From assembly GCA_004022145.1 (NCBI GenBank), contig RCNU01000007.1: a DNA stretch of 20,000 nucleotides; one strand, written 5' to 3'. This stretch comes from Paecilomyces variotii (taxonomy: Eukaryota). The stretch's first letter is position 1, and each line of letters opens with the position of its first letter. The notes beneath the pieces were generated by a model. That model did no database searches. It saw nothing but the letters and a program-made list of their open reading frames with translations, and was not told the origin of the DNA. Shown here piece by piece: positions 1 through 20,000 of the stretch. A program made the translations under genes and the position numbers.

Positions 1-20
1 TAATTTCTCGGATAAATCAG

Positions 21-231
21 CAATGCCTATTTCAGGCTTCCTGAAGGATATACGCTTCGGTGGCGCTTAGGGAACGAAAAACTTTTCAAGCGTCACTCTC
101 ATATCAAATGGAACATGTTTTGGCAGTGGCTTGGCGAAGGCTTGTGCATCGACGTTGGCGGAGAAGACCGGATGTCTAGCATGGCCAGAAGCAACATGTC
201 AGTTGACCTGACCAGGAGACTGGGTGGTTGA
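21..231 (+). CDS. Possible terminal exon of an upstream gene (unknown product)
   Basis: A CAG acceptor-like site at 18-20 is followed by a stop-free, protein-like frame (NAYFRLPEGYTLRWRLGNEKLFKRHSHIKWNMFWQWLGEGLCIDVGG...RRLGG*) ending TGA 229-231. No family recognised. Confidence 0.3.
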
Positions 232-607
232 TTCTGAGTTATCAGCTCTGTGCGCATTCCAAAGAGATACAAATGTCTTCGAGTCGCAGACACTTTGGTC
301 CATTCTGCCTCCATGGGCCTGTTAACAGGATACGTAATTTTACCACAACACCAAAGACTGTTAGACATCAGAGGAAAAAGAGACATTGGACTGCGATTTC
401 AGTCTTCCGTCAATACTTCTACCTTGCTACAAGACACACTACACAGATCACTTCCCAGTTGCATCCGGTGCAGCCCCGGCTTGGCCCGCCTCGTGCTATT
501 ATGACATGGCATTTGCATGAGGTTCAAAGCTCAGCACTGTGAAACGGCACGTCATAGCCCATGAGAGGTACCTTGAAAGACCTTAACTGTCAAAGAACTT
601 TTGTTTA

Positions 608-1287
608 GGCTAAAATCGGACCCGCTGAAGCTACTTGAGCGTCAATTGAAGCTCCGAGAAATTTGTGCCTAGCTACTCGGTATCAATCGTTCTAGGACCT
701 GACAAGAATTCTGGTTTCTGTTCAATCACCGGATACTTAGATGCACCTGCAGTCAACCACATCAAAGTTTCTCTACTGTTGAAACAAACCCCTAGGATGA
801 GCAAGGCGGTCCTGCTGTTCTGACCTAGCTCCGTGGTTATACTAAAGTCGTCGGATCTGCCGACAACTTTATTTCCCCAGTTGTCTTCTTCCAGGATCCA
901 CGGATAAAATACACAGCTTGCCCGTGGAGACCCCACACCGTATTTCCCCGCATCCTTCGATCCGTTCAGTCCTGTGGCTGAGATACCGATGTTCCGCGAG
1001 CTGGGATCTCCTCGTGTCCGAATGATGTTCTGTAAAGTGCTACTTCTCTCAGAGCCTCCAGTTTGCATTCAGAATAATCGCTCCCAGCAAAAATTTCTCT
1101 CTCGCCATGTACTCTACGATATTGGGGTTATTCCGTTCTGCAAAGAGCCTTGGGCTCTTAGTGTAGGACGCTAATTCTGGGGAAGACCGAAGAACGTCCG
1201 CCATCTCGCCATTCTCGGAGGTGGGAGATGGAAGCCAGGGAAATTCCTCCATTTCTGCACGCGTTCTCGCGTGGCCATGATTCAGCC
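608..1287. promoter_or_regulatory. XlnR-like binding sites upstream of the beta-xylosidase
   Basis: GGCTAAA 608-614, CGGATAAA (CGGNTAAW type) 901-908, GGCTGA 976-981, and GGCTGAA on the minus strand 1281-1287. These match known Aspergillus XlnR consensus motifs, and xlnD genes are established XlnR targets. Confidence 0.6.
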
Positions 1288-1399
1288 TAAATCGCAGGCA
1301 CTCCGATCCCCTGCCTACATTCGGTCGGATATCGGCCAGAGACAGGAGATCGACTCGACGACCTTCTATACTTGGATGAGCCCCATGAGTCCTGTGGGG
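875..1399. promoter_or_regulatory. CreA-like (SYGGRG) carbon-catabolite repression sites
   Basis: SYGGRG matches at 875-880(-), 924-929(+), 931-936(-), 946-951(-), 1056-1061(-), 1177-1182(+), 1394-1399(+). Four cluster within ~80 bp. Confidence 0.5.
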
Positions 1400-1445
1400 T
1401 CCAGATGTATTTCTTTTCCAAAGTGAGAGCCTGCAGTCTGTGTAA

Positions 1446-1451
1446 TATAAA
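1446..1451 (+). promoter_or_regulatory. TATA box
   Basis: TATAAA about 85-105 bp upstream of the two candidate start codons. Confidence 0.55.
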
Positions 1452-1531
1452 TACCCATGATGGAGAGCTCCATGGACCTCGAAATAGAGAAGACGCAGTC
1501 GTGTGCTCTGGATTAACACCATTGACGCCTG

Positions 1532-3934
1532 ATGGTCCACGAGTTACATGCCATGGCGTCCATCGGCTCTCTTCTCACCGTTCTGGCGGCTCTGGCGCCG
1601 ACCACACTGGCTCAGGCCAACACCTCTTATGTGAACTATAGCGTCCAGGCGCAGCCAGATCTGACGCCTCGGACCCTGGCCACGATCGATCTCTCCTTCC
1701 CCGACTGCACCAATGGGCCATTGAGCACGAATCTCGTCTGCAACACCTCGGCGACCCCGTGGGACCGCGCGAGTGCTCTAATCTCTCTTTTCACGCTCGA
1801 GGAGCTGGTTAACAACACCGGTAACACGGCTCCTGGTGTCCCGCGTCTGGGTCTGCCTCCCTATCAAGTGTGGAATGAAGCCCTGCACGGATTGGACCGC
1901 GCAAACTTCACCCCATCAGGGGACTACAGCTGGGCGACGTCCTTCCCGATGCCCATCCTGTCTATGGCCGCGCTGAACCGGACTCTGATCAACCAAATCG
2001 CATCTATCATCGCAATTCAGGGTCGTGCATTCAACAACGCCGGACGGTATGGTTTGGACAGCTATGCTCCGAACATCAACGGTTTCCGCAGCCCTATGTG
2101 GGGACGTGGACAGGAGACTCCTGGTGAAGACGCACAGTATCTGAGCGCCGTGTATGCTTATGAGTACATCACCGGTTTGCAAGGTTTGGACGAGGAACAC
2201 CAGAAATTGCTGGCCACGGCGAAGCACTTTGCCGGTTATGACCTGGAGAACTGGGACGGCCACTCTCGCTTGGGTAATGATCTCAACATCTCGCAGCAAG
2301 ATCTTGCCGAGTACTACACGCCCCAGTTCCTGGCTGCGTCACGGTATGCCAAGGTGCGCAGCTTCATGTGCTCCTACAATGCAGTCAATGGCGTTCCCAG
2401 CTGCGCCAATCCGTGGTTGCTGCAGACGCTGCTCCGTGAGTCCTTTGATTTCGTTGATGATGGTTATGTCTCTTCCGACTGTGATGCCGTCTACAACGTC
2501 TTCAACCCTCACGAATACGCCGGAAACCAGACCGCTGCTGCTGCTGTCTCCCTTCTTGCAGGTACTGATATTGACTGCGGAACCGATTATCCCTGGTTTT
2601 TGAACGAATCCTTCTACGAGGGACGCGTCTCGCGCGGCGACATCGAGAAGAGCGTCATCCGTTTGTATTCGAATCTGGTCCGTGTGGGCTATTTCGATGG
2701 CAACGATACTGAATACCGGAAGCTGGATTGGAATGATGTCCTGAAGACCGATGCACAGAACATCTCATATGAGGCTGCAGTGGAAGGAATTGTCCTTCTT
2801 AAGAATGACGGCACGCTGCCGCTATCCAAGAAGGTGCGCAGCGTCGCGCTCATCGGCCCATGGGCAAATGCTACTACCCAGCTTCAAGGAAACTACTTCG
2901 GACCTGCCCCCTACCTGGTTGGTCCCCTGGCAGCGTTCCAGGAGACCTCGCTGCAAATTAATTATGCTTTCGGGACCAACATCTCCTCTAACTCCACCGA
3001 GCAATTTGCCGAGGCCATCAGCGCAGCTAAGAAGTCAGACGTTGTCGTCTTTGCCGGTGGTATTGATAACACCATTGAGGCGGAGGGCATAGACCGCATG
3101 AACATCACCTGGCCCGGAAACCAGCTCACTCTCATTGAAGAGCTTAGCAAGCTCAACAAGCCGCTGGTAGTTTTGCAGATGGGTGGTGGCCAGGTGGACT
3201 CCTCTTCGCTGAAGGAGAACCCGAAGGTCAACTCCCTCGTCTGGGGTGGCTACCCCGGCCAGGCTGGTGGATATGCTCTGGTCGATATTCTCACCGGCAA
3301 GCGTGCACCCGCCGGTCGCCTCGTCACCACACAGTATCCCGCGGAATATGCCACCCAGTTTCCCGCGACGGATATGAGCCTGCGTCCCGAGGGCAGCAAC
3401 CCCGGACAGACTTACATGTGGTACACTGGCAAGCCTGTCTACGAATTCGGTAGCGGTCTGTTCTACACTACCTTCTCCGTCTCTGAGTCCTCGTCAAGCA
3501 CCAAGAGTTTGAGCGTGAGGGGAGGCAACAGCTACAACATTGTCGACCTTCTGTCACAGTCCCATGCGGGCTATGAGTACATTGAACAAGTCCCCTTCCT
3601 CAACTTCACCGTCACTGTGAAGAACACCGGAAAGACCGCTTCCCCTTACTCCGCCATGCTCTTCGCTAACACCACGAACGCCGGACCTGCTCCATACCCC
3701 AACAAGTGGCTCGTCGGTTTTGATCGCCTGCCAGAGATTAACCCCGGAGAGTCTACCACGCTGACCATTCCTGTGGCTATTGGTAGCGTGGCGAGAACCG
3801 ACGAGGACGGAAACAGGATCCTTTACCCTGGAACGTATGATCTGGCGCTCAACAATGAGCGTGATGCCGTTGTCAGCTTCACTTTCACTGGTGATGCTAC
3901 TGTGCTGGAGAGGTGGCCCAGTCCTAGCTCCTAA
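1532..3934 (+). CDS. xlnD: Secreted GH3 exo-1,4-beta-xylosidase (XlnD/Bxl1 type); start may be ATG 1553
   Basis: Intronless 800-aa ORF with a hydrophobic signal peptide ending ...TLA-QANTSYV. GH3 motifs WNEALHG, WGRGQETPGED, KHFAGY, MCSYN, VSSDCDAV (nucleophile) and GIDNTIEAEGIDR (acid/base region), plus an Fn3-like C-terminus (KWLVGFDRL). Closely resembles Aspergillus XlnD. ATG 1553 has the stronger context (GCCATGG). Confidence 0.93.
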   Translation: MVHELHAMASIGSLLTVLAALAPTTLAQANTSYVNYSVQAQPDLTPRTLATIDLSFPDCTNGPLSTNLVCNTSATPWDRASALISLFTLEELVNNTGNTAPGVPRLGLPPYQVWNEALHGLDRANFTPSGDYSWATSFPMPILSMAALNRTLINQIASIIAIQGRAFNNAGRYGLDSYAPNINGFRSPMWGRGQETPGEDAQYLSAVYAYEYITGLQGLDEEHQKLLATAKHFAGYDLENWDGHSRLGNDLNISQQDLAEYYTPQFLAASRYAKVRSFMCSYNAVNGVPSCANPWLLQTLLRESFDFVDDGYVSSDCDAVYNVFNPHEYAGNQTAAAAVSLLAGTDIDCGTDYPWFLNESFYEGRVSRGDIEKSVIRLYSNLVRVGYFDGNDTEYRKLDWNDVLKTDAQNISYEAAVEGIVLLKNDGTLPLSKKVRSVALIGPWANATTQLQGNYFGPAPYLVGPLAAFQETSLQINYAFGTNISSNSTEQFAEAISAAKKSDVVVFAGGIDNTIEAEGIDRMNITWPGNQLTLIEELSKLNKPLVVLQMGGGQVDSSSLKENPKVNSLVWGGYPGQAGGYALVDILTGKRAPAGRLVTTQYPAEYATQFPATDMSLRPEGSNPGQTYMWYTGKPVYEFGSGLFYTTFSVSESSSSTKSLSVRGGNSYNIVDLLSQSHAGYEYIEQVPFLNFTVTVKNTGKTASPYSAMLFANTTNAGPAPYPNKWLVGFDRLPEINPGESTTLTIPVAIGSVARTDEDGNRILYPGTYDLALNNERDAVVSFTFTGDATVLERWPSPSS

Positions 3935-6369
3935 GTAAGAATTAGAAGTTGAAACGGGGCACGGCGGAGAAGAAACAGCATATATATAGTAAAAAATAAA
4001 CCATTCAATGTTAATTAGACGAGTATCTCTATAATACTCGCATTACATACGTGCATAACTTAATACAAAAAATTCCGACTCGTTCTCTTGTTTGCTTCTC
4101 AAGTACGATCCTTTATTCATCACACAGTAGGCAAAGAATTACCAGTATGCTGATCTCCTATAGAATGTAAACCCCCCTTAAAACTTGGACCATGTTCGCA
4201 TACTTCATATAAAAGTTCAAGAAACATACAATGCGAGTCTGCCTGCTAGCCAGAAAAGGAACCCAATCTCAAGAATCCAGTAAATTCCCCTGTAGTAGTT
4301 AATCAGAGACCTGGAACAGATAGTAGCTTTGAGTGAAATTACAGATACTCGGTAATCACCAACAGAGTAGGTCCCTTCACTCCCCTTTCCATAGGAATAT
4401 CAAGTGAAGGCCGCAAATACCCATCTACATCTCTATGAATGGAGAGAACGGAGAGTAAAACGACGTTTATTTCACTCTCTACCCCTCTATTTAAACCCCC
4501 ATGAATCTTTCTCCGAGTTGCATTTAACTCTTTTCTCGTATACATATCTGCCGTTGGGTCGGCGGTATATATAACGTTATTTAATATGCCTGCTTCCTCG
4601 TTACGATAGTATGTTTAATGGATCAGTCCGGCCAAGGATCTGCCTACACCAGAGGATGTCGAGGAAATAATCAAACTGCCTGTTCCACGCATCAAGACAT
4701 CCGTTGCCGGTCTCTTTTTCCTGGACCCGAACGACTACGAAGGAGTCGCAGAATCAAAATGGCCCATCAAATATGGGATAGACGACTCGCAATTTGTGTA
4801 TGACGAAGATACAGACACCTCCACTATGCACTGGCCGTATATCTGATAGCTTATGAACTGCCATTCGATACCTAAGTGTTACAGAACTAGCAGCAGGCAG
4901 GTACGGCCACGCCCTGGGCAGGCCGGGGCCGGGACATCACATATACTTAGCCTAGTATATTAGCCTTCCCCTCCATAGAGAGGAATATCATCATCTTCAT
5001 CATCCCACTGCGATCTTTCGTATCACTAAGTTTCATATGTTAATATCATTGAACTTAGGAGATGTCCACTACTGATGCCGCTGCTGATGCGGTCGTCCTG
5101 CTGCTTCCGAGACAGAGCACTCTGTTGACAGATCATATGAAGAAATGGTAATTTTCTCATTGATCGATTTCCTTCAGGTGATATACTTGAAAATTTCTCA
5201 TCGGTTCGGGAAGAGGATCATCTTCCCGCGGGTGATATATGTTCGGCAGACTCCGAGCTTAGGGTCCGGAGGATAATAATTCTTTCAATAATTCTTATAA
5301 TTATTGCATTGCAGCACTTCTGCTTCCAGTCGATGCTCTCTTCAAGACCGTCCCTCCTTCGGTCACTCAAAATGCCATTTGGCTTCCTATTCTGATCCCC
5401 TTCTAAGCTTTGCTGGTTAGAGGGATTCTACAATTTCTTTCTAACTAGGAGTTAGAAATTTAACTTATTAAGATCATTGGACATAATGCTTTTATAACTT
5501 TAAAGAAAAAATTAACTAAAAATAAGATAGATAGTATATTTCTATCTCTCCCTCTCTCTTTTTCTTTATATATATATATACTTATATATATAATTATTAA
5601 CTGGCATATAGTCTATACTCTATTAGGCTTATAAAAATTAAATATATAATTTATATATTTTAGAAGCTATACTTTATATAAATTAATAAGAATTATCTGC
5701 TCCTTATATATAGGATTATACTAGCAGAATATTAATATAATTCTTAATTATAAAGCAATAAAATTTAAAATAATAAAAGGGAATATTTATAATATATACC
5801 CCTCTACTGTCCTAATAATACTTAACTATATATTATATTAAAGTCTATTAGCTAATATCCTAATAAGAATTATCTTCCCTTAGGTATAGAATAAAACTAC
5901 TCCCTTTATCTTTTATATAAAGATAAAAACTATATTAATACTAGTTCTTTATAATAGGTAGTTAGGTTTATTATTTATATATATAGATTTAATCTTTAAA
6001 AATATTACTATAACTCTATTATTCTTAAATATATATAGAGTATATATTTACTAGCCCCTAGAAGATAAAACCTAGGTATATATCTTTTATATATATTATA
6101 TTAAGTATTAATATCTTATAGAGTATAAGAGTATATATATAAGAATATAATTATAATATTCTTTTAATAAATTAACTCTATCTATATAAATAAATATATA
6201 TTATATATTATATAGTATAAATAAGTCTTAATATAATATAGGTGTTTTATATATATTAATTACAATATTAATTACTAATCTAAGTTAATATATTATTAAA
6301 GAGATTATATCTTTATTAAAAGATATATTTAATTTATTCTCCTATTTAAATTATATAGACTGGTTATAT

Positions 6370-6560
6370 GGGTGGTTTGGTTCGGTTCAGGGGAGGGTTA
6401 GACTGCCTATAGTGGGTTTTAGTTTAAGGCAGGAAAACTATACTTAAACCGAACTATATTCTGGCGGTTCGGTTTAAAACTAAAAAAACCAAAATATTTG
6501 CTAAGACCGGGCGCTAAACTAACTTAAGTTAGATTTTTCTTAAACAGTTTGGTTTAAATA
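6370..6560. repeat. Left subterminal repeats of the hAT (GGTTCGGTTT/AAACCGAAC variants)
   Basis: Multiple GGTTYGGTT / AAACC(G)AA units in both orientations next to the TIR, typical of hAT transposase-binding subterminal regions. Confidence 0.8.
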
Positions 6561-7089
6561 GTTTATACAGTTTACAGTATTAAAGGTATTAATATTCTAT
6601 ATTATTTTATATTATTATTAAATTTATATCCTTTTAAATCTATAGCTAAAAAATAGTTTAGATATAATATTATTATATTAAATCTAAAAGTATAAAGATA
6701 GTCTTTTAAAATATTATTAAATATTAATATAGACTTTAAAATAATTGTTATAGAAATATATATATATATTTATAAACTATAGTGCTAATAGAGTACTATT
6801 AAACAATATATATAATTTATTATAAAAGCTAAAGTTATTAAACTAAAGAATAGATTTTATTTACTATTATTATTCTTAATAGAAAGTAATTTCTAGATTA
6901 TTCTTTTAATAAGTTAACAGTAAAATCTATATATAATTAGTAAGTTATAACTTCTATAAAAAATATATAAATTCTATATATTTATAAAGCTTATTAAAAT
7001 TCTAACTTAAGTTTAAACTATTAAGATCATATTATTCTTATAGCTATTTCTTTTTTATCTAGATATAGTTTTTAAATTAAATATTATTC

Positions 7090-8700
7090 TCTTATAATAG
7101 ATAATCCCCTAATTAAGCTATTTAATATAGCTATTCTATTATAAATTGCAGATACTTATTTTGCCCTGATTTAGCTCTATTAATATAATACTATAATAAT
7201 AAAACTAAGATCTTTTTTCTTATTAATTTTAAGAAATAATTCTATACTGGAAGAAGAAATTAATATAATTATTTTTAGCTAGGATCTTATAGATTATAAT
7301 CCCAAATTATAAGATATTTTTCTTTATTATTTAAGGAAGCAATTAAAGCAATTCCCTAAATATACTAGAATTATTTGTCCTAAATTAGATTAGCTATCTA
7401 TATTTTTATTAGTGTACTAAACATAATAAGCTAAGTTATTTAATGCTTTTTTGCGGTAGACTATAAGTAGAAATATATATCTTATATATTAATATCGGGC
7501 AATAAAATTTGCTAATTTGCCTTTTAAATAATATTAAGAAAAGAAAGAAAGCAAGAATAAATATAAGGATATCCCTTAATCTTATTAAGCTAAATAAGAA
7601 ATATAGCAATTTCAGATAAAATAACTTTAGGATTAGTAAAGATATCCTTAAGAATAATTAGATTAATCTTAACAGTAACTATTATAACCCAGGGCTAATA
7701 TCTTTTTTTTTTAAAGGCGAATTAAATAAGATAATTTTAAAAAAAAAATATTAAGATTTTATAAAGCAATAGTTAAAAGAAATTATAAGTTATTTATTAT
7801 TATAATAGCTCTAGGTACAAAAGGCGGTTTAGATAAACAATCTAAGCTAGAAAAGAGTATTTTAACTTAAGTTAGAATATACTAAAAGGTTATACTTAAA
7901 GTATTTAGCATTACTTTAGCTATATTACTAAATAAACTGACTATTGCCTATATATAATTTAGCCTATAAAGGAATAAGATAAATAACAAATATTATATGC
8001 TAATCTTTTAGTTAAGTATATTTAACTAAAACCTAAGAATCTAAAGCGCCTTTAAGATATTACTATAAGCTATTAAGAAAGAAATACAAGCAGCAAGTTA
8101 TTATAAGATATTACTAATAATAGAGATAATAACAAATTAAATATATAATAAACCTACTTATAATTTAACTTAAGTTAGAATTTATAAATTTAGTCTCTAA
8201 AAAATAGGCAAGGCTTGCTTATTTAATTAGCAATAATCTTACTAATAATAGTTAATTAAAGCAGTAATAGAATAATTAATAAGGGAGCCTAGGGAGTCTC
8301 TAACATTATATACCTATATATATACAATTTCTTAATTAGGTATAGTCTATATTGGGAGTATATATATTATATTATTTTTTCTTTTACTATATTTACTTCT
8401 TTTACTAAATATACTCTTTGGTAAAAAGAGTAGATTTTAACCTAATTAAAATTTAATTAAGGAACTTTAGGTAAGGAATAGTGCATAAATTAGATAATAA
8501 TCTAACTTAAGTTAAATTATTTTTAAGGATATAAGGGAAGATTATTATATATTACTATAAATTACTAATCCTACTATAATTAAAATTCTAACTTAAGTTA
8601 AAGACTCTATAATTTTATCTATTAGAAAAATAGTATAAATAATAAAAGCACCTATCAGATAATAAGGCAAACTTTCTAAAATTTTAATATAAAGAACCCA
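7090..8700 (+). pseudogene. RIP-degraded exons of unknown product (5' part of the ParB-like gene or a third gene)
   Basis: Codon-like frame at ~7100-7630 with RIP-type stops, and intron-like segments carrying the palindrome (e.g. 8471-8527 GTAAGG...TTTAAG). No domain recognised. Confidence 0.4.
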
Positions 8701-11540
8701 GCTAGAAGTATTAATAAAAGAGACTTAAAGCTTATAATTACAGTAATTCTATAGAACCCTATTTAGATTTTAAGCCTATTTAAATTAATATGCTATATAG
8801 GCTAAAGGCCTATATAGCTAAGGCTAGAGTCTTTTTAATAATAAGAGATAATATAATCTGCGCAGAGCTTAAGAATAAATATCTAAGAATATTATATATA
8901 GATATAAGAAAGCTTAAAATATCTTAGAAAGACATAGAATGCAATTAAGATATTAATATTAATTATATTAAGAATTTAAAGAATAAATTCTATACTAGCA
9001 TATGGAGATTTGATATTAATATATAAATAAAAGTGACCCTAAATATTAAGGACTTTAACCTAGCGTTATAGATATATATAGCAGAACTATTAGAATTAAT
9101 AAATATTAGTAATATCTGCAGTCTCTTAAGGCAGCAGCAGAGTAAAAATAGCAACTTTTTTATCTATTTAAAAAAATGGCTAGAAGAGCTTATATTGTTA
9201 ATATTATAAGCCGGGCAATATTATTATATAGCTCTTCTAAAGCTACTGATTAAGTAAAAAAAAACAGCTACTGCTAAAGCTATTAATTATAAAAAAAAGA
9301 TAATTAAAAGACTATAGGCTAATATATATCCCTATTTTAATTTAAATTAGAATTTAGCTAATTAATCTATAGATATATCTCTGGGCTATTAACCTCTATA
9401 ATAAGGCAATATTATTAGAAGTTCTTATAATATTATAATCTAATCATAAAGATATTGCTCGTATTAATATTAATAAAGAATATATGCTCTTACTTATTAA
9501 AGAATAGGAGAAAAAACCTATAGATTAATATAAAGAACTGCTAAAAAATTATAAAGAGTTTAAAAATTAGGCATACCTTATTATTAGTATATTATTTAAC
9601 TATATAGCTTATGCTATAGCCCCTCTGCGCAGTAATATTTAATTGCAATATTTATAGGAATATTTGCGGATAGCTTATAATTGCTCTTATTAGAACTATA
9701 TATTAAGAGAGATAATTATAAATATAAAGCTAAATTAGATATATTTGGGGATCTAATTTTAATTTTAATTTTCTAACTTAAGTTAGATCTAGATTATAGA
9801 GTTTAAAAAGTTTTTTAGCTTTATTAAGATAATCTTTATAGATAAGTAGAACAGAATAATATTAATAAAAGATTAAAGACTAATTACTAAATATTACTAT
9901 AGCGCAAGCAATTATACCTTATATATATTATTCTTTCTTTTGTGGGCAGATTATAAAAATAATAGACTTAAATTATTTTTAGATTGTAAGTAGTTTAATA
10001 AATAATTATTACCTTGCTTAAAGATTCCTATACTATTTCTTAAAAACTCTACTTAATAACTATCTTTCTTTATAGCCCTGCCGGATAAAGTATATATATA
10101 AGTATAGAAGAATATTTCAAAGAATAGGGAACTTAAGTTCCCCTTATAATAAGTTTTAACTTAAATTAGATATAAAAATTAATTGCAAACTAATTATTAT
10201 AGGAGCTTATAGATTAATTTTAATAATAAAGTTAGTCTTCTATTAAAATCTATGCTGAAATATATTATATTCTAATATAATTTAGAGTAGCAGTATCCTA
10301 CCGCAGCTTCTAAATATCTCTAAGAATTCTAATAGATAAATAAACTTTAATATTCCCTTTTTTATAAGTCCAATAATATATATACTGCTAAAGGCTTTAT
10401 AAAAAAACTTATTAATAAGCTCTATAAAGACTCCCTGTAGACCTAGGCAGATCTAAAGCATTATATAATAACTTTACTTAACTATAATTAGAATTAATAC
10501 TAATATCTTTTAGCTATTAAAACTATATAGCAATTTCTACTTTTAGAATATTAAAGAATAAGATAGTTATAACTAATAGTATATATATCTTTCCTATTTT
10601 AAGCGGCGCTATTAGACTTATATCCTCTATATAACTTCTGAAGCAGTCCTATTTAATTTTAAGGATATTATAAGTTAATTTAATAATAAGAGCAAGATTA
10701 TAAGTCTAGACTATTCTAACTTAAGTTAAAATTAATATAATATAGGGTAAATAACTTTTTATCTTTACTGTCTTTAGCAGTATTATATAGTGAGCCTAAT
10801 TCTAATATAATAATATAATAAAGAATCTAAGAATCCTAAAAATTAACTAATATAAGGATAACTTAAAGACTTAATCTAACATTACTGGGGCTCTATAGAT
10901 ATACTAATTTATTAAGAGAAGTATAGTTTATATTATAAAGCTTAGCTTCTCTAAGACTAATAATTGTAAGAAAGATTCTAAGGATTTTATTAAGACTAAG
11001 GTATATATGCCACTAATCTAACTTAAGTTAGAAATTAACCTAATTTAGAAGGAATAATATTAATATTTACAGGCATTAAGAGAGGTTGCTAATTTTTTAA
11101 TTAAATAAGACTAGACTCTAGATATAGATAATATAAATAAATATCTGCGGTGCTTTATACTGGATTGTAATCTTAAAATTAAGAATAAATATACTGCTTA
11201 GAAAAAGTTATATACGCCTCTTTTAATCTTATTAAACTAACTATTAATAAATAAATGCCCTTATAATAATAATAAGGAATAATATAAGCTAGAGAATTAG
11301 AAACAGCTCTAAGCTATTACTTTTAATATCTTAAGGAAGAAATAGAAAGTATTAAAGGATTTTATAAGTAAATAGATTAATATATCTATTCTAACTAAAG
11401 TTAGAACAAGATTTAATTAAAATTTTAGATTGAGATGCAGAGACTAATAGGGCAAATAATATATTTTAAAAAAATAATATAGATAATAATAATAAAGGTA
11501 AGTTATTTTTCTTACTAATTATATTATTAAACAGTTATAA
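8700..11540 (+). pseudogene. RIP-degraded intron-rich gene with a ParB/Srx-like domain (DUF3723-like); boundaries approximate
   Basis: One frame at 8856-9323 reads KYL(R/G)ILYIDIRKL...N*DININ(Y/H)(I/V)KNLKNKFYT(S/G)I(W/R)RFD...IL*AGQ(Y/H)(Y/R)YIALLKL. Removing a 49-nt intron (9324-9372) puts YLWA(I/V)(N/D)LY in frame, followed by L*SNHKDIAR. This matches my recollection of the motif order in DUF3723-type proteins. Confidence 0.65.
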
Positions 11541-12042
11541 TAATATTATTATTATAAATATAAAAATGGGGCTAAGTTTTTGGTTTAGGTTTAAATTTTT
11601 TAGTTTAACTTTAGGTAAGCTATCTTAATAATATTTACTTAGTATATAAGAAACTAACTTAAGTTAGAAATAAAATAATCAGGTTTTTTTTAGACTAATA
11701 ATATAATCTCCACTTCTAAATTAGATTATTTAAGAGTAGTTTTTTTCTAGTAATAAGAACTTATATTATTTAGAAGCTTTATCTCTAACTTAAGTTAGAG
11801 TAGATTCTATTAATAGGATAGAAATTAATTCTTAGGGATTTAATTTAAGTTAATATGGCTATTGCTTTTTATTTTTATTTTGGGATAATAATTAAGGATA
11901 GAAGAGTAAGACTGTAAAAATAGGGACTATAGAATAGAAGAAAAAAATAGTATATTTTAATAATTTAAGCTGGCTCTATAGCAATCTAAGATATAATATA
12001 TTTAAGCAAGAATCTAACTTAAGTTAAAATGCTATAGACATT

Positions 12043-14890
12043 ATGCCGCCGCTAATATTATTATTTTTAAGTTTTTCCTCCTCCTTACTTTACTTTAATA
12101 GGGACATATTAGGATTACTAGGTCCTTTATTATAGTTTTAGAATTATATTATTTGTACTCTTATAAAGACCTACAAGACTCTTTTATTTTTAGATACTAA
12201 TATCTAGGATATAAATTTTGATTATAATCTTATTAAATAATATAAGCCCCAATCTAAAGCTAATATTCCTAACTTAACCGAACTTAAGATAGTAAGATAT
12301 AGTTAAAGAAAGGCTATTATCTATCTAGCTTTTCTAGAACAGGTTTAGATTTTTAAATTTTAATAAAATAAAATAAAGTTTGTAAAATAGCAGTCTAAGT
12401 TTTAATAAATAAAAATAAAGATTTAATTATATATATAGCAATACTATTAAGAAGTTGCAGATAATATTTCTAGTGTTTCTTATATATAATATTTATATTG
12501 CTCTATATTTCTTCAATATCTTTATAAAGGAGGAAATAGCACTAGCTTAATAGCCGCCTATATAAAAAGGGCTATATACTGATCTAGAGATAAGACTTGG
12601 AAAAATAGTAATATTTAAAATATATTAATTGTAAAGGTAAGAACTAAATAATTAATATAGACTTTATTACTGATATTTTCTTTAAAAAACTTTTAATCTA
12701 ATATATATATTAGATATATTATATAATCAGATCCTATATTTTATTACAAAATATTGCCAATTATTTTAAATAGTTAAATATATTTAGTTTTACTGTATGT
12801 TATATATAGCTGCTAATAATTTATATCTAGAGTTACCTAACTGATATTAGATTCGAGCACGCCTTTTTAAATTTAAGGAGATTAATCATACTAAAATACT
12901 GTTATATTTATTAGAGCAAAAAAAAATTTCTTTAATATTAGATTATTAGACTAGTTAAAATTAATATTCTTTTCTTACTATAACTAGGTATTTTATTGAT
13001 ATAAAATAGGTATATAAGGAAGTATTCTTAGCCTTTAATTCTATCTACAGATTATATACTAGGAAAAACTTAATTAAAATACTGCTAAAGAATCTTTGTT
13101 AATATAATCTATAATATTAGATTCTTATTATTACTATAAATAATGCAAGTAATAATATTATCCTAATAGCGGAGCTAGATAAAAGCCTAAGGGATAAGCT
13201 TAAAACAGATTTATTATTAGAAAATTTCTAAGATATAATATTAAGTTAACTTATTTTAAATCGCTATTATATTCTATATTTAGCATATATTTTATAATTT
13301 GCAGTTAATGCTTTACTAAGTAAACTCTATATTAATGCTCCTATTAATGATGGTATTAATTAGGATATAAAAAAGGATAGAGGCTTATTATATCCTTAGG
13401 GTATCCTAATATTATTAGAAAAGGTATTCTTTATCTAACTTAAGTTAGATTAATACTAATAGATTTTTATATAGGTTTGTAAGATTATTAGATTTATTAA
13501 TGCAAGCCCTTAGCGTTAGAAACATTTTTTAATATTATAATAATTAAGTACCAATTAGCTAAAATTATTACTTCTTAATTGCCGGACATAATGGAATTTA
13601 ATATACTTTATACTTATATATGCCCTTGAACTATATGCAATAATTGGATGATTTATTATATTATAAGCTAATAAAGATATTTATTTTCTGATATTATCTC
13701 CTACTAAATGGTATTAGATTAAATATTTTATTAAATTAACCTAGCTATTCTATAATCTTATTCTCGCTATATTAAAGATAAACAGTCTATTAGTTTATAG
13801 GGTTTTTGAAATCTATAATATTATCTTTAATTATCTTAATAACTATATAGAGCATTTAAAATTAAAAAGAGCTATATAAAAGATCTAACTCTGAAATACT
13901 TTATTTAAAGCTTATAATAAGTTATAAACTTATTATGCCAAAATATATAAATCTTAAGGATTTATATATATAATTGCAATGATCCTTTACCCTAGTATAA
14001 AATTTAAATATTTCAAAACTTAAGTCTGGCAAGATATAATAAAAAACTAGCATAATACTTATAAAAAGATTTTTTATAAGGTATTTTAATACTATAGTAA
14101 TTAAAATCTAAATATTAAGGTATAATCGGGAACCTATTTATTAGTCTTAATTTTAGATTATATGCTTATACAATCTAAATATTGTCATCTCCCTTTAAGT
14201 ATTACTAGTATTTATTGAGAAATTCAGACTTATCTTACTAAAGGTAATATTCTATCTAATATTATATCTAAATCATATAATATTATTCTAACTTAAGTTA
14301 GATTAGGTTTATTAGAATTAGATAATATCCTTAACTATTAGAGAATTAATAAATATTAATTCCTAATTTTTATAATAATAGCCTAAGATTTTCTTATAAT
14401 CCTATTAAATAATATTGGTATAGAATAATTATTTAATAATGCCCAAGATATCTGCTATTACCAATATAGCTAACTACTTCCTAATATAATCTATGTTTTA
14501 ATACTTCTTATATATACTAAAAATTTCACTATTTAGTAGAAGTTTAAGGCAATAACTAATAATATAGATATAATACCTAATAATTAATAATCTAAAAGGG
14601 AGAAGATTAAATCGCTAAATCTAATTAGTGATAATAAGAATATAAATAATATATTAGAAGGAGAGATAGATATAGATAATAAAGATTATTAAATAGAGCA
14701 GTTCAGGGGTTAAGGTCTTTTAAATATTTAAATAGATTAACCTATTACTAAGTCTACTTATAATAAAGGAGAATAATTAGATAAATTGCCTATATTTAGA
14801 GTTTTTATATATCTTTAGAGGAATATAATAACTATAGATAGATCTAAGTCTTCTAATTATTACTTACGCCAGATTAACTATATTAAAGGC
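12043..14890 (+). pseudogene. hAT transposase, RIP-inactivated (3' end approximate)
   Basis: De-RIPped motifs appear in the correct order. BED finger CxxC...GGNSTSxMAAH at ~12490-12580 is in frame with ATG 12043. LDCWTSxNQYSFLAITGYFID has the first D at 12941, followed by GSHTGKNLA, ITTDNASNN (~13130-13156), HIPCLAHILQ (~13268-13297), LEK^VRKI..FINASPQR across intron 13424-13474, and DCRTRWNSTY (13577-13606). After intron 14244-14306 comes MARDFLAIP...GVERLFN.ARDICHYRR with E at 14423. Confidence 0.93.
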
Positions 14891-15059
14891 TAATATAAAT
14901 GTTAAAAATCTAATTTAAGTTAGACTCTAATATTATATTCTAATATTATTCTACTAATTTTTAGTTAATATTTAGTGATAGATATTATAAAGAAATAAAA
15001 ATCTAAATAGTTCTTAAAGATTAATAAGATTTATATAAAAATTTAGATTAATCTAAAGT

Positions 15060-15250
15060 AACTAAAAAAAACCAAAAAAACCGAATTAAACTAAAAAACC
15101 CAAAAAAACCAAATCTAAAAAAATTATATGGTGCACTATAAACCATCGGTTCGGTTTACAAAGTCTATAAACCGTTCCGGTTTATAAAATTATAAACCGA
15201 ACCAAACTATAGGCAGTTCAGTTCGGTTTAATTCGGTTTTTTTAGTTTTC
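15060..15250. repeat. Right subterminal repeats of the hAT
   Basis: Dense AAACC(G)AA / TTCGGTTT units in both orientations next to the right TIR. Confidence 0.8.
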
Positions 15251-17579
15251 TATAACCACTCTATTTAAATATTCTTTTAAAAAGAGGAAATAAATTTATA
15301 TTTTAGTAATTACTATTATTAGTAGTAATCTTTAACTAATTCTTAGGCCTTATTATCTTATTAAGTCAGAATATAATACTTATATGCTTTTTATAGCCTA
15401 AATAGGGTATTTAAAAAATAAGCTTAAAAAAAATTAAATAATTCTTTTATTATAACTTTAGCAGGTACTTAATTTAGCTAAAAATTTATATGCTAAGATA
15501 ATATTTTTATTTAAGTAGCTTAATACTAATTTTATAATATAGTTTAGAATAAAATTTTATTAGGATATAAATAGATATAATATAGTCTATACTAATAATA
15601 TATTATTATTTATTCTTAGTATATTCTAGTTATTGCTTTTAAGACAGTATTTAGCTATATTTTTTAGCCTAATTTTATATTTATTTTAAGCCTAAGATTT
15701 AGTGTATAAGATTAAAATAGAAATAAGTTCTTTATTAGTTAGCTAGAAATACTAAGATTTAAGAATATATATAGAAAAGATTATATCTACTATAAAAAAG
15801 ATATATAACTTATTTAATATAGAGATTACTTATATTTATTTATTTATTTAACTTATTTATCTTTTTAAGATAAAGTACTCCTATAGTATTAATAATTATA
15901 ATATTAAATTTATCTAGGATTAATTAAATATAATTAAATTATCTAAGGTTTAATAAGCTAAAAATATCTCTTCTCTTATTAATTTTAAGCCAATCTATTA
16001 GAATTAATATTTAGAACCTCTTAAATAAATAATATATATTTTTTTTTACCTCTTAATATATAAAATTATCTAACTCTATTATTATTATAGTCTATTTATA
16101 ATTTCTTAAAATAGGGAAATAGTATATCTCTTATTTACTTTATTTAACTAAGACTATTTAGATTATTTAAAAGAAGCCTTAGCTAAATATTTTTTAGAGG
16201 TTTATGCTAGGTTATAAATATATAGTCCTTTTAATATTTTTATAAAATATAGAATTTTAACACTTAACCCTTATAGATAAGAAGGTAAGCTCTTTATATT
16301 ACCCTACTAAAGTTAGTTAGAACTAAATATAAAGTAGTAATAAATAAATTTTATATATATATTATTAAGATTATATAGAAAGGCCTTATATATTTATTTT
16401 TAATAAAAGATTTATTTTATATTATAATTTTTAATACTATTAAATATTAGGATAAGGCTATAAATAATCTAAAATATATTATATTTAAAGTAGAGGGAAT
16501 TATTATTATATTAACTATTCTAAGTTTAAAAATAAGATTTTTAAAAAGGTAATTACCTAAATAGTTATTATAAGTTTTAAAGATATTATTAGCAATATAA
16601 TAAATATTATAATAGGGCTAATTATTAATTTATAATTAAATCCCTAAGTCTATATTAATTAAAGTTTATAATATTTTTAGTCTTAAAAAGAGGAGTATAT
16701 AATAGCTAATTTATAGTTTACTTCTATAGCTTATCCTTATAATATAATAAATATATTATAATAAATAGATAGACTTATCTTCTTATAAATAAGTTAATCT
16801 ACTGCTTATTATTTTTATAAATAGAGAGATTATTTATTAATTAATTATATTAAATCTATAAACTATATATTAAATAAGAATAAAGAGAATTTAATAAAAT
16901 ATATTATCCCTATTATTAGTAACTTAGAAATAGATATAAATATAAATAATATAGAAGGTAAAGGATAAAAGTTTAAATTAAAGCAGAAGTATAAGAAGAG
17001 GCTAGCTAATATATCTAATAATAAAAAAAAGATTAAACTAATTAATAAAGGGTTAAGGTATTAAAAAGAAGAGAATTAAGACTTCTTATAATATTACTAT
17101 TATATTATCTAATATTATTAAAAATTTTAAAAGCCTTATATTATTTTTTATTAAATTAGAAAAAGAATAATTATTTTTAAGAAAAAAAATATAATATAAT
17201 TAATAATATTTATTATTATAATTATATTAAAAGTAAAGAATTATTAAATACTTAATGCTAAGTATAAATTTATAAAGGCTTATTTATATATATATTATTA
17301 TATCTCTATTTATTTTCTCCCCTTATTTTATTAGTTTTTTTTTTTTTTATTCTTTTAGGATTATATATTAATTTAAATAATAAATATTAGTTTTATATAA
17401 TATATTAAGGCTATAATTATATTAGCAGTAATTAGATTAATATAATATTTAATTATTAAGTTTCTCTCTTTTTAAGCAATTATATTATAAGTTGCAGAAT
17501 ATATATATATAGTAAGACTATAGAGTTTAGAAGTCTATAAAATTAATTAACCTTTTTACACAGGAAATTAAATAACTAA

Positions 17580-19279
17580 ATTTAGCTTCTTATTCTAATC
17601 TCTTTCTAAGCTTTACTAGTTAAAAAGATTCTATAATTTCTTTTTAACTAGGAGTTAGAAATTTAACTTATTAAGATTATTAAATATAATGCTTTTATAA
17701 TTTTAAGGAAAAAATTAATTAAAAATAAAATAAATAATATATTTTTATCTCTCTCTCTCTCTTTCTTTTTATATATATATACACTTATATATATAATTAT
17801 TAACTAATATATAATCTATACTTTATTAAGCTTATAAAAGTTAAATATATAATTTATATATTTTAAAAGTTATATCTTATATAGATTAATAAGAATTATC
17901 TACTTTTTATATATAAGATTATGCTAGTAAAATATTAATATAATTCTTAATTATAAAATAGTAAGATTTAAAATAATAAAAGGGAATATCTATAATATAT
18001 ACCCCTTTATTATTACTAATAATACTTAGCTATATACTATATTAAAGTCTATTAATTAATATCCTAATAAGAACTATTCTCCCTTAAATATAGGGTAAAA
18101 TTACTCCCCCTATCTCTTATATAAGGATAAAAATTATATTAATGCTAGTTTTTTATAATAGGTAATTAGGTTTATTACTTATATATATAGATTTAATTTT
18201 TAGAAATATTACTATAATTTTACTATTTTTAAGTATATATAAAATATATATCTACTAGCCTCTAAAAGATAAAACCTAAGTATATATCTCTTATATATAT
18301 TATATTAAGTATTAATATCTTATAGGGTATAAAAGTATATATATAAGAATATAACTATAATACTCTTTTAATAGACTAACTCTATCTATATAAATAAATA
18401 TATATTATATATTATATAGTGCAAGTAAGTCTTAATATAATATAGGTGCTTTATATATATTAACTATAATATTAGTTACTAACCTAAATTAATATATTAT
18501 TAAAGAGATTATATCTTTATTAGAAGATATACCTAATTTACTCCCTTATTTAAGTATTTTTTTAAAAAAAGAAAATAAATCTATATCTTAATAATTACTA
18601 CTATTAGTAGTAATCTTTAATTAGCCCTTAAGCCTTATTATTTTATTAAGTTAGAATATAATATTTATATACCTTTTATAGCCTAAATAGAGTATTTAAA
18701 AGATAAATTTTAGAAAAATTAAATAATTTCTTTATTATAACTTTAGCAGGTATTTAATCTAATTAAAAATTTATATACTAAGATAATATTTCTATTTAAG
18801 CGGCTTAATACTAATTTTATAATATAATTTAAAATAAAATTTTATTAAGATATAAATAGATATAATATAGTCTATACTAATAATATATTATTATTTATCT
18901 CTAGTATATTTTAGTTATTATCTTTAAGGCAGTATTTAGCTATATTTTCTAGCCTAATCTTATACTTATTTTAAGCCTAAGATTTAGTATATAAGACTAA
19001 AACAGAAATAAGTTCTCTATTAATTAGTTAAAAATACTAGGATTTAAAAATATATATAGAAAAGATTATATCTGCTATAAAAAAAATATATAACTTATTT
19101 AATATAGAGATTACTTATATTTATTTATTTATTTAACCTATTTATCTTTTTAAGATAAAATACTCTTATAGTATTAATAATTATAATACTAAATTTATCT
19201 AGGACTAATTAGATATAACTAAGTTATCTAAGGTCTAATAAGCTAAGAGTATCTCTCCTTTTATTAATTTTAAGCTAAT
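17580..19279 (+). repeat. Second direct copy of 5377-6350 plus 15264-15994 (5'-truncated duplicate of the unknown gene, lacking the hAT)
   Basis: Colinear over ~1.7 kb. For example ATTTGGCTTCCTATTCTGATCCCCTTCTAAG (5377) matches ATTTAGCTTCTTATTCTAATCTCTTTCTAAG (17580). The match ends at TTTTAAGC(C/T)AAT (15994/19279). Confidence 0.93.
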
Positions 19280-20000
19280 TATAAAGAATAGAGATTCCTA
19301 GAAGTTACTAATAAATTATTCTGCTAATAATTATAGCGAGAGAGATAGCAGCTTTATATACCTAGCTTAGAGAAGAGTTTACTAGTAAGATAAAGGGTTA
19401 ACTATTATAATAAAGAGTCTAACTAGTATAAAAAAGAGTCTATACTAGAAGGTTTTAGTAATAAAGAGTCTATATAAGTAAAGAAATAGTAAAGTATATA
19501 TTATATTAGAATAGATTACTAGCTTCTAATAAGATAGTAATCTAGAGCCTATTTATATTCTAAATCTTAAGTACTTCTTAGCTTTATCTTATATAAATCC
19601 TAAAAGCGAGAAGAGTAAGGTTTAATTAATTACCTTAGTATTATATTTAGATTTAGGGCTTTACTATAATCTTATAAGCTTATACTCTAGTAAGAAGCTA
19701 GGGGTATAATAATATCTCCCCCCTTTTTAAAGGCTTATCCTTAAGCTATTATAAAGTTATTATATTAAATATAGAATATAGCTTTATAGAGATTTATAAT
19801 ATAATAAATAAAGAAGCTTTTTATTACCTTTATAATAAAAGGTTAAGAAGTTATATAAGCTAAGAGTATTATTTATATAATACTATAAGATTAGAATTTT
19901 AACCTCTAGTAACTATTTTCTTATCTCTTATTATATATAGCTCTTAGTCTTAAATATATTTAAATAAAGATCTAGATATATTTAAGTTTACAATACTACT
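19280..20000 (-). mobile_element. LTR retrotransposon 3' end (LTR ~19280-19714, PPT 19715-19728), runs off the window
   Basis: Homology to copy 1 breaks exactly at 19280. The 435-bp segment has termini TATAA...AATA, consistent with RIPped TGT...ACA. It abuts TCTCCCCCCTTTTT, a minus-strand polypurine tract AAAAAGGGGGGAGA. Superfamily not determinable. Confidence 0.7.

Follow-up and report, generated by a model that had tools for sequence, protein, structure and literature searches.

A RIP-inactivated hAT-type transposon of Paecilomyces variotii with a repeated 16-bp palindrome in the introns of its second gene

DNA transposons of the hAT superfamily include Ac of maize and Restless and Tfo1 of fungi. 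The Paecilomyces variotii element described here shares with the superfamily an 8-bp target duplication, terminal inverted repeats (TIRs) of about 12 bp, subterminal repeats at both ends and a hAT-like RNase-H transposase domain, but its length of 8.9 kb is roughly double the usual size, and it contains a second gene of 778 codons. About 18 internal 16-bp palindromes are distributed along its whole length, to our knowledge not a described feature of hAT elements. In Arabidopsis, specific elements have noncoding regions to which VANC proteins bind (PMC5735166, PMC10398659). VANDAL21 resembles our element in being a DNA transposon that encodes an accessory protein besides the transposase and whose non-coding DNA contains numerous short motifs. 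VANDAL elements are, however, Mutator-type plant transposons for which we found no sequence relation to the present one, where the motif is a perfect 16-bp palindrome, one per intron, its reader protein is putative, and the host silencing is RIP. We know of no binding protein that counters RIP.

Bacterial ParB-parS systems (PMC7053999, PMC8367383 and others) also contain several copies of a 16-bp palindromic site. Unlike them, the present case concerns a nuclear element of a eukaryote that lacks both a ParA partner and a ParB_N HMM match and has its sites in introns. Its accessory protein carries AGQHRRAAL after a hydrophobic strand-like stretch, a sequence of the GxxRxxA type, which is the nucleotide-binding motif of the ParB/Srx fold. 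In fungi, DUF3723 (PF12520) auxiliary genes ride Starship giant transposons (PMC9156397), and P. variotii also hosts Starships with DUF3723 genes (bioRxiv 10.1101/2025.02.28.640899). The likeness lies in a fungal transposon-borne accessory protein, here with DUF3723 clusters as language-model neighbours; the differences are that the carrier is hAT and not a tyrosine-recombinase Starship, and that the Pfam model gives no match at E<=10. In the two Starship texts searched, no link of DUF3723 to ParB or to a palindrome was found, and 'ParB' had zero occurrences. Finally, the sister (stw)introns of Hypoxylaceae are 93-207 nt long, resemble one another from end to end and are dispersed among many host genes (PMC8469720), and we also compared introner-like elements of Dothideomycetes (PMC3609843, PMC4457414). 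As here, these are fungal spliceosomal introns of symmetric structure that share a conserved palindrome in their interior, in that case the 10-nt WTTCTAGAAA; in contrast to the (stw)introns so described, our introns measure 46-54 nt, lie in one transposon, and have only the 16-mer in common, at varying offsets.

The locus is an 8.9-kb DNA transposon of hAT type, from the Paecilomyces variotii lineage, that RIP has inactivated and that is inserted in another repeat (Table 1). In the 20,000-base window, which is the whole stretch of DNA analysed, a second copy of the flanking repeat lacks the insert: 5401-6349 aligns with 17604-18553 (88.7%) and 15262-15994 with 18547-19279 (90.0%), homology ending at 6351 and restarting at 15263. 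This uninterrupted paralogue has a single target, ATTTAAGT, at 18548-18555, and the duplication around the element reads ATTTAART. Because the empty paralogue shows the 8-bp duplication, the ends are placed at 6352 and 15262; the earlier note had given one element at 6356-15263, and its single element stands while its ends shift. Its view that this is one mobile element with hAT hallmarks agrees with the 8-bp duplication, short TIRs and subterminal repeats. The left end aligned with the reverse complement of the right gives the TIR consensus AGAsTGGTTATA (11/12 positions matching), and five unmatched bases, TATAT (6352-6356), precede the left TIR. The subterminal repeats AAACCGAA/TTCGGTTT occur only near both ends, at 6446, 6468, 15078, 15150, 15194, 15222 and 15232. 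RIP indices over the element are 1.29 for TA/AT and 0.56 for (CA+TG)/(AC+GT), and 277 CpA/TpG survive in it.

The accessory gene and the transposase lie on the + strand of the element, the transposase downstream. Three features make assignment to hAT probable in our view: the 8-bp duplication, the terminal repeats and a weak match to PF14372, hAT-like RNase-H (E=0.033, below the Pfam cut-off, at 13826-14071). By eye, and from the hAT consensus, we further take ISLILDYXTS, ITINNASNN and the C-terminal IEXLFNNA to be hAT motifs, and NSTSLIAAYIKRAIY (12490-12579) to be BED-like.

A RIP-aware spliced alignment of the accessory relic with P0005 (KAJ9287551.1, P. variotii, 778 aa) found 778/778 residues reachable through C>T/G>A changes alone, 424 of them identical, and each intron had a single best donor/acceptor pair. 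With P0003, 364/368 residues were reachable, against a mean of 67 and a maximum of 95 of 368 in the shuffle control. The resulting eight-exon model bears out the second gene proposed in the earlier note, as well as its guess at the de-RIPped motif (H, R), since intact relatives read AGQHRRAAL; PRKKRKV is also readable in P0005. Named P. variotii records contain the gene in intact form, and in the searches made the protein family matches consisted of P. variotii records and fragments only.

The palindrome TCTAACTTAAGTTAGA has 17 matches at <=2 mismatches in the window, all of them inside the element between 6518 and 14924, whereas dinucleotide-preserving shuffles averaged 0.06 matches and never exceeded 1 (n=200; 0/200 reaching 17). 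Allowing <=3 substitutions yields 19 matches, the two additions being at 9336 and 10271. The former carries three C>T/G>A changes and is genuine: un-RIPped relatives show ..AAY YTA AGT TAG at this intron 1 site, which is the read-through tail (..FNLS stop) of P0006. The match at 10271 was rejected as an exonic RIP look-alike, as was GGGAACTTAAGTTCCC at 10128. With 9336 counted and 10271 left out there are thus 18 real copies of the roughly 19 first noted. The palindrome was also said to be missing from the flanks and distinct from the subterminal AAACCGAA repeats, and both statements hold: the 5.6 kb of equally AT-rich flank in the window contains none, against 10.7 predicted from the density within the element (Poisson P = 2e-5), and the repeats are confined to the ends. 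The GC-normal 5.5 kb of the window contains none either, and a full-text literature search with the 16-mer, 14-mer and 12-mer found no use as a motif, the single 12-mer match being unrelated.

The conserved block comprises precisely 16 symmetric positions, spacer TTAA and outermost T/A included, with 0.9-2.9 bits across the 16 columns and <=0.4 bit in 60 flanking columns. Among the mismatched letters over 17 copies, 13/17 are C>T or G>A, and CA or TG variants occur in 0/17 copies although 277 CpA/TpG survive in the element. From these missing variants and the un-RIPped reading at intron 1, we conclude that the palindrome already had this sequence before RIP. The 16-mer has stop codons in all six frames, and the CTAAC and TTAG within it match the fungal branch-point and 3' splice-site consensus. 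Six of the seven accessory-gene introns (46-54 nt, n=7) hold one palindrome each, at offsets of 7, 11, 13, 16, 17 and 34, and intron 4 is without one; two more copies lie between transposase blocks and the remaining ten elsewhere, some near both ends. This intronic placement is a new fact, missed in the earlier note.

Table 1. Features of the element and its surroundings (positions in the 20,000-base window)
Feature	Position	Strand	Remarks
Target-site duplication, left copy	6344..6351		8 bp; ATTTAAAT
Whole element	6352..15262	+	8,911 bp; GC 0.21; heavy RIP mutation
Left terminal inverted repeat	6357..6368	+	AGACTGGTTATA; alignment vs reverse-complemented right end
Left subterminal repeats	6381..6475		AAACCGAA/TTCGGTTT type
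Palindrome	6518..6533		ACTAACTTAAGTTAGA; 1 mismatch; 167 nt from left end
Palindrome	7001..7016		2 mismatches
Palindrome	7861..7876		1 mismatch, C>T
Palindrome	8164..8179		1 mismatch, C>T
Palindrome	8501..8516		1 mismatch, G>A
Palindrome	8587..8602		1 mismatch, G>A
Accessory gene relic	8790..11469	+	8 exons, 7 introns, 778 codons; stop 11467-11469
Accessory exons	8790-9323, 9373-9738, 9787-10148, 10203-10464, 10514-10699, 10746-11000, 11049-11379, 11429-11469	+	
Accessory introns 1-7	9324-9372, 9739-9786, 10149-10202, 10465-10513, 10700-10745, 11001-11048, 11380-11428	+	
AGQYYYIAL	9204..9230	+	RIP-changed form of AGQHRRAAL, GxxRxxA-type
Palindrome, degraded	9336..9351		intron 1, offset 13; 3 RIP-type changes
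Palindrome, perfect	9772..9787		intron 2, offset 34; makes intron 3' end (..CTAACTTAAGTTAG/A)
Palindrome	10155..10170		intron 3, offset 7, right after 5' splice site; 2 RIP-type changes
Palindrome	10715..10730		intron 5, offset 16; 1 mismatch
Palindrome, perfect	11017..11032		intron 6, offset 17
Palindrome	11390..11405		intron 7, offset 11; 1 mismatch, T>A
Palindrome	11653..11668		1 mismatch; AG/GTAAGC 38 nt upstream, + strand
Palindrome, perfect	11784..11799		
Palindrome	12013..12028		1 mismatch, G>A
hAT transposase relic	12045..14530	+	possible upstream start, e.g. ATG at 11567
Palindrome, perfect	13434..13449		flanked by conserved transposase blocks; 13401-13448 a putative 48-nt intron
Palindrome, perfect	14287..14302		between PF14372 match and C-terminal hAT motif; AG/GTAATA 43 nt upstream; putative intron
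Palindrome	14909..14924		1 mismatch, C>T; 339 nt from right end
Right subterminal repeats	15078..15239		AAACCGAA/TTCGGTTT type
Right terminal inverted repeat	15251..15262	-	reverse complement AGAGTGGTTATA
Target-site duplication, right copy	15263..15270		8 bp; ATTTAAAT
Paralogous empty site	17604..19279	+	second copy of flanking repeat without insert

The DUF3723/ParB membership previously suggested for the accessory protein found no support among profile models. Pfam searches with the intact proteins (238, 368 and 778 aa) returned no family at E<=10 besides a chance-level ALIX, with neither ParB_N nor DUF3723, and of the only two NCBIfam matches one was TIGR03187 (DGQHR), at E=3.3 and 7.4 bits vs a cut-off of 58.85; this match begins at the motif and may be taken as a hint only. 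The one positive signal comes from language-model neighbours: the whole protein has DUF3723 clusters at 0.95/0.94 (0.92-0.95 overall), and residues 40-200 have 13 DUF3723 matches at >=0.9 and one cluster with 11% ParB_N at 0.88. Shared features in the language-model atlas number 156-169, where true family members usually reach 170. Sequence searches of the PDB with the accessory protein found nothing, and its two structure models have pLDDT of 39.5 and 38.6, both <40. A DUF3723/ParB-like identity is accordingly a lead only.

We tentatively propose, at somewhat less than an even chance, that the palindromes are DNA sites to which a dimer encoded by the element would bind, and that their stop codons in all six frames account for their retention in introns. 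These stops allow the 16-mer to persist only in non-coding DNA, and therefore, the element being densely coding, in introns; a copy inside a gene can be spliced out because CTAAC and TTAG fit the splicing consensus. Rather than merely supplying the branch point, the palindrome would be an additional module, since its offsets vary and introns 1 and 3 each have a further CTAAT some 10 nt away from the 3' splice site. For this reading we count the confinement to the element, within the window, of 17 copies where 0.06 are expected; a symmetry over 16 positions sharper than a splice signal alone would require; an origin before RIP, to judge from the missing CA/TG variants and the sequence kept in un-RIPped ORFs; the difference from the AAACCGAA repeats, which are the expected transposase sites; and the copies at 6518 and 14909, in end regions beyond both recognised genes. 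The intact accessory gene in P. variotii, with AGQHRRAAL, PRKKRKV and DUF3723/ParB_N language-model neighbours, counts in the same direction. Against it we count the missing HMM support for ParB_N/DUF3723, the empty PDB searches, structure models with pLDDT <40 and atlas features just under 170; one palindrome per intron in 6/7, which fits an intron-linked function or a history of intron proliferation; and the 18 identical 16-mers in separate introns, hard to explain without a copying mechanism. The intronic placement fits the earlier idea of a protein acting on the element's own non-coding DNA, yet it also opens an explanation through introns or RNA.

That explanation, the main rival, needs no DNA-binding partner; we consider it somewhat less likely. 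In its historical form, the short introns would be paralogues, all derived from a single intron with a palindrome that multiplied inside the element; in its RNA form, a 6-bp pre-mRNA hairpin, UCUAAC-UUAA-GUUAGA, would hide or present the consensus branch point and 3' splice site, and regulated splicing would regulate the supply of transposase and accessory protein. Exactly one copy in 6/7 introns of uniform length agrees with this, as do the palindrome ending intron 2 and the match of CTAAC/TTAG to branch point and acceptor; the complete dyad symmetry, in which spacer and outer bases are also invariant, however, goes beyond the needs of splicing, and the gene model splices intron 4 without a palindrome. 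GGTA stands 31-47 nt upstream of 5/18 copies on the + strand vs 0/18 on the - strand (random placement P = 0.034), an intron pattern derived from the accessory gene fits 4/5 copies at 11653-14287 on + (0/5 on -), and 5/6 copies at 6518-8587 fit - strand introns, against a random expectation of about 2.3 of 12; the copies at 6518 and 14909 are nevertheless subterminal. An isolated 24-nt RNA is predicted to fold as the hairpin (-4.6 kcal/mol, z = -2.4), but only 2/5 whole-intron folds tried contain it. The proliferating sister (stw)introns of Hypoxylon with their 10-nt palindrome offer a precedent, although splicing there does not require the palindrome, according to the authors (PMC8469720). 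Furthermore, our introns are dissimilar outside the 16 bp and differ in offset from 7 to 34, a pattern left unexplained by common descent with substitutions only.

We think it quite unlikely that the 16-mers have no present function, being left by a copying process such as intron gene conversion or template switching at the hairpin, and conspicuous only through escape from RIP amid surrounding decay. The motif indeed lacks CpA and TpG, its C>T/G>A deviations are the rarer ones at other contexts, and severe RIP in the element exaggerates the contrast to the flanks; RIP immunity, however, accounts for survival and not for the origin of 18 copies, and intact copies keep the intron 1 motif. Nor do the sequences beside the motif hold information, though a longer ancestral repeat would persist at A/T positions because RIP alters C and G only. 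It is improbable that the element multiplied a site for a host transcription or chromatin factor, for its own expression or protection and unrelated to the accessory protein, for although the dimer-type sequence evidence applies equally and nothing ties the site to that protein specifically, neither the 5.5 kb of host DNA nor the window's other repeats hold a copy, the literature search found no motif use, and 18 sites over 8.4 kb would be unusual for a promoter or enhancer.

Under the proposed reading as DNA sites, the palindrome would be a cis-acting double-stranded site read by a dimeric element-encoded protein and, within a gene, removable by splicing. The likeliest putative reader would be the 778-aa accessory protein, with its AGQHRRAAL motif and the nuclear-localisation-like signal PRKKRKV, and the alternative would be the transposase N-terminus. 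The purpose of the palindrome is testable because intact copies exist in P. variotii, a mould amenable to laboratory work. On the proposed reading, many bound sites along the large element would mark or compact its DNA, with end synapsis, protection or anti-silencing as the purpose.

The DNA flanking the element is itself repeated, and a second copy without the insert lies at 17604-19279: positions 5401-6349 match 17604-18553 at 88.7%, and positions 15262-15994 match 18547-19279 at 90.0%. The element is therefore inserted into one of two copies of another repeat, at least 1.68 kb long and also mutated by repeat-induced point mutation (RIP, C>T/G>A), and the second flank copy serves as an empty-site control that yields the element ends and an 8-bp target-site duplication. 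At the junction the uninterrupted copy has ..CCCTT ATTTAAGT ATTTTT..; the corresponding sequences of the filled copy are ..CTCCT ATTTAAAT / TATATAGACTGG.. at its left junction and ..CCACTCT / ATTTAAAT ATTC.. at its right one. The earlier note had proposed one element bounded by terminal inverted repeats (TIRs) at 6356-15263; the single bounded element stands, and its ends were redrawn from these junctions (see the table). The TIRs, AGACTGGTTATA and AGAGTGGTTATA, pair at 11 of 12 positions and share AGAsTGGTTATA. A ACTGCCTATAG box is common to both ends about 45 nt inside, and seven copies of the subterminal repeats AAACCGAA/TTCGGTTT are present, none of them farther than about 190 nt from the ends. 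Five unmatched bases, TATAT at 6352-6356, separate the left target duplication from the left TIR; they could have arisen as filler or by a later change, or the end itself may be imperfect.

The AT-rich part of the window bears the signature of RIP. Positions 1-5500 are GC-normal (GC about 0.50), and from about 5500 to the window end the sequence is very AT-rich (GC 0.13-0.23). The TA/AT and (CA+TG)/(AC+GT) indices are 0.74 and 1.22 in the GC-normal part and 1.29 and 0.56 in the element, and the second index falls to 0.20 and 0.15 in the AT-rich flanks. The assignment of the window to Paecilomyces variotii is based on named NCBI protein records and agrees with the published genome of that species, which is two-part and affected by RIP (excerpts of PMC6300479). 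Ordinary host DNA adjoins the AT-rich block, as an unbroken 800-codon ORF for a GH3 beta-glucosidase at 1532-3934 (+), with matches to Glyco_hydro_3 (E=6e-25), Glyco_hydro_3_C (E=2e-44) and Fn3-like (E=9e-8). Word shares with food-fermentation and grain metagenomes are small (0.10-0.14) and give no evidence of habitat.

The best assignment of the element is hAT, from the 8-bp duplication, the end structure and protein evidence that is weak because of RIP. An 8-bp target duplication is a hallmark of hAT elements, and short TIRs with short subterminal repeats are present as well. One of six short tiles of the RIP-damaged query matched the hAT-like RNase-H fold PF14372 at 13826-14071, over profile positions 12-92 of 100 (E=0.033, 14.8 bits against a cut-off of 27). 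The Pfam search of the RIP-damaged transposase gave no match to the C-terminal hAT dimerisation family PF05699, and Pfam returned no family for the six whole frames of the element translated with stops as X or for the six frames of 9990-12031 and of 6540-8791. Searches of the PDB gave no hAT chain or relative of the transposase, with chance-level rows only, and a word-indexed protein search with the damaged transposase, a query swamped by low-complexity words, gave no match. By eye, ISLILDYXTS, ITINNASNN, a BED-like NSTSLIAAYIKRAIY and a C-terminal IEXLFNNA presumably correspond to the hAT consensus. Stop codons make up 9% of the known transposase frame and 11% of other frames, a difference that after RIP discriminates too weakly for gene mapping.

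The second, accessory gene of the element could be modelled with the help of intact proteins. When its region at 8601-10010, translated with stops as X, was compared with 1.84 billion representative proteins, two matches were obtained at E<=0.001, a 45-aa fragment and P0001 (E = 3.9e-28), which is the P. variotii hypothetical protein KAJ9400980.1. The 90% cluster of the related protein P0003 also contains P0005 (KAJ9287551.1, 778 aa). A search among proteins of near length retained 3 of 2055 candidates and returned only P. variotii records and unnamed ORF fragments, a search of P0003 against longer proteins found no relatives, and a P0003 pattern search in metagenome contigs matched 36 stretches, none of which was confirmed. 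The family is thus seen in one species, P. variotii, plus unnamed ORF fragments. The window was then aligned to P0005 by spliced alignment, accepting only C>T and G>A differences, which produced the gene model in the table. All 778 residues of P0005 are reachable from window codons (424 are identical), as are 364 of the 368 residues of P0003 (1000 shuffles: mean 67, maximum 95), and this very gene is therefore present in the window as a copy inactivated by RIP. For the AGQ(H)(R)xxAL motif reported in the earlier note, the intact proteins have AGQHRRAAL, which bears it out. A PRKKRKV near the C-terminus of P0005 is similar, in our reading, to a classical nuclear localisation signal. In a third gene model of P. 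variotii, P0004 (KAJ9272163.1), residues 10-81 are common with the accessory protein and the sequence beyond them is entirely different; P0004 probably stems from another strain's copy of the element, truncated or rearranged.

Features of the element and its accessory gene (palindromes are copies of the 16-bp motif; offsets in nt within the intron)
Feature	Position	Strand	Details
hAT-type element	6352-15262		ends from junction comparison of filled and uninterrupted copies
Target-site duplication, 8 bp, ATTTAAAT	6344-6351 and 15263-15270		basis: single ATTTAAGT at 18548-18555 in uninterrupted paralogous flank
Accessory gene model	8790-11469	+	8 exons, 7 introns, single best donor/acceptor pair per intron, terminal stop
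Intronic palindrome	9336		intron 1, offset 13
Intronic palindrome	9772		intron 2, offset 34
Intronic palindrome	10155		intron 3, offset 7
Intronic palindrome	10715		intron 5, offset 16
Intronic palindrome	11017		intron 6, offset 17
Intronic palindrome	11390		intron 7, offset 11

Within the window, the 16-bp palindrome TCTAACTTAAGTTAGA is confined to the element. At up to two mismatches it occurs 17 times in the window, always within 6518-14924 (shuffles: mean 0.06, with 0 of 200 reaching 17), and its absence from the equally AT-rich flanks was upheld, with 0 copies in 5.6 kb where the density in the element predicts 10.7 (P = 2e-5). The dispersed copies, earlier put at about 19, were confirmed as such and now number 18, a RIP-degraded copy at 9336 included; the sites at 10128 and 10271 are look-alikes made by RIP in exons. 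These look-alikes (10128-10143 and 10271-10286) lie in the accessory gene where the intact protein reads RELEFP and FWYDPEW, the former changed by RIP to RELKFP, and they are a caution for motif counts in RIP-mutated DNA. The distance to the element end is 167 nt for the copy at 6518 and 339 nt for that at 14909.

In the aligned copies each of the 16 columns holds 0.9-2.9 bits and none of the 30 columns on either side exceeds 0.4 bit, so that the motif is a 16-bp module and not the core of a longer repeat. Since RIP alters only C and G, traces of a longer ancestral repeat would persist at A/T positions; the flanks hold no information even there, which rules out a longer repeat or MITE with a surviving core. 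An excision footprint made of two 8-bp duplication copies is ruled out as well, the halves being inverted rather than direct. Among the letters that deviate in the 18 copies, 13 of 17 are C>T or G>A. The 16-mer contains no CpA or TpG, and CA/TG variants occur in 0 of 17 copies, though 277 such dinucleotides survive in the element; the motif therefore had this sequence before RIP as well. Outside the window, a TAACTTAAGTTA-N60-89-TAACTTAAGTTA pattern found surprisingly many loci, 63, in metagenome contigs, most of them unrelated tandem repeats with periods of 15-42 nt. The full 16-mer at up to one mismatch was present in none of the 63, and blastn of these loci against the window gave short chance matches only. 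Rfam returned no family at the gathering score.

The position of the copies is tied to introns. The seven introns of the accessory gene measure 49, 48, 54, 49, 46, 48 and 49 nt, and six of them hold one palindrome each, intron 4 having none. This location is probably forced, because the 16-mer has stops in all three frames (TAG, TAA, TAA), on both strands by virtue of being a palindrome, and so is untranslatable in every frame. In intron 2 the palindrome forms the 3' end of the intron (..CTAACTTAAGTTAG/A), where its CTAAC is a consensus fungal branch point and its TTAG the acceptor; in intron 3 it directly follows the donor, and a further CTAAT stands about 10 nt ahead of the acceptor in introns 1 and 3. 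The palindrome as mere branch point and acceptor was consequently rejected as a full explanation, since that arrangement holds in intron 2 only and the motif lies 7-17 nt from the donor elsewhere.

ORF fragments from contigs untouched by RIP read through into introns 1, 2 and 4 (..QAD/VCPHFNLS-stop, ..LDQ/VCSGIQF-stop and ..KHY/VITSLNHN-stop), which gives GTN donors and, at introns 1 and 2, GTA TGY. The read-through in intron 1 gives ..AAY YTA AGT TAG, and the motif is accordingly present in copies that are intact. In the window, three donors out of seven (9324-9329, 9739-9744 and 11380-11385) now read ATATAT; as the un-RIPped copies keep GTA TGY, RIP destroyed the donor GT as well as the coding sequence.

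Beyond the accessory gene, conserved transposase blocks in one common frame flank the copies at 13434 and 14287. Because these blocks keep one frame, we infer that the two copies are intronic or younger than the death of the gene. GGTA stands 31-47 nt upstream of 5 of 18 copies on the + strand and of 0 of 18 on the - strand (P = 0.034). The intron pattern of the accessory gene is fitted on the + strand by 4 of the 5 copies at 11653-14287 and on the - strand by 5 of the 6 copies at 6518-8587, where about 2.3 of 12 fits are expected at random and the left/right grouping was chosen after seeing the data. A possible third gene lies at about 6530-8620 (- strand), where 5 of 6 palindromes fit - strand introns of 45-59 nt and one - frame has the fewest stops (10 of 155, at 6534-7000); searches with this candidate gave no Pfam match and no homologue. 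A 20-nt palindrome, ATCTAATATATATATTAGAT, occurs at 12696-12715, where the reading frame of the transposase changes, after the BED-like motif and ahead of the catalytic region; it has the outer half-sites TCTAAY / RTTAGA of the 16-mer around a different spacer, and could represent a variant site in another intron.

The simplest reading of the palindrome, which we favour tentatively, is a dimer-type DNA site for a protein encoded by the element. The sharp, symmetric conservation of 16 bp including the spacer and outer bases, the varying offset within introns and the copies in the end regions favour an independently functioning module over a splice signal. Close behind stands an intron- or RNA-linked explanation, which we hold to be somewhat less likely; the regularity of one palindrome per intron and the branch-point and acceptor content of the motif speak for it, and the sister introns of Hypoxylon, which have a 10-nt palindrome of their own, offer a precedent (in the excerpts of PMC8469720). 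Introner-like elements and proliferating sister introns are recognised by similarity over their whole length in many copies; here the information is confined to 16 columns and the offsets differ. That the palindrome is a functionless relic immune to RIP appears improbable, and a site for a host factor marginally more so. If the palindrome is a DNA site for an element-encoded protein, the accessory protein would be its most likely reader and the transposase N-terminus the other candidate.

The labels 'DUF3723-like' and 'ParB-like' that the earlier note gave this protein did not hold up in profile searches. Pfam gave no row for DUF3723 (PF12520) at E<=10 for P0001, P0003 or P0005, no ParB_N (PF02195), no family of any kind at E<=10 for P0005, and chance-level ALIX rows only for P0001 and P0003. 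NCBIfam gave two rows; its DGQHR family TIGR03187 starts at the motif and lies below the cut-off (E=3.3, 7.4 bits against 58.85, not significant). PADLOC had no match for the accessory protein, and PDB sequence and profile searches gave chance-level rows only. GxxRxxA is the nucleotide-binding motif of the ParB/Srx fold, and a motif of this type does follow a hydrophobic strand, as LALPILQAGQHRRAALLEL in P0003 and P0005 and as LILXAGQYYYIALL in the window. In the ESM Atlas, which gives no alignment or E-value for these neighbours, whole P0003 fell beside clusters with 22% and 78% DUF3723 members (0.95/0.94; 169/161 features shared), and residues 40-200 beside 13 DUF3723 clusters at >=0.9 followed by a cluster with 11% ParB_N at 0.88; the shared-feature counts of 156-169 are slightly below the 170 that the Atlas gives as typical of true members. 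AlphaFold2 models of P0003 were of low confidence (mean pLDDT 39.5 from the single sequence and 38.6 from a 6-row alignment), and its homodimer prediction scored 0.00, 'no answer'. Both labels are thus leads from a motif and language-model neighbours, not memberships. DUF3723 proteins are carried by most Starship giant transposons and their function is stated to be unknown (excerpts of bioRxiv 10.1101/2025.02.28.640899), one paper relates DUF3723 to TIGR02168 (excerpts of PMC9156397), and the excerpts of the Starship literature searched for the word do not mention ParB.

Taken as a whole, a broader reading, which we regard as unlikely to hold in full, would be that a eukaryotic cut-and-paste transposon carries the gene for a ParB/DGQHR-like nuclear protein, distantly related to the DUF3723 proteins of Starships, and that this protein loads on parS-like palindromes of its own element. 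The protein would load as a dimer on the 16-bp sites, present in nearly every intron of the element, and would coat or compact the 9-kb element for synapsis, protection or inheritance. Being made of branch-point and acceptor consensus, the site could be removed by splicing wherever in a gene it came to lie.

In plants, accessory proteins of transposons that act with cis sites of their own have been studied well (VANC), and we found none described in fungi. In this small element a possibly DUF3723-related protein is accompanied by an obvious candidate for its target, the 18 identical palindromes, and if the loading reading were true, the DUF3723 family would gain its first DNA target together with a working model. 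Intact copies of the accessory gene are present in named P. variotii records, and published assays for the species cover transformation, crossing, RIP and mini-element transposition (excerpts of PMC6300479 and of bioRxiv 10.1101/2025.02.28.640899), so that the question can be settled at the bench. Regardless of whether a protein binds the palindrome, a transposon gene with one conserved palindrome in six of its seven introns has an intron architecture of an unusual kind, one that bears on intron gain and retention.

Follow-up and report, generated by a model that had tools for sequence, protein, structure and literature searches.

A dispersed 16-base palindrome in the non-coding parts of a RIP-degraded hAT transposon: a possible operator-like site

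The 20,000-nt stretch of DNA analysed here (the window) holds a RIP-inactivated copy of a ~8.9-kb transposon of the hAT superfamily, within which a 16-base perfect palindrome, TCTAACTTAAGTTAGA, recurs in 17 matches at no more than two mismatches (0.06 expected in the window) and twice more in decayed form with three mismatches each (9336 and 10271), giving a total of ~19. The explanation we favour, held with somewhat less than even confidence, is an operator-like binding site specific to the family, retained wherever coding permits and at times doubling as a branch point. The features concerned are collected in Table 1.

Table 1. Features of the transposon and its surroundings, in window coordinates.
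Feature	Position	Strand	Remarks
Left copy of duplicated target CTATTTAAAT	6342..6351		putative 8-bp hAT duplication within these 10 bp
hAT-superfamily DNA transposon, RIP-degraded	6352..15260 (ends +/- 5 bp)	+	~8.9 kb; nested in another RIP-degraded repeat
Left inverted end (..TAGACTGGTTATA..) and subterminal GGTTCGGTT / AAACCGAA repeats	6356..6480
Palindrome copy	6518..6533		1 mismatch (ACTAAC...); left subterminal region
Upstream region	6534..12718	+	about 14 of 17 copies; may be a multi-intron gene
Palindrome copy	7001..7016		2 mismatches
Palindrome copy	7861..7876		1 mismatch; AG/GTA donor 48 nt upstream (7813)
Palindrome copy	8164..8179		1 mismatch
Palindrome copy	8501..8516		1 mismatch; AG/GTAAGG donor 8469-8476
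Palindrome copy	8587..8602		1 mismatch
Decayed palindrome copy TTTAATTTAAATTAGA	9336..9351		3 mismatches, all C>T or G>A
Palindrome copy	9772..9787		exact
Variant perfect palindrome GGGAACTTAAGTTCCC	10127..10142		common 10-bp core (10130); outer arms differ yet complementary
Palindrome copy	10155..10170		2 mismatches, both transitions
Decayed palindrome copy	starts 10271		3 mismatches
Palindrome copy	10715..10730		1 mismatch
Palindrome copy	11017..11032		exact; AG/GTATAT donor 10999-11006
Palindrome copy	11390..11405		1 mismatch
Palindrome copy	11653..11668		1 mismatch; AG/GTAAGC donor 11613-11620
Palindrome copy	11784..11799		exact
Palindrome copy	12013..12028		1 mismatch
hAT transposase coding region	12719..14647	+	broken by RIP stops; exons ~12719-13423, 13475-14243, 14307-14647
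Intron A, GTATTC...TATAG	13424..13474	+	51 nt; palindrome begins 10 nt past donor
Palindrome copy	13434..13449		exact; in intron A
Intron B, GTAATA...TTAG	14244..14306	+	63 nt; palindrome ends 4 nt before acceptor
Palindrome copy	14287..14302		exact; in intron B
Palindrome copy	14909..14924		1 mismatch; 3' of transposase gene, ~340 bp from right end
Right subterminal AAACCG/CGGTT repeats and inverted end (..TATAACCACTCT)	15130..15260
Right copy of duplicated target CTATTTAAAT	15261..15270

Repeat-family and junction alignments show that the host repeat, contiguous at 17580-18846, is split by the element here, and the empty site, TTATTTAAGT, is seen uninterrupted in that second copy of the repeat. 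A 10-bp direct repeat flanks the insertion, RIP hiding which eight of its ten bases would form the duplication. The element has the short terminal inverted repeats of hAT transposons (AGACTGGTTATA versus reverse complement AGAGTGGTTATA, 11 of 12 matching) and likewise their subterminal repeats, with CGGTT/AACCG within ~130 bp of both ends and 6408-6479 aligning with the reverse complement of 15190-15263. The region is ~21% GC, and its dinucleotide indices, read against the customary thresholds, are RIP-like (TpA/ApT 1.29 and (CpA+TpG)/(ApC+GpT) 0.56, versus 0.74 and 1.21 in neighbouring normal DNA). Given that short contigs 80-99% alike to the element number in the thousands in four of four sequencing runs, the transposon family is multi-copy; differences among the contigs are almost all transitions. 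One element copy is readable in full, and the 40 variant places listed of 2021, none of them in a palindrome, have no bearing on motif conservation among copies. Apparent joints beside palindromes, with shorter sides of 20-31 letters, were taken as misplacements of the shared 16-mer and not as deletions.

Protein-level comparison identifies the second gene as a hAT transposase. A phmmer search returned 670 matches at E<=1e-3 and six at E<=1e-30, and a profile of 26 full-length homologues matches 12719-14647 over positions 101-678 of 719; the homologues carry Pfam Dimer_Tnp_hAT or hAT-like_RNase-H (PF05699 or PF14372) above the Pfam cut-off, while the window's own translation reaches only E=0.034 to PF14372. 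Two Logan-derived ORFs, P0001 and P0002, align to the gene without gaps, and C>T/G>A changes alone explain 174 of the 174 amino-acid differences between them and the window (permuted controls: mean 17-21, maximum 28-30, of 84-90). The window is in this respect a clean worked example for reading a heavily RIPped gene. Pfam gave no match on the 2900-residue read-through frames, for which shorter pieces were needed; there was likewise none in a word-based search with the transposase read-through, the intact fragments being shorter than the length range searched, nor for P0002 against JGI metagenome contigs. Stop-codon density per frame was too weak for exon mapping, even in the verified transposase. 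Two candidates were set aside: a BED-finger-like stretch at ~12480-12636 with a third intron at 12637-12714/12731, plausible by eye yet with an alignment score of 35 against a shuffled mean of 38, and the long protein P0015, which proved to be a repetitive array of hAT sequence with no relation to the upstream region.

The first-pass annotation had listed nine short predicted introns, each with one copy of the palindrome. The copy is present in all nine (at 8501, 9772, 10715, 11017, 11390, 13434 and 14287 with no or one mismatch, at 10155 with two and at 9336 with three). Two of the nine, 13424-13474 and 14244-14306, are, as read from homologues, real introns with one palindrome each, since five of five spliced homologues (P0004, P0006, P0007, P0011 and P0013) have gaps exactly over them, corresponding to 17 and 21 read-through residues; the other seven are candidates, recognised by splice-site-like letters only. 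P0002 enters intron A and stops at the TAA at 13436-13438, P0001 enters intron B and stops at the TAA at 14294-14296, and given that both stops lie inside palindromes, the motif predates RIP. On this reading of the ORFs, the palindrome is native to the element and did not arise through RIP; ~18-19 identical copies were already present in the element before RIP.

Many ORF fragments of relatives end just after LEK/V and YLxEG/, and the distant relatives P0003 and P0012 read through intron B as 21 residues with no stop. The positions of introns A and B are thus common to distant relatives, which makes the introns old and not recent copies. Likewise, because their read-through has no stop, P0003 and P0012 are without the palindrome, and intron B is consequently older than the palindrome and was not lengthened by it. 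This would fit gain of the motif under selection, through sequence change within an intron already present, as opposed to plain insertion of 16 bases. The ORF tails of the distant relatives P0055 and P0039 end in ..LT or ..NLS; such endings might be translated from part of the motif, though an ordinary branch point would account for them too.

The palindrome is its own reverse complement and contains a stop codon in all six frames, and is therefore confined to the non-coding parts of the element. No copy indeed falls in 8856-9323, 12.9-13.4 kb or 13.5-14.2 kb, as had been described, and since stops in every frame force it, absence from exons is not an independent observation. Placement inside the non-coding parts of the element fits better than the earlier claim of placement inside introns, as nine of the 17 copies (6518, 7001, 7861, 8164, 8587, 11653, 11784, 12013 and 14909) lie outside the introns proposed, those at 6518 and 14909 being subterminal and outside recognised genes. 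All copies fall within the element, 383 bp apart in the median, with none in the other 5.6 kb of AT-rich RIPped DNA or in the 5.3 kb of normal DNA; uniform placement over 5500-20000 would confine them to the element at p=0.00025.

What the copies share ends sharply at 16 bp. Information content is at background from the first base outside, ungapped best-orientation identity over 60 flank bases is 23.1 versus 22.0 +/- 0.6 at random sites, and with transitions ignored it is 32.6 versus 32.2 +/- 0.3, which bears out the earlier remark that the surroundings of the copies are dissimilar beyond the motif. The palindrome is the sole over-represented 10-12-mer of the element. Neither a target duplication nor conserved flank bases were found around individual copies, and insertion of a MITE or other small transposon at each was rejected, the entire unit being only 16 bp. 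Rfam gave no match at gathering score across the whole window. In the literature searched the 14-mer of the palindrome was not found, the 12-mer was found only in one unrelated paper, and for the 10-mer no title among the matches listed concerned transposons or fungi.

That the palindrome sits in introns of two transposon genes, as had been proposed, is not borne out for the upstream region, which gave no family or intact-homologue match. Across 114 six-frame pieces of it, Pfam returned no plausible family at E<=0.1 (only two pieces to DUF645, E=0.087), at a sensitivity that is low after RIP, as the value for the transposase itself illustrates. Comparison of the region with 150 hAT proteins was likewise negative, a 45-aa RIPped copy but no intact homologue came out of word-based searches of 8604-9323, and a degenerate DNA pattern over 8856-8882 had no match among JGI metagenome contigs. 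Slight evidence for introns in the region comes from the clustering of AGGTA donors ahead of palindrome copies on the plus strand.

We suggest that selection acting on the transposon family maintains the palindrome as a cis-element. Its most likely role would be that of an operator, bound by a symmetric-dimer protein that may be encoded by the element or by the host. The palindrome has two 6-bp half-sites whose centres are separated by 10 bp, a single helical turn. An array of such sites along a long element might serve transcription, compaction or end-pairing, or protection from silencing, and in copies close to an acceptor, such as the one in intron B, the CTAAC would probably also act as the branch point. 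The position of the motif varies, near the donor in intron A and near the acceptor in intron B, which fits placement anywhere non-coding over a fixed splicing geometry. Subterminal repeats have an end-binding role in Ac and Hermes; here the transposase more likely binds the ends at the subterminal CGGTT repeats, and the palindrome would thus be a second kind of site. Several observations speak against an operator: no DNA-binding or other domain was found upstream (Pfam, the same six-frame pieces), the variant at 10127 is more in keeping with a hairpin than with a base-specific protein site, the motif includes a consensus branch point plus a TAG, and the presence of a copy in both verified introns (p ~0.007 at the density elsewhere in the element) together with the clustering of donors hints at a tie to introns. 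Known transposon binding-site arrays, moreover, cluster near ends and are not known to be spread through introns.

A tie to introns is the substance of another account, which we consider unlikely, if still worth serious attention, and in which the palindrome is a splicing module that supplies the branch point CTAAC and a small hairpin presenting or masking it, so tuning the removal of short introns, its stops in every frame truncating the protein from an unspliced transcript. The palindrome holds CTAAC on both strands, plus a TAG; CTAAC matches the fungal branch-point consensus, and in intron B 15 nt separate its A from the acceptor. Besides the copy in each verified intron, AGGTA donors occur within 55 nt upstream of 6 of 14 copies on the plus strand (p=0.0025) against 0 of 6 on the minus strand, and of 4 of 12 (p ~0.03) once the two verified introns are removed; the donor is intact as AG/GTA before 7861, 8501, 11017 and 11653, of which 8501 and 11017 fall in the segments proposed earlier as introns. 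In the 10127 variant three bases are altered in both arms with complementarity kept (RNA hairpin -8.5 kcal/mol), and the hairpin is present in the predicted folds of introns A and B. However, the canonical hairpin is weak (-5.4 kcal/mol), and of the whole-intron folds (z -0.9 for A and -2.6 for B) only that of intron B is unusual. In intron A, the acceptor is 25 nt away from the motif, and an ACTAAT closer to it is available. A branch point needs ~5-7 bases and is normally degenerate, which leaves 16 invariant bases and dyad symmetry unexplained. Further, the copies at 6518 and 14909 are where introns are not expected, the strong donor sites at 11498 and 12637 have no canonical copy after them, and surviving GTR donors have no strand bias (8 versus 9 of 18 sites).

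It is improbable that the 16-mer is instead a selfish sequence, spreading by templated patch repair, gene conversion or another insertion route and surviving only in harmless non-coding DNA. Identical copies amid unrelated flanks, found only in non-coding space, accord with such spread, and in run X1 there are contigs whose match is limited to 10997-11032 (the motif and ~20 nt more), with both sides GC-normal and unlike the element, which hints at copies outside the family; but that match is short and at 80% likeness, the copies have no target duplication or flank signature, the adjoining RIPped repeats and intergenic DNA of the window have none, and the 21-residue read-through of intron B in motif-less relatives implies no net insertion. 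We know of no mechanism in eukaryotic nuclei by which so small a palindrome would spread. Alternatively, the introns themselves might have been copied from one ancestor, as introner-like elements or Hypoxylaceae sister introns are, only the constrained 16 bases still being alike; a precedent is given, in the excerpt available, by the Hypoxylaceae sister (stw)introns that share a 10-nt palindrome (PMC8469720). Such an origin is highly improbable here, given that introns A and B lie at positions common to distant hAT relatives and that introner-like similarity past 16 bp is absent, even with transitions ignored. Finally, short AT-rich words do recur in DNA of such low GC content and RIP-like indices, yet the probability that the array is a chance or RIP-made feature of low-complexity sequence is negligible: none of 200 dinucleotide-preserving shuffles reached 17 matches (the largest had one), the flanking RIPped DNA has no copy, and the ORFs of intact relatives already stop in the motif. 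The array reported by the first-pass annotation is real.

Around the operator-like reading stands a broader proposal, possible though doubtful, that the internal array of ~19 identical operator-like palindromes, running through every stretch that coding leaves free, introns included, forms either a platform for binding or a series of DNA/RNA hairpins needed for movement, expression or silencing escape, or else that the 16-mer is itself a tiny mobile palindrome colonising fungal introns. Either reading, if true, would be a cis-architecture not described for hAT elements, and no description of a dispersed palindrome array in hAT elements was found in the literature searched. Cis-elements of transposons are usually sought at the ends; ~19 internal sites alike base for base, two of them in verified introns, would suggest a second control layer in hAT elements, which might involve a partner protein, act as a switch for splicing or form a structural array. 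An intact relative in public reads (P0001, P0002; contigs up to 8.4 kb) makes tests of binding, splicing and transposition feasible.

Among known systems, hAT-superfamily DNA transposons such as Ac, Restless and Hermes share with the present element the RNase-H-like and C-terminal dimerisation regions (here via homologues), short inverted ends and subterminal repeats, and the 10-bp direct repeat here would contain their 8-bp target duplication; unlike known hAT elements, this one is ~8.9 kb long, with ~6 kb unexplained upstream of the transposase and a dispersed ~19-copy palindrome array that includes introns. In plants, subterminal arrays such as the AAACGG hexamers of Ac and the 12-bp TnpA motifs of En/Spm bind an element-encoded protein and, as here, consist of many copies of one short motif, but those copies crowd into the few hundred bp next to the ends and are not strung along the element. 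The fungal spliceosomal branch-point element is CTRAY, to which the CTAAC of the palindrome corresponds, and in intron B the interval between CTAAC and acceptor is one usual for branch points. Elements of this type are short and degenerate, whereas the dyad here is 16 bp, invariant and placed variably in introns. In rust-fungus hAT elements, according to the excerpt available of the paper that describes them, a second gene lies upstream of the transposase in the same orientation, duplications are 7 bp, and the ends of regions homologous between elements are without palindromic sequence; that second gene, Tet_JBP, was not found here among the 114 pieces (Pfam, E<=0.1). Also comparable is the 10-nt palindrome WTTCTAGAAA of Hypoxylaceae sister (stw)introns, which, in the excerpt available, lies within inverted repeats, recurs in several fungal spliceosomal introns and is dispensable for splicing there (Fekete et al. 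2021, PMC8469720). In that case, on the same excerpt, the likeness extends over entire introns, which have inverted repeats of 45-55 nt and have spread across unrelated host genes (PMC8469720), whereas here only 16 bp are common, the introns are old and the motif occurs in a single transposon only.

The 16-bp palindrome TCTAACTTAAGTTAGA occurs 17 times in the window at up to two mismatches, whereas 200 dinucleotide-preserving shuffles average 0.06 matches, never give more than 1 and hence never reach 17; an artefact is excluded, and the observation of the first-pass annotation is real and statistically secure. Two further copies carry three mismatches (9336 and 10271). Mismatches are mainly C>T or G>A, with T at position 2 in 8 of 34 half-sites and at position 6 in 2 of 34. 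Conservation spans precisely 16 bp, with information content at background from the first flanking base on. Flanks in the better orientation agree at 23.1 of 60 positions versus 22.0 +/- 0.6 at random sites (32.6 versus 32.2 +/- 0.3 with transitions ignored), which bears out the observation that the introns share nothing past the 16-mer, and no 10-12-mer other than the motif is over-represented in the element.

All 17 copies lie within an insertion of ~8.9 kb (p = 0.00025 under uniform placement across the AT-rich part), bordered by the direct repeat CTATTTAAAT, with inverted ends AGACTGGTTATA and AGAGTGGTTATA and subterminal CGGTT/AACCG repeats at both sides. It splits one copy of a second degraded repeat at ~6351 and 15261; the other copy, at 17580-18846, is uninterrupted, and the uninterrupted site reads TTATTTAAGT. 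GC content is 48-57% from 1 to ~5300 and 14-22% over ~5400-20000. TpA/ApT is 1.29 in the element versus 0.74 in the GC-normal part, and (CpA+TpG)/(ApC+GpT) 0.56 versus 1.21; ~5400-20000 shows the dinucleotide pattern of repeat-induced point mutation (RIP). The glycoside hydrolase ORF of the GC-normal part, predicted to be a beta-glucosidase-type enzyme, ends ~1.4 kb from the start of the AT-rich block.

Coordinates of annotated features
Feature	Position	Strand	Remarks
Glycoside hydrolase family 3 gene, intact 800-residue ORF	1532-3934	+	Glyco_hydro_3, Glyco_hydro_3_C and Fn3-like domains
Second RIP-degraded repeat, two copies	5377-6351 + 15261-15561, and 17580-18846		87-88% alike
Variant palindrome GGGAACTTAAGTTCCC	10127-10142		same 10-bp core, perfect symmetry, different complementary outer arms
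AGGTA upstream of palindrome copies	7813, 8469, 10999, 11613, plus the two verified introns	+	

Several sequences resemble the motif. GGGAACTTAAGTTCCC stands 13 nt ahead of a decayed copy at 10155 and, unlike the main motif, lacks stops in two of its three frames. TCTAACTAGGAGTTAGA, close to the start of the second repeat (5440-5456 and 17643-17659, the second copy starting TTTAAC), shares its 6-bp arms with the motif around a different 5-bp centre and may be a chance occurrence or a related site. At 12697-12714, within a candidate third intron of the transposase (starting AG|GTAAGA at 12635), TCTAATATATATATTAGA has RIP-mutated motif arms flanking a 6-bp AT centre; relaxed matches of this type are common by chance, with 30 in the whole window and ~8 per mononucleotide shuffle of the AT-rich part (5500-20000).

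The element belongs to the hAT superfamily. Translated with stops as X, 12851-14560 gave 670 phmmer matches at E<=1e-3, and a profile from 26 full-length matches aligns, through its positions 101-678 of 719, with 12719-14647 and with no other part of the window. The homologues match Pfam Dimer_Tnp_hAT or hAT-like_RNase-H above cut-off; translation of the window itself scores no better than E=0.034, a measure of how far RIP has blunted such searches. The best two homologues, P0001 (228 aa) and P0002 (213 aa), are encoded on Logan contigs of at most 8358 nt and map without gaps at 61% identity to 13610-14293 and 12797-13435, respectively. All 174 differing residues are derivable from a codon for the P0001 or P0002 residue via C>T and G>A alone, versus means of 17-21 of 84-90 (maximum 28-30) in residue-permuted controls, so that the window copy derives by RIP from sequence encoding these very proteins. 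In agreement with this, contigs from four sequencing runs contain thousands of pieces 80-99% alike to the window that differ almost only by transitions. Grain and food-fermentation metagenome runs (X4, X7, X8 and others) contain about one tenth of the words sampled from the stretch; given 2155 pieces at 80-99% likeness in X4, such samples include the transposon family or its host.

The motif is native and older than the RIP copy. P0002 ends in LEKVFSI and P0001 in SIILT, their terminal residues match the left arm of the motif, and the next window codons are TAA within palindromes (13436-13438 and 14294-14296), so that the intact copy likewise has stops there. Read in its three frames the 16-mer gives TCT AAC TTA AGT TAG, CTA ACT TAA and TAA; being its own reverse complement, it places stops in all six. 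The proposal that selection maintains the motif wherever there is non-coding space survives insofar as placement is forced or selected, but absence from exons follows from the stops alone.

When the read-through translation was aligned with the spliced homologues P0004, P0006, P0007, P0011 and P0013, gaps in all five coincided exactly with 13424-13474 (17 residues) and with 14244-14306 (21 residues), with good alignment on both sides (LEK | V-KIIRFINASP; YLTK | GLLELD..YW). Both segments have GT..AG ends and, by homologue comparison, are verified introns, each with a palindrome copy. Many relatives' ORF fragments stop right after LEK|V or YLxEG|, and both positions are therefore old. In P0003 and P0012 the second intron is translated as 21 residues with no stop; their introns being equal in length and devoid of the motif, the motif arose in an existing intron without changing its length. 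A copy in both introns has a chance of ~0.007 (15 copies in 6980 nt outside the coding span), an excess in verified introns. All nine segments proposed as introns do carry one copy; seven remain unproven as introns, and confinement to introns was too narrow a description, as 9 of the 17 copies fall outside those segments, including subterminal regions away from genes.

Of the two transposon genes originally proposed, the transposase with its introns stands and the first gene is unproven. A precedent is given in PMC12730594, which describes fungal hAT elements in which a second gene precedes the transposase. In the upstream 6 kb here, 114 six-frame pieces (200 residues each) gave no plausible Pfam family at E<=0.1, the TET/JBP family of those elements included, and comparison of this region with 150 hAT proteins gave no match. 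Word-based searches with 8604-9323 (lengths 30-420) returned only P0151, a 45-residue ORF of another RIPped copy; the collection also contains intact transposase fragments, which are shorter than the length range of the word-based search with the transposase read-through. The frame proposed for 8603-9335 has 16 stops versus a mean of 25.5, a measure that is weak even in the transposase. Of the 14 AGGTA sites on the + strand, 6 lie at most 55 nt upstream of a palindrome (p=0.0025), as do 0 of the 6 on the - strand. Two other strong donors, 11498 and 12637, have no canonical copy after them. The upstream region is a plausible candidate for a multi-intron gene on the + strand. Within this region, 11496-11535 (AAAG|GTAAGT...TACTAAT...AAACAG) resembles a very short intron with no palindrome, and contigs of two runs skip 11478-11537 (60 nt), the shorter side being only 21 letters. 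One contig of run X3 skips 7772-7857 (86 nt, GT..AG ends; shorter side 31 letters), stopping 3 nt short of the palindrome at 7861; it may come from a copy without an intron-like segment or reflect a slip in the alignment.

What the motif does is approached here from sequence features. The reading ranked first, tentatively and at somewhat less than even chance, is that it would be a putative DNA-level binding site for a symmetric dimer. Its perfect dyad symmetry, with one helical turn between the half-sites, sharply bounded 16 bp, invariance at ~19 places amid unrelated flanks, confinement to one transposon family, subterminal copies away from genes and varying place within introns would all suit such a site. 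Ranked second, and rather unlikely, is a putative RNA-level or splicing module: CTAAC matches a branch point, 15 nt from the acceptor in the intron at 14244-14306, copies are in excess in verified introns and associated with AGGTA donors, and GGGAACTTAAGTTCCC keeps the stem despite changes in both arms, but the hairpin is weak (-5.4 kcal/mol) and 16 invariant bases are more than a branch point requires.

That the motif is a selfish mini-palindrome is improbable; contigs matching only 10997-11032 and continuing into GC-normal sequence point that way, whereas target duplication is absent, neighbouring non-coding DNA has no copies and intron length is unchanged. A relic of intron multiplication ranks last and is very improbable.

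Such a palindrome array is not among the features described for the hAT superfamily. Rfam has no match in the window, the motif 14-mer has no occurrence in the literature searched, the 12-mer appears in an unrelated paper only, and among the matches listed for the 10-mer no title concerns transposons or fungi. Literature on hAT, intron, palindrome and RIP, or on introners, palindromes and fungi, gave no such case; the supplements of PMC12730594 and PMC8469720 may contain relevant element sequences. The nearest analogue comes from Hypoxylaceae, whose symmetrical sister (stw)introns have a 10-nt palindrome in common (PMC8469720); there the entire introns are alike and reside in host genes.
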